Of a stretch of DNA of 52,214 nt, positions 1 through 52,214 are shown piece after piece; positions within the stretch are counted from its first letter, which is position 1; every line of letters begins with the position of its first letter. A program made the position numbers and the translations under genes. Source of the stretch: Bacillales bacterium UBA7057 (GTDB lineage: Bacteria; Bacillota_I; Bacilli_A; RF39; UBA660). Below the pieces are notes generated by a model. The model was not told the DNA's origin and made no database searches. It was given only the letters and a program-made list of their open reading frames with translations. Location: the NCBI GenBank assembly GCA_002493865.1, contig DLAC01000001.1, positions 1,330-53,543 of the forward strand, written 5' to 3'.

Positions 1-935
1 GCAAAAAACTGCTTAATTAAGACTAAAAATATTAGAACAAAAATAACACAATATAGAATAGTAATTGTATTAGAAATATTTGAAAGTACTGTTTCATAGT
101 AATCATAAGCAGGAATTACAATCGTGTCTATCATATTAAAATTCTTTTTTTCTAATTCTTCTTTTACCAATTCCATATTTTTATATTGATCAACCTGAAC
201 ATAGAAAGCAGTTGACTCTTCATCATCTTGGCTAGTAGTATCATCATCAATCTGATTTCTTGAATTCATATATATAGTATTTATTGTTGACTCCTTCACA
301 TAGCAAATATTTTCATCAGTTGATGTAGCATGATTCTTATATATTCCCACTAGTTTTAATGAAAGTTCAAGATCTTCTTGCATTGTGTCATAGTTCGTAT
401 AATTTAGTATAATATTTTGATTTAGATACTTTTTTAAATTTACCATATCAAATCGATTATATTTTTTTAGATTGCCTCCAATAGGGAAAAAATTTTGTGG
501 GCAAATCAAATAATTATGGTTATTGTCGTCGGGGAATGTACTTCCCTCTACAATTTCCGGGAGGCTCTCATTGGTAGCTGCTTGTAGATTGATTCTTCCA
601 TCTCGCTTATTATCCTTTTTAAATTTTTTAATAATTCCACCGTTCCACCAGGTTGTATGATGAAAAACTCCAACAACATGTTCTATTTCTTCCAATTCTG
701 TTCGTACTTGATCTTTAAAATCCTCAACAGACAGTTTCTCTTCATTTATTTTTGAAACCCAATAAGTATTATAATATATATCCTCTTTTATATCCCCGTA
801 ATATCCATGATAACTTGTATCATAGTATGTTTTAAAAATAATTGTAAGAGACATAATAATGCCAATCAATATGAATGTAAGAATTGTAGTTTTCTTTCTA
901 AATATTGGTTTTAAGAGAGCGAATTTGTTTTGCAT
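1..935 (-). CDS. ABC transporter permease, FtsX/MacB-type (5' part only; gene runs off the left edge)
   Basis: Absent from the ORF track because the frame is open to position 1. The ATG at 935-933 overlaps the end of the upstream ATPase gene. My translation starts MQNKFALLKPIFRKKTTILTFILIGIIMSLTIIF (N-terminal TM helix). A long hydrophilic loop follows, then a second hydrophobic helix near the window edge. This is the MacB/FtsX layout. Confidence 0.6.
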   Translation of the reverse strand, partial: MQNKFALLKPIFRKKTTILTFILIGIIMSLTIIFKTYYDTSYHGYYGDIKEDIYYNTYWVSKINEEKLSVEDFKDQVRTELEEIEHVVGVFHHTTWWNGGIIKKFKKDNKRDGRINLQAATNESLPEIVEGSTFPDDNNHNYLICPQNFFPIGGNLKKYNRFDMVNLKKYLNQNIILNYTNYDTMQEDLELSLKLVGIYKNHATSTDENICYVKESTINTIYMNSRNQIDDDTTSQDDEESTAFYVQVDQYKNMELVKEELEKKNFNMIDTIVIPAYDYYETVLSNISNTITILYCVIFVLIFLVLIKQFF

Positions 936-1603
936 ATTAATCCACCACCCTTAATTTCAATCACTTCATCTGCATATTTCATGGTTTTTTCATTATGACT
1001 AACAACAATAATACACTTACCATCTTTTGCCAAACCCTTTAAAATATTTAAGATATTATCTTCATTTTCCGAGTCCAGAGAGCCAGTAGGTTCATCTGCT
1101 AAAATAATAGTAGGATTATTAATTAGCGCTCTCGCGATTGCTACCCTTTGTTGCTCCCCACCACTTAATTCCTTTGGATAATGCGCTTTTCTATCTTTTA
1201 ACCCCATAATATCCAGTAAATTAAGTGCTCTCTTTCTTATCTCTTTTTTTGATTTAGTTCTATCCAAATACATAGGTAACATTACATTTTCTATAGCAGT
1301 CATTGTAGGTATTAGATAAAAAGATTGAAAGACAAAACCTATTTTCTGATTTCTTAAACTTGACTTCTGCTTACTATTTAATTTTGAAGCATCCTGATTA
1401 TCAACCAAAATCTGCCCCTCATCATATTCCTTCAATAGACCTAATATTTCAACAAAAGTAGTCTTACCTGCACCACTTTTTCCATTTACACAATAAAACT
1501 TGCCCGCATTAAACTGATAATTCAGATGATCCAAAACAATTATTTTTTTCTTTTTCTTTAAATAGGTTTTTGTTAGATTCTTAACTTTTAAAACTTCTTT
1601 CAT
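911..1603 (-). CDS. ABC transporter ATP-binding protein (MacB/LolD-like)
   Basis: Walker A GKSGAGKTT, ABC signature LSGGEQQRVAIARAL, Walker B IILADEPT, H-loop VSHN. RBS AGAGGTGAAGT lies before the ATG. Confidence 0.9.
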   Translation of the reverse strand: MKEVLKVKNLTKTYLKKKKKIIVLDHLNYQFNAGKFYCVNGKSGAGKTTFVEILGLLKEYDEGQILVDNQDASKLNSKQKSSLRNQKIGFVFQSFYLIPTMTAIENVMLPMYLDRTKSKKEIRKRALNLLDIMGLKDRKAHYPKELSGGEQQRVAIARALINNPTIILADEPTGSLDSENEDNILNILKGLAKDGKCIIVVSHNEKTMKYADEVIEIKGGGLICKTNSLS

Positions 1604-1629
1604 ACTTCACCTCTAAATACTAGATAATG

Positions 1630-1671
1630 ATATAGTAAAGCAATCTTAATATTAAAATTGCTTTACTATAT
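1630..1671. repeat. Perfect 15-bp inverted repeat (ATATAGTAAAGCAAT / ATTGCTTTACTATAT) with a 12-nt spacer, between the secreted-protein gene and the ABC ATPase gene
   Basis: Read directly from the sequence. No adjacent T-run on either strand, so an operator or RNA processing/stability stem is more likely than an intrinsic terminator. A short AAAAGGT/ACCTTTT hairpin plus T-run lies just upstream of it on the minus strand (about 1672-1700). Confidence 0.6.
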
Positions 1672-1703
1672 CAAAAAAGGTTTATCACCTTTTTTGAAAA
1701 AAA

Positions 1704-2105
1704 CTAATTAACATCTGAATACATCCAGTAGCCACTCCAGTCAGCATAACTCAAACCTGTCTCTTGATTTTTACCATAAAGTCGCAATAACCAACTTCCA
1801 ACACCTACATAACCACGTTGTACGCTAACATACCCTACTTGACCAACATCTTGCTTAAATCCAAGTTTTTGAACATAAGTATTGCCAGAAAATAAATAGG
1901 CACGAATATAAGTTCCAGGAGTTCCAGCACCATGTCCATTACTAGTAATTGTAGATGCAAGATATGCCTTTGAAGCAGAATAATTTCTTGAAACAACTGT
2001 GCTTGATGTTACATTTAGCTGAACACTAGAACTTGCAGAAACTACCACAATTCCAGTAAACATAATTGCTACTACTACGAATAATGTTAATACTTTTTTC
2101 TTCAT
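1704..2105 (-). CDS. Small secreted protein, unknown family (133 aa with signal peptide)
   Basis: Start refined to MKKKVLTLFVVVAIMFTGIVVVSASS (RBS GAAAGGAAGT); the ORF track extends to 2141. Typical Sec signal peptide. The mature ~105 aa are Gly/Ser/Tyr/Val-rich, look beta-rich and contain no Cys. Confidence 0.6.
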   Translation of the reverse strand: MKKKVLTLFVVVAIMFTGIVVVSASSSVQLNVTSSTVVSRNYSASKAYLASTITSNGHGAGTPGTYIRAYLFSGNTYVQKLGFKQDVGQVGYVSVQRGYVGVGSWLLRLYGKNQETGLSYADWSGYWMYSDVN

Positions 2106-2383
2106 ACTTTTACTTCCTTTCTTTTCATCTATAACAAACATTTATTTACAACTCGTACGCATTTTGTAAAAAACGTTGTTACCTAAATTATTAATCTATC
2201 TCTTTAAATTTCACCAAAAATCGACAATTTTCGCACACTTATATCTAAACAATAACATATTTTTTCCTTGAAATTTCAAAAAGGTGGGATTTGGTAAGTT
2301 TTTGGTGATATTTAGAATAATGTTCTATTAATTGATTTTTTAGAAAGGAATATTTTAAGTATTAAATCTATGAAAAAAAGAGA

Positions 2384-3082
2384 CTAGTCATCCCGATCTC
2401 TTCCAACTAAAATTAAAACATATCTTAAAATTTCAAGTAGAGTGGTTGCAAGTCCTGCAACATAAGTCATAGCTGCAGCCTTTAACATTTCTTCACTACC
2501 GGTATGTTCTTTTTTATCAAGAATCTTCATTTTATCCAAATATACAAGAGCCCTCTTCGATGCATCAAACTCAACAGGTAATGTAATTAATTGAAATAAT
2601 AAGATAACGAGTAGTAACCCGATTCCACCCCATGCAAGATTTAGCATGTTAAAGAAAAATCCAATCATAATCGCAAGATATCCAAACTTAGAAGCAAAAC
2701 TAACGAGTGGAAAAATAAACCCACGAAGACGGATAAAAAAGTATCCCTCTTTATCTTGAATTGCATGTCCTACCTCATGGGCTGCAACACTAACTGAAGC
2801 AATGCTCTCCCCATGATAAATGTCTGTAGATAAACGAACTACTTTGCGATTAGGGTCATAATGATCTGTTAACGTACCCTTGACTTCTGTCACATAGACA
2901 TCTGTAAGACCATTTTCATCTAGAATCATACGAGCAACTTCTTGCCCTGACAATCCTTTTTTATTGTTTACTTGTCGATAAGTCTTATATTTACTATTGA
3001 CAAAGTATTCAGCAATTAAAGTAATAACGACTCCAATAAAAACAAGTCCATATCCTATGAAATCATAACCATAATATGGCAT
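2384..3082 (-). CDS. Membrane zinc metallopeptidase, YugP-like (Zn_peptidase_2 type)
   Basis: HEVGHAIQ zinc motif. N-terminal TM plus C-terminal TM helices. Overall layout matches B. subtilis YugP-type proteins. Confidence 0.7.
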   Translation of the reverse strand: MPYYGYDFIGYGLVFIGVVITLIAEYFVNSKYKTYRQVNNKKGLSGQEVARMILDENGLTDVYVTEVKGTLTDHYDPNRKVVRLSTDIYHGESIASVSVAAHEVGHAIQDKEGYFFIRLRGFIFPLVSFASKFGYLAIMIGFFFNMLNLAWGGIGLLLVILLFQLITLPVEFDASKRALVYLDKMKILDKKEHTGSEEMLKAAAMTYVAGLATTLLEILRYVLILVGRDRDD

Positions 3083-3093
3083 ATTACCCCTCC

Positions 3094-4488
3094 TTATAAC
3101 AATTCATAAGTAGTACCATCACGGCTGTCAATTAAACGAATTCCCTTTTCTAATAACTCATCACGAATCGAATCTGCCTTTTCGTAATCTTTATTTTGTT
3201 TCGCAATATTTCTCTCTTCAATCTTATTTTGAATATAACTTTCTAAATCTTGATCTACTTCTTTTTCATCACTAGTTAAATCCAAAGATAATACTTTATC
3301 AAAGTCTTCAATTAAATAAAGTTTCGTAAAATCAGTTAATTCCTCGTCTTTTAAAACATCATAGACTAGTGTTAACATACTAGATGTATTTAAGTCATTG
3401 GAAATTGCTTCCTTAAAAGCATTTTGATAAAAATCAATTTTTCCTTCTTTTAAGTCTGGTGTACGGTCTAATTTTTCAATTCTTTTCTTTAGTTTTGCAT
3501 AAGCTTGTGCTGCCTGATCTAAGGCTTCATAAGTAAATGTTAATACTTTTCGGTAATGACTTCCTAAGCAGAAGTAACGATATGCGAGAGGATCATAACC
3601 TTTTTCTTCTAAAAGAGAAACAGTTAAAAATTCTCCATTCGATTTACTCATCTTGCCACTTTGATCATTTAAATGTTCTCCATGAACCCAGTAATTACAC
3701 CATTTATGTCCAAAGTAGGCTTCGCTTTGTGCAATTTCATTGGTATGATGAGGAAAAATATTATCGACTCCACCACAGTGAATGTCTAAGTATTCCCCTA
3801 AATATTTACCACTGATTCCACTACACTCAATGTGCCACCCAGGATATCCAACACCCCAAGGGGAATCCCATTTCATCTCTTGATTTGAAAATTTACTGAC
3901 CGTAAACCATAGACCAAAGTCACCAGGATTTCTCTTCGACTTATCTTCCTCTACGGTTTCACGAACTCCTACATATAAGTCTTCTGGATTCTTTCCAGAT
4001 AATTGATAATAATCTTTTGCCTTGCTGATATCAAAATATACATTTCCATCAGAAATATAAGCATACCCATCTTGTAACATTTTTTCAATCATTTTGATAT
4101 AAGTATCAATGTGATGACTCGCGGGTTCTACTGTAATTGGTTTTTGAATATTTAACTTCTCACAATCTTTAAAGAAAGCATCTGTATAAAACTGTGCAAT
4201 TTCATGAACGGTTTTTCCTTCACGGCGTGCACCCTTTTCCATCTTATCTTCGCCTTCATCCGCATCACTGGTCAAATGCCCAACGTCTGTAATATTCATG
4301 ACACGTTTCACATCATATCCTAAATAACGAAGTCCTTTTTCTAAAATATCTTCGAAAATATAGGTACGTAAATTTCCAATATGTGCATAATGATAAACCG
4401 TAGGTCCACAAGTATAAAGACGGACAACCCCCTCTTCCCTTGGAACAAACTCTTCAACTTGACGATTTAATGTATTGTATAATTTCAT
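3094..4488 (-). CDS. cysS: Cysteine--tRNA ligase
   Basis: Class I signatures HIGN (AHIGNLRTY) and KMSKS. Conserved [11 protein letters not shown] and WHIECS zinc/cysteine-binding blocks. 464 aa. Confidence 0.95.
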
Positions 4489-4551
4489 ATTTCCTCCTAC
4501 TACATAATACCAAATTATTATGGGAATATTATGGTTTTTGAACTCATTTTT

Positions 4552-4580
4552 ATTATAACACGCACTTACCCATTCGTAAA
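4552..4580 (-). promoter_or_regulatory. Sigma-A-type promoter for cysS (TTTACG-17-TATAAT with TGT extended -10)
   Basis: The minus strand reads TTTACGAATGGGTAAGTGCGTGTTATAAT, about 60 nt upstream of the cysS RBS AGGAGG. Confidence 0.5.
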
Positions 4581-4605
4581 TGAAAGATAAAAGAAAAAGG
4601 GAAAA

Positions 4606-6906
4606 TCATATGCTCTCTATGTGAACGTGATTTTGCCCTAATAAAATTTTTTCTATTACATAGGAATCTACTTTATCTTCAATGACTTTTCTAACCTTTC
4701 TTGCGCCAAATTCTGAATAGTTCGTAAGATCTAAAATTTGAGAGACTGTCTTAGATCCTAGTTGTAATTGAATTCCTTTTTCCTTAAACTTACTTCTAAC
4801 TTCTTTTAATTGTTTTTTTATAATCTCTTCCATCACCTCGGATGACAGATAAGAAAACTCAATAATTTTTCCAATTCGATTGACAAGCTCGACAGACATA
4901 AAATCTTGAATATCTTGCTCTACCTTTTTAGAGGATGTAGAAAATCCAAGAGGTTTCCCGTTAGTTCCTAAATTCGAAGTCATAATAATCATATGATGGG
5001 TAAAAGATACAGAGTTTCCCTTAGAATCCATGAGACGTCCATCTTCTAACATTTGTAAAAAAAGGTTTAAAACACTAGGGTGTGCTTTTTCTATTTCATC
5101 GAATAGAATCACGGCATGTGGTTTATTTCTAATTTCTTCTAATCGATTCGTACAATCATCATATCCAACATATCCGGGATTAGAACCGATAATTTTACTA
5201 ATAGAACTACTATCTGCATACTCGCTCATATCAAAACGAATAAAGTTCCCTTCTCCAAATAAAAGGTTACTATATTTTTCAGCAAGTAAAGTTTTTCCAA
5301 CCCCCGTAGGTCCTACAAACAAAAAGGAAGATGGCCTTTTAGAATCATGAAATCCAAGTTGAATTCGCTTAGTAACTTTGATAAGTTCATCGATTGCAGA
5401 ATCCTGTCCCTTAATTTCTTGCTTCAATTTTTTTTCTAGGCGATGGAACAATCCGTGTTGTAAATTCCCTACTTCATAAACAGGAATCTTAGTCTTACGA
5501 CTAATTACTTTAGAAACATCCTCTAACTTCACTGCTTTCAAATAAGAATGTCCATTCATTTTTAACTCCAAAGAATTAATTTTACTCGTAAGTTCCTTTT
5601 CCGCCCGTTTTAGACTGGATGCCTCATGAAATTTTTGACTCATGATACACTTATTTTTTTGTTTTAATAAATCCGCTAATTGTTCCTGATATTCCCCAAG
5701 TAATTTTCCTTTTCGATTTTTAGAAAGAGAAACACGAGAACAAACCTCATCTAAGATATCTAAAGATTTATCTGGTTGTTTTCGATTATTGATATAACGA
5801 TTGGTTAAAGAAATGATATTTTTTAAAATGGAATCCGATACTTGTACATGGTGATATTCCTCATATAGAGGTCGAAGTTTCGTTAAGATTTCATAGACGG
5901 TTTCATCTCTGGGTTCTTCAATAAAGACGCTTTGGAATCTACGATCAATGGCCTTATCTTTTTCAATAGATTGCTTATATTCATCCGTTGTGGTCGCACC
6001 AATTAAGCGAATCTTCCCACGAGCGAGCGCTGGTTTAAAAATATTGGCAGCGTCAATCGCACCTTCTGCTCCACCGGCACCCATTAATGTATGCACTTCG
6101 TCGATAAATAATAAGATACTGTCATCTTTTTCAATTTCTCCAATCATTTTGGTAATTCTCTCTTCAAATTCCCCACGATACTTAGTCCCAGCAACCAAAG
6201 AGGCAATGGATACAGATAAAATTCTTTTTTCAAGTAATTGATCAGGAACCTGTTTTTTTACAATTCTTCTCGCAAGTTCTTCGACAATGGCAGTCTTCCC
6301 AACTCCCGCATCTCCAATTAATAAAGGATTATTTTTGGTACGTCTACAAAGAATTTCCATCACTCGAGATAGCTCTTCTTCTCTACCAATCACAGGATCT
6401 AATCGATTGAGAGATGCTTCTTTCGTTAAATCTAATCCAAAGTCTTCAATCATTAATTTTTTATTTCCTTTTTTCTTTCGAACGATGACCTTACTAGAAA
6501 AATATTCTTGAAGTTCTCCCATATCTACATCCATTTGATTTAAAATTCGGATTGCTACACCTTCCCCTTCTTCTAAAACAGCTAGAAACAATTGATCACT
6601 GGTTACTTCTCCGTTGTTTGTCTCTTTCGCAAGTAAAATGGAAGTTTCAATTACTCTTTTTAAAAGAGGTGTAAACAGGAACCATCCATTCTCTTCTTTC
6701 CCCATTCCAATTTGTTCTACTACTCGGTCATAAAAGTCTTGATAAGTAATATGAAACTCCCCTAGTTTCTTTTTTAATTCCAAATTATTTTTTAGAATGG
6801 ATAAAACTAAGTGTTCACTGCCAACATAAGGATGCTTTAAATTCTGCATTTCTCTTTTCGCACCAAGCAGAACTTTCTGTGCTTCTTCACTAAATTTAGA
6901 AAACAT
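4606..6906 (-). CDS. clpC: ATP-dependent Clp protease ATP-binding subunit ClpC-like (class III AAA+ chaperone)
   Basis: Clp_N repeat at the N-terminus (FSEEAQKVLLGAKREMQNLKHPYVGSEHLVLSIL). Two AAA+ modules with Walker A GDAGVGKT and GPTGVGKT. 766 aa. Ends in TGA. Confidence 0.85.
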   Translation of the reverse strand: MFSKFSEEAQKVLLGAKREMQNLKHPYVGSEHLVLSILKNNLELKKKLGEFHITYQDFYDRVVEQIGMGKEENGWFLFTPLLKRVIETSILLAKETNNGEVTSDQLFLAVLEEGEGVAIRILNQMDVDMGELQEYFSSKVIVRKKKGNKKLMIEDFGLDLTKEASLNRLDPVIGREEELSRVMEILCRRTKNNPLLIGDAGVGKTAIVEELARRIVKKQVPDQLLEKRILSVSIASLVAGTKYRGEFEERITKMIGEIEKDDSILLFIDEVHTLMGAGGAEGAIDAANIFKPALARGKIRLIGATTTDEYKQSIEKDKAIDRRFQSVFIEEPRDETVYEILTKLRPLYEEYHHVQVSDSILKNIISLTNRYINNRKQPDKSLDILDEVCSRVSLSKNRKGKLLGEYQEQLADLLKQKNKCIMSQKFHEASSLKRAEKELTSKINSLELKMNGHSYLKAVKLEDVSKVISRKTKIPVYEVGNLQHGLFHRLEKKLKQEIKGQDSAIDELIKVTKRIQLGFHDSKRPSSFLFVGPTGVGKTLLAEKYSNLLFGEGNFIRFDMSEYADSSSISKIIGSNPGYVGYDDCTNRLEEIRNKPHAVILFDEIEKAHPSVLNLFLQMLEDGRLMDSKGNSVSFTHHMIIMTSNLGTNGKPLGFSTSSKKVEQDIQDFMSVELVNRIGKIIEFSYLSSEVMEEIIKKQLKEVRSKFKEKGIQLQLGSKTVSQILDLTNYSEFGARKVRKVIEDKVDSYVIEKILLGQNHVHIESI

Positions 6907-6965
6907 AACAATCCCTCCTATTTTCAGTCTATGATTATTATGCTAAATTTAGAATATTTTTAAAC

Positions 6966-6996
6966 AGAAAAAGAAAAAAGAGCAACAAGCTCTTTA
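6966..6996 (-). terminator. Rho-independent terminator downstream of ORF 7002-7298
   Basis: The minus strand reads AAAGAGCTTGTTGCTCTTT followed by TTTCTTTTT. Confidence 0.6.
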
Positions 6997-7001
6997 TATT
7001 T

Positions 7002-7298
7002 CTAACGAACAGGTACACCAAATTCAGGAAAAACCTTTTGTTGAGTTTTCTGATTTTGATAAGCCTTTACTTTTACTGGTACATGATTCTCATACAATAA
7101 ACTACATCCACCGACCTGACCATAGCCTGAATGACTAACTGGGTGATATCCAGGTGGACAACTAACAAATGAAGTTTTTTCATGATCACTAGAAAAAATA
7201 AATTTTTTACTATTTTGATAATCAATCAAAATATAATGCTTACCAGGTCGAAGGACAACCTCTCCTAAATAAATGTTTTTTGCTTTTCTCCCAAACAT
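7002..7298 (-). CDS. Hypothetical protein (98 aa)
   Basis: Start refined to MFGRKAKNIYLGEVV after RBS AAGGGGGT; the ORF track extends to 7325. No recognisable motif. Confidence 0.45.
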   Translation of the reverse strand: MFGRKAKNIYLGEVVLRPGKHYILIDYQNSKKFIFSSDHEKTSFVSCPPGYHPVSHSGYGQVGGCSLLYENHVPVKVKAYQNQKTQQKVFPEFGVPVR

Positions 7299-7352
7299 AT
7301 AATTTACCCCCTTGAGTTGACACATATAATAACATAAAATAGGAAAAATGTA

Positions 7353-7383
7353 AAGAAAAAGGATAGAACCGAAGTCCTATCCC
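7353..7383 (-). terminator. Rho-independent terminator downstream of the YfcC-like transporter gene
   Basis: The minus strand reads GGATAGGACTTCGGTTCTATCC followed by TTTTTCTTT. Confidence 0.6.
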
Positions 7384-7400
7384 TTCACTCTCTTATTATT

Positions 7401-8981
7401 TTATAAAGCTAAGATAATTAAGAAAATAACAACTAAAATAGCTAATAATGTTAGGAATAATTTCCAAATAAATTTTAACCATTGTTTATAAGAAACATTT
7501 AAATAAGAAAGTGTACCCATTAAGATAAAGCTTGTTGGTGCTACTAATAAAGCTAATCCATAAATAGATTGGAAAATAACAGAAATTAATGGGTATAGAC
7601 TTGAATCAGTAATTACACTTTGAACATATGGTAATGTACTTTGTGTAACATAAGTTAAATCAACATTGAAGAATGATGATAATAATGATACAAGCGTCAT
7701 AGTTACAACATTGATACCTGAAGTAAGATCAAGCAAGAACTTCGCAATGGTTAATTGGAATGGATGATAAGTAACAACAACTAATACTACATAAGTTAAT
7801 AAGATAACTACAGCAGGTTCAATTGCTCTTTTAAATCCATCACAAATTCCGTCGATAAAGTCATCCCATTTTACACGATATACAAGTGCTAAAATAATAG
7901 TAGCAATCATAATGAGTGCAGGAATTTCAATACCTAAACTCCATTGACCAAATGCTTGAACTTGTCCTAATAATTTTCCAAAAATCTCAAATCCAAAGAT
8001 TTCATAAGTAGTTACAGCCTCTGTTGCATCTTGGAACCAAGAAATTTCGAATAAACCATTCCAATCAAAAACTGAAATTGCCATACAAATGAGTACAAGA
8101 TCAAAGATAATGGCAAATGGCCAAATATTTGCTTTCTTTTCTGATTTTGATTTAACTACCAAAGTTTCAGAATTCTCTTTTGCCATAGCTGCACTATTTT
8201 TTGCTGGACGTCCTCTCTTACCAGTTGATTTGGTAGTAGATTTAGTAGATTTCTTAGTAGTTTTAGATTTTGCTGGTTGTTTCGCAACCTTTTTAGATTC
8301 TTTTACTACTACTTTTTCTGGTTCTACCATTGCTTCTTCTTTTGGTGTTTCTTTGACTTCAACTGTAGAATTTTTTGTCTTTTTGCTATAAAGAACAACT
8401 TGTGCAATTAGTAATACGATGAAGATGACTAAGATAATTACTTTTGAAATCATCTCATCAAAAGCAGTCAATCCTAACATTTGATTCATATAACTAGTTG
8501 TCATCGTTCCAAGTGTTGTACCTGCAATACCAGCAACTGTTGATCCAACGGTAACTGTTGCAGCCACTAAACGGTTGTATCCCATTTTGATAACGACATC
8601 AATCACAAATGGAAATACAAAGATAATAGGAATTGAAATTCCAGTAACTGAAACAATTACAGAGATTAGAATGATGATAGCGCTTAGGAAAAGATATTCC
8701 ATTCCCTTAAAACCATCTACAATCCTTTCAACTAATTGATGATAGGCAGAAGTTCTGTAAGCGACTCCATAGAAAATACCACAAGTAAGTACAAATAATA
8801 AGATACTTCCAAAATATTGTAGTGCAATTCCTGGATAAGCAAATAGGTCAAACAATCCTGCTTGGATTCTCTCCCCTTCTACAAGAGTATCTGTGAATTG
8901 TGTACTAGGAAATATCCAAGAACAAATTGCAACAGCAACAATCGTAAAGAGAAGAACTTTTAAAATACTATGTTTCTTCAT
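7401..8981 (-). CDS. YfcC/DcuC-type polytopic membrane transporter with a lysine-rich AT-hook-like insertion
   Basis: Start refined to MKKHSILKVLLF after RBS GGGAGGG; the ORF track extends to 9095. About 10 or more hydrophobic helices. A central ~85-aa hydrophilic K/S/T-rich loop contains GKRGRPAK. Confidence 0.6.
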   Translation of the reverse strand: MKKHSILKVLLFTIVAVAICSWIFPSTQFTDTLVEGERIQAGLFDLFAYPGIALQYFGSILLFVLTCGIFYGVAYRTSAYHQLVERIVDGFKGMEYLFLSAIIILISVIVSVTGISIPIIFVFPFVIDVVIKMGYNRLVAATVTVGSTVAGIAGTTLGTMTTSYMNQMLGLTAFDEMISKVIILVIFIVLLIAQVVLYSKKTKNSTVEVKETPKEEAMVEPEKVVVKESKKVAKQPAKSKTTKKSTKSTTKSTGKRGRPAKNSAAMAKENSETLVVKSKSEKKANIWPFAIIFDLVLICMAISVFDWNGLFEISWFQDATEAVTTYEIFGFEIFGKLLGQVQAFGQWSLGIEIPALIMIATIILALVYRVKWDDFIDGICDGFKRAIEPAVVILLTYVVLVVVTYHPFQLTIAKFLLDLTSGINVVTMTLVSLLSSFFNVDLTYVTQSTLPYVQSVITDSSLYPLISVIFQSIYGLALLVAPTSFILMGTLSYLNVSYKQWLKFIWKLFLTLLAILVVIFLIILAL

Positions 8982-9142
8982 ATTAACCCTCCCATTATTA
9001 ATTATAACAATATTTACTGTAAAATCAATATATTTAGGTGAAAGTTTGGTGAAATTTACCAAAGAATCAATTAAAAAAGAAAAAGAAAAAGTCAAAATTC
9101 ATCTAAAAAAATCCAACATTTCTGCTGAATTTTCTCTAAAAA

Positions 9143-10630
9143 TTATTCTTTATCTGTATCCGCTGAAAGTGGTCTCATCAGTGGGAACATTACAACATCA
9201 CGGACACTTTCACTTCCAGTTAATAGCTGAACGATACGGTCAATTCCCATCCCCCAACCTGAAATTGGTGGCATTCCATACTCCATCGCACCAATATAGT
9301 CATAATCCATATCCATGGCTTCTTCATCTCCTGCTGCCTTTAAGTTAGCCTGCTCTAAAAGTCGACGTTCCTGTTCTTGAGGATCTACAAGTTCTGAATA
9401 TCCATTGACGATTTCGGCTCCATTAATGACTAATTGGAAGCGATCACTGATTTCAGGACGATCATCATTACTTCTTGCAAGTGGAGAAAGACTGGTTGGA
9501 TGTTCTGTTAAATAAACAGGCCCCAACATATGAGGACGTGCCACTTTCTTATATAAAACATCTACTAAGTTTCCAAATCCAAGATTCTCAAGTGGTGTTT
9601 CACTTTCAACTTCTATCTTCTCTTCTAAGATTTTAGAAAGTAACTTCTCTTTTGTATTATAAACATCAATATCAATATTGGCATATTTGATTAATAATTC
9701 TCTAAAAGTTACTCTTCCCCAATCTCCACTTAAATCAATTTCTTTATCACCAAAGGTAATCTTTAAGGTACCAAAAATATTCATAATAATTGTCTGAAGC
9801 ATATGTTGGATTAACTTCATATTATCTTCGTAATTAAAGTATGCTTGGTATCCCTCTACCATCGTGAAGTCTTGTAAGTGAGAGGCATCCATTCCTTCAT
9901 TTCTAAAACAACGTGCAACTTCATATACCTTAGGAATTCCCGCAACCACTGCTCTTTTTAAATAAGTTTCAGGAGCAATTCTTAAATATACATCTAAATC
10001 CAGTGCATTATGATGAGATTTAAATGGTCTAGCAGTCGCCCCACTTGCCTTATTATTTAAAATTGGTGTTTCTATTTCCATATATCCCAAGTTATCTAAA
10101 TAATTTCTTAACTCTCTAATAAATTTTACACGAACCATAAAACGATTTCTAGTTTCCTGATTCATAATTAAATCCACATATCTTTGACGGTAACATGCCT
10201 CTAAGTCTGTTAATCCATGGAACTTCTCAGGAAGTGGTTTTAGCGCTTTTCCAAGGAATTCAAAGTGATCTGCACGTAATGTTTTTTCTCCCGTATGTGT
10301 CGTAAAAATTTCTCCTACTGCACCAATAAAATCCCCAACATCAATATTGGATTTGAAGAATTCATAGTTTTCTTCTCCTACTAAATCAATTTTAATTGAA
10401 ATCTGAAGATCTCCTTCAATATCTCTAATTTTTAGAAAACTCATCTTCCCCATTTTTCTCATGAAAACAATACGTCCTGCAACCGAAACATCCTTCGTTT
10501 CATCCTCTAATAGACTCGCTTCTTTTAAAGAATGTGTAACCTCAAAACGTTCTGGATATGGATTACAGAATTCACGTATCTTATTTATTTTATCTCTACG
10601 AACTAATTCCTGTTCTGAAAATTCTCTCAT
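9143..10630 (-). CDS. lysS: Lysine--tRNA ligase (class II)
   Basis: N-terminal OB anticodon-binding domain. Class II motifs (FRNEG, GMGIDRIVQLL). 495 aa. Conserved dusB-lysS neighbourhood. Confidence 0.95.
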   Translation of the reverse strand: MREFSEQELVRRDKINKIREFCNPYPERFEVTHSLKEASLLEDETKDVSVAGRIVFMRKMGKMSFLKIRDIEGDLQISIKIDLVGEENYEFFKSNIDVGDFIGAVGEIFTTHTGEKTLRADHFEFLGKALKPLPEKFHGLTDLEACYRQRYVDLIMNQETRNRFMVRVKFIRELRNYLDNLGYMEIETPILNNKASGATARPFKSHHNALDLDVYLRIAPETYLKRAVVAGIPKVYEVARCFRNEGMDASHLQDFTMVEGYQAYFNYEDNMKLIQHMLQTIIMNIFGTLKITFGDKEIDLSGDWGRVTFRELLIKYANIDIDVYNTKEKLLSKILEEKIEVESETPLENLGFGNLVDVLYKKVARPHMLGPVYLTEHPTSLSPLARSNDDRPEISDRFQLVINGAEIVNGYSELVDPQEQERRLLEQANLKAAGDEEAMDMDYDYIGAMEYGMPPISGWGMGIDRIVQLLTGSESVRDVVMFPLMRPLSADTDKE

Positions 10631-10645
10631 ATTTTTCTTCTCCTT

Positions 10646-11605
10646 TTAATCTACCATGATTACTTTTGTTTTTGCGAGACGGTCATGAAGACCCCTTCCA
10701 GTATTAGAGTACATCACCATAAAGATAGAAACAATAATTAATACCGTTTGTATCCCTTGTACTGTAAAACTAGCGTAATAATAATACTCTCTTCCCATAA
10801 ATAAAACCAAAGCGATAATTAACATTTTACTAATAATAGATGGAATAATAAAAGATCTAAGAATATATTGATTCATACTTACTTCTCCATCATCCTCGGA
10901 AACAACCCGAATCCTTAGTAACCTTTTTCCAATCGTCTGCCCCTTATTATAGAATTGAAATACAATAAAATAAAGAATGAGTACTACAATCTCCATAATC
11001 ATAGGTAAAACATTATTATAATCGATATCATAAACGATTTCTGCAGTTTTATTTACATATTCATCAGAATCCATATTTCCCTCTAAGAAAGAAGATTGAA
11101 GTTTTTGATATTCTGTTAAATAAGCTGTATAGTTTTTGTTTTCTGGAACTACGCTAATAAATAGAGTAGAAAGAACGGTAACAATGATAATATCAATTAG
11201 ATATGCTAAAACTCTTGGAAAGAAATAAGCCTTTGGACGACTAGTTACTTTTTCTTCGATTGTTTTTGATTCTAATAAAACTTCCGCTACTTCTGGTTTT
11301 GCTTCCTCTTTTACTTCCGGTTCTAGCTGTTTTCCTTTTTTCTTTTTTACCTGTTTTTCTTCTGTTTCTTTTTTTGCTTTTATTTCTTTCGATGTCACTT
11401 TTTTTGAAGAATTTTTACTCTTTGACTTTGTAGTCTTAGTAGTAGTACTCTTTTTATTTTGAGTCTCTTTCTTTTTCTTTGCAGTAGATGGCTTCTCTTT
11501 TTTAGAAGAAGCCTTTTCTACAAACTCTCCCTCTACTGTTTTTCCTTTTTTTAAACGATTCGTTTCTTTCTTTGAATCTTCTTTATTTGTTGCCATGAAA
11601 TTCAC
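10646..11605 (-). CDS. RDD-family membrane protein with a ~125-aa lysine-rich N-terminal tail
   Basis: The C-terminal half matches the RDD pattern (FPRVLAYLIDIIIV ... GQTIGKRLLRIRVV ... RGLHDRLAKTKVI) with 3 TM helices. The N-terminus is low-complexity K/S/T/E. Confidence 0.65.
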   Translation of the reverse strand: MNFMATNKEDSKKETNRLKKGKTVEGEFVEKASSKKEKPSTAKKKKETQNKKSTTTKTTKSKSKNSSKKVTSKEIKAKKETEEKQVKKKKGKQLEPEVKEEAKPEVAEVLLESKTIEEKVTSRPKAYFFPRVLAYLIDIIIVTVLSTLFISVVPENKNYTAYLTEYQKLQSSFLEGNMDSDEYVNKTAEIVYDIDYNNVLPMIMEIVVLILYFIVFQFYNKGQTIGKRLLRIRVVSEDDGEVSMNQYILRSFIIPSIISKMLIIALVLFMGREYYYYASFTVQGIQTVLIIVSIFMVMYSNTGRGLHDRLAKTKVIMVD

Positions 11606-12583
11606 CTAACTTTCTAACCATTTCTTATATTCGTTCAATGTATCAATTATATCAGAAATATGCGTCTGAAGGAATATTTTATTCTTAATTTCATTCGATT
11701 TTGGAAGCCCTTTTAAATACCATGCAATATGACTTCGAATTTCTAAAACGGCTAGATGTTCATCTTTTAGTTGATAAAGATTATCTAAATGTTTTAAACA
11801 GAAATCAATTTTTTCACTTGGCGTTGGTTCTTCTAGCTTCTTTCCTGTTTCTAAGTAAGTATTAATTTCTTTAATTAACCAAGGGTGACCTAGTACTCCA
11901 CGTCCAATCATAATTGCATCACATCCTGTTTCATCCAGCATTTTTTTGGCAAGTTCTGGAGTTGTAATATCTCCATTTCCAATGACGGGAATAGAAACAG
12001 AATCCTTTACTTTCCTAATGATAGACCAATCTGCTTTTCCAGAGTATCCCTGACTACGAGTTCTTGGATGTACACAAATCGCACTAGCACCTGCTTCTTC
12101 ACATATTTTAGCTACCTCAACTGCATTGATATGTTCATGATCCCAACCACTACGAATTTTAACTGTAACTGGAATAGGAACGGAAGCTACAACACTCGAT
12201 ACAATTTCACGTATTTTTTCTGGATTTTTTAAAAGTGCTGCACCAGCCTGTGATTTGACTGCTACTTTAGGAACGGGGCACCCCATATTGATGTCGATTA
12301 TATCCGGATGCATGTGTTCATAAACGTACTTTGCAGCAACAACAAAAGATTCTTTATCACTTCCAAAAATTTGTTGTGCAATCGGTCTTTCTTCTTCTTC
12401 CATATAAAGCATATCTATGGTTTTCTTACTATTATAAAATAAGGCTTTATCGCTCACCATTTCTGCATAGATTAAACCACAACCCATTTCTTTTACAATC
12501 TTACGAAAACTAGAATTCCCAATTCCAGCCATCGGTGCTAAAACAGTTTGATTTTTGATTTCGACATTTCCGATTTTCCACAT
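11606..12583 (-). CDS. dusB: tRNA-dihydrouridine synthase
   Basis: Dus family blocks [24 protein letters not shown]. 325 aa. Confidence 0.9.
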
Positions 12584-12679
12584 ACTAATCCCTCAAATCA
12601 CTATAGATAATACCATAAATACAAAAAAAAAGAAACAAAATGCACGATAAAACAATTTGTTAATTCTATCAATTTTAAC

Positions 12680-13390
12680 TTATTTTAATACTTTTTGTTT
12701 CAAATATGCAGAAACTTCCCATTCTTTCCCACCTAAAAAAGTATGACCATTCAAAAGTTCATCGCGAAACAAACAATAAAATTTTGGGCCTACTGGTAAA
12801 TCAAGAATTGGATGATTTTGATCAGTCAGAAAGTTCTCTAAAGAAATCGTCGAAATAACTACAGGATTAAATAAACGATGATAAGTTTCTTCTGAAATGA
12901 CTAAATTAGAGGTATAATCCATACAAACATGGTCTTTTTTAATAAAACTATGCACAATTCTAGTAGAATCAAACCCGTCTAAATCACGGCCATCTACATA
13001 AGCAGTTACTAAAGTTCCACCACAATCTGGAAATACTCGCATACATCCAGAATGACATCGAATAAATCTTCTTTTTAAACTTAATAAATCTAAGGAAACT
13101 CTTAAATTTCGAATTCTATTTTTTTTGAGCAAATCATCTGATAAGCGAAAGAATTCTATTGTTTCATCTTTCAAAGAAACTTGAAATGCCTTATGACTAC
13201 ATTTTTTTAATCGAAAACCTTCAATGAAACGACATAACCACATTTCAAAATTATACGATGTAAATGTATAAAGAGCATCCACAAATGGATTTAAAGGTCT
13301 CCCAATTTCCTTTGAAAACAAAAATATGGAGTTATTTCCTTTATGAATTCCATACACATTATAATCAGTATTTACAGCATTCTTTTTCAT
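12680..13390 (-). CDS. Unknown-family protein C2 (236 aa), paralog of 14531-15244
   Basis: Start refined to MKKNAVNTDYNVYGIHKGN after RBS GAGGTGAT; the ORF-track extension to 13477 would overlap the radical SAM gene. Shares YGIH.GN near the N-terminus and VHS.I...DYTSNL.ISE..Y..L..P ... P.G.KFYCLFR.ELLNGHTFLGG.EWEVS at the C-terminus with C1. Confidence 0.7.
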   Translation of the reverse strand: MKKNAVNTDYNVYGIHKGNNSIFLFSKEIGRPLNPFVDALYTFTSYNFEMWLCRFIEGFRLKKCSHKAFQVSLKDETIEFFRLSDDLLKKNRIRNLRVSLDLLSLKRRFIRCHSGCMRVFPDCGGTLVTAYVDGRDLDGFDSTRIVHSFIKKDHVCMDYTSNLVISEETYHRLFNPVVISTISLENFLTDQNHPILDLPVGPKFYCLFRDELLNGHTFLGGKEWEVSAYLKQKVLK

Positions 13391-13418
13391 ATCTCCAATC
13401 ACCTCAAGCGAATCTACT

Positions 13419-14534
13419 TTAATTAATATTAGATGGAATTTTCTCATACTGTAAAAATTTCGAATAAACTCTCGCATGTTCTTGAATGGTTTCTTTCGAA
13501 AGTTGATCTAAAGAATGAGATTTTACAAAGGAAGAATCTTGATATCGGTTAACTTCTACAAATTCCAAAAATGGTTTTATTTCCTTTAATACCCGCATAG
13601 TTGTTTTTACATCTTCCATGGTTTCTGTTGGATATCCTGCAATAATATGTGTATCTAATTTTTTGATAGAATCTTGATTAATAAATCGATAAAAGTCTAA
13701 AAACTCCTCAATTGTATATCCTTTATCCATAAGTCCAAGGATTCGATTATCCCCAGATTCTAGAGAACCACAAATTGTTTTTACTTTACTAGACCTCTTT
13801 AATGAATATTTAAAATCATGATGAATGGCATCCCTAAAAGCAAATCCAACAAGTATTACATTTTTTATATGTTCCTTTTCTTCTATATAGTCAATGAAAG
13901 AAGGTAATAAATATTCTTGATGTGTATCTAAACCAAATTGACTGATATTCATTCCCCTAATATAAACCGTTTCAATCCCCTTTTGATCCATAGTATCCAC
14001 CAATGTTTTTGCGCCAGAAATATCCATACTAACTAATGGAATTTTTTGAAAAGTTGTCTTACAAAAAGCACATTGATTTAAACAACCACTAGAAATATAT
14101 AGATTGGCCATATGATCATCCAAAGCATCTCTAGATACAAAACCGAATTCATAAAATTCATCATCAAACTTTTCTTTCAATAAATCACTCAATAACTCAT
14201 TTATTTTAGTACTTGGAATTATATGATCAATATGAGTATTTAAATAGTTACGAATATTAGTAAATTGACTAGGATCTAAAAAGTCACGAGCTAAACAACC
14301 GGTTAAATAGGTTTTAGCCTCCGGCTTCTTTTTTTCTAAAATAAAATCTATATAACCAATCATCATATAAATTCTGTCCTTGTAGCATGAACAAGTAGAA
14401 GCAAAAATAATGACATCTGCTTCCTCTGGTTGCGTAACAAATTCATACCCCTCAATTCTCTCTAATTCACACATAATTTCAGAGTATTGATAGTTTACAC
14501 CACAACTAAAATTTTTACCCATAAATATTTTCAT
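13419..14534 (-). CDS. Radical SAM enzyme, methylthiotransferase (MiaB/RimO)-like, without a TRAM domain
   Basis: CxxxCxxC radical SAM motif in SSGCLNQCAFCKT. The N-terminal UPF0004-like domain has three spaced Cys (NFSCGVN, ASTCSC, LTGCLA). The protein ends about 40 aa after the radical SAM core, leaving no room for a TRAM domain. The start overlaps the C1 stop (ATGA). Confidence 0.8.
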   Translation of the reverse strand: MKIFMGKNFSCGVNYQYSEIMCELERIEGYEFVTQPEEADVIIFASTCSCYKDRIYMMIGYIDFILEKKKPEAKTYLTGCLARDFLDPSQFTNIRNYLNTHIDHIIPSTKINELLSDLLKEKFDDEFYEFGFVSRDALDDHMANLYISSGCLNQCAFCKTTFQKIPLVSMDISGAKTLVDTMDQKGIETVYIRGMNISQFGLDTHQEYLLPSFIDYIEEKEHIKNVILVGFAFRDAIHHDFKYSLKRSSKVKTICGSLESGDNRILGLMDKGYTIEEFLDFYRFINQDSIKKLDTHIIAGYPTETMEDVKTTMRVLKEIKPFLEFVEVNRYQDSSFVKSHSLDQLSKETIQEHARVYSKFLQYEKIPSNIN

Positions 14535-15244
14535 TGTTTGTAACCCCCTAATGTTTTTTGTTTCACACCATCAGAAACTTCCCACTCTTCTCCACCAAGA
14601 AAGGTATGTCCATTCAAAAGTTCATTTCTAAATAAACAATAAAATTTTAAACCCATTGGAAGAGAAACTATAGGAGACTTTCTATCCGATAAATATTCTT
14701 CATGAGACACTTGATTTAAAACAGTAGGATGTACCAAATCCTCATAATCTTTTTCTGAAATCCCTAAATTACTTGTATAGTCAATGATCTTATTCTTTCT
14801 TCGAATATAACTATGTACTACTCGAACCTTTCCACTGGAGTCATCTACATAGGAAGTTTCTAGAATTCCTCCAAGCGAATTAAAAAAATAGAAACTTCTA
14901 AAATGACACTCTCCCTTTCGTTTGTCATGAGTTAGCAATTCTAACTTGTAAGGGATTAATTTGATGGGGTGATTACCAGTTAGTACATCAGAAAACCTAG
15001 AAAACTCTAGAAATTTTTCTCCAAACCAAAGTCTATATTTATCATGATTTTCTCTTTGTAATTTAAAACCCATTTTGTTATATTTCATATGACGAAAAGG
15101 ATTACAAGAAGTATAGGCACGAATCGCACCCATTCTAGTATCAAATTCTATATCCTTAGGCTCTGCAAAAAACATTTGCACATTTCCCATATGAATTCCA
15201 TAAGAGTTATATTTAATATTTTTATCCCTAATTGTAAAATTCAC
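14531..15244 (-). CDS. Unknown-family protein C1 (237 aa), paralog of 12680-13390
   Basis: Likely GTG start (VNFTIRDKNIKYNSYGIHMGN) after RBS AGGGGTGG; the ORF-track TTG start is at 15283. Long collinear similarity to C2, strongest in the C-terminal 90 aa. Confidence 0.7.
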   Translation of the reverse strand: MNFTIRDKNIKYNSYGIHMGNVQMFFAEPKDIEFDTRMGAIRAYTSCNPFRHMKYNKMGFKLQRENHDKYRLWFGEKFLEFSRFSDVLTGNHPIKLIPYKLELLTHDKRKGECHFRSFYFFNSLGGILETSYVDDSSGKVRVVHSYIRRKNKIIDYTSNLGISEKDYEDLVHPTVLNQVSHEEYLSDRKSPIVSLPMGLKFYCLFRNELLNGHTFLGGEEWEVSDGVKQKTLGGYKQ

Positions 15245-15294
15245 AGTACCACCCCTGATTCTATTTGAAAAAAGAAATACCAAAATGATATTTC

Positions 15295-15744
15295 TTAGCG
15301 TTCATATTTGAAGTTTCTCATATAAACTACTTGATCTGGATCCCTTCCCATATCACGAAGTTGCTTATCAAGTTCTTCTTTTTTCATCGGAACATCTGGT
15401 TCTGGATGATTATAGCTTTCAACAAGCATAGAAATAAACCCGTTCTTTGTATCACGAAATTCTTCATCTGATTGAACGTCTTGCATGCTTGCATTCACAA
15501 CATCTAGAAATTGTTGTACTCTGTTTTGACGCATCGCATAAATTAATAATTGACTGCTATGCTCCATGAAAAATGAAAAAATTGCTACATCCATCATTTG
15601 ATCTGGATTTCTTTTGACAAGACGCTCAAAATAAGCCATCTCTTCATAAGTAATCACTAACTTTCCATAATAATGCCACCAATGTTTTAACAATTTTGTC
15701 TTTTCATCTTCTGAATATTGATCCCATTCTTTGATTTCCATCAT
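15295..15744 (-). CDS. Unknown-family protein A (149 aa)
   Basis: MEIKEWDQYSEDEKTKLLKHWWHYYGKLV. RBS AAAGGGGAAC. Paralog of the interrupted gene at 16499-16924. No recognisable motif. Confidence 0.65.
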   Translation of the reverse strand: MMEIKEWDQYSEDEKTKLLKHWWHYYGKLVITYEEMAYFERLVKRNPDQMMDVAIFSFFMEHSSQLLIYAMRQNRVQQFLDVVNASMQDVQSDEEFRDTKNGFISMLVESYNHPEPDVPMKKEELDKQLRDMGRDPDQVVYMRNFKYER

Positions 15745-15763
15745 TTTCTAGTTCCCCTTTCAA

Positions 15764-16483
15764 CTAAAAGCTTCCTTTTTTCTTTTGAACTTCCGAATTT
15801 TCTTCTAACACTTCTTCCCCATCTTCTAGTGCTGGATCCTCTTTAATAAGGGCCAGTTCCTCTAATACATCCCCTAGCTCATCTTTAAAAAATTGAATAG
15901 CTGCATCCATATCTTGATTAGAGAATCTTTTAACTTCTTCCATTTGAATACAATCTAACACTTCAGAATAATAAGAAAGAATTTTAGATTTTCCTAAAGT
16001 TTCTATTCGTATCTGATTTAAAAACACATGTTCTTTATATTCACGAATATAAGATATTAGTTGATCAAAATTCGTAGTTGCTTGAATTGGGAACATCCCA
16101 TTGATTGCTTTCTCAATTTTTTCTTTGTTAGTATCTTCCACTTGTGGTGATACTAATTCACGAATTACACCCATATCTCCATCCATGAGTCGGTCAATGA
16201 GAGAAACTAATTTTGGTAGTTGATAACTAACATATTCCCATTGATAAATAGGAATTGTTTGGTTGGAAGACGGTATTGATTCATTATATAAAAATCTCTT
16301 TTTTACATCGGTAATTGTTTCTCCCTCTTTTGGCATTACTTCTTTAGGCCCTGCACAAGAAATCTTAGTTGCCTCTATACATCTTTCTGAAACAGTTTCT
16401 CGAATTCTTTGTAATTTTACAAAGTCAATGGTCACATCGTATTTAACTGTTTCATTTCCTTCACTTACGTAATAAATCATCAT
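15764..16483 (-). CDS. Unknown-family acidic protein B (239 aa)
   Basis: RBS AGAGGGGAC. Strongly acidic C-terminal tail (EDPALEDGEEVLEENSE). No recognisable motif. Lies 15 nt downstream of the preceding gene. Confidence 0.6.
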   Translation of the reverse strand: MMIYYVSEGNETVKYDVTIDFVKLQRIRETVSERCIEATKISCAGPKEVMPKEGETITDVKKRFLYNESIPSSNQTIPIYQWEYVSYQLPKLVSLIDRLMDGDMGVIRELVSPQVEDTNKEKIEKAINGMFPIQATTNFDQLISYIREYKEHVFLNQIRIETLGKSKILSYYSEVLDCIQMEEVKRFSNQDMDAAIQFFKDELGDVLEELALIKEDPALEDGEEVLEENSEVQKKKGSF

Positions 16484-16498
16484 AGTCCCCTCTTTCTT

Positions 16499-16924
16499 CT
16501 AAGAAAAATAATGTTTTGTTATTTCTCTCCTAACTTTTATTCCTAGTTCTACGGCGCCTGTTGTAATTTCTTGCTCATCAGTAGTTGCCATAGTAATATT
16601 ACATAATCCAACAAGTGTAGTAATAATTTGTTTTTTTAGAAATTGATGGTCTTCATCATCACTCAAACTAGGTACATCTGCTAGCAACTTATCCAAGGAT
16701 CCATTTCGCATAACTTGAATCATTGTCTCAGCATTATGACCCAACGTTGTTAAGATAACAATAAAATCCAGAATTAAATCAATATCTCTTTCTAATAAAT
16801 GATTAAAATATTCCCTATCTTCTTTCGTAAGAATATCCTGATTTCTGTTAGAATAAGCAAATCAAAAATTTAATAAAATTCTCTTTTCAGAAAAAGAATA
16901 CTGATCCCAAGGCTTAATTTCCAT
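16499..16924 (-). pseudogene. Paralog A' of protein A, interrupted by a single in-frame TGA (codon 21, nt 16864-16862)
   Basis: ATG at 16924 after RBS GAAGGAGAGGG gives MEIKPWDQYSFSEKRILLNF-TGA-FAYSNRNQDILTKEDREYFNHLLERD. This continues in the same frame into track ORF 16499-16744. The total of 426 nt is a multiple of 3. The TGA aligns with W21 of paralog A (LLKHWWHYYG). Confidence 0.7.
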
Positions 16925-16951
16925 AATATCCCTCTCCTTCAAATGCACTAT

Positions 16952-16980
16952 ATATTAGCACAAAAGACATAAAAAGTCAA
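16952..16980 (-). promoter_or_regulatory. Sigma-A-type promoter of the six-gene cassette (TTGACT-17-TAATAT, TG at the extended -10 position)
   Basis: The minus strand reads TTGACTTTTTATGTCTTTTGTGCTAATAT, immediately after the ftsH terminator and about 25 nt upstream of the A' RBS. Confidence 0.55.
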
Positions 16981-16994
16981 TCAATTGTTGCTCG

Positions 16995-17018
16995 AAAAAA
17001 AAGAGGTTAATCCTCTTT
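16995..17018 (-). terminator. Rho-independent terminator of ftsH
   Basis: The minus strand reads AAAGAGGATTAACCTCTTTTTTTT. The hairpin includes the ftsH stop codon. Confidence 0.65.
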
Positions 17019-18962
17019 GATTGCCTCTTCTAATTCTTTTTTGGTCATCTTTGTATAACCTTTGATTCCTTTTTCTTTTGCTATTGCTTTTAATTTTTCA
17101 AGTTCTTGATCCACTTCTTTTTCAAGTTCTTCTGGCATCTTACCCGTTTCTACTAAAGAATCAATTTGTTCCTTTGTCAAGGTTTCATACTCTAATAAAG
17201 CATCCGCAATTCTTTTTACAAGATCTTTGTTATCTGTCAAAATTTTCTTTGCTGCTTGGTAACATGAATCAATAATCTTACGAACTTCCTTATCAATTTC
17301 ATGCGCAATCTCATTGGAGAAGTTACGACTCTTATTATAATCTCTACCTAAGAATACGCCACCTTCTTGTTGTTCTAATTGAACAGGTCCCAAATCACTC
17401 ATACCATATTCAGTAACCATCGCACGTGCAATTTTCGTGGCTTTTTCAAAGTCATTATGTGCACCCGTTGTTACCTCTTTAAATTTGATTTCTTCAGAAA
17501 CACGTCCACCTAACAAACCAGTAATTCTTTGTAGTAATTCGGTTTTTGTAGATAAATATGTTTCTTCACTAGGCATCATTAAGGTATAACCACCTGCTTG
17601 ACCTCTTGGAATAATCGTAATTTTTTGAACATCATCTGCATTTGGAAGTTTAATACCAAGAACCGCATGCCCTGCTTCATGGTAAGCAACCACTTCTTTT
17701 TCATGGTCGTTATATTTTCTAGAAACTTTGGCAGGACCACCAATGACACGGTCTGTTGCCTCATCAATTTCACTCATTGTAATTGCATTTTTATTTCTAC
17801 GTACTGCTAGAAGAGCAGCTTCATTTAATAGATTTTCTAAGGCAGCTCCACTAAATCCTGGAGTTCTTTTTGCCAAGAAAGATAATTCTACTGATTTATC
17901 TAGAACTTTATCCTTTGCATGAACTTTTAATATTTCTTCACGCTCACGAACATCTGGTAAATCAACAGTTACCTGACGATCAAATCTTCCTGGACGAAGA
18001 AGTGCTGGGTCTAAGACATCTGCACGGTTTGTGGCTGCGATAATGATAATTCCTTCATTTGCCCCAAATCCATCCATTTCTGTAAGTAATTGGTTTAGTG
18101 TTTGTTCCCTTTCATCATGTCCACCACCAAGACCTGTACCACGTTGTCTACCAACGGCATCAATTTCATCAATAAAGATTAAGCAAGGTGCTGTGTGTTT
18201 TGCTTGTTTAAACATATCACGAACACGACTAGCTCCAACACCGACAAATAATTCTACAAAATCAGAACCACTAATATAGTAGAATGGAACATTGGCTTCT
18301 CCTGCAACTGCTTTGGCTAGTAATGTTTTACCAGTCCCTGGAGGTCCTACTAAAAGAACACCCTTTGGAATTCTAGCTCCTAATTTTGTAAATCGTTTAG
18401 GATTTTTCAAGAAGTCAATTAATTCACTTACCTCCTCTTTCTCCTCTTTTAATCCAGCTACATCCTTAAATGTTACTTTATTATTATCATTACTTAGTCT
18501 TGCTCTACTCTTACCGAAATCCATAGATTTATTTGCGCCACCTACTTGTTTCGTTAAGAAGAAGAACCCTGCTCCAACAATAATTACAATTGGTAAAATA
18601 TTCATAACGATTAATAACAAAGAACTAGATTCAGGATCCGCTTTGGTATTAATTTCGATATCTCCACTTTGAGTACTTAAAATTTCACTCATGACAGCTT
18701 CACTTAAAGGAACACGTACAAAGAAACTTTCATTCTCTTTATATCCCTCTAGTTTACCAGTAATTTCATAAGTAACTGCTCTTTCTTTTGGAGTAATTGT
18801 TAATTCTGTTACTTTCTCTTCATCTAATAGAGTAATTAATTTATCATAACTTAATGCATTTACTTTACGATTCATAACGTTAAATGCGTAATAAGCTCCA
18901 AATACAAATAATATTAAAAATAAGTAAGGTAATAACCCTCGTTTTAAACTATTTTTGTTCAT
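17007..18962 (-). CDS. ftsH: ATP-dependent zinc metalloprotease FtsH
   Basis: Two N-terminal TM helices. AAA+ Walker A GPPGTGKT and Walker B IIFIDEID. Zinc site HEAGHA. 651 aa. Confidence 0.97.
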
Positions 18963-18975
18963 CCTCTTCCTCCTT

Positions 18976-20331
18976 TTAATAGTATTTTACTATTATATCA
19001 TAATTCTCATTTTTTTGTTTATTAAATTTACTTTTCTTAATTCCTGGAATCCATACAACGGTATCAGTCGCATCCACAACGATTGGCCAAAGTTCTCTTT
19101 CCTGCATCGGAATCTTGGAATCAATAAAGATATCTTTGACTTTTTTATGCCCATTGGTTCCCTTTAAGGCAATCTTATCTCCATATTTTCTAGTACGAAT
19201 ATAAAGAGGTAAGCAAATCTCTTCACTATTCAGTCTACAAACATCATTCCCATTCGTGGATTCTTCTTCTACTTTTTCAATGGTTTTTCCATTCGGCAAA
19301 TTTGCATAATCAAAGAGTTCAATTTCATAAGTATCAATGGTATTACTCTGCCTTTCAAAAGTAAGTAAGTCATACGCTCTCACTACTTTTACTTGATCTG
19401 GTAAAAAGATAAAACTATTTTTCTTTTTGGAATGAATCAGTTTTTGAATAAGTTCTACATGCCGATCATGAATCACCATCAAATCATCTTGATAAATTGT
19501 AGCCAAAATAGAATTTAATACTTTTTCCTGAAGTACCTCGTCGATTTCTAAGAATTTAGAAATATAAAATGATTTTTGATCTGGCTGATAAAGCTTTTTA
19601 TATTCTTTTTTCGCCTGACCATCGATATAATTATTATATTTGATTAAAGTTTTACTAAATTTTAGAAACTTTTCATGATATTTTGGATCTTCTTCTTTCA
19701 AAAAAGGTAATACTTTTTTTCGATAACGGTTTCTAGTATAAGTTTCCTTTTCATTCGAAGAATCAATCACATAAGGTATTTGATGTTCTAAATCAAACTG
19801 CTTGATTTCTTCTTTGGTAACCCCAATGAGTGGACGAACTAAAGTGTAATTATCCTGTTTGACTACTTGCTGAAATCCCGCATAACCTACCAAGCTAGAG
19901 CCACGCACAAGCCTCATTAAAATGGTCTCGACTAAATCATCTCCATGATGAGCAGTCATTAAATAGTTCGCTCCATATTTTTGAACAATTCCCTCAAAGT
20001 AATGATAACGAATGGTACGGGCTTCATTATGAAAATTATCATCTCCATAGTTCTCAATAATCATAGACTCAAAGGCGATATTTTTCTTTTTACACCAGTC
20101 CTCCAAGAATTCCTTTTCTTCAAAGCTTTCTCTTCGAATATTATGATTGACATGACAACATACAAGAGAAAAATGAATTCTTTCTTCTAAATCTTTTAAA
20201 ATACTAAGAAGTGCCATAGAATCCGGTCCCCCAGAACAACCTACTACAATAATGTCTTCTTTTTTTAAACAAAGTTCTTTTTTTAAATATTGATATACAT
20301 GATTCATAATTTCACCTGTTTCTAAATCCAT
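18976..20331 (-). CDS. tilS: tRNA(Ile)-lysidine synthase
   Basis: PP-loop motif SGGPDS. TilS C-terminal domain. Conserved tilS-ftsH adjacency; no hprT lies between them here. Confidence 0.9.
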   Translation of the reverse strand: MDLETGEIMNHVYQYLKKELCLKKEDIIVVGCSGGPDSMALLSILKDLEERIHFSLVCCHVNHNIRRESFEEKEFLEDWCKKKNIAFESMIIENYGDDNFHNEARTIRYHYFEGIVQKYGANYLMTAHHGDDLVETILMRLVRGSSLVGYAGFQQVVKQDNYTLVRPLIGVTKEEIKQFDLEHQIPYVIDSSNEKETYTRNRYRKKVLPFLKEEDPKYHEKFLKFSKTLIKYNNYIDGQAKKEYKKLYQPDQKSFYISKFLEIDEVLQEKVLNSILATIYQDDLMVIHDRHVELIQKLIHSKKKNSFIFLPDQVKVVRAYDLLTFERQSNTIDTYEIELFDYANLPNGKTIEKVEEESTNGNDVCRLNSEEICLPLYIRTRKYGDKIALKGTNGHKKVKDIFIDSKIPMQERELWPIVVDATDTVVWIPGIKKSKFNKQKNENYDIIVKYY

Positions 20332-20375
20332 TCAATTGTTATTTTACCATAACTATGGAAAAAACAACCATAATA

Positions 20376-20406
20376 TAGAAAAGAAGTGCATATATTTTAC
20401 ACTTCT
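20376..20406 (-). terminator. Rho-independent terminator of the LRR-like protein gene
   Basis: The minus strand reads AGAAGTGTAAAATATATGCACTTCT followed by TTTCTAT. The stem overlaps the stop codon. Confidence 0.5.
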
Positions 20407-22861
20407 ACCATCGAAATACAATTTTTACAATGAGGAATCCAATAAAGAAAAGGAAATTTAGTAAGAATAAAATACCAAGAATAGAAACACCATGATTCTT
20501 TGGAACTGACGTTAAAGAAGGAATAGAGGATTTTTGATACAAGTCTTCTATGGTAAGATATAATGATTCTAAATAAGCATATTGAAAATCCTTGGGAACA
20601 ATTAAACCATCACTACTCTCTAAATTAGTTAAATATAAGGTACCTCCAATGAACTTTGATAATCCCAAATTCTCTGCAGAAAGTAAATTTCCTAAGAATA
20701 CATCTCCACCAATCCAAGGGGATAATTGAAACGAAGAAGCATGAATCATTCCATCTAGTGAGCAGTCTCTTCCAATAAAATCAGGAAATTCTACATTTTC
20801 TAGATGAGTCACACTTTCTAAGCCTAGGCTTCCCCCAAGATAAGAAGGAAACTTTTGATTTTTAGCAGTAATTAAGTTCTCGAGATTTAAGTCCCCACTG
20901 ATATGTTCTGGAAACTTAAAGTTTTCAATATAGGTTAGACTTTTTAAAATCAAATCTCCTTCCAGGGATTCTGGTAAAATTAAATCATCGGTACTTACTA
21001 AACTACTTAAATCTAGTGTACCATTTAATTGTTTTGGAAGTTGTAATCCTCCAGCATATTTTAAAGATTTTAATCCTAGACCCCCTCCAAGAAATTTAGG
21101 TAAGGTTAACTCATTCGCACTCTCTAGCCCATTCATCCAAAGATTTCCATGAAGGATTGTAGGAAGCCTCAATCCATGTGCACTCTTTAATCCATTGAGC
21201 CAAAGTTCACCAAAAATCTCATCCGGTAGCTCTAGTCCCTCTATATCCAGAAGACCATTAAGTCCTAAATCCCCTCCAAGACTAGAAGGCAGTTCTATCC
21301 CTTTCACACATTTCAAATGACTGAGCCATAAATCTCCTTTCACTGTTTCAGGTAACTGAAATCCACCCTTGGGAACTCGTTCTAATGAATTTAACCTTAC
21401 GGAACCAAGAACGGTCTTTGTGAATTGAACATCTTTGATGTCTGTTACATTTTCTAAATTCAAATTTCCATAAATATATTCAGGAAACTCTACTTTTTCT
21501 AGATGAGAAAGCCCTGATAGATTTAATCCTCCTCCAATAATAAATCTAGGAAGGGAAATCCCTTCTAAAGTATGAAGAAACGATAAATCTAAATGACCAT
21601 AAAAGTATTTGACCTGTTTTCCATTTAAAACATCGGAGGTATCACTCGATATTTCGTCTTCTCTACAATGAAATATTTCCATTAAATCCTGTTTGTAATC
21701 TCTTGTTTTTAGGATTTCGCTGATTCTTGGATCACTCCCATAGCCAAATCCCTCAATCTTATTATCAATCTGGTAAAGAAACCGAATTTCATCTAAAGTA
21801 AGTTCCGATGTTTGAACCTTTGTATAAATACTGGTCAACTTTTTCATATCAGAGACTTTCTTTTTATACCTCTTTCCATCTGGAAATTCTTTTAATTTTT
21901 CTTCTAACGCAGGTTGCATTTCTGGTTCTATCTCTTGTCTTGGCGCAATTCCACGAATTTCTTCAATCTTATTTTTTCCATTCATCCAAATCGCAATTCT
22001 TGGATTTTTATAAAGTCCTTCGGAGTCTTTCGTATAATATACATAGAAATCTCCTTTTTGAAGTTCCCCTTTGGCCGTTTCAATTCCTGCGGTACACCAG
22101 TTCGTTCCACTTCCTTCAATTCCCTTGACTAATATATTTGGATCACTTCCCTGATCATATTTAATCCAAATACCTTCATTCATGTCCTTCCTTGATAATT
22201 CAACCTTCCGTAACATATATCCATACAGTTTTGAAAAACTACCATTTTCTAATAATCTCTGTAAGACAGGTTCCTCTACTGGTTCTCCATGGAGTTCATC
22301 CTGTAAATTTTGATATACGAGTTCTAAAGCCTCCTTATCTAAATGTACAAATAAATTTGTAGTAGAAGTCGATCTTTTATTAAATTGAGACTTTTCATGA
22401 TCATAGGTTCCAAGTTTAAGCATTCCTTGAAAAGCATAATACTTAAACCATTCTGGATAAGGACATTCTTCACTAAAGAAATAATCTAGCCAAACATCCA
22501 AGGACTTTTTTTGATCTCCAATGACTGCTGAAACTAAGTCCTTCTTTTCTTCTTCTGTAAATTCAATATGACCATATCCTCGATCAAGAGCCATTAATTT
22601 TTTCTTGTCGTAAAAGGACTCTTTGATGTTTTCTTCTTTTATAATATATTTTTGGTAATAGAGTTCTTTCAGTAATTGAATTCCATGAAGATCTCTACTC
22701 CTAGCCAAATTTTCTACTCTATTTAACCGATCTAAATATTTGCGCACCTTTTCATTTTTATCATCTTTTGAAGTTGCAGTATGCATCACGGAATCACTCA
22801 TATGTAAATCTTGATATAATCGGTTTAAGAAACTTTCCCCATGATAATGATAATCTCCCAT
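20405..22861 (-). CDS. Large tail-anchored protein: unknown ~420-aa N-terminal domain, ~16 x 21-aa LRR-like repeats, C-terminal TM helix
   Basis: No signal peptide (MGDYHYHGESFLNRLYQDL). Repeat unit resembles L.LP..l.G.L.L..L.s...., for example LELPDEIFGELWLNGLKSAHG / LRLPTILHGNLWMNGLESANE / LTLPKFLGGGLGLKSLKYAGG. The last 28 aa (GVSILGILFLLNFLFFIGFLIVKIVFRW) are hydrophobic. Confidence 0.75.
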   Translation of the reverse strand: MGDYHYHGESFLNRLYQDLHMSDSVMHTATSKDDKNEKVRKYLDRLNRVENLARSRDLHGIQLLKELYYQKYIIKEENIKESFYDKKKLMALDRGYGHIEFTEEEKKDLVSAVIGDQKKSLDVWLDYFFSEECPYPEWFKYYAFQGMLKLGTYDHEKSQFNKRSTSTTNLFVHLDKEALELVYQNLQDELHGEPVEEPVLQRLLENGSFSKLYGYMLRKVELSRKDMNEGIWIKYDQGSDPNILVKGIEGSGTNWCTAGIETAKGELQKGDFYVYYTKDSEGLYKNPRIAIWMNGKNKIEEIRGIAPRQEIEPEMQPALEEKLKEFPDGKRYKKKVSDMKKLTSIYTKVQTSELTLDEIRFLYQIDNKIEGFGYGSDPRISEILKTRDYKQDLMEIFHCREDEISSDTSDVLNGKQVKYFYGHLDLSFLHTLEGISLPRFIIGGGLNLSGLSHLEKVEFPEYIYGNLNLENVTDIKDVQFTKTVLGSVRLNSLERVPKGGFQLPETVKGDLWLSHLKCVKGIELPSSLGGDLGLNGLLDIEGLELPDEIFGELWLNGLKSAHGLRLPTILHGNLWMNGLESANELTLPKFLGGGLGLKSLKYAGGLQLPKQLNGTLDLSSLVSTDDLILPESLEGDLILKSLTYIENFKFPEHISGDLNLENLITAKNQKFPSYLGGSLGLESVTHLENVEFPDFIGRDCSLDGMIHASSFQLSPWIGGDVFLGNLLSAENLGLSKFIGGTLYLTNLESSDGLIVPKDFQYAYLESLYLTIEDLYQKSSIPSLTSVPKNHGVSILGILFLLNFLFFIGFLIVKIVFRW
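20567..21601 (-). repeat. Degenerate 63-nt coding tandem repeats (about 16 units) encoding the 21-aa LRR-like array
   Basis: The period was derived from the protein repeats (residues ~421-765). The units are diverged at nucleotide level. Confidence 0.7.
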
Positions 22862-22885
22862 AGAATCCCTACTTTCTATATTTCA

Positions 22886-22894
22886 ATTATAGCA
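22886..22894 (-). promoter_or_regulatory. Extended -10 promoter element (TGCTATAAT) upstream of the LRR-like protein gene
   Basis: The minus strand reads CCGTGCTATAATTG, about 25 nt upstream of the ATG. The -35 is weak. Confidence 0.4.
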
Positions 22895-22968
22895 CGGATA
22901 ATTTTCTAAAAGAATTTAAAAATACACATAAAAAAATCATTTTCTAGAATACCAAGATATTAGTAAAA

Positions 22969-23286
22969 TTATTCATCATCATTTGGAATTCTTAAAATGA
23001 TTTCTCCTTCTTTAGAATACATATATTTTTCTCTCGCATAACGCGCAACATAATCTGGATCTTCAAGCTTTTCTACATCTACTTTTAGTTCTTCTTCTTT
23101 TTCTCTTAAAGATAACATTTTTTGTTGAAGAGCTTCTTTTTCTTTATATTTATCTAGGATTTGAACCCAATAGTTCCCAATTAAAATACTAACGGCTGCA
23201 ATCACAAAAAGACAACAAGGTATAAATAGTATAAACCTTGTATACGTCAGTTTCTTTTTAGTTGTCTTCTTTTTTGTTGTAGCCAT
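22969..23286 (-). CDS. divIC: Septum formation initiator, DivIC/FtsB family
   Basis: Short basic N-terminus, single TM, then a coiled coil (KEKEALQQKMLSLREKEEELKVDVEKLEDPDYVARYAREKY). Conserved yabP-yabQ-divIC order. Confidence 0.8.
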   Translation of the reverse strand: MATTKKKTTKKKLTYTRFILFIPCCLFVIAAVSILIGNYWVQILDKYKEKEALQQKMLSLREKEEELKVDVEKLEDPDYVARYAREKYMYSKEGEIILRIPNDDE

Positions 23287-23402
23287 AGTACCCTCCTACA
23301 AGAATTATAGAAGGGATAAAAGGAAAAGACAATGATTTTACTTGTGAAATTTTTTACTTTACGTTTTTTTGTCACAGAGAAAATGTCAAATTATGGAAAT
23401 CA

Positions 23403-23696
23403 TTACTTTTCTTTCTTGAAAAATACTCTTCTCGCTTTGCGACTAAACAAATTTCCAATGAAAGTACCCAAGATAACTAATATTAGAAAATAAAGATGAA
23501 CGACTCCTCCATTGATTAAATAAAGAAGAAAGAAATAAAAAAGACAAATAAAAAAACTAAACAAAAATGTGAATATTATTTGAAATGTTTTTTTAGATAA
23601 AAAAAGAAATCGATAACATAAATTCATCAGATAGGAAACTAAAAATCCATAGAAAAATGAAACAATAAAGCTTTGAATTTGAACAGATAAAGCCAT
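23403..23696 (-). CDS. yabQ: Spore cortex biosynthesis protein YabQ-like small membrane protein
   Basis: 97 aa with 3 hydrophobic helices. Sits immediately downstream of yabP with the start overlapping the yabP stop. Called mainly from synteny. Confidence 0.55.
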   Translation of the reverse strand: MALSVQIQSFIVSFFYGFLVSYLMNLCYRFLFLSKKTFQIIFTFLFSFFICLFYFFLLYLINGGVVHLYFLILVILGTFIGNLFSRKARRVFFKKEK

Positions 23697-23986
23697 TATT
23701 TAAATAACCTACTGATAAATGTAGAATCTTTCTCTTTTTTTGTGGCATCATCGACATAAGCAAAAGATTTTAAGAAACCTTTAATAGAGACATTTCCTTG
23801 AAGTGTATCCAGTTTTAGAAGTTCCAAATCATCTCCCTTTAATACTAAAAAGCCCATGACTGTTTCCATAAGGAATTCTTCATTATCAAAGCTCTCTATT
23901 TTTTTTACCCCAGTTACTAAAATATTTTTTCTCTCTACAATATTAATACTATGATTGTAATTGGCAATTGTGTTATCCTTGTCCAT
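23696..23986 (-). CDS. yabP: Sporulation protein YabP
   Basis: Start refined to MDKDNTIANYNHSINIVERKNILVTGVKKIESFDNEEF after RBS TAGGTGAT; the ORF track extends to 24052. YabP-type pattern and synteny. Confidence 0.7.
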   Translation of the reverse strand: MDKDNTIANYNHSINIVERKNILVTGVKKIESFDNEEFLMETVMGFLVLKGDDLELLKLDTLQGNVSIKGFLKSFAYVDDATKKEKDSTFISRLFK

Positions 23987-24061
23987 ATAATCACCTACTA
24001 TAGCGTATGAAGGAACATAAAAAAATATGAGAACATCTTCTAGAATTCCCATATATATTTT

Positions 24062-24319
24062 TTATGATTCCATATTTTCAAGATTAATATCTAATACATC
24101 TTTCGCGGCTTCCAAAAATAAAGGTAATAATTCAGTAGTTAACTCTTTATCTTCAAGCTCTACAAGTTCTTCCCCATCTTCATAACAAAACTTTAAATTT
24201 CCATGATTTTTAATATCCACTAAGTAATAATAGAACTTGTCTTTATAATTAATTTTACTAACTACTACATATTCATTATCATCATCAAGAACTAAAGTAT
24301 CTTTCATTTCTGCTATCAT
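24062..24319 (-). CDS. Small acidic protein, DUF1292-like
   Basis: 85 aa. The pattern L.DDDNEY.V.....Y.DK.YYYLV ... ELVELEDKEL resembles the DUF1292/YrzB family. Recognition by eye only. Confidence 0.4.
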   Translation of the reverse strand: MIAEMKDTLVLDDDNEYVVVSKINYKDKFYYYLVDIKNHGNLKFCYEDGEELVELEDKELTTELLPLFLEAAKDVLDINLENMES

Positions 24320-24630
24320 CGTTTTTTACCTACACTTTCTTGAGGATCAGTATTTTCTATTCCGAGCTGTACATCAATATCTTCAATCTTTGTTTGTAAA
24401 ACCGTCTTTTGAACAATTGATTCTACTAAGGAATGTGCAAACTGTAAAGCAGAATATCCCAAAGGTAAAAAAATTATTGGGGAAGTTCCTAATGCTAATG
24501 CAGCTGCACTTACTCCAACTACTGAGGCTAACCATTTAGAAGAATCCTTAATATCAGCATTTGCTACTGTTATATCTTCTTCATATTTTTTTCTTAATCT
24601 TACCTTATATCTTCTTTCTAAACCATCCAT
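24316..24630 (-). CDS. Hypothetical small membrane protein (104 aa)
   Basis: Start refined to MDGLERRYKVRLRKK after RBS AAGGAAGGTG; the ORF track extends to 24690. One or two central hydrophobic helices. The stop overlaps the next gene start. Confidence 0.45.
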   Translation of the reverse strand: MDGLERRYKVRLRKKYEEDITVANADIKDSSKWLASVVGVSAAALALGTSPIIFLPLGYSALQFAHSLVESIVQKTVLQTKIEDIDVQLGIENTDPQESVGKKR

Positions 24631-24737
24631 ACAAGCACCTTCCTTACTTCTAAGGATACCGTTATCAAAAAATAAAGTCAATAAATACATGAAATGTTAT
24701 ACAGAAATATACAGAGACATTAAAAAATAAAAAGCAT

Positions 24738-24760
24738 AAAAAAAGCCTCTTTCGAGACTT
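24738..24760 (-). terminator. Rho-independent terminator of spoVG
   Basis: The minus strand reads AAGTCTCGAAAGAGGCTT followed by TTTTTTAT. Confidence 0.65.
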
Positions 24761-24772
24761 AATATTTTTATT

Positions 24773-25057
24773 TTATTCTTCCTCTTCAGAATCTACAGGA
24801 TCTTCTGCTTCATCGTAAGCTTTAAGAATTGTTTCTTCGAACATTGCACGTACTTCTGGATTAATTGGATGTGCAATATCTCTATATCCACCAGTAGGAG
24901 TTTTCTTACTAGGCATAGCTATAAATAATCCTTTTTCTCCTTCGATAATTCTAATATCGTGTACTGCAAAACTATCATCTAATAATACAGATGCAATACC
25001 CTTCATTCTTGATCCTTCTTTTTCAATCTTACGAACATTTACAGTTGTAATCTTCAT
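24773..25057 (-). CDS. spoVG: Septation/regulatory protein SpoVG
   Basis: MKITTVNVRKIEKEGSRMKGIASVLLDDSFAVHDIRIIEGEKGLFIAMPSKKTP.G.YRDIAHPIN is near-canonical SpoVG. Confidence 0.95.
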   Translation of the reverse strand: MKITTVNVRKIEKEGSRMKGIASVLLDDSFAVHDIRIIEGEKGLFIAMPSKKTPTGGYRDIAHPINPEVRAMFEETILKAYDEAEDPVDSEEEE

Positions 25058-25127
25058 GTGTTATATCCTCCTTCTAAAGCATACACTTTATATTATTCAT
25101 CATATAATGGAATTTCTTAAAAGTCAA

Positions 25128-25373
25128 CTACTTTTGAGAAATATCACTAGAACATTTAGAAGAAATGGTAAGCTTTCTCATGAGTACATCACTATAACTG
25201 AATGACTTAATAAATTGACCTTCTTTTAAGGATATGATGAAAACAGAATCATAGGTATTTGTAATGGTCCCATAAAATTCCTCCGTTTGATTCCGACTCC
25301 CATGAAATCTGAAAAATAACTCTTGTCCTCGATAGGAATCCATCCTAGTTTTAATTTTTTCTATACTCGTCAT
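25128..25373 (-). CDS. veg: Veg protein (biofilm formation stimulator)
   Basis: Start refined to MTSIEKIKTRMDSYRG; the ORF track extends to 25397. Veg pattern G.R......G.I...Y.SVF.I ... FSYSD.L. Conserved yabG-veg order. Confidence 0.8.
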   Translation of the reverse strand: MTSIEKIKTRMDSYRGQELFFRFHGSRNQTEEFYGTITNTYDSVFIISLKEGQFIKSFSYSDVLMRKLTISSKCSSDISQK

Positions 25374-26152
25374 CTTGGATACCCCACAAACATGCATCCT
25401 TTCGTTACGACGCCACCGATTCCTTCCGATCCATAACGAGTTTTTTCAAGTAAGGGAACCAAATCAATCGTTTGATTCCGATCAGATAAGGCAATTCCAC
25501 TCGCAATGATTGCAGGATCTAAGGCATGAATATTAATTCGTTTGGGACTAGAAGCAAATGTAGCCCCTGACTTAATTAACTCTTCATAATTACTTTGACA
25601 AGCTCCTGCGATAATAATTAACTTATCCTGGTCCTTCTCATAATGCCTTGCCCGTTTTACTGCTTCAATAAAGTTTCTTGTATTCTTATAACTGTCCACA
25701 TTCTCAATAGTCCCTTTTCTTTTATAATAGGCATCATGCCCAGTGATTACTAAAATATCAGGAGTTAACTTCCTTAGATAATCTTCAATTTGGCTTGAAA
25801 TATCCTCTTCATGTAAGCAGACTCCATAAGACATAATATTTAACTTTTTATATAGATTTAAGCATCTTTTTAAATATTCTTCATCTCCATCAATATGAAG
25901 AACTTTTCCAGGAAGATAAAAGAATTCACTGCGATCTAGCGACAAACTTTGATCCATTCGTTCATAAATTTTCTCGTCATCTTCTATTTTTTTATCTTCT
26001 ACCTTTTTCAAATCTGTTAATTGACTATCTGCATATAATCTCATATTAATTCCTTTTAAATAAGCAATTTCTCCAGAAATATCAGTAATTCGAAAGAAAA
26101 CATCGTTATGATAGGAGTTCCTAGTAACAATGTCTCCAATATTAAAAAGCAT
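25370..26152 (-). CDS. yabG: Sporulation-specific peptidase YabG
   Basis: The N-terminus FNIGDIVTRNSYHNDVFFRI parallels B. subtilis YabG (FQIGDMVARKSYQMDVLFRI). ITGHDA block. Conserved ksgA-yabG-veg order. Confidence 0.85.
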   Translation of the reverse strand: MLFNIGDIVTRNSYHNDVFFRITDISGEIAYLKGINMRLYADSQLTDLKKVEDKKIEDDEKIYERMDQSLSLDRSEFFYLPGKVLHIDGDEEYLKRCLNLYKKLNIMSYGVCLHEEDISSQIEDYLRKLTPDILVITGHDAYYKRKGTIENVDSYKNTRNFIEAVKRARHYEKDQDKLIIIAGACQSNYEELIKSGATFASSPKRINIHALDPAIIASGIALSDRNQTIDLVPLLEKTRYGSEGIGGVVTKGCMFVGYPR

Positions 26153-26178
26153 ATCATCACCCTCTAAATGATATGCTT

Positions 26179-26973
26179 TTACTTACTTAATATATTACTA
26201 ATTTCTACAAATACCTCTAGCGGAAGTTCTTCCGCCCGCGTGGTTAATTGATAATTAAATTTACTTAAAACCGTTTCAATTAAAGAAAGATCATAACCCT
26301 TCAAATTATTTTTTAAATTTTTTCTTTTATATTGAAAACTATCTCGTACTATTTTTGAAAATAAACAAAAATCGTTAACCGGTAAAAGTTCCTTTTTTCT
26401 AGTTAAAGATAGAATAACACTATCTACATTAGGCTTTGGTACAAAACAGTTTCTACTAACTACAAACAATTGATTCATTTCAAAATAGTAGTTTAAGAAC
26501 ACTGTAATAGACCCATAATTTCTACTTTTGGGTTTCGCACAAAAACGTTCCCCCACTTCTTTTTGAACCATAATTACAATTTTATCAACGATAATTCCAG
26601 ACTCGATAATTTTCATTAAAATAGGTGTTGTAATATAGTATGGGAGATTGGCTATCACATATAAATGTTTATATTGATAATTTTCTAAATCTTGTTTGAT
26701 ATCTCTCGTTAGAAAGTCATCATAAATAATTTTGATATTAGAATAGGGCATTAGATTTTGAACCAAAATTTCTTCTAAAGAAGTATCTATTTCATAAGCT
26801 AATACTTCTTTACTAGCAATCGCAAGTTGCTTCGTAAGAGCTCCTGCACCAGGACCAACTTCAATGACCAAAGTATCCTCTGGTATCTGGCTATAAGATA
26901 CAATTTTACTAGGAATTGTATCATCTTTTAAAAAATTTTGTCCATACTTTTTTTTAAATTGAAATTGTTCCAT
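26179..26973 (-). CDS. rsmA: 16S rRNA (adenine1518/1519-N6)-dimethyltransferase
   Basis: KKYGQNFL start block, SAM motif VIEVGPGAGALT, NLPYYITTPI block. Confidence 0.95.
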   Translation of the reverse strand: MEQFQFKKKYGQNFLKDDTIPSKIVSYSQIPEDTLVIEVGPGAGALTKQLAIASKEVLAYEIDTSLEEILVQNLMPYSNIKIIYDDFLTRDIKQDLENYQYKHLYVIANLPYYITTPILMKIIESGIIVDKIVIMVQKEVGERFCAKPKSRNYGSITVFLNYYFEMNQLFVVSRNCFVPKPNVDSVILSLTRKKELLPVNDFCLFSKIVRDSFQYKRKNLKNNLKGYDLSLIETVLSKFNYQLTTRAEELPLEVFVEISNILSK

Positions 26974-27023
26974 AAGTTCCTCCAGTTCCCATACTATAAC
27001 ATACTTTTAATAAATGAACAAAT

Positions 27024-27956
27024 TTAAATGACTTCGATATCATCATCATCCGCTGATTTTTTTTGTTTTGGTTCCGTATGTTGGGTAGTTAGTGGTTCTA
27101 GATCTAAAAGTTCAGTATCCTCATCCATGAACTCGGTATCAGAGGATGGATTTTCTTTGATTGGTGGTGGAGAAGTTTTCGGAGGTGTAGAATTTACAGG
27201 ACTTGGAGATGGTACAATCGGTGGTGACTGTACTTGTACAGGTGCGGTTTGAGTGATTGTTGGTGAAGAAACAGTAGCTGGAGATACAGTTGATACTGAC
27301 TCTACATTTTCTACGTTTTGTAAAGATGAAGATACGCTATCTGGTTCTAAAACTTCCACTTGATTTTCCTTCTGTTCCTGTAATCTTTCCTTCCGTCGAT
27401 GAATGAATCTCCATATTTCTAAAAACAGCGACGCAGCAATTGGTAATACAACGGAAATCAAAAATCCAATTTTACTAGTAACAAAAGTTCTAACATAGCC
27501 AAGCATTGGAATTCTAAAAAGCACTTTTCCAATGACTTCACTTTGACGAATAATTGCTTTATCCTCTTTATTATTATTATCACCTTTCGTTCGATAGGCT
27601 TTTTCACCATTTTCGGTTTTAAGAATTCCAACTACACGGTGCGTAATTGGTACTCCATGGGTATCTATTTCCTTAGATAAAAACGTAATGATATCATACA
27701 TACCAATTTTATTTTGTGATACACGTGCAGTAATCACTGCATCATACACATTAATATTTGGTACCATACTGGGACTAATAATTACATAAGCACTAAAAAG
27801 AGGCGCCCTTGATTCATGATTTTTTAGCGCAACAACTCGATCCCCAATTGTAATCACTACCATAGAAACTACAACTACTAAAATCATCAATAGTGCATAC
27901 AGGACCATAGAAGATAAATAATGTAAGAGTTTTTTTATTTTCTTCACTAGTGACAC
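27024..27956 (-). CDS. Signal peptidase I, SipW (archaeal/ER) type, with a long Pro/Ser-rich acidic C-terminal tail
   Basis: Catalytic Ser block ISPSMVPNI. HRV and KGDNNN blocks typical of SipW-like S26B enzymes. A second TM follows, then ~130 aa of low complexity (SPPIVPSPSPVNSTPPKTSPPPIK ... DDDDIEVI). The start is probably the GTG at 27947. Confidence 0.7.
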   Translation of the reverse strand: MSLVKKIKKLLHYLSSMVLYALLMILVVVVSMVVITIGDRVVALKNHESRAPLFSAYVIISPSMVPNINVYDAVITARVSQNKIGMYDIITFLSKEIDTHGVPITHRVVGILKTENGEKAYRTKGDNNNKEDKAIIRQSEVIGKVLFRIPMLGYVRTFVTSKIGFLISVVLPIAASLFLEIWRFIHRRKERLQEQKENQVEVLEPDSVSSSLQNVENVESVSTVSPATVSSPTITQTAPVQVQSPPIVPSPSPVNSTPPKTSPPPIKENPSSDTEFMDEDTELLDLEPLTTQHTEPKQKKSADDDDIEVI

Positions 27957-28029
27957 CTCTTTTTATTTTCTATTTCAATCATACCATAATGAAAAAAGAA
28001 ATTCCATAAAAAAAAGAGCAAACGCCCTT

Positions 28030-28617
28030 TTACCAACCCCATCTAAGAATTTCGTAATGAACGCTTTGTTGTCTTCCAATGGTATTCATATTATCTGTTT
28101 CTGGTACTAAAAAATCTAAAAGTGTACCTTTAATAGCTCCCCCACGATCTAATACAATTCCAATGATTGGATCTCCAGAAAATGATACATTTGAAAATTG
28201 AACAATAGTTCCACAAGGGATAGAAGAATCAGCTGCTAAAATTCGCACCGTTCCATAAGTCGAATCACTAAAATATATATTTCCATTACGAACATCTTGT
28301 CTTGGTGGGCAACTTACTTTTCCACTACATCCAACACAATTTGCTTTATACGCAGTCATTTGTCCAGTAAACGAAATCGGAGTGGTTGGTCCGTATTTTT
28401 TAATCTCCTCAATAGAAGATACTGCCATTACATCCAATTTTTTATCTTGGTTGTTATATTTACTAACGATATGAATCGCTTCTACTGACTTAACTCCATT
28501 CATATTAGAAACTGTATTTGTGCTCTTTGAGTTTCCACTTGCTATTAAGAAAAGAGAAACAAAACAAGTAGTTACCAGCATCATACGATACATCATTGCT
28601 TTATAAAACTTTTTCAT
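28030..28617 (-). CDS. 3D-domain (MltA/RlpA-like barrel) cell-wall protein
   Basis: N-terminal signal/anchor. The C-terminal block MTAY...C.GCSG ... G.V.LAAD.SIPCGT.V ... IVLDRGGAIKG..LD is typical of the 3D domains of YabE/YuiC-type proteins. Confidence 0.7.
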   Translation of the reverse strand: MKKFYKAMMYRMMLVTTCFVSLFLIASGNSKSTNTVSNMNGVKSVEAIHIVSKYNNQDKKLDVMAVSSIEEIKKYGPTTPISFTGQMTAYKANCVGCSGKVSCPPRQDVRNGNIYFSDSTYGTVRILAADSSIPCGTIVQFSNVSFSGDPIIGIVLDRGGAIKGTLLDFLVPETDNMNTIGRQQSVHYEILRWGW

Positions 28618-28670
28618 ATTCCACCCGTTACCCTATCCTTACTCTTTGTATTGTATTCACTATAACACAT

Positions 28671-29432
28671 TTAATTGGTCAAGTCAAATAATTGCATTGC
28701 ATTTTTTGTAGTAACGGTTCCTACTTCCTCTATAGATATCCCCTTTAAATCTGCAATTTTCTTTGCAATATAAGGGATATTCTTAGATTCATTAGTAGTT
28801 CCTCGAACAGGTTCTGGAGCTAAATAAGGACTATCAGTTTCTAATAAAAGACTTGTTAACGGAAGTTGTTCTACGACACTTCCAAGCTTACTGTTTTTGA
28901 ATGTTAAAACACCACCAATTCCTAAATAATAACCTAAATCAATAAATTTTTTTGCCATTTCTAGGCTTCCACTGAAACAATGAATTACTCCTTTTACCCC
29001 TTTAAATTCTTTTAGAATCTCATAAGTTTCATTCATGGCATCTCGACTATGAATCACAACAGGAAGATGAAGTTTTTCTGCAAGTTCTAATTGTTTTCTA
29101 AATACTTCTCTTTGGGTTTCTTTATTGTCTTTTTCCCAGTAATAGTCTAAACCAATCTCCCCAATTGCTACAATTTTAGGATTTTTCTGAATTGTTTCTT
29201 CTAAAATCTCATAATCTTTATCCACAATTTTGTTACTAATTTCTGGATGATATCCAACACAAGCATATAAATTTTTATATTTATCAACAAATTCTGTGGA
29301 TAAAAGAAGATCTTCTTTTTCACAAAAAGAGGCGATGAGGTACTTAACTCCCGCTTGTTTTGCGTTTTCAACGAATAAATCAGGAGAAGTCCCAAAATCA
29401 TTACCAATATGAGTATGTGTATCTATAAACAT
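28671..29432 (-). CDS. tatD: TatD-family metal-dependent hydrolase/DNase
   Basis: FIDTHTH start, GEIGLDY, VIHSRDA, HCFSG, LETDSPYL blocks. Confidence 0.92.
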   Translation of the reverse strand: MFIDTHTHIGNDFGTSPDLFVENAKQAGVKYLIASFCEKEDLLLSTEFVDKYKNLYACVGYHPEISNKIVDKDYEILEETIQKNPKIVAIGEIGLDYYWEKDNKETQREVFRKQLELAEKLHLPVVIHSRDAMNETYEILKEFKGVKGVIHCFSGSLEMAKKFIDLGYYLGIGGVLTFKNSKLGSVVEQLPLTSLLLETDSPYLAPEPVRGTTNESKNIPYIAKKIADLKGISIEEVGTVTTKNAMQLFDLTN

Positions 29433-29495
29433 AAATATCGCTCCATTTCATACTCATTATAGCACAAAAAAGATAGTCCTTATTTCGAACTATCC
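29430..29495 (-). repeat. Copy 1 of a ~66-nt terminator/promoter/RBS module (upstream of tatD)
   Basis: The minus strand reads GGATAGTTCGAAATAAGGACTATCTTTTTTGTGCTATAATGAGTATGAAATGGAGCGATATTTATG. It is about 80% identical to the copy at 30384-30449. Confidence 0.75.
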
Positions 29496-29519
29496 ATTTT
29501 GTCAAATATGAAAACATTC

Positions 29520-30386
29520 TTAATTCATCTTCAGTTTCTTGACCCAATCATTTATTAGATTTCCAATTTCTGTTTCCTTGTTTCTATAAGTATGCCCTGT
29601 ACCCTCTATAATCTCATATTGAAAATCAGGACAATGGGTGGCTTTTTCTTTTAGTAAATCTAAATGTAGATAATGATCCTTTTCATTAGAGCCAGAAAAA
29701 GTGAGAATCGGTACGTCGATTGTTTCAAATTGTTCCCAATGTTCTGGATTAGCAATTACAGGTAAATTATTAAGAAGAGAACCATCATGATACCAATTAT
29801 AATAAGTTCCTGAGCTCATATACATATAATCTTCAATCATTTTATGAAGTAACTTTTCTGGTTCATTATGATCTATATTTTCTTTGGCTTCCTGAAGTAA
29901 TTCTTGATATTCATCTGATTGTATAGATAAATGTGAGCCAACCATGTCAGGAGCACTCGCTAGTACCATTCCTAAAATATCTGGGTGCTTTTTATAATAA
30001 TAGTAAATTACTTTGTTACATCCATAACTGTGACCTAACAAAATGATCTTTTTGTATCCCCTATTTTTAGCTGTTTCTATCGCTAAATCTATATCATAAA
30101 TGCATTCTTCAAATATTTCATACATACAGCCATATCTTTTTGTGGATCCATCTTTCATGACAATATCATTTTCAATGGAATGGCCTCGATTATGTTCATA
30201 AATAAAACCAATATTTTCTTTCGATAATAATTTACCCCATACCGTAGCAAAATAATTATCAATGATTGTTCCACATGTTCCATGAATACAAATGACACAT
30301 ATATCTTTTTCATTACTCTCAAAATGTACCATAGGTAATTTTAATCCATCGGTAGTATAAACATTACTAATAAATTCAATATCCAT
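29520..30386 (-). CDS. Alpha/beta-fold hydrolase
   Basis: Nucleophile elbow GHSYG, and a C-terminal GTGH block containing the likely catalytic His. 288 aa. Confidence 0.7.
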   Translation of the reverse strand: MDIEFISNVYTTDGLKLPMVHFESNEKDICVICIHGTCGTIIDNYFATVWGKLLSKENIGFIYEHNRGHSIENDIVMKDGSTKRYGCMYEIFEECIYDIDLAIETAKNRGYKKIILLGHSYGCNKVIYYYYKKHPDILGMVLASAPDMVGSHLSIQSDEYQELLQEAKENIDHNEPEKLLHKMIEDYMYMSSGTYYNWYHDGSLLNNLPVIANPEHWEQFETIDVPILTFSGSNEKDHYLHLDLLKEKATHCPDFQYEIIEGTGHTYRNKETEIGNLINDWVKKLKMN

Positions 30387-30449
30387 AAATATCCCTCAAT
30401 TCCACTTCCATTATAACACAAAAAGGATAGCCCTTATTTGGAACTATCC
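30384..30449 (-). repeat. Copy 2 of the ~66-nt terminator/promoter/RBS module (upstream of the hydrolase gene)
   Basis: The minus strand reads GGATAGTTCCAAATAAGGGCTATCCTTTTTGTGTTATAATGGAAGTGGAATTGAGGGATATTTATG. The hairpin overlaps the last codons of ORF 30434-30865. Confidence 0.75.
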
Positions 30450-30865
30450 GAAATTGTTTTCTGCTTTCTATATATAATAGCAGGAGTCGTTAAATTAAAA
30501 CGGTTAAAGGTATAAAATCCATTTTGCCAAATACATAAATTTTCAATATGATAATAACCATAAGAATTCCCTTCTCCCATGACGAAATTAGGAGGATAAA
30601 TATCTATAAATTCCTGAACATGTGCCCCATTTTCATAGTATGGTTTCCCCATTTCTTGAAGCATCACTTTCTTCACTGCATATAACGTATATTTTTCTTT
30701 TAATGACTCAATCGTTTGAATCAGTCGATGAAATGGGTTCTTATTCTTAAGTCCTAAATCAACTTCTTCCATTGTGAGAATTCTGTCACTATAAACATCC
30801 TCTAATTCATCAATTCCTACCATTGTAAATTCTTCTTCTTTTTTCATAAACATCCCCCGAATCAT
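30434..30865 (-). CDS. Hypothetical protein (about 140 aa)
   Basis: The start overlaps the metG stop (ATGA). No recognisable motif, and it is not similar to the tRNA-binding C-terminal domain that this MetRS lacks. Confidence 0.5.
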   Translation of the reverse strand: MIRGMFMKKEEEFTMVGIDELEDVYSDRILTMEEVDLGLKNKNPFHRLIQTIESLKEKYTLYAVKKVMLQEMGKPYYENGAHVQEFIDIYPPNFVMGEGNSYGYYHIENLCIWQNGFYTFNRFNLTTPAIIYRKQKTISDSSK

Positions 30866-32403
30866 TTATTTTCTAATTCTTTGAGTTTCTTTTCTTTATC
30901 AATTCTCATAAATAAAGCTTCTGCATTTAAAGATTCATAGGTATTATCTTCTAAGTATATTGTATCTTTCTTACTATTATTGATTTGTGTTTGAATCTTC
31001 TCACTAGTCTCCGGTAAATAAGGACTTAAGAAAATTCCACAAACACGAATAGATTCTAATAAGTTATACAACACTGTCATTAGACGATTCTTTCTATCTC
31101 CTTCTTTTGCTAAAACCCAAGGTTCTGTTTCATCGATATATTTGTTACTACGACGAAGAACTTCAAATATTTCATCAAGTGCTGCTCCAATTTCAAGACG
31201 CGCCATTTTTTCTTCCACACGATCTTCAAGTGAATTAATTGCATCAATTAATTCTTGATCCATAGACTCTATTACCTTCTTATTCGAAATTGGCTCATCA
31301 AAATATTTATTTACCATAGAAATCGTACGATTTACTAAGTTTCCTAAGATATTTGCTAAATCTCCATTGATTCTTTCAATCAGTAAGTCATAAGTTAACG
31401 TTCCATCATTCGCAAAAGGAATTTCATGAAGTACATAGTAACGAACTGCATCAACACCAAACTCCTCGACTAAATCATCCGCATAGATTACATTTCCTTT
31501 AGATTTACTCATTTTTCCATCTCCAACCAGTAGCCAAGGGTGTCCAAATACTTGTTTTGGAAGTGGTAAATCCAAGCTCATTAAGAAACAAGGCCAATAA
31601 ATGGTATGAAAGCGAATAATATCTTTTCCAATTAGATGAAGATCAGCTGGCCAATTTTTATAGAACTCTTCACTAGAACCATCAGGATCATATCCGATAT
31701 TCGTAATATAGTTCGTTAAAGCATCCAACCATACATAAACAACATGCTTTGGATCAAAATCAACAGGAATTCCCCAATCAAAGGAAGTTCTAGAAACACA
31801 TAAGTCTTGAAGTCCTGGTTTTAAGAAGTTATTAATCATCTCATTCTTTCTAGACTCTGGTTGAATAAATTCTGGATGATCCTCAATATATTGAATCAAT
31901 CGGTCCTGATACTTAGAAAGTTTAAAAAAGTATGCTTCTTCACTTTTTGGTTGCACTTCTCTGCCACAATCTGGACACTTTCCATCCACTAACTGACTTT
32001 CTGTAAAGAAAGATTCACAAGGAGTACAATAAAGTCCTTCATATTTTCCTAAGTAAATATCCCCTTGATCATACATTTTCTTAAATATTTTTTGAACAAT
32101 TTTTTCATGATGTTCATCTGTCGTACGAACAAATCGGTCATAACTTGTATTCATAACATCCCAAATTCTTTGAATTTCCCCTGCAACCTCATCCACAAAT
32201 TGCTTTGGAGAAATCCCTTTTTCATTTGCCTTAATCTGAATTTTTTCTCCATGCTCATCCGTACCTGTTTGAAAATATACATCAAAGCCTTTTAATCTTT
32301 TATAACGCGCAATCGCATCTGCTAAAACAATCTCATAGGTATTACCGATATGAGGTTTCCCTGATGTGTAAGCAATTGCTGTTGTAATATAATATTTTTC
32401 CAT
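30862..32403 (-). CDS. metG: Methionine--tRNA ligase (short form, no C-terminal tRNA-binding domain)
   Basis: HIGN (KPHIGNTYE) and KMSKS signatures. Zinc knuckle CTPCESF...CPDCG. 513 aa. Confidence 0.95.
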   Translation of the reverse strand: MEKYYITTAIAYTSGKPHIGNTYEIVLADAIARYKRLKGFDVYFQTGTDEHGEKIQIKANEKGISPKQFVDEVAGEIQRIWDVMNTSYDRFVRTTDEHHEKIVQKIFKKMYDQGDIYLGKYEGLYCTPCESFFTESQLVDGKCPDCGREVQPKSEEAYFFKLSKYQDRLIQYIEDHPEFIQPESRKNEMINNFLKPGLQDLCVSRTSFDWGIPVDFDPKHVVYVWLDALTNYITNIGYDPDGSSEEFYKNWPADLHLIGKDIIRFHTIYWPCFLMSLDLPLPKQVFGHPWLLVGDGKMSKSKGNVIYADDLVEEFGVDAVRYYVLHEIPFANDGTLTYDLLIERINGDLANILGNLVNRTISMVNKYFDEPISNKKVIESMDQELIDAINSLEDRVEEKMARLEIGAALDEIFEVLRRSNKYIDETEPWVLAKEGDRKNRLMTVLYNLLESIRVCGIFLSPYLPETSEKIQTQINNSKKDTIYLEDNTYESLNAEALFMRIDKEKKLKELENK

Positions 32404-32427
32404 AATTTTTCCTCTTTTCTCTCTTTT

Positions 32428-32913
32428 TTAATTGCTAGAATCCGTAGACCCAAGTCCACCAATTCTTTCGTTTTGAATTTCTTCTTCATTATCTACTGTT
32501 AAGAATTTAGTAAATATTGCTTGACAAATTTTATCTCCTGCATGAACGACATAATCTTCTTCTCCATGATTCTGAAGCCTGATCCAAGCATGTCCTTCAT
32601 TGGTAGGATTGTCACAGTAATCTGCTTCAAATACTCCAACTTGGTTGCACATTCGGACATTATACTTAAAACCCTGACTGCTACGGACTAACAAAAACAT
32701 GACATCTCCTGAATTCATATGAATTTTTACGCCTAAAGGAATTTTTTTGGTTTCACCCGGTTTTAAAGTAAAATCAAAGATTGCTTCGAAGTCATAGCCA
32801 GCAGCTTCCTTTGTACTCCTTCTAGGAATAGAATATGCATCATATAGTTTTTTATCCTCACATACGTCCTTTTTAAATTGTTCAAAACTAATTTTTTCAA
32901 AATATCTTGCCAT
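32428..32913 (-). CDS. dut: dUTP diphosphatase-like protein (YncF/YosS-type trimeric dUTPase family)
   Basis: Blocks AAGYDF, VRSSQGFK, GDKICQAIF and C-terminal RIGGLGSTD parallel B. subtilis YncF (PRSS, GDRICQFRI, RGGLGSTG). Confidence 0.75.
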   Translation of the reverse strand: MARYFEKISFEQFKKDVCEDKKLYDAYSIPRRSTKEAAGYDFEAIFDFTLKPGETKKIPLGVKIHMNSGDVMFLLVRSSQGFKYNVRMCNQVGVFEADYCDNPTNEGHAWIRLQNHGEEDYVVHAGDKICQAIFTKFLTVDNEEEIQNERIGGLGSTDSSN

Positions 32914-32935
32914 ACGAACTACCTCTCTTTTTTTA

Positions 32936-33403
32936 TTATCTTTTTATTACTTTCTGTGCACCACCCTGGATAACGATAAAATTTTTTCTATTGATAAATC
33001 TACGAACTTTTTGGATGTAATCTCCATTATAGTAAGTTAAGAATATCCTTCTAGGTTGCTCCCGAACATCAAGAAAAGCTTGACCACTACTAGTAATAGT
33101 GGAATGAGTCTCTACCTCATAGGTTTCCTCTCCCTCATTGATTGCTAAAATATGTAATGGTATTCCTAATTCATTTGCCACTTTTCTTTTTTGATGTGCA
33201 TTATTTTGTAATTGTTCTTTCTGTTTTTGTGTGAATGGGGAACAGTAGTTACCATTACAAATAATAGATAGCCTATCACTTTCTAGACTTGCTAATTTTG
33301 GATAATATCTTCTTACATAATCACAAATCGAGATATCATTCCCATCTCTATATGGAAGAAATATACCTGATTCTATCATTGGAATTACATAATATTTTTT
33401 CAT
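32936..33403 (-). CDS. Hypothetical protein (155 aa), first gene after the T-box leader
   Basis: Start refined to MKKYYVIPMIESG after RBS AGGGGGAAAA. The ORF-track extension to 33466 runs through the T-box terminator and is rejected. Confidence 0.55.
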   Translation of the reverse strand: MKKYYVIPMIESGIFLPYRDGNDISICDYVRRYYPKLASLESDRLSIICNGNYCSPFTQKQKEQLQNNAHQKRKVANELGIPLHILAINEGEETYEVETHSTITSSGQAFLDVREQPRRIFLTYYNGDYIQKVRRFINRKNFIVIQGGAQKVIKR

Positions 33404-33420
33404 AATTTTCCCCCTAGAAT

Positions 33421-33642
33421 AAAAAAACGATCTTTCTTCCATAAGGACGAAAAATCGCGGTACCACCTTAATTGATAAATATAGAATTTATCCACTTGAT
33501 TCCTTAACGCGGAAATTTCGTATAAACCTACATATCGATTTATCTGTTCTGGAACCATCTATTATAATCTTTCTATATCTCTTTCACCAAACGAGACTCT
33601 CTTAAATAGAAATCATATAACTCTTTCCTTCATAACATTTGC
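33421..33642 (-). promoter_or_regulatory. T-box riboswitch leader (probable Met/AUG specifier) with intrinsic terminator
   Basis: The minus strand carries the canonical T-box sequence AAGGTGGTACCGCG (33456-33469). A terminator follows: CGATTTTTCGTCC-TTAT-GGAAGAAAGATCG plus a T7 run. Stem I elements are ATGAAGGAAAGAG, the AGAGAG bay and the GGTGAAAG distal loop. The candidate specifier is ATG in AATAGATGGTTCC (33556-33558). Confidence 0.8.
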
Positions 33643-33648
33643 GACTTT

Positions 33649-33677
33649 ATTATAACACACTGAATTTTAAATGTAAA
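33649..33677 (-). promoter_or_regulatory. Sigma-A promoter of the T-box leader (TTTACA-17-TATAAT, TGT extended -10)
   Basis: The minus strand reads TTTACATTTAAAATTCAGTGTGTTATAAT. Confidence 0.6.
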
Positions 33678-33747
33678 CTGATTAATTTCCTAGACAAAGT
33701 AACAGGTTTGTGATAAAATATAAAACCGAAAAAAGGGGGATTTAAAA

Positions 33748-34674
33748 ATGCCACTATATATATCTCATGCCATCATGGGAAACAGTTTATATGAAGAAGC
33801 AAACAAAGATGAAAAATTATTTAAATTACCCATCAATGTGCATTCATTAAGAGGGTACTCACAGGGGATGGATTTTGCTACATTTTCAAACCCAAATGCT
33901 CACAGTAATAAAACTCAAGAATTTTTATTAACACTCATTCAATATATAAAAGAAAATGATTTAACAGAGGATAGCGAAGTCTTAGCATTTCTTTATGGTC
34001 ATATCAGTCACTATTTCTTTGATACAAAAGCCCATCCTTTGATTTATTATATAGAACAGGGATGTCAAAAAGTAGGAATGTTTACTCCACATAATCTTGT
34101 GGAAGGTTATATAGATACTTATTTGATTAGAAATATTATGCATAAAGAACGAGTACAAATAAACGAACATTTTTTTAATCAAATAGACTTAAAAAATCCA
34201 GTAATCATAAAACTCATCAAAGATGTTCATTATAAAACCTATCAAGATAAAAATATCATGAAATCCACCTATTTAACGTTATTCCTTTCTAGTTTGATTG
34301 AGATTGTATCAAAAAGTCCTATGATGACAGAAAATTTTCTTATTTGGTTATCCTCATTTCAAAAATTTTTAGAAGTAAATCAATTAACTAAGGAAGAAAT
34401 TGTGAACAGTAATAATGATACTTGGAAAGTTCCTACAACAGGAGAAAAGCATCAAGAAAGCTTTTTACAAATATATCAAGATGCTCTTAGTACAACATTA
34501 GAAGCAATGAATGAAGTAAATAAATATTTATACAATGTAAAGTCAATCTCCTCGTTAGAAAAAGTATTCCCAGATATTTCTTACGATACAGGTTGCCCTC
34601 TTTCTCTAGGATTAGAAATGAAACATATTAGAGGAATGGATAATAACACGAAAGCTTACCAATTTAAAAAGTAA
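33748..34674 (+). CDS. Putative zinc-dependent phospholipase C-family / metal-dependent hydrolase
   Basis: The only plus-strand gene. RBS AAAGGGGGA. His-rich blocks (ISHAIMG, LYGHISHYFFDTKAHPLIYY, HNLVEGYID) resemble uncharacterised Zn_dep_PLPC-family proteins. Recognition by eye only. Confidence 0.4.
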   Translation: MPLYISHAIMGNSLYEEANKDEKLFKLPINVHSLRGYSQGMDFATFSNPNAHSNKTQEFLLTLIQYIKENDLTEDSEVLAFLYGHISHYFFDTKAHPLIYYIEQGCQKVGMFTPHNLVEGYIDTYLIRNIMHKERVQINEHFFNQIDLKNPVIIKLIKDVHYKTYQDKNIMKSTYLTLFLSSLIEIVSKSPMMTENFLIWLSSFQKFLEVNQLTKEEIVNSNNDTWKVPTTGEKHQESFLQIYQDALSTTLEAMNEVNKYLYNVKSISSLEKVFPDISYDTGCPLSLGLEMKHIRGMDNNTKAYQFKK

Positions 34675-34704
34675 GCTTTTTATAATGTAGATAGAATTAT
34701 CTTA

Positions 34705-35232
34705 CTATTCCTCTATAGTTTTTATAAAAAATGAACTTAACATCTGACAAATTAAAAAATCAGACTCTTCTAATGGATTTTCATCAAACAAAATAATGGC
34801 ACCTAAAACATCACTATCTACAAGAATAGGACTCATTACATAACTACACTTCTCTTCAACAGTATCAATAAAAGAAACAGGTTCAATAGAAAACTGTTGA
34901 TCGTTTTTACGACTCATTACTAAATTTAATAACTGAGAAGAAATAGATTGATTTAAGTATGTCTCTTCTAAATTTTTACTACATGCTAAAACGTGATCTA
35001 AATCTACAATAATGATATTCTTTTTCAAGGTATTTGAAACAATAGAAACCATTTTTTTCGCGGTAGAACTAAGATTATTGAGATGAGAAAATTTTCTAAG
35101 AATGATGGAATCCTTTTCTACATAGATTTCTAAAGTATCCCCTTCTCTAATTTTAAGTGTTTTTCGAATCTCTTTAGGAATTACAACTCTTCCTAATTCA
35201 TCAATTCTTCTTACAATTCCAGTTGATTTCAT
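34705..35232 (-). CDS. spoVT: Stage V sporulation protein T (AbrB-type N-terminal domain plus GAF-like C-terminal domain)
   Basis: Start refined to MKSTGIVRRIDELGRVVIPKEIRKTLKIREGDTLEIY, the canonical SpoVT/AbrB swapped-hairpin domain. The ~175-aa length fits SpoVT rather than AbrB. Confidence 0.85.
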   Translation of the reverse strand: MKSTGIVRRIDELGRVVIPKEIRKTLKIREGDTLEIYVEKDSIILRKFSHLNNLSSTAKKMVSIVSNTLKKNIIIVDLDHVLACSKNLEETYLNQSISSQLLNLVMSRKNDQQFSIEPVSFIDTVEEKCSYVMSPILVDSDVLGAIILFDENPLEESDFLICQMLSSFFIKTIEE

Positions 35233-35338
35233 TTTTTTCCCTCTTTCTACAATTAGTATCGTAAAAAGAAGCATTTTTATACAAAGAAAAAGAGAATTTC
35301 TTCTCTTCTTTTAAAAATATTTTATAAGTATAAATTAC

Positions 35339-35980
35339 TTAGTTCACTTCTTCTCTTTCTTCTGTTTTTTCTACAATTTGATGATATCTGATATAACCTT
35401 CTCTAGCTTTATTTAATAAGTTATTATCTCTAAGTTCTAGTTCCATATACAACTTACTTTCAAGTTTTCCATATAGACGAACCGTAAAATAGTCTTCTAC
35501 TCTAGATAACGCAAGACTTTGTTTTTCTTCTTCTATCGTATTTTCAATATTTTCTTTGAAGGAGAAAATTGCATCTTTTTGTACCTCTTCAATACAATAC
35601 TTTTTTAAAGAAGTTTTTAATATCTCTGTAGTTTCAGAAACAGCATCATAATATTCTTGAAATCTTTCATCTGTAAAATCAAGTTGCTCTAGAATACTTT
35701 CTAAACTTGCTTTTTTATCATTTAATAGTTTTTCTACCTCTTTATAACTATCCAATTTCATTCGATTAATGGTATCTGTAATATACTTTTTAGAATCAGT
35801 ACTACCGCTATCTTCATAAATAGAAGTAACTTTCGTAATCGCAGTATCAAACTCATTATTAAATATATTTACCATCGTTTCTAATACAGATGTTATATTT
35901 TTCTCAATATCATATTTTAAGGTAGTTAACAGAATTGATTTATTTTTTTCCTTAAACAGATTTGTAATATCTGATTCCAT
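35339..35980 (-). CDS. Hypothetical helical/coiled-coil protein (213 aa)
   Basis: Start refined to MESDITNLFKEKNK after RBS AAAGGGTGA. No recognisable motif. Confidence 0.5.
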   Translation of the reverse strand: MESDITNLFKEKNKSILLTTLKYDIEKNITSVLETMVNIFNNEFDTAITKVTSIYEDSGSTDSKKYITDTINRMKLDSYKEVEKLLNDKKASLESILEQLDFTDERFQEYYDAVSETTEILKTSLKKYCIEEVQKDAIFSFKENIENTIEEEKQSLALSRVEDYFTVRLYGKLESKLYMELELRDNNLLNKAREGYIRYHQIVEKTEEREEVN

Positions 35981-36183
35981 TTTGATCACCCTTTTTATTA
36001 ATTTAATCATAACAGTTTATGTTGGATTAGTCAAATATAGAACGGAAGAAAAGGACATATCTAAAATTAGAAATTATGTTAAATAAAGTCCGATAATTCA
36101 AAGGGATTAAAGTTTTTAAGTGTCAGGAAAAGTCCCATAAGTAAACAATCTATTTTATATTTATATGGATAATTAGTTCCCTT

Positions 36184-36579
36184 TTAATTCATCATAGATT
36201 GTTTTACTTTAGTCGTTACTCTTTCACATTCCTGTTGATTTCGTGAACTTAACCCTAATTCAAACATTAAATACATAAAATCTGGCACACTAATTTCTTC
36301 TCCAAAATCTTCTATCTCATCATAATTCTCTATCACAAAATCTATTACTGTATTTTCTTCCTTTTCTTCCTTCTTCTTTCTTTTTTCTAGATTATGTGCA
36401 AAAGCGATTCCTTTTTCAGCACTTTTTCTAAACCCACGTAATCCTAACGCAGTCATACTACGTCCATAGGTATAAAAATATTCTAAGTATCCATCAATTA
36501 AAACACATATATTTTCTTCATACGATACATATGACAATAATAAATTGTTTGTTTTTTCATATTCCCTTTCAAAATCCAT
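36184..36579 (-). CDS. Hypothetical protein (131 aa as tracked; possibly the 3' part of a frameshifted longer gene)
   Basis: The same frame stays open for ~48 further codons upstream of the tracked ATG. A strong RBS (AGGAGGG) plus ATG at 36738 sits in a different frame and terminates after 14 codons. Confidence 0.45.
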   Translation of the reverse strand: MDFEREYEKTNNLLLSYVSYEENICVLIDGYLEYFYTYGRSMTALGLRGFRKSAEKGIAFAHNLEKRKKKEEKEENTVIDFVIENYDEIEDFGEEISVPDFMYLMFELGLSSRNQQECERVTTKVKQSMMN

Positions 36580-36796
36580 TAAATCTAAATCATATTTGTT
36601 TTGACAACTTTCTTTATATTTTCTTCGTTCTATGCTGTGCCTGATGCCTTCTTCCGAGTTCTGCTTTTCTATTAATCTTGATTGATTCTCTTTTAATTTA
36701 GTCTCTTCTCCGTTCTTTCATAAACTTTGAATCTCATTTGTAAATCCCTCCTATGACTTGATATTATACTACAATTTAAATACAAAACAAACAGAA

Positions 36797-37591
36797 TTAT
36801 ATTTTGGAAATCATTAAATTACTAGAAGAATATCTTTTTAAACCTAAATGAAAAATTGTAAATGCAAAAGTAACAAAAAAACAGGAAATTAGAAGAATTA
36901 GAATCGTAAATCCTAAATGAAATTTTGTTAAAATCTGAATAGGAAGATAGTTAATAAAACCAATGGGAATGATTGTATAGAAAAGAATTTTCATCGTACC
37001 TTGAAAGATTCCTTCTGGATAAGTAGCAAAACTAGTTAATAAAGAGTCTCCAACCTCAGAAATCATATCTGCTTTTTGAAACCAAAAACTAAGACTTGAT
37101 AAGATCACTGTTACACTAACTAAGATGAGTCCTCCAGAGATTGTGAAAAGAGTAAATAGAAAAAACTTTGGAACTGAAAACCCAGAAATAAAGAGCATAA
37201 TATAACCATAAATTAAATCACCAATAGCGGAAGTAGAAATCTCAGAGGTAGCTACAGACAAAAGTACGTTTTTTGGTTGTATTAAGAATGAATCGAGCTT
37301 TCCATTCTGTATTACTTCTGATAGGCTAAAGGCTTTATAAAAAAAACATCTAGAAAACCCAAAAGTACTCGCCGCAATTCCCCATAAAAGAAGAATTTGA
37401 TGAAATTGATATCCGCCAATCCCGTCTTTAATAGAATAAAGAATGATCCATTGAACAATAAAACAGGCATTGTTTAACATCATGAAGACAATGTTCATAA
37501 AAAATGTAGTCTTATTAAGCATTTCCCGAATTAATGCATATTTTGTAGTCAATAAAGTCACGCGGACTTGATTCTTAACCACCGTTAACAT
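36797..37591 (-). CDS. ABC-2 type transporter permease (DUF990-like), subunit 2
   Basis: Six hydrophobic helices. Translationally coupled to the preceding permease gene. Confidence 0.7.
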   Translation of the reverse strand: MLTVVKNQVRVTLLTTKYALIREMLNKTTFFMNIVFMMLNNACFIVQWIILYSIKDGIGGYQFHQILLLWGIAASTFGFSRCFFYKAFSLSEVIQNGKLDSFLIQPKNVLLSVATSEISTSAIGDLIYGYIMLFISGFSVPKFFLFTLFTISGGLILVSVTVILSSLSFWFQKADMISEVGDSLLTSFATYPEGIFQGTMKILFYTIIPIGFINYLPIQILTKFHLGFTILILLISCFFVTFAFTIFHLGLKRYSSSNLMISKI

Positions 37592-38366
37592 TTAGTTTTT
37601 TCACTCCTTTCTGGTATACAAGTTTACATAATATATAACAAATTCCGATGTAAAAAAGCTGAATAAATAGAACTTCTACACATCCATTCCATGAAAAATT
37701 AACAAACAATTTCGCGGGTCCTGATGACACTGCATAGATAGGACTGTATGTTAAAATCGGTTGCATTATAGTCGGAAAGAATTCAATTGGAAAAAGAGTT
37801 CCCAAAATTAGAATTGCCTTACTATATAACCAATAAAATGGAGTAGAATCCTCAATGACAAAGGAAAATAATCCAATCATAATAATTAAAAGACAACCGA
37901 TAATGATTGCTAAAATACAAGATAGTAATACAACGAGGATAGAAGATAATGTATGTACTGGAAGATTTCTTAAAAAGAGAAAACCTAACATAAATCCAAG
38001 TATGACATAAAGAATCATTTTAATTGTTGCAGTTCCAAGATGACTAGATAGCGAATATCCAATATAATCATACGGTTTATTCAAGTTATAAGCAATATTT
38101 CCACCTCTAACATCATTACTGATTTTCTGACATAGTTTTTTTCCTCCTACGGAACTCCATAATATTTCAGTAAGAATTACATACCAAATGGTTTGATTCA
38201 TATTGTAACCATGAATTAATTCCTCTGGATCACTATAAATGGAATTCCATAAGTGAAAGAATACGAATAGTAATAAAGCGTATGAAATAAATCCAAAAAG
38301 AATATTACCAATATACTGCAGATTACTCATGATTTCTGATTTATAAATGAATAAATACTTTCTCAT
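37575..38366 (-). CDS. ABC-2 type transporter permease (DUF990-like), subunit 1
   Basis: Six hydrophobic helices. The start overlaps the ATPase stop (ATGA). Confidence 0.7.
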   Translation of the reverse strand: MRKYLFIYKSEIMSNLQYIGNILFGFISYALLLFVFFHLWNSIYSDPEELIHGYNMNQTIWYVILTEILWSSVGGKKLCQKISNDVRGGNIAYNLNKPYDYIGYSLSSHLGTATIKMILYVILGFMLGFLFLRNLPVHTLSSILVVLLSCILAIIIGCLLIIMIGLFSFVIEDSTPFYWLYSKAILILGTLFPIEFFPTIMQPILTYSPIYAVSSGPAKLFVNFSWNGCVEVLFIQLFYIGICYILCKLVYQKGVKKLNVNGG

Positions 38367-39346
38367 GATGGATCTCCTTTTTTATAAATACTACTAATAA
38401 TATCTTCTAGCGGAATATTTGAAATATTAATATCGATTATATTATCTGGATTTAATAATTTCAATGCATCCGCTACCGTTCTCTTTTCAGTATCTACTTC
38501 AATTTTTATATTATATCCTTTATCTTTTAAAATTGTGATTCCTTCTTCGTCATCTAAATTTACCTTTTCTTTCATTTTTGCTTCTACTATTTTTTTATTT
38601 AAATAATGATACTTTAGGTTTTCCATTGAATCATCTAATACGACCTGACCATTATTGATAATAATGACACGCTTACATAACTTTTCAATGTCCCCTACAT
38701 CATGACTCGTTAAAAAGATCGTAGTTTTATACTCTTTATTCATTCGCTTAATTAAAGAACGAACATTTTCTTTTACTACTGGGTCTAGCCCAATAGTTGG
38801 CTCATCTAAAAATAATACTTTAGGTTCATGAATTAGGGATGCCACAATTTCACAACGAATTCTCTGTCCCAAACTTAAATTACGAACAGGTGTATTGATA
38901 AAATCTTTGAGTTCAAATAATTCTTCAAATTCCTTTATCTTCTTTTCTACTACTGAATTTGGAATATCATAGATTGCACCAAAAAATTTAAAATTATCGT
39001 AAGGAGTTAAATGAGTCCATAATTGTTCTTTTTGACCAAAAACAGTTCCTATCTCATAGGCAAGTTTCTTACGATGTTTCTTTGGATCTAAGCCTAAAAT
39101 ATTAATATTTCCTTCCGTTGGAAATAAAATTCCTGTCATCATTTTAATTGTAGTTGATTTTCCTGCACCATTGGGACCAATAAAGGCAACGATTTCCCCC
39201 TTCTCTACAGAAAAATTAACCTTTTTTACTGCTTTTACTTTGCGATATTTTGGATGAAGGATAGATTGAATACTACCACGAAATCCTTGCTTTTTTTCTT
39301 TAATTGTAAAAGTTTTACTTAAATTTTTTACTTCGATTACTGCCAT
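38363..39346 (-). CDS. ABC transporter ATP-binding protein (ABC-2 subfamily)
   Basis: Walker A GPNGAGKST, signature LSLGQRIRCEI, Walker B LFLDEPTIGLD, H-loop TSHD, plus a C-terminal extension. Confidence 0.9.
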   Translation of the reverse strand: MAVIEVKNLSKTFTIKEKKQGFRGSIQSILHPKYRKVKAVKKVNFSVEKGEIVAFIGPNGAGKSTTIKMMTGILFPTEGNINILGLDPKKHRKKLAYEIGTVFGQKEQLWTHLTPYDNFKFFGAIYDIPNSVVEKKIKEFEELFELKDFINTPVRNLSLGQRIRCEIVASLIHEPKVLFLDEPTIGLDPVVKENVRSLIKRMNKEYKTTIFLTSHDVGDIEKLCKRVIIINNGQVVLDDSMENLKYHYLNKKIVEAKMKEKVNLDDEEGITILKDKGYNIKIEVDTEKRTVADALKLLNPDNIIDINISNIPLEDIISSIYKKGDPS

Positions 39347-39503
39347 AAAATCACCTCCTATACTTTACACTACTGATTTATTTAAATAATTTTTTATGAC
39401 ATATCATTTTAAATATCACAAATAAAGGCAATATTCATAAAACATAATCTTTGAAATTTTGAATCCTCCTTTCTTTTTTATATTAGTCAAAAGATGATTG
39501 AAA

Positions 39504-39608
39504 TAAAAAAACACGGAAAATCACCTTTATTAGTGACTCCGTGTTATACGTGTAGGTTTGATTCCCTGTGTAGCTCGTAAAAAATACTTATACACACTCA
39601 CTCGACTT
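39504..39608 (-). ncRNA. Candidate ~100-nt small RNA or transcription-attenuating leader (promoter-to-terminator unit with no ORF)
   Basis: Bounded by a consensus promoter (39615-39643) and a strong intrinsic terminator ACACGGAGTCAC-TAATAAAG-GTGATTTTCCGTGT plus a T7 run (39504-39545). It lies 130 nt downstream of the def-like gene and 160 nt upstream of the ABC-2 ATPase gene. No family recognised. Confidence 0.4.
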
Positions 39609-39614
39609 CCTAAG

Positions 39615-39643
39615 AATATACCACTAAGTGTTTAAATTGTCAA
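39615..39643 (-). promoter_or_regulatory. Sigma-A promoter (TTGACA-17-TATATT)
   Basis: The minus strand reads TTGACAATTTAAACACTTAGTGGTATATT. Confidence 0.6.
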
Positions 39644-39673
39644 ACATTTTTAACCAATTCGTTTTCTATACCT

Positions 39674-40303
39674 TTATTTTTTTATATAAATTTTGGTTCT
39701 AAATTCTGGGTTGATTCCACTCTGATCAAACTCACAATCTGTAGAGATAGTCTTTTGAGGATACTTATTTCTAACTTCAATTCTTTTATTTAAGTCTGCA
39801 TTATATGTGATATCCTCTGCCTTATCCAGAAATTCAATTCCATCTAAATGATCAATTTCATGACAAAAACATCTAGCCTCAAACCCCTCTGCACTTCTAT
39901 GAAGAGAATTTCCATCAATATCTTGATAATCAAATTCTATGTAATGTGGTCTAGCAACTTTACCAATGACTTCTCCTGTACTCATACATGCTTCATAGTA
40001 ATATGTGAGACCCCTCATCAACGTGATTCTTGGATTAAAATATATAGTAGTTTCATAATGATCCTCGAATTGCTGAAGTTCTTGTATATTACGTACCTTT
40101 TTTTCTACCGCACTTACCATTACTATAAATCTTTTATTAATCCCAAATTGTGGTGCCGCTGCTGCAAAAGCATATTGTTCGATACATAATTTTTTAATTT
40201 CATTGATTAATTCCAAATAAAATTGCTTATTTTCAAAATCAACTACTTCCTCACAAACTTGTTTTAATCTAGGATCATCACTTTTAATTAATTCTAGTTT
40301 CAT
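39674..40303 (-). CDS. def: Peptide deformylase-like protein (divergent paralog)
   Basis: Motif 3 HEIDHLDG is intact. Motif 2 is EACMS rather than EGCLS. Motif 1 is AFAAAAPQFG rather than G.G.AA.Q. 209 aa. Confidence 0.7.
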   Translation of the reverse strand: MKLELIKSDDPRLKQVCEEVVDFENKQFYLELINEIKKLCIEQYAFAAAAPQFGINKRFIVMVSAVEKKVRNIQELQQFEDHYETTIYFNPRITLMRGLTYYYEACMSTGEVIGKVARPHYIEFDYQDIDGNSLHRSAEGFEARCFCHEIDHLDGIEFLDKAEDITYNADLNKRIEVRNKYPQKTISTDCEFDQSGINPEFRTKIYIKK

Positions 40304-40420
40304 ATTTTTTCTCCCCTCTATAATTACGAATGATTTTGGTAGTGAAAATATTCATAAAAAATACTTTCTATTGAAATTGACTCTACGTTAATACACTCTT
40401 AGAGAAATGCAAGTTAACAA

Positions 40421-43400
40421 CTAATTTTTCTTTTTCAAAACTTGTAACAAATCAATCAAATAATAAATGTAATGTTTTTCTAATTGAATCAAGTCTAGAA
40501 TGACAACCAGTCTAGAAGAAGTCATCTTAAAACGAAACATCGGTGTAATTTTAAAAGCATCTAAGAACAATTGCTCTCCATCAATTTCCATTGTCATCTC
40601 TGGACTAAAATATAATTCCAAAGAATTTCTGGTTTTTTGAATTTTTTCAATTTGCCAATACTTTGCCATTTTTTCAAACCATTCTTCGTACATATAAATA
40701 AGCATTTCTTCATTGACTTTTCCAAATCGATCTTCAATTTCTTCTTTTACTTCTTGTAACTTTTCATAAGAATCAATCTCATTAATTTTTCTATGGATTT
40801 CAATTTTTAAATTATCATCATCAGTATAAGTATCTGAAATGTGCGTAGATACATCAAGTAATGGCTTCTCGTTTTGGATTTCTTCTTCTTTAATTGGGTT
40901 CCCTTTTAGTTTTTCTACTTCATCATTTAAGAGCTTTAAATACAAGTCAATTCCAACAGTATCAATGAACCCTGCTTGTTCACTTCCTAAAATATCCCCC
41001 GCACCACGAATAGATAAATCTCTAGTCGCAATGGAAAAACCACTTCCAAGTTCTGTAAAATCTTTAATGGCACTCAGTCTTTTGACTGCAGTTTCTGTTA
41101 ACATTTTCTGTGGATGATACATTAAGTAGGCATAGGCTATCTTATTACTCCGTCCGACACGACCTCTAATTTGATACAATTGACTCAACCCAAAGCAATC
41201 TGCATTTAGTACAATCAATGTATTTACATTTGGGATATCAATTCCTGTTTCAATAATTGTTGTACATAAAAGAATATCATATTCATGATTAATAAAAGCA
41301 GCCATTCGGTCTTCCAATTCTTCTTTACTAAGCCTACCATGCGCACAAATTATCCTAGCCTCTGGAACTAATTGATGAATATCCATTGCCTTCTTCTCTA
41401 TGGTTTCTACTCGGTTATAAAGGAGAAACACTTGACCATTTCTTGAAAGTTCTTTATAAATGGCATCTTTGATGATTTGATTATTTTCTTCAATGACATA
41501 AGTTTGAACAGGATAACGATCTACTGGCGGTGTTTCGATTAAAGATAGACTTCGAATTCCAACCATAGACATTTGAAGAGTTCTAGGAATTGGAGTTGCC
41601 GTTAGAGTTAGTACATCTACATTACTTTTATATTCCTTGATTTTTTCCTTATGAGTAACTCCAAACCTTTGCTCCTCATCAATCACCAATAACCCTAAAT
41701 CTTTAGGTTTAACATCATCACTTAACAAACGATGAGTCCCAATTACAACATCGATACTTCCATCCTTCAGTCCTTCAATAATTCTCTTTTTTTCTTTCGG
41801 AGTCGTAAATCGATTTAATAACGCAATCCGAACGGGAAAATTAGAAAATCGATTTAATGCATTATGATAGTGTTGATTGGAAAGAATTGTCGTTGGACAA
41901 AGATAGAGAACTTGTTTTGAATCCATTACCGCTTTAAATATCGCGCGAAAGGCAACCTCAGTTTTTCCGTATCCTACATCGCCACAAAGCAATCGATCCA
42001 TCGGTACAGAAGACTCCATATCATGTTTGATTTGATTAATGGCAATCAACTGATCCTTTGTTTCCTGATATTCAAAAGACTCTTCAAAAGATTCTTGAAA
42101 TTCTCCATCCGGACTAAACGCAAATCCCTTTTTCATTTCTCTTTCCGCATATAAGCGAAGTAATTTATCCGCAATATCGTGAATTTTGTTTTTTACTCTG
42201 GCTTTTACTTTATTCCAATCGGATCCACCCAACTTATTGATTTTAGGAACGACTCCTTCATTTCCAGAAAATTTACTAATTAAATCAATTTTTTCAACTG
42301 GAATATAAAGTTTATCTTTTCCTGCATACAAGATTTCTAAATAATCTTTCTTTAAACCAAATTGTGTAATGGTATGAATCCCATTATAAACTCCAATTCC
42401 ATGAACATTATGGACTACATAATCTCCAATATTTAATTTGTTGATATCCTTAATCTTAGAAGCATATTTAAATTTTGTTTTATACTTTTTCCTTGGTACT
42501 GCACTATGGAATAAATCTAAGTCTGATATAACTACATAGTCTCCAAAAATAAATCCTTTTCCAATGCTTTTTTCTATAATATTTACTTGTCCTGGATAAA
42601 AGTGATTCTCATCAGTTAGGATATAAGGTACTTGAAGTTCTTTTGTAAAGGTACGAATCTGATGTTTCTTTAGACAAATCCAAATATTTTTATTTAGATA
42701 TAATTGATCTTTTAAGAAATTATTAATTAGTTCAATATTTTCATTAAAAGGAAGAATTTCCTTACTATCATAACGAATAATTTCTATATTTTTATCAGAT
42801 AAAAGATTATCAATAGTTAGATAATGAATCTGATTGGAAGGATTGATTTCTGTTAAATCAAACATATACTTTGATTGAAAGGCTTGATCTTTTTCTTGTC
42901 GATACTCAAAAATTTCTTTTACTAGTAGTTCATAACTCTTTTCAAGTTGAGGATAGTCTTTATAAATAACAATGGTAGGATCTAGATACTGATAAATATT
43001 TGAAACAGAATTCGATAGTTCTAAAAGATGTTTTTGTTTTGATTCATATTCTTCAGGATATTTTTCTAGAATAAATTCAGTATAAGGATCAATACTTACG
43101 GATTTTAAAGATTCTAATGACTTCTGCGTATCTTCATCAAACGAACGGATGGACTCTATACTGTCTCCAAAGAATTCAAAACGCACTGGATGATCTAATC
43201 CAAGAGGAAAAACATCAATTACAAAACCACGAACAGAAAATTCCCCTGTCTTCGTAACAATAGATTCTTTCGTGTAACCAATATGGTAAAGCTTTTCTAC
43301 TAATTCTTTTGGCTCAATTTCATCATCGATAGAAAAGGTAAAATGACTTTTTTGATAAAGATTCTTAGATGGAAGAAAGCGAAGATATCCCATTAAATTG

Positions 43401-43711
43401 GTAACAACAATATTCTTCTGATTATTTAGTATCAAGTTTAGTGTTTCTAAACGGTTTACCATTAAATCAGGGCTTACCGCAATGGCTTCGCTAGTTAAGA
43501 AATCGTCCATTGGAAATAGACTAGCGGATGAATTATAATTACTCAGACTTTCATAAATTTGATTTGCTTCATATAAAGAGGGTGTTACAATTAAGATTGA
43601 TTTTTCATGTTGATTCCAAAGTTGATTCAAATAAACAGAAAAAAGCTCGTTTGTTAAACCAGCCAGAGCGATATTATGAATCTTATTTGTTTGAAAACAA
43701 TTGTTAAGCAT
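40421..43711 (-). CDS. mfd: Transcription-repair coupling factor
   Basis: 1096 aa. CarD/TRCF RNAP-interacting domain. SF2 helicase motifs (GDVGYGKTEVA, DEEQRFG, TATPIPRT, QLYQIRGRVGRS). Conserved pth-mfd adjacency. Confidence 0.95.
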   Translation of the reverse strand: MLNNCFQTNKIHNIALAGLTNELFSVYLNQLWNQHEKSILIVTPSLYEANQIYESLSNYNSSASLFPMDDFLTSEAIAVSPDLMVNRLETLNLILNNQKNIVVTNLMGYLRFLPSKNLYQKSHFTFSIDDEIEPKELVEKLYHIGYTKESIVTKTGEFSVRGFVIDVFPLGLDHPVRFEFFGDSIESIRSFDEDTQKSLESLKSVSIDPYTEFILEKYPEEYESKQKHLLELSNSVSNIYQYLDPTIVIYKDYPQLEKSYELLVKEIFEYRQEKDQAFQSKYMFDLTEINPSNQIHYLTIDNLLSDKNIEIIRYDSKEILPFNENIELINNFLKDQLYLNKNIWICLKKHQIRTFTKELQVPYILTDENHFYPGQVNIIEKSIGKGFIFGDYVVISDLDLFHSAVPRKKYKTKFKYASKIKDINKLNIGDYVVHNVHGIGVYNGIHTITQFGLKKDYLEILYAGKDKLYIPVEKIDLISKFSGNEGVVPKINKLGGSDWNKVKARVKNKIHDIADKLLRLYAEREMKKGFAFSPDGEFQESFEESFEYQETKDQLIAINQIKHDMESSVPMDRLLCGDVGYGKTEVAFRAIFKAVMDSKQVLYLCPTTILSNQHYHNALNRFSNFPVRIALLNRFTTPKEKKRIIEGLKDGSIDVVIGTHRLLSDDVKPKDLGLLVIDEEQRFGVTHKEKIKEYKSNVDVLTLTATPIPRTLQMSMVGIRSLSLIETPPVDRYPVQTYVIEENNQIIKDAIYKELSRNGQVFLLYNRVETIEKKAMDIHQLVPEARIICAHGRLSKEELEDRMAAFINHEYDILLCTTIIETGIDIPNVNTLIVLNADCFGLSQLYQIRGRVGRSNKIAYAYLMYHPQKMLTETAVKRLSAIKDFTELGSGFSIATRDLSIRGAGDILGSEQAGFIDTVGIDLYLKLLNDEVEKLKGNPIKEEEIQNEKPLLDVSTHISDTYTDDDNLKIEIHRKINEIDSYEKLQEVKEEIEDRFGKVNEEMLIYMYEEWFEKMAKYWQIEKIQKTRNSLELYFSPEMTMEIDGEQLFLDAFKITPMFRFKMTSSRLVVILDLIQLEKHYIYYLIDLLQVLKKKN

Positions 43712-44288
43712 CGATCGTTCCCTTCTTTATCTTTGTATTATATTTATTCATTAGATTATCAAAACTCATATGAAAATAATCTTCAAGTACAGAAAGTACC
43801 TCTTCTTTTACTTGATTTAATATTTCTTTCTCTGAATTTGATATTTTCCCTAATACATAATCTTTCGTATCTATATTTTTATTATTGGAAATTCCAATCT
43901 TAATTCGACAGTATTCCTGAGTTCCTAGATGAAGCTCAATATTTTTTAATCCATTATGACCTCCACTAGAACCCTTTTTCTTAATTTTAAAATTTCCTAC
44001 TTCTAAATCTAGATCATCATGAATGATTAAAAGATCATTTAATGTTATTTTATAGAAATCCACAAATCTGTGAATAACTTCTCCACTCAAATTTATATAA
44101 GATTGTGGTTTTAATAGAATTACTTTTTCTCCATGAATCAAAGTTTCCACATAAAGACCATTGAATTTTGATTTAGAAATAGTTATCCCCAGTTTTTGTG
44201 CAAAAAGATCAATTGTTTGAAAACCAACATTATGTCTTGTATTTTCGTATTCTTTTCCTGGATTTCCTAATCCAACAATTAATTTCAT
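43704..44288 (-). CDS. pth: Peptidyl-tRNA hydrolase
   Basis: MKLIVGLGNPG..Y..TRHN.GF start and the GGHNGLK block. Confidence 0.95.
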   Translation of the reverse strand: MKLIVGLGNPGKEYENTRHNVGFQTIDLFAQKLGITISKSKFNGLYVETLIHGEKVILLKPQSYINLSGEVIHRFVDFYKITLNDLLIIHDDLDLEVGNFKIKKKGSSGGHNGLKNIELHLGTQEYCRIKIGISNNKNIDTKDYVLGKISNSEKEILNQVKEEVLSVLEDYFHMSFDNLMNKYNTKIKKGTIDA

Positions 44289-44292
44289 TTTA

Positions 44293-44772
44293 TCACCTAC
44301 TTAAAGTTTTTACTTTATTCACAACTTTTTTGTATTTCTTTTTTCCTAATATCTTTACTAAATGAATTTTTCTATTTTCTAAACTATGATGAACTAAATC
44401 ATTTGAAATATAAAAATTATCATTATTTTCTGGATACCATTTAGAATCCCAATCTTTATGAACCCTTACTCTTAATCCATGTGGATTTACTTTCTGACCC
44501 ATATAATCATCTCCATTAATATCGAGTTCATCTTCTCTAATCCATTTAGAATCCCAATCTTTGTAAACCCCTACTCTTAATCCATGTGGATTTACCTTCT
44601 GTCCCATATCTATATTTATTGCCTCCCTAATTAGTTTTTTTAACTCATCTTCAGTATTAACAATACCATAGAGATGTTGTTGTTGTCTATAATACACCTC
44701 AACAGGATTAGAATCTCTTATGATTCCAACTCTAAATGTATGAGGATTTACTTTTAAAAAATAATCTATCAT
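44293..44772 (-). CDS. Unknown protein built from three tandem copies of the ribosomal protein uS3 N-terminal signature
   Basis: RBS AGGGGGAAC. Copy 1 is degenerate, [23 protein letters not shown] (residues 6-28). Copy 2 is [23 protein letters not shown] (nt 44607-44539). Copy 3 is [23 protein letters not shown] (nt 44502-44434). Compare bacterial uS3, MGQKVNP.G.R.G...DW.SKWY. A basic C-terminal tail follows. Confidence 0.7.
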
Positions 44773-44809
44773 ATAATAGTTCCCCCTAAAATCTAAGTTT
44801 TTAATTTAT

Positions 44810-44835
44810 AAAATTATTTCCCGGGAAATAATTTT
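44810..44835. terminator. Perfect 26-bp palindrome AAAATTATTTCCCGGGAAATAATTTT directly after the rsmI stop (probable terminator or protein-binding site)
   Basis: Read directly from the sequence. The arms are 13 bp each. The weak T-run (TTTTAT) is part of the stem. Confidence 0.5.
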
Positions 44836-44836
44836 A

Positions 44837-45676
44837 CTATTTTCCAGCATGATATTCTTTATAAACTACTGACTTTGGAATATCTCTTTCAACAGCCACT
44901 TTTTTAATTGCTTCCTTCTCTGTCATTCCGTCTTCTAAATATAATGCAATATGTTCTAAAATTGTCATGCTTGAAAAATCTTCCTGAACTTGAGTTCCTT
45001 CTACTACAACTACCATTTCACCTTTTAATGAATCAACAATTTCTAAAACTTCCTCAGTAGTACCTCTGATAGCTTCTTCATATTTTTTACTAATCTCTCT
45101 ACATAAAGCAATATTTCGATTTCCAAATACCTTAAGTAATGATGTAAGCATATCATGAATACGATGAGGTGCTTCATAAAAAATAATAGTATATGGAAGT
45201 CTCTTTAAGGATTCTAATTCCTTTTCTCTCTTTGATGTTTTACTATTTAAAAATCCGTAAAATAAAAAAGGAGATGGATAAATTCCGGACATCGTAAGTG
45301 CAGGCACAAAAGCAGTAGGACCTGGAAGACTAATTACATTATAACCATGTTTACTAATATACTCAACAATACGATAACCGGGGTCACTAATAATAGGTGT
45401 TCCTCGATCCGTTACTAATCCAATGTTTAAACCTTCCTGAAGTTTACATAATACCATGCTTTTTAATGAGTCTTCTGTATGATCATCGGAATGAATTAAT
45501 TTCTTTTTAATACCCAAATAATGAAGTAATTCTGAAGTAATTCTAGTGTCTTCACATAATATTAAGTCAACCATTTCTAAAGTATGAATCGCCCGTAAGG
45601 TAATATCTTCCATATTCCCTACAGGTGTCGGTATTAGATATAGACTTGGACTATTGTCGTAACTCTTTTGCCTCAT
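44837..45676 (-). CDS. rsmI: 16S rRNA (cytidine1402-2'-O)-methyltransferase
   Basis: Tetrapyrrole-methylase fold blocks LYLIPTPVGN, ILCEDTR, SDPGY. 279 aa. Confidence 0.9.
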   Translation of the reverse strand: MRQKSYDNSPSLYLIPTPVGNMEDITLRAIHTLEMVDLILCEDTRITSELLHYLGIKKKLIHSDDHTEDSLKSMVLCKLQEGLNIGLVTDRGTPIISDPGYRIVEYISKHGYNVISLPGPTAFVPALTMSGIYPSPFLFYGFLNSKTSKREKELESLKRLPYTIIFYEAPHRIHDMLTSLLKVFGNRNIALCREISKKYEEAIRGTTEEVLEIVDSLKGEMVVVVEGTQVQEDFSSMTILEHIALYLEDGMTEKEAIKKVAVERDIPKSVVYKEYHAGK

Positions 45677-45704
45677 GCAATTTCACCCTCTACTATAATA
45701 AAAA

Positions 45705-46241
45705 TTATTTTTTCTTGTTTATTATTTTTTGATACATGTATTCAGGAACAGAAACTTCTAATTTTTCAACAATATCTAATTGCTGAATGACTTGATGAAT
45801 AGCCTCTGGATTTTGAGAACCAATTTCGATACTGATTCCTAAATCTACAATATTCTCTAACCAAATAGTCACCGTTTCCGTTTGATATTGTACACCAGTT
45901 TTCTCTAATTTAAAAGAAAAATTATATTGATCTTCATAATTTTCCTGAACAAATCTCATGGCACTATCCAAGTCATCAAATTCTTCCCTTACCAAAACTT
46001 TATCTTCTTTTTGATTTCCAGTAAAAATTGCTCTCTTGAGTATTACTAAAACACTTTTGTTTTTCCACTCATTATGTTGATAAACTCGAATTTTTAAAGT
46101 ATCATCAGTAATAGAATTACCATTCTTGTTAATATAAACTAAATCATAAAAAGCAAAGTCACTAACTTTCCGATACATATTTTTTTGTAAATACTCTTTA
46201 ATTTCAGTTTCATCTTTTAAAAGAACCCTAGAATAAAACAT
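45705..46241 (-). CDS. CYTH-like domain protein (CyaB/triphosphatase fold)
   Basis: An E.E.K-type motif near the N-terminus (DETEIKEY). The C-terminal block VTIWLENIVDLGISIEIG resembles the v.lD.v..LG.fvEiE strand of CYTH proteins. Recognition by eye only. Confidence 0.4.
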   Translation of the reverse strand: MFYSRVLLKDETEIKEYLQKNMYRKVSDFAFYDLVYINKNGNSITDDTLKIRVYQHNEWKNKSVLVILKRAIFTGNQKEDKVLVREEFDDLDSAMRFVQENYEDQYNFSFKLEKTGVQYQTETVTIWLENIVDLGISIEIGSQNPEAIHQVIQQLDIVEKLEVSVPEYMYQKIINKKK

Positions 46242-46259
46242 AATTTTTCTCCTTATATG

Positions 46260-46979
46260 CTATTGAAACATTTCTAATACTTCTTTCGTATAATCTCCAT
46301 TTTCTTCATGAGCATAAAGTGGCGGTAATACCTTTAATCCGACACCACCATTTTTTCTTGCTTCTACTAAAATCATATTTGATTCTGAATTTACCTTTGG
46401 ATAAATAAATCTTATCTTTTTGACTTCCAAACCATACTTAGAACATAATCTCAAAATATCTAGAAAACGATCGGTTCTATGTACTAAAGCAAGGATTCCG
46501 TTATTTTTTAAAAGATATCTAGATGCTTTTAATAGTTCTTCCAAAGTTAGGTTAACTTCATGACGAGCAATAATCTTGTGAGGATCTTCGTTTAGATTAC
46601 TCTGTTCATCAATTTTAAAATAAGGTGGATTACAAGTAATTACATCTATTGAGTCTCCCTCAAAATATTCTTTTACTTTTTTGATATCTATATTATATAA
46701 TTCAATTCTATCTTGTAAAGAATTATACTCAACTGTCTTTTTTGCAAGTTCATAGACATCTTTTTGAATCTCTACTCCTATAATTTTTGCTTTTGTTTTC
46801 GTAGATAAAATCAAAGGAATTGGAGCATTCCCAGTCCCAAGATCCATAATTGTTTTAATATTTTTATTTAAAGTAACAAAATTAGGTAATAGTACAGAAT
46901 CTAAAGAAAATAAAAACCAATCTGTATTTTGATATATTTTAAGGTTTTCATAGTTCACTAAATCATTCAATACTTCCAT
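46260..46979 (-). CDS. SAM-dependent N6-adenine methyltransferase, YabB/TrmN6-like
   Basis: SAM motif DLGTGNA and catalytic NPPY (ITCNPPYF). The position matches B. subtilis yabB. Confidence 0.8.
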   Translation of the reverse strand: MEVLNDLVNYENLKIYQNTDWFLFSLDSVLLPNFVTLNKNIKTIMDLGTGNAPIPLILSTKTKAKIIGVEIQKDVYELAKKTVEYNSLQDRIELYNIDIKKVKEYFEGDSIDVITCNPPYFKIDEQSNLNEDPHKIIARHEVNLTLEELLKASRYLLKNNGILALVHRTDRFLDILRLCSKYGLEVKKIRFIYPKVNSESNMILVEARKNGGVGLKVLPPLYAHEENGDYTKEVLEMFQ

Positions 46980-47760
46980 TACTTAAATCAACCTCTATTT
47001 GACTATGATTCTTACCTTCAATCATTGCTGTTTTTTTGAATACATTTAATGAAACTATTTTACCAGTAATATCTCCATTTTTATAGATAGATCCTATTTT
47101 GGGTAGACTCTTTTTTAAATGACTATAAGTTTCATCCTCATAGTTTAAACAACAAAGAAGCCTTCCACAAACCCCATTAATTTTAGATGGATTCAGAGCA
47201 AGCATTTGATTTTTAGCCATATTGATGGATACACTATTAAAGTCTGTTAAAAAAGTACTACAGCATAAAAATCTACCACAAGGTCCCAATCCTCCAATTT
47301 CTTTTGCCTTATCACGAACACCAATCTGACGAAGCTCAATTCTTGTATGATAGATTTGCGCTAGCTTTTTGGCAAGTTCTCTAAAATCAATACGCTCATC
47401 AGCAAGGAAGTTAAATAATAATTGACCACGATCAAAGGTATATCTAGCATCAATTATTTTCATTTTCAATTGGAGTTCTTCCACTTTTTTTCTAGCAACC
47501 TCTAAAGCCTTAGAAGCATCCTCCAAATTTTTTTGATATTGTCTTTCATCTTTTTCAGTTGCAATTCTTTTCACACTTTTTAAGGGAAAACCAATATCAC
47601 TTTCAGTAAGTTCTTTTATTGCAATTACTTGTCCATATTGTAATCCTTTTTCTGTTTCTACTATTACGTTTTGGCCATTTTTTAATTCCAATCCACTTGT
47701 ACTAAAAAAATAATTTTTTGCATTCTTTTGGAAATTTACAATCACTGCATGAATCATCAT
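46963..47760 (-). CDS. ricT: PSP1-domain protein YaaT/RicT
   Basis: Start refined to MMIHAVIVNFQKNAKNYFF...VIVETEKGLQYGQV, which parallels the B. subtilis YaaT N-terminus. Cys cluster GPCGRFLCC ... GVCGRLLCCL. Confidence 0.85.
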   Translation of the reverse strand: MMIHAVIVNFQKNAKNYFFSTSGLELKNGQNVIVETEKGLQYGQVIAIKELTESDIGFPLKSVKRIATEKDERQYQKNLEDASKALEVARKKVEELQLKMKIIDARYTFDRGQLLFNFLADERIDFRELAKKLAQIYHTRIELRQIGVRDKAKEIGGLGPCGRFLCCSTFLTDFNSVSINMAKNQMLALNPSKINGVCGRLLCCLNYEDETYSHLKKSLPKIGSIYKNGDITGKIVSLNVFKKTAMIEGKNHSQIEVDLSNGSIE

Positions 47761-47771
47761 ACCACCACCTA

Positions 47772-48647
47772 TCAATTTATATCTGTAAATTTTATAATAA
47801 AATCATCAAGCATCAAATTTGTATTTAAATTATATCCTAAATCTTGAAGTTTGCTATGAATAATTTCTAATTTATGTAATAGTCTTTGCTCATTATTTTT
47901 CTCTAAAATTTTTGCTAGAACAGAATCCATCTCCTCTGGAAAAGAAGATTTTTCTAATTTCCGAACTGCCTGTTCATATATATATTGCATACTAGTGAAT
48001 ATAGTAATCCACTGTTCTCTATTATAATATTGATTTTCTAAAGCAATCGGTAAGTATGCAATAGCTTGTCTACCCTTTTGTTCTATACAGTCTATAATTT
48101 TATGAACAGTTTCAATATCAGATATTTCCAATTCCATAGTCTGATTTAAAAGTGAGAAAATTTGACAACGACTACGAATAGTATCAATTACTTTATAGCG
48201 ATTTTCTGTCACAAGAATTGCAATAATATTTTTCTCAGGTTCCTCTAAAAACTTGAGTAAAGCATTTGCAGATTCTTTATTTAATTTATCAGCTTCATAG
48301 ATAATATAGATTCTACTTATTTGATTATCCAAAGATTTAGTCATAAATTTTTCTTTAATTTCCATAATTTGCTTTTTCTTAATGAATGAACCATCCGGAT
48401 AAATCTGAATAAAGTCCCCATTTGCATTATAATCAATCAATGAACACAAATTACAGTTTTTACACATGGTTGGTTTAGATATATGATTAGGGCAATATAA
48501 ATATTTTGCGAAAGACAAAACAATGGAATTCGCATTTTGACAATTTCTAGTTTCAATTAAATATGCTTGAGAAATTTTGTTTTTATCCACAATCCTTGTG
48601 ATTTCTTCCACAAAATATGGTTGTTCGTTCATATAAGAAGCCAACAT
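47772..48647 (-). CDS. holB: DNA polymerase III subunit delta'
   Basis: Clamp-loader fold with ISQAYLI, a Cys cluster (CKNCNLC), NALLKFLEEP and SRCQ blocks. Conserved holB-yaaT order. Confidence 0.8.
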   Translation of the reverse strand: MLASYMNEQPYFVEEITRIVDKNKISQAYLIETRNCQNANSIVLSFAKYLYCPNHISKPTMCKNCNLCSLIDYNANGDFIQIYPDGSFIKKKQIMEIKEKFMTKSLDNQISRIYIIYEADKLNKESANALLKFLEEPEKNIIAILVTENRYKVIDTIRSRCQIFSLLNQTMELEISDIETVHKIIDCIEQKGRQAIAYLPIALENQYYNREQWITIFTSMQYIYEQAVRKLEKSSFPEEMDSVLAKILEKNNEQRLLHKLEIIHSKLQDLGYNLNTNLMLDDFIIKFTDIN

Positions 48648-48661
48648 ATAATCGTCCCTTT

Positions 48662-48856
48662 CTATCGAATAAATACATAAAGTAAAACTAAAGAAAATAA
48701 TGCAGGAAAGCCTAAAAATGACATAAACCCTACAGTTATAAAATTAATTGGAATTATAATATTAAAATTATTCACAATCATATTAAAACCATAAAGGACA
48801 AAAAAACTAAGAATAAATCGTTTAATAAACTGCGTTATTTTTTTCATTTTTATCAC
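48662..48856 (-). CDS. bofA: Pro-sigma-K processing inhibitor BofA-family small membrane protein
   Basis: FNMIVNNFNIIIPINFITVGFMSFLGFPALFSLV parallels B. subtilis BofA (VNMFGGSLGIHVPINLVTTAISGILGIPGIAALV). Its position after recR matches. Confidence 0.65.
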   Translation of the reverse strand: MIKMKKITQFIKRFILSFFVLYGFNMIVNNFNIIIPINFITVGFMSFLGFPALFSLVLLYVFIR

Positions 48857-48886
48857 CTATTAAAAGGTATGGTAAATTATATAAAT

Positions 48887-49483
48887 TTATTCTATATCTT
48901 TTCGATCTAACAATGCCCTTTCTAATGTCATTGCATCTATATATTCCATATCAGCGCCTATTGGTACCCCGCTTGCTATCTTAGAAATTTTCAAATCCAA
49001 ATCTCCTAATATTCTTTTTATATAAAGAGACGTAGTTTCTCCTTCAATACTAGGTTTAAATGCCAAGATAATTTCCTTATAATTAGAATTTTTAATTCTA
49101 TCAATGAGTTTTCCTAAATCAATATCCTCAGGATTAATTCCTTCTTTTGGAGAAATTAGTCCTTTTAAAACATGATAATCGCCCTTAAACATCCCAAGTT
49201 TTTCAAATAAGAATACTATTTTAGGATCCTCAACTACACAAAGTAAGTGATGATCACGGGAGGCATTAGAACAAATATCACACTTTTCTTTATCTGTTAA
49301 TACATTGCAAATAGGACATTCATGAATATTTTTTTTACAATTTTTAATACTTTCTTGAAAATACTCAGTTCTTTCTTCATCCATATCAAGGACGGAAAAA
49401 GCCAATCGCTCAGCCGTCTTTTCCCCAATTCCTGGAAGGTATTTAAAACATTCTATTAAATTTTCTAAACTTTCTGGATACAT
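48887..49483 (-). CDS. recR: Recombination protein RecR
   Basis: HhH block LPGIGEKTAERLAF, C4 zinc finger CPICN...CDIC, Toprim domain. 198 aa. Confidence 0.95.
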   Translation of the reverse strand: MYPESLENLIECFKYLPGIGEKTAERLAFSVLDMDEERTEYFQESIKNCKKNIHECPICNVLTDKEKCDICSNASRDHHLLCVVEDPKIVFLFEKLGMFKGDYHVLKGLISPKEGINPEDIDLGKLIDRIKNSNYKEIILAFKPSIEGETTSLYIKRILGDLDLKISKIASGVPIGADMEYIDAMTLERALLDRKDIE

Positions 49484-49484
49484 C

Positions 49485-49781
49485 TTAGAAAAGTCCTGGT
49501 ACTGAGTTAGTGAATTTTCCTAATTTTTCTTCTGTCATTTTATCCACTTTTTTAAAAGCATCATTAATTGCAATCATAATCATATCTTGTAACATTTCTA
49601 TATCATCAGAAGTAAGTTCAGAATTATTAATTTCAATTTTATTAATTTCTTTGGTTCCCTTTACTTCTACTTTAACAAAACCATTTTCTCCTACAAAAAC
49701 AGTTTGATCAATTTCATTTTTTGCTTTCATCATATCCTTTTGCATTGATTGTGCTTGTTTCATTAACGCTTGTAAATTCAT
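49485..49781 (-). CDS. ybaB: Nucleoid-associated protein YbaB/EbfC (YaaK)
   Basis: MKQAQSMQKDMMKAKNE start and the ML.D.I..A.N.A block. Conserved dnaX-ybaB-recR order. Confidence 0.9.
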   Translation of the reverse strand: MNLQALMKQAQSMQKDMMKAKNEIDQTVFVGENGFVKVEVKGTKEINKIEINNSELTSDDIEMLQDMIMIAINDAFKKVDKMTEEKLGKFTNSVPGLF

Positions 49782-49798
49782 ATTTTATCTCTCCTTTT

Positions 49799-51559
49799 CT
49801 ATTCATTTACACTTACCATATTTTCTCCAAATAATTTGATGGCATCATCTACAATGGAATTATCTGGTAAAGCGGTATTATCTTCATTCAAATTTTTATT
49901 CACAGATTCTTTCTGCTTGAAGGAAGAATTCAAATCCAAGTATTGATAATTAATACCATTATTTTTATTTTCAATATATTTATTTTTTTCAATTTCCCAT
50001 TCTTCGTTTGTCAAATATGCCACATGATATTCTTCTCCAAAAATTTTAAATAGCAATTGTTCAATTTGTGTATTAAATTGAAATCCTCTACTAACTACTG
50101 ATTCATAATCAAATGTAATAATAATTTCATGGCTTCCTGAGGCACGAATAGTGGCATCAGATAGGTAACAAGCAGCTGCTCCATATTTGTTATCTAAAGC
50201 ATAGTCATTTAACAAATTCCAGCTGTTTTTTATATGAAGTAATTTATCTTTAGATGCACTATAGAAACAATTATTAATAATAATTGAATTTCTTTCGGAA
50301 AAATTAGTATCAGCATGAGTATCAATTTGACTTTCTGCTGATTCAGAATTTGAATCAAAACTTTTTTCTTTTTTTTGAGAAGTCATATGACTATCAACAT
50401 CTATATTATCATCTGTCATTTTCATTGTATTTTGAACATTTGTATCATATTTAATTTGTTCACTATCAGTATTATTTTCAGATTCTGATGAAACATTTTT
50501 TAAAGTTGTATTATAACTTTTTTTATTTCTTTGATAGATAAATGATAATATCTTAGTTTCAAATATAATTCTAAGATTATTACTTTCCTTTAATGCAATT
50601 GCAATCTCATCCATTTTTTCCACAAATGAAAGTAAAAATTCAATATCACAATCAGTATTTTCATAGGAATAGTAATTTATAATCATATTTCTACAAAGAA
50701 CCATTAAATCTTGAGAAAATATTACTAAGTCTTTTCCACAATTATAGATGAAATCAATAAACTCTATGATTTTATTAATTTCACCATTTTCCACCAGTGA
50801 TAAAAATTCTTTTTTCTTCTCTATTGACACAATGCCATTCAACTCTTCAAAATCATCTAATGTTATTTTTTGGTCAGAATACGAAACCAATTTATCTAAC
50901 ATACCAATAGCATCACGAAATCCACCGTCTGAAAGATTAGCTATACTTTTTAAAATTTCATCATCTATTTTAATATTTTCGGATTCACAAATATAGCGAA
51001 GCCTATGAATAATATCATCCTCACGAACCCGATGGAAATCTAAACATTGACATCTAGAAATGATAGTCACAGGAACTTTATGAACATCTGTAGTAGCAAG
51101 TATAAAAATTACATGTTCAGGAGGCTCTTCTAATGTTTTAAGTAATGCATTAAATGCTCCCGATGATAGCATATGTACTTCATCTATAACATAGACTTTA
51201 TATTTTAATTCTGTTGGAACTAGAGATACTTTATTTTTAATTTCACGAATTTCATCTACGCCGTTGTTAGAAGCAGCATCTAATTCTATAATATCAGGAC
51301 AATTTCCATTCAAAATAGAAATACAATTTTTACATTTTCCACAGGCAATCCCATCTTGAAGATTCAAACAATTTATATTTTTGGCTAAAATTCTAGCCAT
51401 TGTAGTTTTTCCAGTTCCCCTAGGACCACAAAATAAATACGCATGACTAATTCTATTTAGTTTCAGTGAATTTTTAATTATTTTAACAATTGCAGATTGA
51501 CCAGAAACGTCATCTAAATCCGATGGTCTGTATTTTCTATAAAGTGTTTGATAAGACAT
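49799..51559 (-). CDS. dnaX: DNA polymerase III subunit gamma/tau
   Basis: YRKYRP start, Walker A GPRGTGKTT, zinc module CGKCKNC, DEVHMLS, SRCQ. Confidence 0.95.
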   Translation of the reverse strand: MSYQTLYRKYRPSDLDDVSGQSAIVKIIKNSLKLNRISHAYLFCGPRGTGKTTMARILAKNINCLNLQDGIACGKCKNCISILNGNCPDIIELDAASNNGVDEIREIKNKVSLVPTELKYKVYVIDEVHMLSSGAFNALLKTLEEPPEHVIFILATTDVHKVPVTIISRCQCLDFHRVREDDIIHRLRYICESENIKIDDEILKSIANLSDGGFRDAIGMLDKLVSYSDQKITLDDFEELNGIVSIEKKKEFLSLVENGEINKIIEFIDFIYNCGKDLVIFSQDLMVLCRNMIINYYSYENTDCDIEFLLSFVEKMDEIAIALKESNNLRIIFETKILSFIYQRNKKSYNTTLKNVSSESENNTDSEQIKYDTNVQNTMKMTDDNIDVDSHMTSQKKEKSFDSNSESAESQIDTHADTNFSERNSIIINNCFYSASKDKLLHIKNSWNLLNDYALDNKYGAAACYLSDATIRASGSHEIIITFDYESVVSRGFQFNTQIEQLLFKIFGEEYHVAYLTNEEWEIEKNKYIENKNNGINYQYLDLNSSFKQKESVNKNLNEDNTALPDNSIVDDAIKLFGENMVSVNE

Positions 51560-51614
51560 AATTCACCTCCAAAACTACTAATATTATACCATATTCATTA
51601 TACTTTTTTATTAA

Positions 51615-52058
51615 TTAATCTCTTTTTTTAGAAAAAAAATTTTTCAAAATTTTACTACACTCTTCTTCTAAAATTCCTGTAAGTAATTCTACAGGTTTTC
51701 CATAGCTATTATCACTCAAAATTTGATAAATTAAAGTGTAATCAGAATTATTAGGAACAGTTCCACAAATTACCTTTTTAATTCGAGATTGATTAATTGC
51801 ACTAGAACACATTGGGCATGGTAAAAGTGTCACATAAAGCGAACAATCATTTAATCTCCAATCCTTTAAGATTTTAGATGCTTCCTGTATTACATTGATT
51901 TCTGCATGCCTTATTACACAATTATCTTGAATACGAGTATTATGTGACTTAGCAATAATTTTGTTTTTATAAACAAGCACTGCTCCAACTGGAACTTCTC
52001 CTTCTTCTAGAGCTATTTTAGCTTCGTTTAAAGCCTCCAGCATATATTTTTCATACAT
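51615..52058 (-). CDS. tadA: tRNA-specific adenosine deaminase
   Basis: Deaminase zinc motifs HAE and PCPMC. The start is probably MYEKYMLEAL after RBS GGAAGTGA; the ORF track extends to 52073. Confidence 0.9.
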   Translation of the reverse strand: MYEKYMLEALNEAKIALEEGEVPVGAVLVYKNKIIAKSHNTRIQDNCVIRHAEINVIQEASKILKDWRLNDCSLYVTLLPCPMCSSAINQSRIKKVICGTVPNNSDYTLIYQILSDNSYGKPVELLTGILEEECSKILKNFFSKKRD

Positions 52059-52081
52059 TATTATCACTTCCAAACAAAAAA

Positions 52082-52158
52082 GTGCACATAAATATATAAT
52101 GTTAAGGCTGCTATCTTCCGATCCTGACCTGGTTCCATCAATATTTATTGCACGTATA
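52082..52158 (-). ncRNA. ffs: Signal recognition particle RNA, short 4.5S-like form
   Basis: The minus strand reads GTGCAATAAATATTGATGGAACCAGGTCAGGATCGGAAGATAGCAGCCTTAACATTATATATTTATGTGCAC. It contains the conserved domain IV core CCAGGTCAGG.CCGGAAG.AAGCAGCC. The flanking arms pair with each other. TTTTTTG follows, and a TATAAT box lies at 52165-52170. Confidence 0.75.
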
Positions 52159-52214
52159 TATTCTATTATATTTTTTTAAAAAAAACAAGAATTATTATTA
52201 ATTTTATGTTTCAC

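Follow-up and report, generated by a model that had tools for sequence, protein, structure and literature searches.

A lineage-restricted six-gene cluster between ftsH and dusB of an uncultured gut Bacilli genome, with a TRAM-less MTTase-like radical SAM enzyme and putative transglutaminase-like proteins

Introduction

What brings a radical SAM enzyme together with two pairs of paralogous proteins and an acidic orphan in the interval between ftsH and dusB of an uncultured gut Bacilli genome? An earlier note, made from the sequence alone, had described this interval as a self-contained, inserted operon with an MTTase-like core enzyme, had found no motif to assign to the proteins named A, B and C, and had proposed a protein or peptide modification system in which the C proteins (C1 and C2) could be substrates or scaffolds. 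Here we follow up these proposals for the window, that is the whole stretch of 52,214 nucleotides that was analysed, and for related loci in other genomes.

Results

Six co-directional genes between ftsH and dusB

All six minus-strand open reading frames were found between ftsH and dusB where the earlier note had placed them, and the intergenic gaps recomputed from the coordinates (15, 19, 50, -4 with an ATGA overlap, and 28 nt) match the values given there. Because each of the six genes has conserved homologues in other assemblies, they are real genes, and the six-gene cluster is a real feature of this genome. From the ftsH side to the dusB side, the locus comprises:

17000-17018, minus strand: terminator-like hairpin (7 base pairs, of which 3 G-C, then TTTTTTCG) and T-run at the stop codon of ftsH
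16952-16980, minus strand: promoter-like site TTGACT-17-TAATAT with TG extension, sigma-70-type, upstream of A' (pattern scan)
16499-16924, minus strand: A', 141 codons with a TGA at codon 21; paralog of A
15764-16483, minus strand: B, 239 aa, acidic (pI 4.6), orphan
15295-15744, minus strand: A, 149 aa, acidic (pI 5.0), orphan
14531-15244, minus strand: C1, 237 aa, basic (pI 9.0), GTG start behind GGGGTGG; predicted transglutaminase/papain-like core
13419-14534, minus strand: radical SAM gene, 371 aa, TRAM-less and MiaB/RimO-like; ATGA overlap of its start with the stop of C1
12680-13390, minus strand: C2, 236 aa, ATG behind GAGGTG; divergent C1 paralog adjoining dusB (the 'resident' position)
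12607-12615, minus strand: extended -10-like site TGGTATTAT upstream of dusB, read from the sequence

The TTGACT-17-TAATAT site proposed as a promoter directly after ftsH is present and is the best match of the promoter pattern scan; promoter-like sites number 20 in the region against 27.5 in its shuffles, that is fewer, and such signals are pattern matches only. The putative separate promoter of dusB, TGGTATTAT, was likewise found upstream of that gene (12615-12607), and is absent from the list of the -35/-10 pattern scan. Both proposed paralog pairs were recovered, C1 and C2 with 41% identity (E 3e-57) and A and A' with 31% (E 6e-15); the last 138 nt (3') of C2 share 75% nucleotide identity with C1.

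The in-frame TGA described in A' lies at codon 21 (16862-16864), and aligns to a Trp in A and in A' orthologs (L001 and L008). Recoding was considered and rejected, since TGA is a normal stop in the window, where it ends 8 of 45 long ORFs, and since two strains (L101 and L102, 97.6% identical) carry TGG at this codon in an intact 141-aa gene. The TGA is thus a strain-specific TGG>TGA nonsense change, or a sequencing error, and A' is knocked out here.

Stepwise growth of the cluster from a resident C gene

The slot itself is conserved (tilS-ftsH on one side, dusB-RDD-lysS on the other) and the cluster recurs within it in related genomes, as expected from the earlier description of lineage-specific content at a fixed place. 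What did not hold is the notion of a self-contained, inserted unit. The same slot houses a nested series of one to six genes: C only (L103-L105), the radical SAM gene then C (L002/L009), A, C and the radical SAM gene (L003/L007), A', B, A, C and the radical SAM gene (L001), A', B, A, the radical SAM gene and C (L008), and all six genes in the window and in L101, C2 included. These 1-, 2-, 3-, 5- and 6-gene versions show that this accessory cluster, restricted to the lineage, did not arrive as one insertion but accreted around C, the resident gene.

C is found directly upstream of dusB in related uncultured Bacilli, often alone. Whether C-family genes always flank an MTTase-like gene, a check proposed in the earlier note, can be answered in the negative: besides the loci where it stands alone, C is accompanied by unrelated cargo, a multi-pass membrane protein, in L013, and is located elsewhere in L011 and L014. 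Radical SAM family members with readable context are mostly solitary (L016/L098, L018, L026, L099), and the C-linked genes form one clade within this family of otherwise solitary genes, pointing to a single origin of the linkage. One sub-lineage gained beside C a radical SAM gene that is elsewhere solitary and roaming; the acidic orphan A was added later, then A' and B, and a second copy of C in this strain group.

Slot cargo is different again in L010 (GNAT-like, XRE and Ltp-like genes). In L008, C is frameshifted, by pseudogenisation or by an error of MAG assembly, and the radical SAM gene beside it is intact. The cassette genes show 40-77% identity, against 90-98% for FtsH, DusB and LysS, with lower values also in the flanks for TilS (75-87%) and the RDD protein (50-73%), and the divergence between sister strains is patchy, a pattern as from recombination.

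A discrete family of MTTase-like enzymes without TRAM

The MTTase-like nature of the core enzyme was upheld by matches above the Pfam gathering scores to UPF0004 (PF00919, 38.4 bits against 27) and Radical_SAM (PF04055, 36 bits against 29.5), and by its best solved relatives, MiaB (7mjv) and RimO (4jc0). Like MiaB, RimO and MtaB (TIGR00089), it combines an N-terminal UPF0004 domain bearing three auxiliary [4Fe-4S] cysteines with a central CxxxCxxC radical SAM domain, and has the conserved GFPTET and (Q/E)SGS..IL motifs. The auxiliary-cluster cysteines (Cys11, Cys48 and Cys80), which align with those of MiaB and RimO, and the radical SAM motif C151-x3-C155-x2-C158 are invariant in 34 family members.

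In contrast to these enzymes, the window protein lacks the TRAM domain: PF01938 was not found, and the chain stops in the linker helix, at residue 371, before the position of TRAM. The domain is missing from every family member that was examined (about 353-391 aa; 34 aligned), but PF01938 is present in P0238 and P0239, the canonical relatives closest to the family. Identity to canonical members is at most 26%, on a long separate branch, and the scores lie under all curated NCBIfam MTTase cut-offs (TIGR00089, 132.7 against 251; MtaB, 112.4 against 357; MiaB, 84.4 against 355; RimO, 79.8 against 357). The family, of about 63 representatives, is set apart from canonical MTTases by a drop in bit score from 258 to 78. 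Sequence comparison thus places the protein in a discrete MTTase-like family without TRAM. MTTases are defined as three-domain enzymes, TRAM included, with tRNA A37 or Asp88 of S12 as their target (PMC10702137; PMC2952846). As RimO keeps TRAM despite its protein substrate (PMC10702137), loss of TRAM alone is no pointer to a protein target.

A putative transglutaminase/papain-like core in the C proteins

C1 and C2 themselves have no Pfam match, and Foldseek searches with the C model against PDB and BFVD gave no match at E<=0.001. C can however be assigned at the superfamily level, contrary to the earlier impression that it held no assignable motif. Both C proteins carry a Cys-His-Asp triad, which in C1 consists of Cys113 (14906-14908), His144 (14813-14815) and Asp155 (14780-14782). 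Across 89 C relatives, C113 and H144 do not vary and D155 reaches at least 90% conservation; in alignment A1, C2 included, the triad columns are invariant. In an AlphaFold2 model of C1 (pLDDT 87.6), Cys113 begins a helix (113-124), and two successive strands (140-149 and 152-155) bear the His and the Asp. At the level of secondary structure, the model would thus fit transglutaminase-like and papain-like enzymes, in which the Cys heads a helix packed against a sheet with the His and Asp on neighbouring strands; LapG-type proteases, PNGase and the lasso-peptide B proteases are examples.

A comparison of profiles points the same way. With hhalign, the 89-sequence C profile matched a set of six plasmid-record proteins (85%, E 6e-6, score 41.0 over 68 columns) with the triad aligned; four of the six are annotated as transglutaminase-family or transglutaminase-domain proteins, one of them also as DUF3488, and the L111 stretch is without annotated feature. 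Control scores were well below 41.0 (8.3 for the reversed profile, at most 18.4 for 30 column shuffles, at most 16.7 for unrelated profiles). With PF01841 (Transglut_core) and PF04473 (DUF553), C shares the order and spacing of the motifs G-x-C...(V/I)-x-G-Y...H-(S/A)-W-x-E...D-(Y/P)-T. Direct similarity is weak: in a Pfam scan of the 89 relatives, the two transglutaminase-like families were matched by 8 and 4 members, none above gathering, and any other family by at most 2. Unlike these enzymes, C has an N-terminal domain of about 110 aa and a C-terminal KFYCLFR..L.NGHTF motif without known counterpart.

C is accordingly predicted to be soluble and basic, about 235 aa long, with the Cys113-His144-Asp155 triad intact in a transglutaminase/papain-like core, a putative assignment that is newly recognised here. 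With an invariant triad in such a core, C looks like an enzyme, and not like the passive substrate or scaffold that had been envisaged.

Orphan proteins A, A' and B

The earlier statement that A and B belong to no assignable family stands. Searches of Pfam, NCBIfam, PADLOC and PHROG gave no family match for A and A', and B had no match in Pfam, NCBIfam or PHROG; its single weak match in PADLOC-DB 2.0 (E 5.5e-4) is missing in four B orthologs. Only 4 homologues of B were found among 5.8 billion clustered proteins, and A orthologs only in L001, L003/L004/L007, L008 and L101/L102, with conservation along their whole length. By these searches, A, A' and B appear as orphans limited to a handful of related genomes.

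Discussion

For this accreted cluster we tentatively propose, with less than even confidence, that the radical SAM enzyme and C would work on a common target. The former would perform MTTase-type chemistry, with radical C-H activation and insertion of sulfur or methylthio from the auxiliary cluster, on a target that would lie outside the three known MTTase substrates and would most likely be a protein. C may act on the same target or present it, either with thiol hydrolase or transferase activity or by docking in place of the missing TRAM. A, A' and B would be dispensable, acidic accessory partners, and may be substrates of the basic C proteins or inhibit them.

The radical SAM enzyme and C may plausibly be coupled in function: the stop codon of C1 and the start codon of the radical SAM gene share an ATGA in the window and in L101, the gaps are short in every other locus with an intact C, and the basic C proteins contrast in charge with acidic A and B. 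One test of coupling failed, as C carries its clade-specific NGHTF...W tail even where no radical SAM gene adjoins. Moreover, each family occurs without the other, and in a slot of two to six genes their adjacency is weak evidence of joint function. In E. coli, the MTTase RimO modifies a protein with the aid of a separately encoded partner, YcaO. C is unrelated to YcaO, in contrast, RimO has kept its TRAM, and nothing in the cluster points to S12 as the target.

Only slightly less likely is that nothing but accretion made these genes neighbours. Between ftsH and C, the slot would then be a dumping ground for unrelated accessory genes in which the radical SAM enzyme works alone, as the solitary members of its family have to, and could be the TRAM-less tRNA or ribosomal-protein methylthiotransferase of this lineage, C has a hydrolase role of its own, and A and B are unrelated orphans. 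Such a view accommodates the solitary radical SAM genes, the C genes that stand alone (L103) or with other cargo or elsewhere (L013, L011, L014), the quite different genes that fill the slot in L010 and L013, the frameshifted C beside an intact radical SAM gene, and the tRNA-related neighbours tilS, dusB and lysS. It accounts less well for the ATGA overlap in two strains, for six co-directional genes with gaps of at most 50 nt behind one strong promoter-like site, for a duplicated C whose copies flank the radical SAM gene, and for radical SAM scores far under all curated tRNA and RimO MTTase cut-offs.

An improbable alternative is a conflict system, toxin/immunity-like or anti-phage, with the basic C proteins (as papain-like effectors), the radical SAM enzyme or both as effectors and acidic A, A' and B as inhibitors or sensors. 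The acidic/basic pairing would fit, as would a variable slot whose gene content differs between genomes, with duplication and pseudogenisation, and whose sister strains diverge patchily; C is nevertheless stably resident throughout the lineage rather than mobile. The cassette genes do evolve faster than their flanks, but TilS and the RDD protein diverge too, so that the contrast in rate is not extreme. One radical SAM relative lies in an island together with genes for RHS-toxin, holin, Bro-N and RhuM, and an Ltp-like gene occupies the slot of L010, whereas PADLOC-DB 2.0 gave no reproducible match and nothing for A, C or the radical SAM enzyme, an IMG/VR search found no family member, and the cluster has no nuclease, NTPase or other typical sensor/effector domain.

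The peptide-modification reading of the earlier note found no specific support, and the cluster showed no RiPP, defence or phage signatures. Highly improbable is a RiPP-type pathway in which A and A' would be precursor peptides, C a transglutaminase-like leader peptidase in the manner of lasso-peptide B proteins, and the radical SAM enzyme the tailor of the core peptide: a duplicated candidate precursor gene and papain/transglutaminase-like and radical SAM enzymes in one cluster would be in keeping with it, but RRE and SPASM domains, a transporter and an immunity gene were not found with Pfam and NCBIfam, L002/L009 hold the radical SAM gene and C without A and with no room for a hidden ORF, A' is dispensable, being TGA-interrupted in this strain, and A/A' orthologs, instead of having a hypervariable core, are conserved end to end over their 140-149 aa, C-termini included.

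Anatomy of the cassette

Six open reading frames on the minus strand occupy the interval between ftsH and dusB. Their positions agree with those of an earlier sequence-only note, and the intergenic gaps that it gave were recomputed identically (15, 19, 50, -4 and 28 nt, from A' to C2). The two paralog pairs that it proposed were likewise recovered by alignment, at 41% identity for C1 and C2 (E 3e-57) and 31% for A and A' (E 6e-15).

Features of the cassette, in window coordinates
16980-16952: promoter-like TTGACT-17-TAATAT with a TG extension, the best pattern match in the region
16499-16924, minus strand: A', open reading frame
15764-16483, minus strand: B, open reading frame
15295-15744, minus strand: A, open reading frame
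14531-15244, minus strand: C1, open reading frame, GTG start behind GGGGTGG
13419-14534, minus strand: radical SAM protein, open reading frame
12680-13390, minus strand: C2, open reading frame, ATG start behind GAGGTG
At the ftsH stop: hairpin with T-run, among the best pattern matches in the region

The starts chosen for C1 and C2 are reasonable, as they fit the family alignment and an independently called 237-aa homologue. Promoter-like sites in the region were not enriched over shuffles, so that these signals describe anatomy and are no proof of transcription. The sequence TGGTATTAT lies upstream of dusB. A terminator-like hairpin of nine pairs inside the C1 coding region (15113-15133, minus strand) is probably a chance match, since such hairpins were as numerous as expected from shuffles. 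The cassette is flanked by tilS and ftsH on one side and by dusB, an RDD-family gene and lysS on the other; on the B. subtilis map the corresponding interval is presumably occupied by coaX/hslO/cysK/pab/fol genes.

C1 and C2 as members of the transglutaminase/papain-like superfamily

Direct scans of the C proteins, which are soluble and basic (pI about 9), against Pfam, NCBIfam, PADLOC and PHROGs gave no match, and a word-indexed search recovered 13 relatives only. When 1.84 billion representatives were searched exhaustively with a profile, 382 relatives were retrieved, 60 of them at E<=1e-10. Across 89 relatives Cys113, His144 and Asn159 are invariant and Arg109, His114, Asp155 and Thr157 nearly so, within the motifs R-x-G-x-C-H, V-T-G-Y, H-S-W-I-E and D-Y-T-x-N-L; the triad is kept in both C1 and C2. 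An AlphaFold2 (AF2) model of C1 built on this alignment was confident (pLDDT 87.6, pTM 0.84). In the model, helix 113-124 opens with Cys113, His144 lies in strand 140-149 and Asp155 ends the next strand, a predicted placement that is compatible with the papain/transglutaminase arrangement.

The only Pfam families matched more than twice among the 89 relatives, all below threshold, were DUF553 'Transglutaminase-like domain' (eight) and Transglut_core (four). We then compared the C profile by hhalign with the core domains of six proteins from plasmid records, fished with a consensus-like query, four of which are annotated as transglutaminase-family or -domain proteins. The alignment to these cores (probability 85%, E 6e-6, score 41.0, 68 columns) brought together the Cys, the VxGY segment, the His and the Asp, against control scores of 8.3 for the reversed template, at most 18.4 for 30 column shuffles and at most 16.7 for unrelated profiles. 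Foldseek searches with two AF2 models of C1 (pLDDT 75.7 and 87.6) against PDB and BFVD gave no match at E<=0.001, with weak and scattered papain-like matches (LapG, staphopain, AvrPphB, OspI, VASH2); the C profile had no match among PDB sequences; and at the Cys motif hhalign aligned no more than 18 columns of a human PNGase core (probability 0.8%). No Pfam domain that could mark an informative fusion was found in the longer C relatives.

We conclude that C is likely a new family of the transglutaminase/papain-like superfamily with a predicted intact catalytic triad, and would represent a previously unannotated branch of it. The conserved triad and the hhalign match supersede the earlier view that no motif could be assigned to C. 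Both its N-terminal domain and its C-terminal motif are new. A 138-nt direct repeat at the 3' ends of C2 and C1 (12686-12823 and 14549-14686, 75% nucleotide identity) encodes the KFYCLFR..L.NGHTFLGG.EWEV region. Outside this repeat the paralogs are far less conserved (41% amino acid identity), which indicates strong constraint or gene conversion acting on the C-terminal motif.

A discrete TRAM-less family of methylthiotransferase-like enzymes

The radical SAM protein matched UPF0004 (38.4 bits) and Radical_SAM (36 bits), each above the Pfam gathering threshold, and its closest solved relatives are MiaB (7mjv, E 5.6e-13) and RimO (4jc0, E 7.9e-12). It reached none of the curated NCBIfam cut-offs, scoring 132.7 against TIGR00089 (cut-off 251) and 80-112 against the MtaB, MiaB and RimO equivalogs (cut-offs about 355). 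A database search delineated its family as about 63 clusters at 90% identity (353-391 aa, 39-77% identity), whose named clusters are all labelled as 'Bacilli bacterium' MAG proteins. A score gap from 258 to 78 bits separates them from canonical TRAM-bearing methylthiotransferases (MTTases). The auxiliary-cluster cysteines (Cys11/48/80) and the radical SAM cysteines (Cys151/155/158) are invariant in the family alignment, and TRAM is missing from every member, the proteins ending in the linker that precedes it in canonical enzymes. Compared with the MiaB/RimO/MtaB enzymes, the family has kept both cluster triads but lost TRAM.

The literature describes MTTases as enzymes of three domains (PMC10702137) and recognises four subgroups (PMC2952846), so that the missing TRAM and the sub-cut-off scores place the protein, on sequence criteria, in a discrete MTTase-like family outside these subgroups. 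Established substrates are of three types, i6A37 and t6A37 in tRNA and Asp88 of ribosomal protein S12 (PMC10702137; PMC2952846). The family is confined to uncultured, mostly gut-derived Bacilli and is a candidate either to act on a fourth class of substrate or to recognise substrates in a new way.

Relatives of about 43% identity on four metagenome contigs (L019, L020, L022 and L024) share an in-frame TAA, three of them (L019, L020 and L024) also a TAG, and the gene at a further locus, L026, carries a frameshift. These lesions mean that the family is dispensable in some lineages.

A, A' and B

Scans against Pfam, NCBIfam, PADLOC and PHROGs assigned A, A' and B to no family or profile, in line with the earlier failure to find a motif in A and B. 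All three are acidic (pI 4.6-5.0) and devoid of membrane segments. A search of 5.8 billion clustered proteins found four homologues of B, and orthologs of A/A' occur only at L001, L003/L004/L007, L008 and L101/L102, loci of other assemblies, the last two being near-identical sister strains. A single match of B in PADLOC (Aga_REase-PNTD, E 5.5e-4) was not reproduced in four B orthologs and was therefore treated as chance; B was rejected as a defence protein. Remote links were found neither among A, B, C and the radical SAM protein nor between these and the cargo proteins of locus L013.

Codon 21 of A' is an in-frame TGA (16862-16864); A and the A' orthologs of L001 and L008 have Trp at the aligned position. 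Reading it as Trp (genetic code 4) or as recoding was rejected, because TGA ends 8 of the 45 long ORFs in the window, where it is an ordinary stop, and sister strains have TGG. Two assemblies, 97.6% identical over the cassette, carry that TGG in an intact 141-aa gene, and A' is accordingly either a very recent pseudogene or the site of a sequencing error at the TGA base, and is dispensable.

Stepwise assembly of the locus

All close relatives occupy the same slot in uncultured Bacilli, with tilS-ftsH on one side and dusB-RDD-lysS on the other, and a close C relative could be confirmed in only 4 of 185,579 species genomes scanned.

Slot contents in the window and at loci of other assemblies or contigs
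L103-L105: C alone
L002/L009: radical SAM, C
L003/L007: A, C, radical SAM
L001: A', B, A, C, radical SAM
L008: A', B, A, radical SAM, C (frameshifted)
Window and L101: A', B, A, C1, radical SAM, C2
L013: C, preceded by two unrelated proteins
L010: GNAT-like, XRE, Ltp-like repeats, small membrane protein and the remnant of a decayed C

The cluster is therefore real and recurs outside the genome of the window. Its versions of one, two, three, five and six genes form an accretion series in place of the single self-contained insertion originally envisaged, and offer a natural experiment on the dependence between the genes. Nor does C always flank an MTTase-like gene, as had been proposed for checking: it stands alone in L103-L105 and without a radical SAM gene in L013. 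In neighbour-joining trees the C-linked radical SAM genes form one clade nested among solitary ones, and a single clade also unites the C proteins of the slot, in which C2 has a long branch. The dusB-adjacent position of C is fixed in this lineage. C is the resident gene adjoining dusB; the radical SAM gene arrived once, followed by A, then A' and B, and then a second copy of C.

Cassette proteins are 40-77% identical between these genomes, as against 90-98% for flanking proteins, although TilS (75-87%) diverges too, as does the RDD-family membrane protein downstream of dusB (10646-11605, minus strand), 50-74% identical where FtsH, DusB and LysS are at 90-98%. The latter has a long, low-complexity N-terminal region rich in Lys, Ser and Thr. 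A phage origin was rejected, neither the radical SAM nor the C family being detectable in IMG/VR, and a mobile-element signature likewise, as neither flanking direct or inverted repeats nor terminal repeats were found. Divergence between the window and L101 (97.6% identical) is patchy, concentrated at 16601-16700 and 13301-13600: a 100-nt stretch of A' has 17 mismatches and the region where the radical SAM 3' end meets the C2 5' end has 37, whereas A and C1 have almost none. The database protein P0176 is chimeric, its C-terminal half being identical to the radical SAM protein of the window. Together these patterns suggest recombination between strains within the cassette.

In the MAG MGBC119928 (L008), C (7965-8668) lies downstream of an intact radical SAM gene. 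A frameshift divides this C gene into an N-terminal piece of 63 aa and a C-terminal piece in a different frame, the cause being either pseudogenisation or a fault in the MAG assembly. The cargo of the more distant L010 (4826-8372) comprises a 371-aa GNAT-domain protein, an XRE-type HTH protein encoded on the other strand, a secreted protein carrying three Ltp-like repeats, a small membrane protein and a decayed C gene without its Cys-bearing middle part. More distant C relatives (L011, L014) are lone genes elsewhere in the genome.

Does the radical SAM enzyme act with C?

The radical SAM protein and C belong to known superfamilies, yet both are new families, and their combination is undescribed in the searchable literature, where nothing specific was found on a TRAM-less MTTase or on a radical SAM/transglutaminase-like pairing. 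A functional pair is favoured by the ATGA overlap, present in two strains, by tight co-directional packing behind one promoter-like site and by a duplication that has left a copy of C on either side of the radical SAM gene. Counting against it, each family is also found in the absence of the other, adjacency carries little weight in so small a slot, C is frameshifted in L008, and the clade-specific tail of C is not restricted to loci with an adjacent radical SAM gene. That tail (NGHTF...W) had been predicted beforehand only where a radical SAM gene is adjacent. P0258, a database protein that bears it, is the sole gene between ftsH and dusB in L103-L105, and the tail was rejected as a docking or substrate site for the radical SAM enzyme.

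Given this evidence for and against, we hold only tentatively to a model of two-component modification, in which the radical SAM enzyme would perform MTTase-type insertion of sulfur or methylthio groups on a non-canonical, probably protein, target. C would be its docking partner or a hydrolase or transferase, and A/A'/B, the acidic orphans, would be accessory partners. A more specific version is unlikely, namely a new two-component system that places methylthio or thio groups on a protein or peptide, neither tRNA nor S12, with C replacing TRAM as presenting or processing subunit and A/A'/B as substrates or regulators.

Only slightly less probable than the two-component model is that the genes are independent neighbours, the radical SAM protein having, for example, a stand-alone tRNA or protein MTTase role; the locus would then amount to two new families in a variable slot, of annotation value and no surprise. 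More distant radical SAM relatives are solitary, in varied contexts (L016/L098, L099, L018, L026), and several are pseudogenes; that of L099 follows recA, and those of L016/L098 lie in an island of RHS-toxin, M23 peptidase, holin, Bro-N and RhuM genes. A conflict system is a decidedly improbable explanation of the cassette itself. Least probable is a RiPP pathway, as the full-length conservation of A and A' orthologs argues against a precursor made of a leader and a variable core.

On L098 (1-9471), the solitary relative (53% identity) recurs as an identical protein in 78 blocks of the collection, and its neighbours include a 2022-aa RHS/YD-repeat protein, DUF5071 immunity-like genes, an M23/LysM peptidase, a holin, Bro-N and RhuM.

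Other features of the window

An 818-aa ORF (20405-22861, minus strand) lies between divIC and tilS, a position that we take to be held by spoIIE in B. subtilis; neither it nor its L003 counterpart had a match in Pfam. No tRNA gene was found in the 52-kb window, which does contain a T-box leader (33440-33642, minus strand, 108 bits) and a small bacterial SRP RNA (52066-52164, minus strand, 62.6 bits).

Follow-up and report, generated by a model that had tools for sequence, protein, structure and literature searches.

Predicted transglutaminase-like paralogues on either side of a TRAM-less radical-SAM methylthiotransferase-type gene in Bacillales bacterium UBA7057

Gene content of the ftsH-dus cluster

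The window, i.e., the whole stretch of 52,214 nucleotides analyzed from contig DLAC01000001.1, contains a cluster between ftsH and dus in which two related genes, C1 and C2, lie on either side of a gene for a radical-SAM enzyme. The features, all on the reverse strand, are as follows, in the order in which they would be transcribed.

16952..17018, (-): terminator-like hairpin of ftsH (17018-17000), then a promoter-like site (16980-16952; TTGACT-17-TAATAT with TG); consensus matches only
16499..16924, (-): U149 paralogue at the head of the cluster, interrupted by an in-frame TGA (16862-16864) where the L001 orthologue has Trp
15764..16483, (-): U239, an acidic protein of 239 aa with no family match
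15295..15744, (-): U149, an acidic protein of 149 aa with no family match, directly upstream of C1
14531..15244, (-): C1, a basic protein of 237 aa (pI 9.0); open reading frame with paralogy to C2 and conserved residues
13419..14534, (-): radical-SAM enzyme of the MiaB/RimO methylthiotransferase type, 371 aa, with UPF0004 and Radical_SAM domains and without TRAM
12680..13390, (-): C2, a basic protein of 236 aa (pI 8.9), paralogue of C1 with the same C-terminal tail

C1 starts with a GTG codon, with the Shine-Dalgarno sequence AGGGGTGG just 5′ of it, and its stop codon overlaps the start codon of the enzyme gene as ATGA, in agreement with the translational coupling proposed in the first-pass annotation; a 4-nt overlap is also present in the related locus L003. 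C2 starts 28 nt after the stop codon of the enzyme gene. No terminator-like site was found between C2 and dus or in the cluster downstream of the 5′ region of C1, and the sole other hairpin returned by the terminator scan (15133-15113) lies inside the C1 coding sequence. The cluster has no match in Rfam. The genes flanking the cluster (tilS, dus, and lysS) are tRNA related.

In L001 and L003, U149 is conserved upstream of a C1-type gene; in L004, it lies upstream of the enzyme gene. U239 has orthologues in L001 and L004 but not in L002, L003, or L005. U239 was considered as a hidden third C paralogue, but the C-family HMM misses its orthologues in L001 and L004; PADLOC gave one weak U239 match (E = 5.5e-4). 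The reading frame “U81” (16499-16744) is the 3′ part of the interrupted U149 paralogue. Synonymous divergence (dS) of the cluster equals that of its flanks, while nonsynonymous sites change 5 to 10 times faster than in the flanks. Because dS is the same, the cluster was taken to be vertically inherited and not a mobile system, and horizontal transfer was ruled out.

Paralogy of C1 and C2 and their putative transglutaminase-like core

C1 and C2 are collinear paralogues, as the first-pass annotation had claimed: BLASTP aligns them with 95/229 identities (41%), 61% positives, and two small gaps (E = 3e-57), a likeness that is far above chance and does not stem from low-complexity sequence. All of the motifs quoted for them are present, namely YGIH.GN (C1 residues 15 to 21 and C2 residues 13 to 19), the central Cys segments GECHFRSF of C1 and IRCHSGCMRVF of C2, and the shared C-terminal string VHS.I...DYTSNL...KFYCLFR.ELLNGHTFLGG.EWEVS. 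The greater divergence of the N-terminal part is borne out by sliding 30-residue windows, in which identity is 13 to 41% over the N-terminal ∼110 columns, 42 to 50% in the middle, and 70 to 83% over the last ∼50 columns; the final ∼40 residues are ∼80% identical. This conserved C terminus has been kept by purifying selection, and recent gene conversion was ruled out as its source, because its codons carry many synonymous differences (TTA/TTG, AGA/CGC, GGA/GGT, ACC/ACT, CTT/TTA, GGA/GGG, and GAG/GAA). The dN/dS ratio is 0.19 to 0.27 for C1 and 0.14 for C2 (against a 92%-identical orthologue in L014), and C2 forms a long branch in the neighbor-joining tree yet is under purifying selection. The two are old paralogues, each still under purifying selection.

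The earlier view that the pair belongs to an unrecognized family is correct for curated families: C1 and C2 have no family match in Pfam (at E ≤ 1), NCBIfam, PADLOC, or PHROGs and no sequence match in the PDB, and phmmer and profile searches of the PDB for the C family gave nothing usable. They are not an orphan fold, however, as distant members of the family suggest a transglutaminase-like core. An exhaustive profile search gave 382 C-family representatives, which are unnamed cytoplasmic proteins of ∼210 to 270 aa from uncultured, mostly gut-derived Bacilli. A distant member had no match by tblastn in phage and plasmid collections, IMG/VR scans with the C and enzyme families returned generic radical-SAM fragments only, and a metagenome scan using A3 brought up a single short contig.

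Among 100 diverse members of the C family, H144 (C1 numbering) is invariant and R109, C113, T130, D155, T157, N159, Y167, and D187 are ≥90% conserved, giving the motif G-x-C-H-x2-S ... VTGY ... HSWIE ... D-[YFW]-T-x-N-L. Cys, His, and Asp follow one another with spacings of 31 and 11 residues, and this catalytic-type order within G-x-C / H-x-W-x-E / D-x-T motifs is present in the family at large and in both proteins of the window: C1 has C113 (codon 14906-14908), H144 (14813-14815), and D155 (14780-14782), and C2 has C112 (13055-13057), H147 (12950-12952), and D158 (12917-12919). Retention of the triad in both copies, together with their dN/dS ratios, suggests that both are functional.

In the AlphaFold2 model of C1 (pLDDT, 87.8; pTM, 0.83), C113 caps the helix 113-124, H144 lies on the strand 141-149, and D155 ends the strand 152-155, so that a helix followed by three strands carries the conserved residues, an order that fits the transglutaminase-core pattern. 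The protein consists of an N-terminal alpha/beta module (∼1 to 105), a predicted transglutaminase-like core (∼106 to 210), and a conserved tail (211 to 237) that is predicted to be disordered. The conserved module joined to a variable module proposed by the first-pass annotation can be redrawn as a putative catalytic core from ∼105 onward and a variable N-terminal module of ∼105 residues.

In a Pfam scan of 100 members, the most recurrent matches were DUF553 “Transglutaminase-like domain” (7/100; best E = 6.3e-5) and Transglut_core (4/100). One member, P0035, matches DUF553 with 20.9 bits (gathering score, 20.5) over a span (71-173) that includes its Cys, His, and Asp. An NCBIfam scan of these 100 proteins gave scattered noise, with ≤3 members per family. 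Foldseek found nothing significant with two models against the PDB and one against BFVD (best PDB E = 0.24). Papain-like entries, such as LapG, USP14, staphopain, VASH1, and Josephin, were among its matches at E values of ∼1 only. The C-family motif matches the three-motif signature of the transglutaminase-like superfamily, which Makarova, Aravind, and Koonin reportedly described in 1999. DUF553 belongs to it (PMC10318531). The link of C1 and C2 to DUF553 and the transglutaminases is transitive, running through distant members that score barely above or below the threshold.

Taken against the transglutaminase-like superfamily (PF04473 DUF553 and PF01841 Transglut_core, in the papain-like clan), the C proteins share the ordered Cys, His, and Asp with their spacings, the position of Cys at a helix N cap with His and Asp on the next strands of the C1 model, the three motifs, and the near-threshold Pfam scores of distant members. 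They differ in that C1 and C2 are not matched by any model and lack a significant structural neighbor, and in that no model covers their ∼105-residue N-terminal module or the NGHTF tail. The refuting outcome named in the first-pass annotation, a known domain family with an established role, is reached at the superfamily level only, which brings no such role with it. The core of C1 and C2 is probably a divergent transglutaminase-like papain-fold domain with a Cys-His-Asp triad. With such a triad, C1 and C2 would most likely be thiol enzymes whose target is an amide or (iso)peptide bond (peptidase, amidase, or transamidase), with the variable N-terminal ∼105 residues as a substrate recognition module.

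The spore coat transglutaminase of Bacillus subtilis, Tgl, uses Cys/Glu dyads and not Cys-His-Asp. Tgl is similar in size to C1 and C2 (∼240 aa) and has a thiol active site, and the host studied here has sporulation-type neighbors such as YabG, SpoVG, and YabP. Neither C1 nor C2 matches the Pfam family of Tgl in sequence, and sequence searches of PDB chains were likewise without a match.

The radical-SAM enzyme and its gene neighborhoods

The enzyme matches UPF0004 (PF00919; 1.3e-9) and Radical_SAM (PF04055; 1e-8) and has the three cysteines of the N-terminal UPF0004 domain that would bind the auxiliary [4Fe-4S] cluster (C11, C48, and C80) and the radical-SAM motif C151-x3-C155-x2-C158. All six cysteines are invariant in the 35 homologues examined, out of at least 63 sequence clusters in its family. 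It shares these features with MiaB, MtaB, and RimO, and the PDB structures of MiaB (7mjv) and RimO (4jc0) align with its residues 4 to 320, with more than 100 target residues left over. It is, however, shorter than these proteins by ∼70 residues, its scores stay far below the NCBIfam family and equivalog cutoffs (TIGR00089, 132.7 versus 251; MtaB, 112 versus 357; MiaB, 84 versus 355; RimO, 80 versus 357), and its gene is paired in one clade with that of a transglutaminase-like protein. The TIGR00089 alignment ends at model position 351 of 429, and the enzyme has no TRAM domain: it terminates at residue 371, where TRAM would begin. All 63 homologues (216 to 391 aa; full-length members, 353 to 391 aa) are too short for TRAM. 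Its dN/dS ratio is 0.25 to 0.39, ∼10 times that of neighboring housekeeping genes.

To our knowledge, a TRAM domain is present in all described methylthiotransferase subgroups. Since the enzyme keeps its six cysteines but ends where TRAM would begin, it would need another way to hold its substrate. So far, methylthiotransferases have only two classes of substrate, tRNA (at A37) and ribosomal protein S12 (at Asp88) (PMC10702137). Searches for the C-enzyme gene pairing and for TRAM-less methylthiotransferases found no such paper in the literature collection covered.

The symmetric bracket of C1, enzyme, and C2 described by the first-pass annotation is real in the window but is not conserved: it was seen in full here only, five related loci have one copy only, and relatives are arranged as C-enzyme (L001 and L003), enzyme-C (L002, L004, L005, and L014), or C alone. 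What recurs is adjacency, as the enzyme gene directly adjoins a C-family gene in 6/6 related ftsH-dus loci that hold it. This is weak evidence of a link because so few genes lie between ftsH and dus. L006 has genes for an HTH protein and a protein with Ltp-like repeats in this slot, along with a truncated remnant of a C gene.

Most of the C family is encoded by stand-alone genes, in the arrangements ligA-C-hrcA, ABC-C-299aa, and ftsH-C-dus, the last with the NGHTF tail and without the enzyme. Enzyme homologues with 41 to 53% identity are found elsewhere, next to recA, in a prophage-like/RHS region, and between small open reading frames; a C-family gene is absent from the first two by HMM search and from the third by its gene list. 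Enzyme homologues in L021, L022, and L024 have no partner in common, and no neighbor there is similar to the C tail or to the U proteins. The C-terminal tail was tested as a marker of the enzyme and does not track it, as P0014 has the tail without an adjacent enzyme.

Candidate links between the C proteins and the enzyme

We suggest that, in one clade, a C-family gene in the ftsH-dus slot acquired as its operon partner a two-cluster, TRAM-less methylthiotransferase of the MiaB/RimO type. The C protein and the enzyme might then act on the same macromolecular substrate. The transglutaminase-like protein would recruit this substrate, or process it, for use by the TRAM-less enzyme, or it would act on the enzyme product; the two diverged C copies would give two specificities. 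The C-enzyme link is confined to one lineage, and its functional coupling is plausible but conjectural. It is favored by the ATGA overlap, the lack of a terminator-like site downstream of the 5′ region of C1 apart from the hairpin inside C1, adjacency despite changes in gene order, and the loss of TRAM; it is disfavored by the mostly solitary C family, by enzyme homologues without a C gene, and by the small size of the slot. That coupling works through a shared substrate, with one specificity for each copy, can be inferred only tentatively.

The best-surviving alternative, itself possible but doubtful, is that C1 and C2 are transglutaminase-like enzymes with a stand-alone role of their own, with an independent enzyme (e.g., a tRNA or rRNA modifier) cotranscribed as an unrelated neighbor in the ftsH-dus slot. 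In its favor, both families have several loci from which the other is missing, the slot varies in content and carries quite different cargo in L006, vertical inheritance is indicated by the dS values, and the flanking genes are tRNA related. Against it stand the overlap-based translational coupling in two genomes, adjacency that survives at least two changes in gene order, and the loss of the usual substrate-binding domain from the enzyme.

A closer bond can also be envisaged, in which the C proteins would be dedicated partner subunits of the TRAM-less methylthiotransferase, as adaptors or substrate, and the two paralogues would direct the enzyme to two targets in a previously undescribed system of protein or peptide methylthiolation; we regard this as unlikely. 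Improbable too is the narrower proposal that C1 and C2 are substrates, with the enzyme methylthiolating a residue in the tail NGHTFLGGxEWEVS. RimO, which modifies Asp88 of S12, is a precedent for protein modification by this enzyme class (PMC10702137), and the tail is ∼80% identical in paralogues that are 41% identical overall, held by selection, probably disordered or exposed given its low pLDDT, and confined to the clade that includes all enzyme-linked members. Nevertheless, P0014 has an almost identical tail and no adjacent enzyme, the enzyme-adjacent group P0009 to P0012 has the most diverged tail, and enzyme homologues elsewhere have no neighboring gene that bears the motif.

A RiPP-like pathway, in which the C proteins would be leader peptidases comparable to McjB, the radical-SAM enzyme a maturase, and a small acidic upstream protein the precursor, is very improbable. 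In McjB, which is cytoplasmic, a transglutaminase-like Cys-His-Asp protease follows the N-terminal recognition module. The McjB or lasso-peptide B proteins (Transglut_core3, MEROPS C96) are transglutaminase-like proteases that resemble C1 and C2 in their small size (∼210 to 240 aa) and work alongside a peptide-modifying enzyme (PMC10318531), and the operon studied here has small acidic genes upstream and a nonsynonymous rate 5 to 10 times that of the flanks. The C family, however, has no Transglut_core3 match and is mostly encoded by a lone chromosomal gene, and the partner here is a radical-SAM methylthiotransferase. A precursor, lasso cyclase, exporter or other transporter, and immunity gene are absent from the neighborhood, no conserved small open reading frame was found beside the C-enzyme pair, and the upstream genes are missing in L002 and L005, which keep that pair.

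The metal site suggested by the first-pass annotation, formed by the GIH His, the FYCLF Cys, and the NGHTF His as part of a new metal-binding or docking module, did not hold up and has very little probability. These residues are invariant or ≥90% conserved in the close subfamily (12 sequences) only; wider members have GVN, GYN, or GIN and KMYLLFR or KPYVVFR instead and end before NGHTF. The NGHTF segment is predicted to be disordered (low pLDDT in the C1 model), and the residues conserved family-wide form the Cys-His-Asp catalytic pattern instead. Least probable is an antiphage defense or toxin module, despite the elevated dN/dS, the variable slot, and one enzyme homologue beside holin, endolysin, Bro-N, and RhuM genes, as PADLOC has no match for C1, C2, or the enzyme, relatives are absent from phage, plasmid, and IMG/VR collections, and equal dS gives no sign of horizontal turnover.

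We give a probability of about 50% to the explanation as a whole, i.e., that C1 and C2 are old paralogues, are transglutaminase-like thiol enzymes, and are partnered with the methylthiotransferase-type enzyme in one clade. If the pair works together, methylthiotransferase chemistry would gain a new class of substrate and a new way of recruiting it. If the two are unlinked, an unnamed family with ∼380 representatives from uncultured Bacilli would still have been given a catalytic triad that can be tested and a place in a superfamily.

The C proteins and the enzyme between them

The cluster starts downstream of the ftsH terminator and a promoter-like site, there is no terminator-like site in the C2-dus interval, and every gene in the C1-enzyme-C2 part of the window lies on the minus strand.

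12680-13390, minus strand: C2, 236 aa, start 28 nt beyond the enzyme stop
13419-14534, minus strand: radical-SAM enzyme (middle gene), 371 aa
14531-15244, minus strand: C1, 237 aa, GTG start 7 bases past AGGGGTGG
15295-15744: U149, no family match
15764-16483: U239, no family match
16499-16924, minus strand: first cluster gene (split U140), in-frame TGA at 16862-16864

C1 and C2 are collinear paralogs of an unnamed family, as the first-pass annotation had proposed: BLASTP aligns 229 residues at 41% identity and 61% positives (E=3e-57), and every motif quoted for them is present. The greater divergence noted for the N-terminal part is borne out by 30-residue windows (13 to 41% identity across the first ~110 columns versus 70 to 83% in the last ~50), and the unrecognized family indeed has no match in Pfam, NCBIfam, PADLOC, PHROGs, or PDB sequences. 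The conserved C terminus carries many synonymous-site differences and is therefore kept by selection; the same differences rule out recent gene conversion. The C1 stop overlaps the enzyme start (ATGA); C1 is evidently coupled to the enzyme in translation, as first noted, and C1, C2, and the enzyme are evidently co-transcribed.

The middle gene, with a UPF0004 domain and a radical-SAM domain, encodes a MiaB/RimO-type methylthiotransferase. Residues 4 to 320 align with MiaB and RimO structures, the best NCBIfam match (TIGR00089) scores 132.7 bits, under the cut-off of 251, and the protein stops where the TRAM domain would start. Close-to-moderate homologs number 63 (clusters; 39 to 99% identity; 353 to 391 aa when full length), those bearing names coming from “Bacilli bacterium” MAGs. 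All six Fe-S cysteines (three auxiliary-cluster Cys plus CxxxCxxC) are invariant in 35 aligned homologs. The enzyme is clearly an intact two-cluster methylthiotransferase without TRAM, and such MiaB/RimO-like enzymes belong to a family of their own, of which no description was found in the literature searched.

Read from the ATG at 16924, the first cluster gene gives MEIKPWDQYSFSEKRILLNF, then TGA, and continues in frame into “U81” (16499-16744), its 3' part. The intact 140-aa ortholog in comparison locus L001 has Trp where the window has TGA. Since TGA is a genuine stop elsewhere (e.g., ending C1), recoding is ruled out, and the TGA is a nonsense mutation or sequencing error. The L001 ortholog is also a paralog of U149 (29% identity, E=8e-14), and the cluster therefore has a second paralog pair.

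Conserved residues and fold of the C family

A word-indexed search through 5.8 billion proteins brought up only 13 relatives; when 1.84 billion representatives were searched exhaustively with a profile, 382 were hit at E≤1e-3 (60 at E≤1e-10), mostly of 210 to 270 aa. Across 100 diverse aligned members, conservation reaches at least 90% at R109, C113, T130, D155, T157, N159, Y167, and D187, and H144 (C1 numbering) is invariant. We take the local motif, G-x-C-H-x2-S ... [IV]VTGY[VI] ... HSW[IV]E ... [IV]-x-D-[YFW]-T-x-N-L, to be the Cys/His-x-Trp-x-Glu/Asp-x-Thr signature of transglutaminase-like cysteine enzymes. Both C1 and C2 are clearly intact members with the Cys-His-Asp pattern. From these 100 aligned sequences, AlphaFold2 gave a confident model of C1 (pLDDT 87.8, pTM 0.83), apart from low confidence at residues 211 to 237; in it, C113 forms the N terminus of helix 113-124, H144 lies on strand 141-149, and D155 ends strand 152-155. 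The N-terminal module is alpha/beta, ~105 residues long, and family specific.

Scanned singly against Pfam, 7 of the 100 members hit DUF553 (“Transglutaminase-like domain”), with a best E of 6.3e-5, and 4 hit Transglut_core; these two families recurred most often. Member P0035 exceeds the DUF553 gathering score (20.9 versus 20.5 bits) over residues 71 to 173, a stretch containing Cys114, His144, and Asp159. NCBIfam returned only scattered noise for the same members. The transglutaminase-like papain superfamily originally comprised 7 families, one of which is DUF553 (PMC10318531). Two results speak against placing the C family there: profile searches against PDB sequences were empty, and Foldseek found no significant structural neighbor in PDB or BFVD (papain-like entries only at E~1). 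We consider it probable (roughly 70%) that the C family belongs to the transglutaminase-like superfamily as a new and very divergent family; it is best read as a divergent variant there rather than a new fold. The metal site first envisaged, from the His of GIH, the Cys of FYCLF, and the His of NGHTF, is less likely, as these residues are conserved only in a close subfamily.

Locus variation and selection

Gene order in the window and at comparison loci (L numbers) from other genomes
Window: ftsH-[split U140]-U239-U149-C1-enzyme-C2-dus
L001: ftsH-U140-U239-U149-C1-enzyme-dus
L003: ftsH-U149-C1-enzyme-dus
L004: ftsH-U140-U239-U149-enzyme-C1like-dus
L002, L005: ftsH-enzyme-C-dus
L014: enzyme-C2-dus (short contig)
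L019, L020: ftsH-C-dus (enzyme absent, yet C with NGHTF tail)
L006: unrelated cargo and truncated C remnant

The symmetric C1-enzyme-C2 bracket, initially singled out as unusual, is peculiar to the window genome among these loci. In L004, the C1-like gene (8001-8659) 3' of the enzyme is split into two reading frames overlapping at ~8141-8153 by a frameshift or assembly error; another assembly contains P0006, an intact relative (231 aa) whose identity to C1 is similar. The ftsH-dus slot of the more distant L006 (4826-8372) encodes a double-HTH regulator and a small membrane protein besides an unknown protein of 371 aa. A further product, of 286 aa, has three Ltp-like repeats (EYLDxMAFS...LxEQLxYEGF), and the C remnant there (111 aa) lacks the catalytic Cys.

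An NJ tree resolves three branches inside one tail-bearing clade: C1 orthologs together with family member P0014, the L002/L005 type, and C2, whose branch is long and separate. In comparisons of the window with related genomes, cluster and flanks have equal dS (0.7 to 1.3). For housekeeping genes, dN/dS is 0.02 to 0.07 with the three closest loci and reaches 0.15 with L002; values are 0.19 to 0.27 for C1, 0.25 to 0.39 for the enzyme, 0.25 to 0.48 for the U genes, and 0.14 for C2 (against its L014 ortholog); the cluster (12680-16924) stands 5 to 10 times above the housekeeping genes of its flanks (9143-12583 and 17007-20331; 0.2 to 0.5 versus 0.02 to 0.07). The shared dS and these ratios together mark the cluster as functional, under weak constraint, and inherited vertically. 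No C-family or enzyme-family relatives were found in phage, plasmid, or IMG/VR collections.

A flanking RDD-family gene (10646-11605, minus strand) also evolves fast (dN/dS, 0.20 to 0.37); its translation and that of a DcuC-type transporter (7401-9095, minus strand) contain long Lys/Ser/Thr-rich low-complexity inserts. Between tilS and divIC/yabP-type genes, an 818-aa ORF (20405-22861, minus strand) has no Pfam match at E≤1e-5, and L003 has an ORF of identical length in the same position. Long plus-strand ORFs are very few in the 52-kb window, and only 33748-34674, encoding a Zn-dependent phospholipase C-like protein (PF00882, 3e-7), is not inside a longer minus-strand ORF.

Possible joint action of the C proteins and the enzyme

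The C proteins and the enzyme would act jointly, a C protein standing in for TRAM in substrate recruitment or, alternatively, processing the substrate or product; joint action in either form is proposed tentatively. The main rival, itself a possibility to be held with reserve, is that they are merely neighbors within a small variable slot. Distant C-family members lie alone between ligA and hrcA or adjoin an ABC transporter gene. Enzyme homologs at 41 to 53% identity (L021, L022, L024) lie by recA, in a holin/endolysin/Bro-N/RhuM region (adjoining an RHS protein), and between two small ORFs (48 and 57 aa), with no C-family gene near any of them. That the conserved, predicted disordered tail of C1 and C2 is the substrate of the enzyme is less likely, being weakened by P0014, and a RiPP-like pathway is likewise disfavored by the absence of a precursor and exporter and by the dispensable U genes; a defense module is also among the less likely readings. 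The TRAM-less methylthiotransferase family may itself be the most interesting element.

Follow-up and report, generated by a model that had tools for sequence, protein, structure and literature searches.

Is a methylthiotransferase (MTTase) that has lost its TRAM domain still an enzyme, and on what would it act? Only two types of MTTase substrate are known, namely tRNA A37 derivatives and Asp88 of ribosomal protein S12, and all four characterised clades carry TRAM (PMC10702137, PMC2952846); a search for literature on TRAM-less MTTases returned only statements of MTTases as three-domain proteins. The question is raised by a gene in a 52,214-nucleotide stretch of the genome of Bacillales bacterium UBA7057 (contig DLAC01000001.1; hereafter the window), which encodes an MTTase-like radical SAM protein that ends before TRAM would begin. 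At a probability of roughly 0.55, the analysis favours an enzyme of the MTTase superfamily that stands alone and is probably active, belonging to a distinct clade of uncultured gut Bacilli that has lost TRAM and would serve an accessory role on a non-canonical target. The features discussed below are collected in Table 1.

Table 1. Features of the TRAM-less MTTase-like gene and the surrounding island in the window.
Feature	Position in window	Strand	Basis or remark
TRAM-less methylthiotransferase-like radical SAM gene	13419..14534	-	ORF, 371 aa; Pfam; TIGR00089
UPF0004 (MTTase N-terminal) domain, residues 7-83	14286..14516	-	Pfam
Candidate auxiliary-cluster ligands	C11 14502-14504, C48 14391-14393, C80 14295-14297	-	Family invariance and MiaB alignment
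Radical SAM core, residues 146-315	13590..14099	-	Pfam; invariant Cys; GFPTET and ESGS..L..M.K kept
CxxxCxxC (C151, C155, C158)	14061-14084	-	Inside radical SAM core
Conserved C-terminal segment, residues 316-371, pre-TRAM linker equivalent	13422..13589	-	RimO/MiaB alignments, column comparison
C2, 237 aa, GTG start; Cys126-His157-Asp168	14531..15244	-	Likely true coordinates
C1, 236 aa, ATG start, GAGGTG RBS, directly upstream of dus	12680..13390	-	Likely true coordinates
p149, unknown protein of the variable island, paralogue of first island gene	15295..15744	-	Homologues L004, L005, L085, L087
p239, unknown island protein	15764..16483	-	Homologues L004, L085, L087
First island gene, 141-aa type, paralogue of p149	16499..16924	-	In-frame TGA 16862-16864
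ftsH terminator-like hairpin 17000-17018, then promoter-like site 16952-16980, ahead of island	16952..17018	-	Consensus scan only
Allelic mosaic patch	13880..14598	.	~70% nucleotide identity to strain L085

In Pfam, the protein matches PF00919 (UPF0004; E 1.3e-9) and PF04055 (Radical_SAM; E 1e-8), both above the gathering score. The MiaB/RimO family model of NCBIfam, TIGR00089, matches at E 1.5e-38, but the alignment covers just positions 5-351 of the 429 in the profile and so leaves its TRAM portion unmatched. The TIGR00089 score is 132.7 bits, below the curated cut-off of 251, and canonical MTTase controls reach 335-494 bits with the same model. The motifs quoted in the first-pass annotation (NFSCGVN, ASTCSC, LTGCLA, and GCLNQCAFC) are all present, and their six cluster cysteines are invariant in the family alignment (n=31). 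Together with the two Pfam domains, these cysteines bear out the two-cluster MiaB/RimO/MtaB architecture which that annotation had proposed. No change in these cysteines, in GFPTET, or in the ESGS motif is seen within the family down to 39% identity. C11, C48, and C80, which had been suspected to correspond to the auxiliary-cluster ligands of MTTases, line up in a profile alignment with the N-terminal-domain cysteines of Bacteroides uniformis MiaB (7mjv/7mjz; GCQMN, NTCS, and LGCM), and these three MiaB cysteines are the ligands of the auxiliary cluster. The alignment to Thermotoga maritima RimO (4jc0) begins at profile position 19 and takes in the second and third N-terminal cysteines only.

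The absence of TRAM, also claimed in the first-pass annotation, was confirmed by several approaches. TRAM (PF01938) was not found by Pfam in the enzyme even at E<=1. An ad hoc HMM trained on the last 85 residues of 13 canonical MTTases recovers TRAM in canonical controls. It gave no match in the enzyme, in the other ORFs of the window, or in the surroundings of the family members, and neither this HMM nor the neighbour scans found a split or stand-alone TRAM gene nearby. The C-terminal residues, for which a check for TRAM had been advised, are the counterpart of a different region: the last 56 align with the conserved pre-TRAM linker of RimO and MiaB (canonical YSxRxGTxA...R...L), and the protein terminates at the linker helix, which TRAM follows in these two enzymes. 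Conservation of this segment within the family equals that of the UPF0004 domain (mean column identity 0.56), and the end point is shared by all family members. The loss of TRAM is a fixed trait of the whole family, not a truncation artefact.

The family comprises ~63 clusters of 353-391 aa from metagenome-assembled genomes (MAGs) of uncultured gut Bacilli, and a genome collection was scanned for its loci with family-specific peptide patterns. Its members are annotated just as 'radical SAM protein', and it has no dedicated Pfam or NCBIfam model. In a neighbour-joining (NJ) tree built on saturated distances, the family is monophyletic in 200/200 bootstraps and forms, again in 200/200, one clade with two groups of paralogues, T2a and T2b, apart from the labelled MiaB, MtaB, e-MtaB, and RimO references. 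The scores of the enzyme with the four NCBIfam equivalog models (80-112 bits) are all far under the cut-offs (315-357), and a column comparison revealed replacements of canonically invariant residues at positions 164, 227, 334, and 353 of the enzyme, with Q259E in addition; several Arg residues that canonical MTTases keep without exception have been lost. The phylogenetic placement recommended in the first-pass annotation therefore puts the enzyme, by tree and by model scores, outside the MiaB, MtaB, e-MtaB, and RimO clades, and the TRAM-less family, seen in uncultured gut Bacilli alone, is a branch of the sulfur-inserting radical SAM enzymes that had not been described before.

T2a and T2b, the nearest relatives of the family, are uncharacterised MTTase-like proteins of 420-447 aa from similar gut Bacilli MAGs (e.g. 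L042 9887-11152 and L041 653-1996), and share with it derived substitutions such as Q259E and an 'FCK' motif after the radical SAM cysteines. Unlike the TRAM-less family, they keep a C-terminal module of ~60-70 aa that is TRAM-like by eye (IGD[IV]V..P..LVK), although neither Pfam nor the ad hoc HMM gave a TRAM match for this module. T2a lies in a conserved housekeeping context (clpB-DUF3419-T2a-hrcA-grpE-dnaK), and in at least five related MAGs a TRAM-less enzyme occurs together with a second, longer MTTase-like gene and is therefore not the only gene of this kind there. The clade may have originated from such three-domain, lineage-specific paralogues by clean loss of the C-terminal domain. 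In uncultured gut Bacilli, divergent MTTase-like genes have undergone a lineage-specific expansion to which the family belongs, and this suggests sulfur-insertion chemistry yet to be explored in a part of the animal gut microbiota that is common but uncultivated.

Within the genus of the window, the enzyme gene looks accessory. Its dN is 0.18-0.36 compared with 0.015-0.19 for ftsH, lysS, dus, and tilS at similar dS, corresponding to a non-synonymous rate ~3-20 times that of neighbouring housekeeping genes, and its dN/dS of ~0.25-0.4 remains below 1. Pseudogenes or disrupted copies were found in at least four lineages, one of them seen again in five independent assemblies. A mobile-element origin was also considered and was rejected on the grounds that IMG/VR and the phage and plasmid records contain no close relatives of the enzyme. 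In the window clade, the gene is located between tilS and dus.

No conserved partner family was identified around the enzyme. The ~30 other family loci have unrelated neighbours, and clustering combined with Pfam placed no family in more than 3 of 103 neighbours over ~30 loci. One setting concerns genes of the Peptidase_U32 family. In L009, L012, and L036, the stop codon of a 680-aa Peptidase_U32 + DUF3656 gene overlaps the start codon of the enzyme gene (ATGA), and this domain combination matches that of RlhA. The enzyme of this U32-coupled lineage is 99% conserved between two species while the adjacent gene differs by 6%, so the picture of an accessory, fast-evolving gene is not universal in the family. 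In L020, the enzyme gene lies between a trmR-like O-methyltransferase gene and two yrrN/yrrO-like U32 genes; terminator-like hairpins bracket it on both sides, and it thus looks like its own transcription unit. The ATGA couplings, with C2 in the window and with the RlhA-like U32 gene, indicate that there may be local partners in particular lineages, and the latter coupling is a weak hint towards RNA.

These contexts belong to the alternative that survives best, although it is still judged unlikely: that the enzyme continues to modify tRNA or rRNA, working with or recruited by an RNA-modification protein, e.g. a U32-family hydroxylase, that would take over the RNA binding normally provided by TRAM. 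Of the four MTTase clades known, three modify tRNA (PMC10702137, PMC2952846), and according to chimera work TRAM may act as a non-specific clamp, with specificity determined elsewhere (PMC2952846). MtaB and e-MtaB provide the best specific HMMs, and the conserved U32-coupled lineage, the L020 setting, and the placement of the window clade between tilS and dus all point in the same direction. However, of ~28 independent contexts only two have a U32 neighbour, and in L020 the gene looks separately transcribed. With a pI of 5.3 (family median 5.6) the protein is acidic, it lacks the Arg residues mentioned above, and its dispensability and fast evolution in the genus of the window are unusual for core RNA-modification enzymes.

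The genes on either side of the enzyme, C1 and C2, offer a second possibility, in which the enzyme would methylthiolate a protein delivered by, or identical to, C1/C2, which would replace TRAM in trans. The first-pass annotation had described the flanking genes as paralogues and had suggested a partner protein that delivers a substrate. Their paralogy is real (41% identity), but the partnership was for the most part not supported, since C-like genes flank the enzyme only in its own genus (the window, L004-L006, L085, and L087). The idea has some attractions: the stop codon of C2 overlaps the start codon of the enzyme gene as ATGA, which couples the two translationally; C-like genes accompany the enzyme at all six syntenic loci of the genus; a tandem C-like fusion protein is encoded directly upstream of a different MTTase-like gene in L065; and RimO is a precedent for a protein substrate (PMC10702137). 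Against it, when the 10 kb around the other family loci of the genome scan were searched with a profile, no C-like gene came up, and among 12 metagenome family loci only L104, which is of the lineage of the window itself, has one. The converse arrangement also exists, with C-like genes present but the enzyme absent at the ftsH-dus site (L092, L089, L090, and L091), including C-dus adjacency in L090-L092, and C-like genes are found elsewhere as well (L088). The number and order of C genes relative to the enzyme vary, and in L004 a frameshifted C gene resides beside an intact enzyme gene. As to these searches, the broad C alignment has no stretch conserved enough for a pattern scan, and a word-indexed search gave few distant members.

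The predicted nature of C1 and C2 also disfavours a delivery role. Among 80 C-like sequences, C126 and H157 never vary, and D168 is conserved in at least 90%. The AF2 model of C2 based on this 80-sequence alignment (pLDDT 84.6; an earlier model from 10 sequences was poor, with pLDDT 48) contains a helix at 126-137 and strands at 153-162 and 165-168, placing the Cys at the N-terminus of the helix and the His and Asp on the next two strands. PF04473 (DUF553) matches 7 of the 80 relatives weakly (best E 6.3e-5), and the transglutaminase-like/papain-like cysteine enzymes represented by this family have Cys, His, and Asp in the same order. Because of the triad geometry and these weak hits, C1 and C2 are probably cysteine enzymes of the transglutaminase/papain-like type and not adaptors. 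C1 and C2 themselves match no Pfam family, a PDB sequence-profile search with the C proteins gave no match, and Foldseek found nothing at E < 0.01 for the C2 model in PDB and BFVD. Taken together, delivery by C1/C2 appears rather improbable; the two would instead be co-resident genes of an island and not a conserved delivery system, and a dedicated, family-wide partner would not be encoded next door.

That island, between ftsH and dus, is much more divergent than its flanks and variable in gene content. Its first gene is interrupted in the window by a TGA codon at a position where L085 has Trp. No family matches were obtained for p149 in Pfam, NCBIfam, PADLOC, or PHROGs, and the sole match of p239 was a weak one to a PADLOC Argonaute-associated model (E 5.5e-4); neither protein matched PDB sequences, and the idea of a riboswitch was dropped because no Rfam elements were found near the island. 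Compared with L085, a mosaic replacement of ~650 bp covers the tail of C2 and enzyme residues 1 to ~215, and for most of the 5 kb compared the flanks of the patch show ~99-100% identity, apart from two 100-nt dips (83 and 91%). Such a replacement between strains with almost identical flanks would fit an enzyme that is part of an inter-genomic conflict system (defence or toxin/immunity) whose hypervariable N-terminal half tracks a changing target, and the divergence of the island, the recurrent pseudogenisation, and the RHS, holin, Bro-N, RhuM, ORF6N, ADP-ribosylglycohydrolase, Fic, and SIR2 genes adjoining some family members are consistent with this. Yet PADLOC defence models match neither the enzyme nor C1 and C2, PHROGs returned none below E 0.1 (and nothing below E 0.05 for the island proteins), and viral, phage, and plasmid records lack the enzyme. 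Many family loci are plain housekeeping contexts (recA, rplU-rpmA, U32, and sigma factor genes), dN/dS is below 1, and the U32-coupled lineage is highly conserved, which makes a conflict system improbable. Least probable of all is that a tRNA methylthiotransferase deprived of its C-terminus survives here as a decaying remnant with no function, as the frameshifted or stop-containing copies in several lineages and the high non-synonymous rate in the genus are outweighed by a single full-length match at 44 of 55 sampled loci (three of these 44 with in-frame stops), the invariance of the six cysteines and core motifs, the common end point and conserved tail, a dN/dS of ~0.3, and the near identity of the enzyme in the two U32-coupled species.

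The preferred reading, a stand-alone and probably active MTTase-superfamily enzyme, would operate as follows by homology with MiaB and RimO. The auxiliary [4Fe-4S] cluster on C11/C48/C80 would carry the sulfur, which would be methylated by one SAM, and the radical SAM cluster on C151/C155/C158 would cleave a second SAM. The resulting 5'-deoxyadenosyl radical would take a hydrogen from a substrate carbon, and this carbon would then gain -SCH3. The role of the enzyme would be accessory and dispensable, with a target other than tRNA A37 or S12 Asp88. As for the substrate, an RNA modified at a site other than the canonical one is the leading candidate, at somewhat less than even odds, followed by a protein or peptide as a less likely choice and a small molecule as an unlikely one; a lack of any activity is hardly to be expected. 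It can be proposed, tentatively, that the TRAM-less clade is a fifth functional class of MTTases that transfers a (methyl)thio group onto a target which is neither tRNA A37 nor S12 Asp88. Candidate targets are a different RNA position, modified alongside a hydroxylase of the U32 family, or else a gut-Bacilli-specific protein or metabolite. If true, such a class would extend MTTase chemistry to a new class of substrates. A TRAM-less clade that keeps both Fe-S sites is also a natural experiment on what TRAM is for.

With respect to the characterised MTTases, the enzyme resembles each of the clades in its two conserved domains and differs from all in its C-terminus. All six of its cluster cysteines are aligned across the UPF0004 and radical SAM domains with those of MiaB (tRNA ms2i6A; 7mjv/7mjz), but it lacks the TRAM domain of MiaB and scores 84 bits with TIGR01574 (cut-off 355). 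MtaB and e-MtaB (tRNA ms2t6A; TIGR01579 and TIGR01578) likewise contain UPF0004 with three cysteines, CxxxCxxC, and GFPxET, and are the top specific HMMs for the enzyme, with 112 and 102 bits against cut-offs of 357 and 315, respectively; they differ in possessing TRAM, in forming a separate clade, and in retaining canonical invariant residues, several of which are replaced in the enzyme. RimO (S12 Asp88; PDB 4jc0; Escherichia coli rimO) is the top match both among solved structures (E 2.7e-29) and in annotated plasmid records (~25% identity across residues 8-365), whereas the enzyme scores 80 bits with TIGR01125 (cut-off 357) and falls outside the RimO clade. Among known MTTases, RimO alone acts on a protein, and it keeps TRAM, which is reported to be in contact with S12 (PMC2952846).

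The first-pass annotation had described the enzyme as a radical SAM protein of methylthiotransferase (MTTase) architecture that lacks the C-terminal TRAM domain, and the observation is confirmed. [quoted passage not shown] TIGR00089, the generic MiaB/RimO model of NCBIfam, also matches the enzyme (E 1.5e-38), although only positions 5-351 of the 429 in the profile are aligned and the score of 132.7 bits is below the cut-off of 251; canonical MiaB, MtaB and e-MtaB controls in the same search scored 335-494 bits. The four clade-specific NCBIfam models gave 80-112 bits (cut-offs, 315-357). An ad hoc TRAM HMM, trained on the final 85 residues of 13 canonical MTTases and able to recover TRAM in canonical controls, found nothing in family members, window ORFs or neighbouring ORFs. 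The segment equivalent to the pre-TRAM linker has a mean column identity of 0.56, a conservation equal to that of the UPF0004 domain. That the enzyme is of the MTTase class and has lost TRAM is firmly established.

A search of 5.8 billion proteins yielded ~63 clusters of homologues (353-391 aa, 39-99% identity), none of which contains TRAM, and below them the scores fall steeply to canonical MTTases (<=78 bits). In a 31-sequence family alignment, C11, C48, C80, C151, C155 and C158 are invariant, as are the GFPTET and ESGS..L..M.K motifs, and all members end at the same point. The loss of TRAM is a family-wide feature, not a truncation, and within the MTTase superfamily these proteins form a new variant that lacks annotation; any source name that a member carries reads 'radical SAM protein [Bacilli bacterium]'. 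When one genome per species was scanned, the family was located in ~37 MAGs, two of which hold two copies each. Their titles are uncultured Bacilli, Bacillales, Tenericutes, Mycoplasma or Erysipelotrichaceae; to judge by the record titles, the sources are mouse, rabbit, ruminant and human gut. The family was not found on known phages or plasmids.

Features in the window and in loci from related MAGs or metagenomes (L numbers)
Feature	Locus	Position	Strand	Remark
RDD-domain protein adjoining dus	window	10646-11605	-
C1	window	12680-13390	-
Enzyme ORF	window	13419-14534	-	371 aa
UPF0004	enzyme	residues 7-83		Pfam E 1.3e-9, above gathering score
Radical_SAM	enzyme	residues 146-315		Pfam E 1e-8, above gathering score
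Pre-TRAM linker equivalent	enzyme	residues 316-371		canonical form YSxRxGTxA...R..L
Low-identity block	window	14598-13880		L085 ~7940-8650
C2	window	14531-15244	-
First island gene (141-aa type, p149 paralogue)	window	16499-16924	-	TGA in frame, 16862-16864
Promoter-like site of island	window	16952-16980
ftsH terminator-like hairpin	window	17000-17018		island starts after ftsH
T-box leader	window	33440-33642	-	108 bits
Small SRP RNA	window	52066-52164	-	62.6 bits
T2a	L042	9887-11152		also L049, L063, L068
T2b	L041	653-1996		also L043, L046, L051, L069, L071, others
Disrupted copies	L040	2809-3892		also L096, L097, L099, L101
Disrupted copies	L103	8001-9088		also L029, L037, L028
U32-enzyme pair	L012	7968-11119
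U32-enzyme pair	L009	7981-11119		also L036
Family gene near U32 genes	L020	9302-13822
Region of the 53%-identity member	L003 / L008 / L093	1-11471
C without enzyme	L092	5837-8711
Region with tandem C-like fusion	L065	7759-11188

The enzyme gene lies in an island between ftsH and dus, whose genes, all on the minus strand, come in the order 141-aa-type gene, p239, p149, C2, enzyme and C1. The C2 stop and the enzyme start overlap (ATGA), and C1 most likely starts at 13390, preceded by a GAGGTG ribosome-binding site. The first island gene encodes 141 aa in L085, L087 and L004; codon 21 is changed from TGG to TGA in the window, which leaves either a pseudogene or a new start at the TTG of an 81-aa ORF. 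In the window lineage, the gap between ftsH and dus seems to be a hotspot of variable content. The RDD-domain protein adjoining dus, which has a long N-terminal region rich in Lys, Ser and Thr, is also fast-evolving (dN 0.16-0.40 vs relatives). The window contains no tRNA genes; its T-box leader and small SRP RNA are listed in the table.

Between the window and L087, L004, L005 and L006, the enzyme shows a dN of 0.18-0.36 at a dS of ~0.8-1.1, whereas at comparable dS the dN is 0.015-0.07 for ftsH, lysS and dus and 0.07-0.19 for tilS (dN/dS, ~0.25-0.4 for the enzyme vs ~0.02-0.14 for these four genes). Along ~5 kb, the window and L085 share for the most part 99-100% nucleotide identity; this dips twice for 100 nt (to 83 and 91%), and the main exception is a ~650-bp block of ~70% identity that takes in the end of C2 and the first ~215 residues of the enzyme. 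This block, through which the ATGA overlap is gone in L085, represents an allelic replacement or a patch of gene conversion, and both alleles were found again in several samples. Family copies are disrupted in at least four lineages: L040, L096, L097 and L101 have two identical in-frame stops, the first of which is shared by L099, the fifth assembly of that lineage, and the L103 copy is split, whereas L022, a relative at 97% identity, has an intact copy. The rates, the mosaic block and the disrupted copies together suggest that the gene is probably functional, yet dispensable; in the window genus it is fast-evolving.

The paralogous proteins noted on both sides of the enzyme are real, C1 and C2 being 41% identical. 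Their close family comprises only 8 clusters, and an exhaustive profile search added 183 distant relatives of similar length. In a set of 80 of them, Cys126 and His157 never vary, Asp168 is conserved in >=90%, and seven match PF04473, a transglutaminase-like domain. The AF2 model (pLDDT 84.6, confident) places the Cys at a helix N-terminus and the His and Asp on the next strands; Foldseek and PDB profile searches returned nothing significant. C1 and C2 are probably transglutaminase/papain-like enzymes.

It had further been proposed that such a partner delivers the substrate, an idea that did not hold outside the genus. The enzyme and a C gene share the ftsH-dus island in L004, L005, L006, L085 and L087, all of the window genus, although C gene order and number differ and the C gene of L004 is frameshifted. 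Around the other family loci of the genome scan, even the broad profile detected no C-like gene within 10 kb, and of twelve metagenome family loci searched by profile only L104, of the window's own lineage, has one. Nor is there a recurrent partner, no Pfam family occurring in more than 3 of 103 flanking proteins. Conversely, C occurs without the enzyme between ftsH and dus in L092 (tilS-ftsH-175aa-502aa-C-dus-RDD-lysS, the 175- and 502-aa proteins being unannotated), after ftsH in L089 and before dus in L090 and L091, and a C-like gene lies outside this site in L088. The single case outside the genus that supports a link is L065, in which a protein-kinase-like ORF precedes a 436-aa protein that carries a tandem pair of C-like domains, upstream of a different MTTase-like gene that has a TRAM-region match and an apparent frameshift (one ORF holds just its 3' 220 codons). 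Our conclusion is that C1 and C2 share a variable island with the enzyme but do not make up a conserved delivery system. For the family as a whole, the partner hypothesis is largely refuted; a genus-specific interaction may exist, given the ATGA coupling of C2 and the enzyme.

Gene contexts elsewhere offer a hint to the substrate. In L009, L012 and L036, a gene for a 680-aa Peptidase_U32 + DUF3656 protein, an architecture that we take to be that of RlhA, the 23S rRNA ho5C2501 hydroxylase, overlaps the enzyme start by ATGA; between L009 and L012, from two species, the enzyme is 99% and the U32 protein 93.6% identical. In L020, the locus of the second family copy of MAG CANOBK01, the gene is flanked on both sides by terminator-like hairpins and lies between a trmR (yrrM)-like O-methyltransferase gene and two yrrN/yrrO-like U32 genes, with ruvX and mltG upstream. 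The U32 link, resting on these two independent contexts, is the best hint towards RNA, and a non-canonical RNA target ranks slightly over a protein target. Further family loci adjoin recA, rplU-rpmA or a sigma factor, and some are in RHS/holin/Bro-N/RhuM or ORF6N regions. The region of L003, L008 and L093, with Bro-N and RhuM downstream of the member, which has 53% identity, and an RHS-repeat protein, DUF5071, an M23/LysM peptidase and a holin upstream, resembles a polymorphic-toxin or prophage remnant.

The same genome scan detected, in similar gut Bacilli MAGs, two groups of longer, uncharacterised MTTase-like genes, T2a and T2b (420-447 aa, ~25-27% identity), which share a genome with the family in five cases. 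They score 145-169 bits on TIGR00089, below every NCBIfam cut-off; by eye their C-terminal 60-70 residues resemble TRAM, although neither Pfam TRAM nor the ad hoc HMM matched this module. T2a has a conserved context (clpB-like, DUF3419, T2a, hrcA, grpE, dnaK). In NJ trees that included labelled references for MiaB, MtaB, e-MtaB and RimO (the last from E. coli/Klebsiella), the family was monophyletic (200/200) and formed with T2a and T2b a clade apart from all four known clades (200/200). This clade shares derived substitutions at positions invariant in canonical enzymes, including Q259E and loss of Arg at window positions 164, 227, 334 and 353. The TRAM-less family probably arose when a lineage-specific paralogue with three domains lost its C-terminal module.

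Among known structures, the family profile matches Thermotoga maritima RimO (4jc0; E 2.7e-29) and Bacteroides uniformis MiaB (7mjv/7mjz; E 2e-24). The auxiliary cluster of MiaB is ligated by three N-terminal-domain cysteines, and these align with the three N-terminal cysteines of the family, whereas the alignment to RimO reaches the second and third only.

Follow-up and report, generated by a model that had tools for sequence, protein, structure and literature searches.

A small gene joining the N-terminal motif of ribosomal protein uS3 to a basic tail, conserved between rsmI and pth in one lineage of uncultured Bacilli

The open reading frame at positions 44293..44772 (minus strand) of the window, by which we mean the whole stretch of 52,214 nucleotides that was analysed, is shown here to be a genuine protein-coding gene, which belongs to an unnamed family and is limited to one lineage. 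Comparisons across that family show the conserved unit of the gene, hereafter X, to be a module of approximately 58–70 aa, made up of one uS3 N-terminal motif and a basic tail. The same comparisons show that X originated on the branch leading to a clade of uncultured low-GC Bacilli (approximately 26–31% GC), when a 5' piece of rpsC, with its start codon and 27 or more codons (about 48 originally), was fixed in the short spacer between rsmI and pth, and that the frame there continues into a basic tail of approximately 40 residues and ends at a TGA inside the pre-existing pth ribosome-binding site. Among the functions considered we favour one, with a probability of roughly 0.4, in which X encodes a small RNA- or ribosome-binding protein that docks via its uS3 peptide and is co-translated with Pth and Mfd.

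X encodes 159 aa from an ATG start, ends in a TGA codon at 44293-44295 and forms the first cistron of X-pth-mfd; the coordinates given below refer to the minus strand unless a feature has no strand. An earlier reading of this DNA, made from the letters alone (the sequence-only reading), had quoted the frame and its translation, and both were confirmed from the sequence. It had also described two near-identical units 105 nt apart and a degenerate third, all three of which are seen. As DNA, the former constitute a direct repeat of 80 nt (44425-44504 and 44530-44609; 88% identical, spacing 105 nt), with a third copy of 29 nt at 44726-44754 (79% identical), and Tandem Repeats Finder reported no array in X. 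The description of three tandem copies holds for copies 2 and 3 but not for copy 1, which lies 156 nt upstream of copy 2, and the two good copies were counted to differ at 7 of 69 nt (two synonymous sites and three amino-acid changes) rather than at about 9.

Read in the direction of translation, the start codon is preceded at a distance of 8 nt by a Shine-Dalgarno sequence, GGGGGA (44781..44786, read from the sequence); an equivalent AGGGGG or AGGAGG lies upstream of the X start in orthologues where this was read, with a weaker match (AGGT) in L022. Copy 1 (44689..44754; residues 7-28) is a degenerate uS3 N-terminal motif, recognised both as a stretch matching the uS3 model TIGR01009 and as a member of DNA repeat family D2. 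It is followed by linker 1 (44608..44688; residues 29-55), which is slightly acidic, is predicted by AF2 to be helical, with low confidence, and contains a Shine-Dalgarno-like AGGGAGG at 44622-44628, 14 nt before the ATG of copy 2. Copy 2 (44539..44607; residues 56-78), likewise identified by TIGR01009 and by the DNA repeat, is joined through linker 2 (44503..44538; residues 79-90) to copy 3 (44434..44502; residues 91-113), which is the family's conserved uS3 motif adjoining the tail and the best TIGR01009 stretch. A GGAG about 8 nt upstream of copy 3 had been pointed out and is indeed present within linker 2 (44511-44514), 8 nt before the copy-3 ATG. The family-specific basic tail occupies 44296..44418 (residues 119-159) and is predicted to form a helical hairpin.

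TIGR01009 (rpsC_bact, NCBIfam) matches X at E=8.9e-21 in three separate stretches, the best of which aligns residues 91-126 with model positions 1-37, and the score of 74.6 bits falls below the curated cut-off of 114.5 bits. Alignment of the copy-3 motif to uS3 with hhalign gives a probability of 99.3 over 27 columns, and X carries the uS3 N-terminal signature MGQKV(N/H)PxGxR...W.S.W(Y/F). When the PDB was searched with the family profile, it yielded essentially uS3 chains, which match at their N-termini (residues 1-35), and otherwise two marginal non-uS3 matches (E of at least 0.1). No Pfam entry, KH_2 (PF07650) and Ribosomal_S3_C (PF00189) included, matched X or four other members, the precomputed Pfam field reads '-' for P0001-P0010, and X or its region had no match in PHROGs or Rfam. 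The proposal that the units are homologous to the uS3 N-terminus, without the KH and C-terminal domains, is thus borne out by the profile matches and the Pfam result. The further suggestion that likeness to uS3 continues beyond the motif fails for X in the window, where hhalign stops at residue 27, but is true of the distant members P0130 and P0136, in which it extends to residue ~48, through helix alpha-1.

Over the first 27 residues, with the initiator Met among them, X is near-identical to uS3 of the Clostridia/Tissierellia type. However, full-length uS3 has approximately 220 residues, of which the X family holds 27-48; rpsC sits in the S10 operon between rplV and rplP, whereas X lies between rsmI and pth; and in X the motif is repeated one to three times and joined to an unrelated basic tail. 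The constraints on the motif differ from those on uS3 too: position 9 in the X copies is G, S, T, A, N or E, whereas all of 18 uS3 sequences have glycine there (P-x-G-x-R), which is also seen in the uS3 alignments from the PDB, and X keeps His8 and a family-specific WYPE in place of the WYAE of uS3. Since all main copies carry WYPE, their fresh recapture from rpsC within the window clade was rejected, and the same family-wide difference argues against gene conversion from rpsC as the likely cause of motif conservation. The only genuine rpsC examined, which is that of L104 and comes from a different order, matches the X copies at 50-51 of 69 nt; the differences are placed at synonymous sites because the encoded peptides are nearly identical. 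A uS3 search seeded with P0015, the most Bacilli-looking match, sampled Tissierellia, and none of its matches fell on the long contigs known from the X clade.

The X family forms 11 clusters at 50% identity in a set of 1.84 billion representative proteins, with lengths of 58-159 aa, and 35 contigs, drawn from NCBI, ENA and Logan, carry the exact 159-aa protein. All 11 contexts examined show the order rsmI-X-(4 nt)-pth, with mfd after pth wherever the contig is long enough. The neighbours RsmI (TIGR00096), Pth (TIGR00447) and Mfd (TIGR00580) each score above the curated cut-off, which upholds the original placement of X between rsmI and pth. The reading frame is preserved in relatives, so that the absence of conservation contemplated by the sequence-only reading is excluded, and members of the family carry one to three motifs.

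At the X/pth junction (44286..44298) the last X codon and the stop (AGG TGA) lie within the pth Shine-Dalgarno sequence, AGGTGAT, and the pth ATG (44286-44288) follows 4 nt after the X stop. The sequence AAGTAGGTGAT at this junction is identical in all X-bearing loci, and the near-identical AGTAGGTGA precedes pth in the X-less relatives L024, L026 and L048. On the rsmI side, a 26-nt perfect palindrome, AAAATTATTTCCCGGGAAATAATTTT (44810..44835, no strand), lies 1 nt after the rsmI stop and marks the upstream boundary of the X insertion site; a chance match was rejected, since its conservation goes far beyond that of the adjacent coding sequence. In outgroups pth follows directly on rsmI, and the ancestral state, on this comparison, is rsmI adjoining pth without X. 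Ctc/bL25, encoded just upstream of pth in B. subtilis, fills the same slot as X, but the analogy is positional only and, given that rsmI directly abuts pth in outgroups, carries no weight. The X-less L024 is nested within the X clade with bootstrap support of 98-100%, which implies that its lineage lost X; it retains an 8-codon ORF ending at the TGA of X. An exapted rpsC 5' fragment, raised at the outset as an alternative to a uS3 mimic, fits what is seen, namely a conserved and selected small family in fixed synteny.

The tail has a mean column identity of 81-82% in our tail alignments; among close members (with window X as the first row) 15-17 columns are invariant, and the tail is recognisable in every distant member. 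Window X conforms to the tail consensus RKIxLxKLLGKxxYKKxVNKVKxLSR, and a tail profile searched against the 1.84 billion proteins recovers the X family only. No homology of the tail to uS3, PDB or Pfam entries was found; hhalign of the tail against uS3, with several windows and a permissive setting, gave probabilities below 1%, and tblastn against six frames of the genuine S10 operon gave noise only, so that an origin of the tail from rpsC, in-frame or out-of-frame, is unsupported. Its pI is 10.4, and the 70-aa core has a pI of 10.2 and a net charge of about +10. The AF2 model of full-length X is uninformative (pLDDT 41.6). For the 70-aa member P0122 (pLDDT 58.8 overall) the motif is modelled as disordered and the tail equivalent as two helices, at 35-53 and 55-69, with moderate pLDDT of 70-80; Foldseek of this model against the PDB returned 0 matches.

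Pairwise comparisons give omega values of 0.29-0.55 for the whole of X, against 0.08-0.10 for pth and 0.04-0.10 for rsmI. Within X, the uS3 motif has an omega of 0.10-0.32 and a dS of 0.5-1.2, in the same range as the neighbour genes, from which it follows that conservation acts at the amino-acid level; omega is 0.17-0.65 in the tail and 0.26-1.2, indicating relaxation, in the N-terminal part around copy 1. These estimates place the core of X under purifying selection on its amino-acid sequence, and they show a relaxed N-terminal extension. The non-synonymous rate of X is approximately five times that of its neighbours and this, together with the loss in L024, means that any function of X is dispensable or rapidly changing.

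In the reading that we favour, the X product would be small, strongly basic and RNA- or ribosome-binding. Its uS3-derived peptide, unstructured alone, would dock onto its former uS3 partner, most likely the 16S rRNA or the uS10-uS14 environment of the 30S head, and the helical hairpin of the tail would provide non-specific RNA affinity. One tabulation of uS3 contacts with rRNA lists 'his, pro > C1109', without residue numbers (PMC11711686), and was left out of the argument. The docking idea would lose its basis if uS3 residues 1-27 mainly pack on uS3's own KH domain. Coupling of the three cistrons, as we infer it, would hold X at a fixed stoichiometry to Pth and Mfd. The 70-aa core is probably made on its own as well, from the internal Shine-Dalgarno sites before MGQ starts: each internal MGQ ATG has a GGAGG-like motif 7-14 nt upstream of it, and L014 encodes the core of 70 aa as an ORF of its own that begins at the internal MGQ ATG.

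A more specific version of this proposal, which we regard as speculative and rather unlikely, would make X a trans-acting copy of the uS3 rRNA-docking peptide, which, with the basic helical hairpin as its anchor, would fill the site of the uS3 N-terminus on immature or uS3-depleted 30S heads, where it might be a placeholder, an assembly checkpoint or a hibernation factor; its fixed ratio to Pth would link 30S quality control to the rescue of aborted translation, and the number of copies would tune avidity. If true, X would be the first bacterial factor known to have evolved from a docking peptide cut out of the ribosomal protein with which it competes. A literature search on MGQKV, the uS3 N-terminus and its assembly, and truncated or paralogous rpsC found no such gene described, and we know of no factor at the uS3 site in late bacterial 30S head assembly. 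The eukaryotic proteins Ltv1, Enp1 and Yar1 are described as occupying or chaperoning the uS3 site in 40S head assembly (PMC6279377, PMC10695388). They offer a conceptual analogy, that of a non-ribosomal protein at the uS3 position, which would apply if X binds the ribosome as proposed; they have no sequence relationship to X and do not copy uS3 sequence. To our knowledge these factors have no bacterial counterpart.

A possible, if doubtful, alternative is that X is a leader cistron delivering ribosomes to pth and then to mfd, thereby providing initiation of ribosomal-protein grade or tying Pth to translational capacity, with a peptide of little or no function. The X-pth geometry is compatible with translational coupling, to judge from the invariant 4-nt gap and from the last X codons, within which the pth Shine-Dalgarno sequence falls, and pth and mfd overlap by 8 nt. 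A leader would also account for an architecture that is plastic (one to three copies, split or truncated) while the 3' junction is never lost, for an omega several times that of the neighbours, and for the dispensability of X in L024, where a short ORF running to the same TGA is left. However, X-less relatives start pth from the near-identical AGTAGGTGA immediately downstream of rsmI, which makes X unnecessary for the initiation of pth, and a pure coupling device would not preserve some 65 residues as protein when synonymous sites are saturating, nor would it keep a tail that is recognisable in 11 of 11 clusters.

In its amino-acid-level conservation and predicted disorder the motif is like a short linear motif, and X could be a protein-level decoy that, instead of binding rRNA, titrates a factor recognising the uS3 N-terminus (a modifying enzyme, chaperone or assembly GTPase), or that binds uS3. 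Redundant copies would raise the avidity of such a decoy, and a constraint pattern unlike that of uS3, with Gly9 free and His8 fixed, also speaks for it. We nevertheless judge it improbable: we know of no bacterial factor by which the uS3 N-terminal peptide is recognised, the conserved neighbourhood offers no hint of a partner, and the strongly basic tail suits nucleic-acid binding better. More doubtful still is the idea that X is a young chimeric ORF without function, a partial rpsC duplicate drifting to loss, as its narrow taxonomic range, fast evolution, unstable architecture, single loss and N-terminal omega of up to 1.2 could suggest; for its frame is intact in every lineage examined, with dS of at least 1 between the most distant compared, omega is 0.1-0.3 in the motif and 0.17-0.65 in the tail, 15-17 tail positions are invariant in close members with the tail recognisable in all distant ones, and at least one intact motif is always kept.

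Every copy has retained an ATG with a Shine-Dalgarno-like sequence in front of it, and the rpsC autoregulation that the sequence-only reading had suggested could then operate at the RNA level, with X mimicking the rpsC translation-initiation region and titrating a regulator of the S10 operon. RNA-level roles are disfavoured, because synonymous sites of the motif (dS 0.5-1.2) are as diverged as those of the neighbour genes; no Rfam element was found in X, the nucleotides at which the copies differ from L104 rpsC are synonymous, and we hold this explanation to be very improbable indeed. That X is an assembly artefact or a piece of misassembled rpsC, as sequence similarity itself and the duplicated rpsC starts that P0011 shows to occur in assemblies might suggest, is scarcely credible and in effect excluded, since the same gene, with its conserved non-uS3 tail and fixed non-S10 context, recurs on dozens of contigs that different studies and assemblers produced independently, and the genuine S10 operon of L104 looks quite different.

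Full-length alternative paralogues of ribosomal proteins occur in bacteria, for example the zinc-independent copies of L31, L33 and S14. X resembles them in being extra ribosomal-protein sequence away from the main ribosomal operons; however, they are complete proteins that replace or join those of the ribosome, whereas X has only the N-terminal peptide and cannot replace uS3. It is also like coupled upstream cistrons, in that its stop is embedded in the downstream ribosome-binding site, and like chimeric new genes from partial duplication, in that it is built from a gene fragment and a tail with no detectable relatives, but it differs from both in having a product conserved across a clade and an essential ribosomal protein as donor. 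X represents a datable case in which part of an essential ribosomal-protein gene gave rise to a new gene, documented through its insertion site, its borrowed stop and ribosome-binding site and the ancestral state in outgroups. If X binds the small subunit through its uS3 peptide, docking segments of ribosomal proteins would be reusable as independent ribosome ligands, and X would offer a way into the study of late 30S head assembly in bacteria. Should it serve for coupling alone, it would still illustrate how housekeeping operons acquire conserved small ORFs that are left unnamed by annotation pipelines.

The gene also records a subsequent loss, and between strains its repeats are still expanding and contracting. 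Triplication had been presented as its defining trait, and it is not: a strain 99.6-99.7% identical (L009) has two copies and other members have one. Copy 2 is absent from L009 because copies 2 and 3 recombined over exactly 105 nt, and comparison of members shows that motif copies, of which there are one to three, are gained and lost through such inter-copy recombination; the extra copies in X appear redundant. Linker 2 is also found in P0006 and P0007, and the module is thus older than the strain-level polymorphism. Copy 1 is disrupted in P0123 and P0125, forms a separate ORF in L014 and is absent from L005, L008 and L010. In P0007 one motif is intact and the other copy is decaying, and every X member examined retains at least one intact motif.

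X occupies positions 44293–44772 on the minus strand, with an ATG start 8 nt downstream of a Shine-Dalgarno sequence (GGGGGA), and the 159-aa translation quoted in the sequence-only reading is exactly that of this ORF. The similarity to the N-terminus of ribosomal protein uS3 perceived in that reading was borne out: the rpsC model of NCBIfam (TIGR01009) matches X in three separate stretches (E=8.9e-21), most strongly at residues 91–126 against model positions 1–37, with a score of 74.6 bits that lies below the family cut-off of 114.5 bits. A Pfam search with X returned no match. At the nucleotide level, an 80-nt direct repeat (44425–44504 and 44530–44609; 88% identity, spacing exactly 105 nt) is accompanied by a third, 79% identical copy of 29 nt at 44726–44754; Tandem Repeats Finder called no array on X. 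Between the two good 23-codon units there are seven differences in 69 nt, not nine as previously estimated, and three amino-acid changes.

X is a gene family and not a fragment. A protein search recovered nine close relatives (102–127 aa), unnamed and without Pfam domains, the remaining matches being true uS3 proteins aligned at their N-termini only. A profile of the tail (C-terminal 41 residues), compared with 1.84 billion representative proteins, retrieved the X family only, in 11 clusters of 58–126 aa. Two elements are common to all members: an N-terminal GQxVNPHxLRVG...DWDSKWYPE motif and the tail, RKIxLxKLLGKxxYKKxVNKVKxLSR. Two members come from species-representative genomes, ‘uncultured Bacillales bacterium’ (CANOBK01) and ‘Bacilli bacterium’ (JAAWDC01), and GC content is 30.9% in the window and 26–29% in the relatives. 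X is a real, selected and lineage-restricted small-protein gene, best described as a new, unnamed family that combines partial ribosomal-protein paralogy with chimeric gene birth.

The triplication, which had been taken as a feature of X, is incidental: motif number is unstable, varying from one to three across the family, and the three copies of the window are a repeat polymorphism. Most close relatives have two copies, and one is found in L008 (79 aa), P0127 (67 aa), and P0130–P0134 and P0136 (58–118 aa). Over 6 kb, a strain represented by locus L009 matches the window at 99.6–99.7% identity, the sole difference being a 105-nt deletion that leaves a single main copy, an exact recombinant of copy 2 (5') and copy 3 (3'), numbering the motifs from the 5' end. 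Proteins P0006 and P0007 have lost copy 1 and the linker behind it while retaining linker 2, between copies 2 and 3, so the three-copy arrangement is older than those lineages. Copy 1 is disrupted in P0123 and P0125, and P0007 retains one intact copy beside a decaying tail-proximal one. The conserved unit is one motif plus the tail, and extra copies look redundant. A GGAGG-like sequence precedes each internal MGQ ATG by 7–14 nt (AGGGAGG at 44622–44628 and GGAG at 44511–44514 in the window), and linker 2 resembles the 5' leader of X itself, which suggests that the duplicated unit may have brought its ribosome-binding site along. Locus L014 (2834–3213) shows that an internal MGQ start can work as a real start, because X is split there into a 51-aa ORF (copy 1 plus linker) ending at TGA and a 70-aa core, one motif plus tail, whose MGQ start codon comes 11 nt further on in a different frame.

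When the profile of the 70-aa core was compared with that of aligned uS3 sequences, only residues 1–27 matched (probability 99.3), and a search of PDB sequences returned uS3 chains, with alignments from residue 1 to ~35. In the distant members P0130 and P0136, similarity extends through helix alpha-1 to residue ~48 (probability 98); hence more than 27 codons were captured at first. No in-frame similarity to uS3 was detected for the tail, which also had no match in any frame of a genuine S10 operon, in Pfam families or in PDB sequences. X was assembled from the 5' end of an rpsC gene and a tail of no detected relatives. The earlier interpretation is partly supported: its alternative of an exapted rpsC fragment holds, while a uS3 mimic is a hypothetical role. 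The constraints on the motif differ from those in uS3: position 9, always Gly among the examined uS3 sequences, holds G, S, T, A, N or E in X; nearly all X copies retain His8; and most main copies read WYPE against WYAE in uS3, with a few single-residue variants (WYQE, WYLE, WYSE).

X was inserted into the rsmI–pth interval, in an arrangement compatible with translational coupling to pth-mfd. The neighbouring RsmI, Pth and Mfd all score above curated cut-offs; the order rsmI, X, 4 nt, pth holds in 11 of 11 family members with context examined, and mfd follows pth wherever the contig of an X-bearing locus reaches far enough. An 8-nt overlap of pth and mfd (43704–43711), with a geometry repeated in most X-bearing loci that include mfd, makes X, pth and mfd a chain of closely spaced, probably coupled cistrons. 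The 3' end of X (AAGTAGGTGAT, then 3 nt and ATG) is identical across all X-bearing loci, and its AGT AGG TGA (Ser-Arg-stop) is the Shine-Dalgarno sequence of pth. A metagenome scan with Pth yielded 80 loci (Pth 45–74% identical to that of the window), none of which encodes either the tail or the motif of X; rsmI directly adjoins pth in about 35 of them, with gaps of 3–108 nt. Two X-less loci, L026 and L048, carry a near-identical AGTAGGTGA before pth, and the last codons and stop of X were therefore taken from a pre-existing pth ribosome-binding site. The main rival, that X is a leader cistron retained for translational coupling, is somewhat unlikely, given that this near-identical sequence serves X-less relatives without X and that X is conserved at the amino-acid level.

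X has a single origin, on the stem of the X clade. In L024 (RsmI 86% identical) a palindrome is followed before pth by an 8-codon ORF, MIILFVSR* (2470–2496), which ends at AGT AGG TGA as X does and is apparently a remnant after deletion of X. A neighbour-joining tree of RsmI and Pth groups L024 with X-bearing L020 and L022 (98% bootstrap) and places it inside the X clade (100% bootstrap), indicating that X was lost there.

The core is strongly basic (pI 10.2, net charge about +10; tail alone pI 10.4). AF2 was uninformative for the full 159-aa protein (pLDDT 41.6); for the core (pLDDT 58.8) it left the uS3 motif disordered and modelled the tail as two helices (35–53 and 55–69, pLDDT 70–80), and Foldseek found no match for this model in the PDB. 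As a candidate binder of RNA or the small subunit, X would act via its uS3-derived peptide, a tentative proposal suggested by its basic character and by the fact that, outside the tail, only the N-terminal peptide of a ribosomal protein is conserved. Taken whole, a real chimeric gene, coupled to pth-mfd and putatively binding RNA or the small subunit, is the best available explanation, with a probability of roughly 0.4. That X is instead a decoy for a protein factor is improbable.

Pairwise Nei-Gojobori comparison of four two-copy orthologues gave omega of 0.29–0.55 for the whole of X, against 0.08–0.10 for pth and 0.04–0.10 for rsmI; within X, values were 0.10–0.32 for the uS3 motif, 0.17–0.65 for the tail and 0.26–1.2 for the N-terminal extension (copy 1 plus linker). 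Among relatives, X proteins are 43–77% identical compared with ~88–93% for neighbouring proteins. Judging by these values X evolves fast yet under selection, and a drifting ORF without function is a shade less probable than a decoy. Within the motif dS is 0.5–1.2, as high as in neighbouring genes (0.34–1.15), so the motif is kept as peptide and not as RNA; Rfam identified no RNA family in the X region, and an RNA-level mimic is very improbable. The exact 159-aa protein is present on 35 contigs (NCBI, ENA and Logan assemblies), and the likelihood of an assembly artefact is negligible.

A perfect 26-nt palindrome, AAAATTATTTCCCGGGAAATAATTTT (44810–44835), lies 1 nt past the rsmI stop codon and occurs nowhere else in the 52-kb window. 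Among the loci listed beside the window (L001–L013, L020–L024, L026 and L061), every X-bearing locus tested has the same 14-nt core, ATTTCCCGGGAAAT, and a near-identical palindrome occurs in L061, where RsmI is only 50% identical, as well as in the X-less L024 and L026; its conservation far exceeds that of the flanking coding sequence. L014 has another hairpin in its place, and a C-to-T change in L008 keeps pairing, which favours the view that it may act as an RNA hairpin. Its folding energy is unremarkable and a terminator scan did not call it; candidate roles are terminator or operator. A second ATTTCCCGGGAAAT core lies at 374–387 of L007 (CANOBK01 MAG contig), ~7.4 kb upstream of the one between rsmI and X.

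A 178-aa ORF (45705–46241, minus strand) without matches in Pfam or NCBIfam separates rsmI from a gene for a TrmN-like methyltransferase; it is kept in close relatives, split in L002 (83 and 96 aa) and absent from L020, L022 and L024. In another metagenome, P0011 is a fragment of a true rpsC product, with a KH domain, whose first 20 residues are duplicated in tandem, the junction (IRRANM) being translated rplV-rpsC spacer; it represents either the same kind of 5' duplication within a genuine rpsC gene or an artefact of assembly. The same spacer is read through in P0014 and P0026, which are L22-uS3 fusions.
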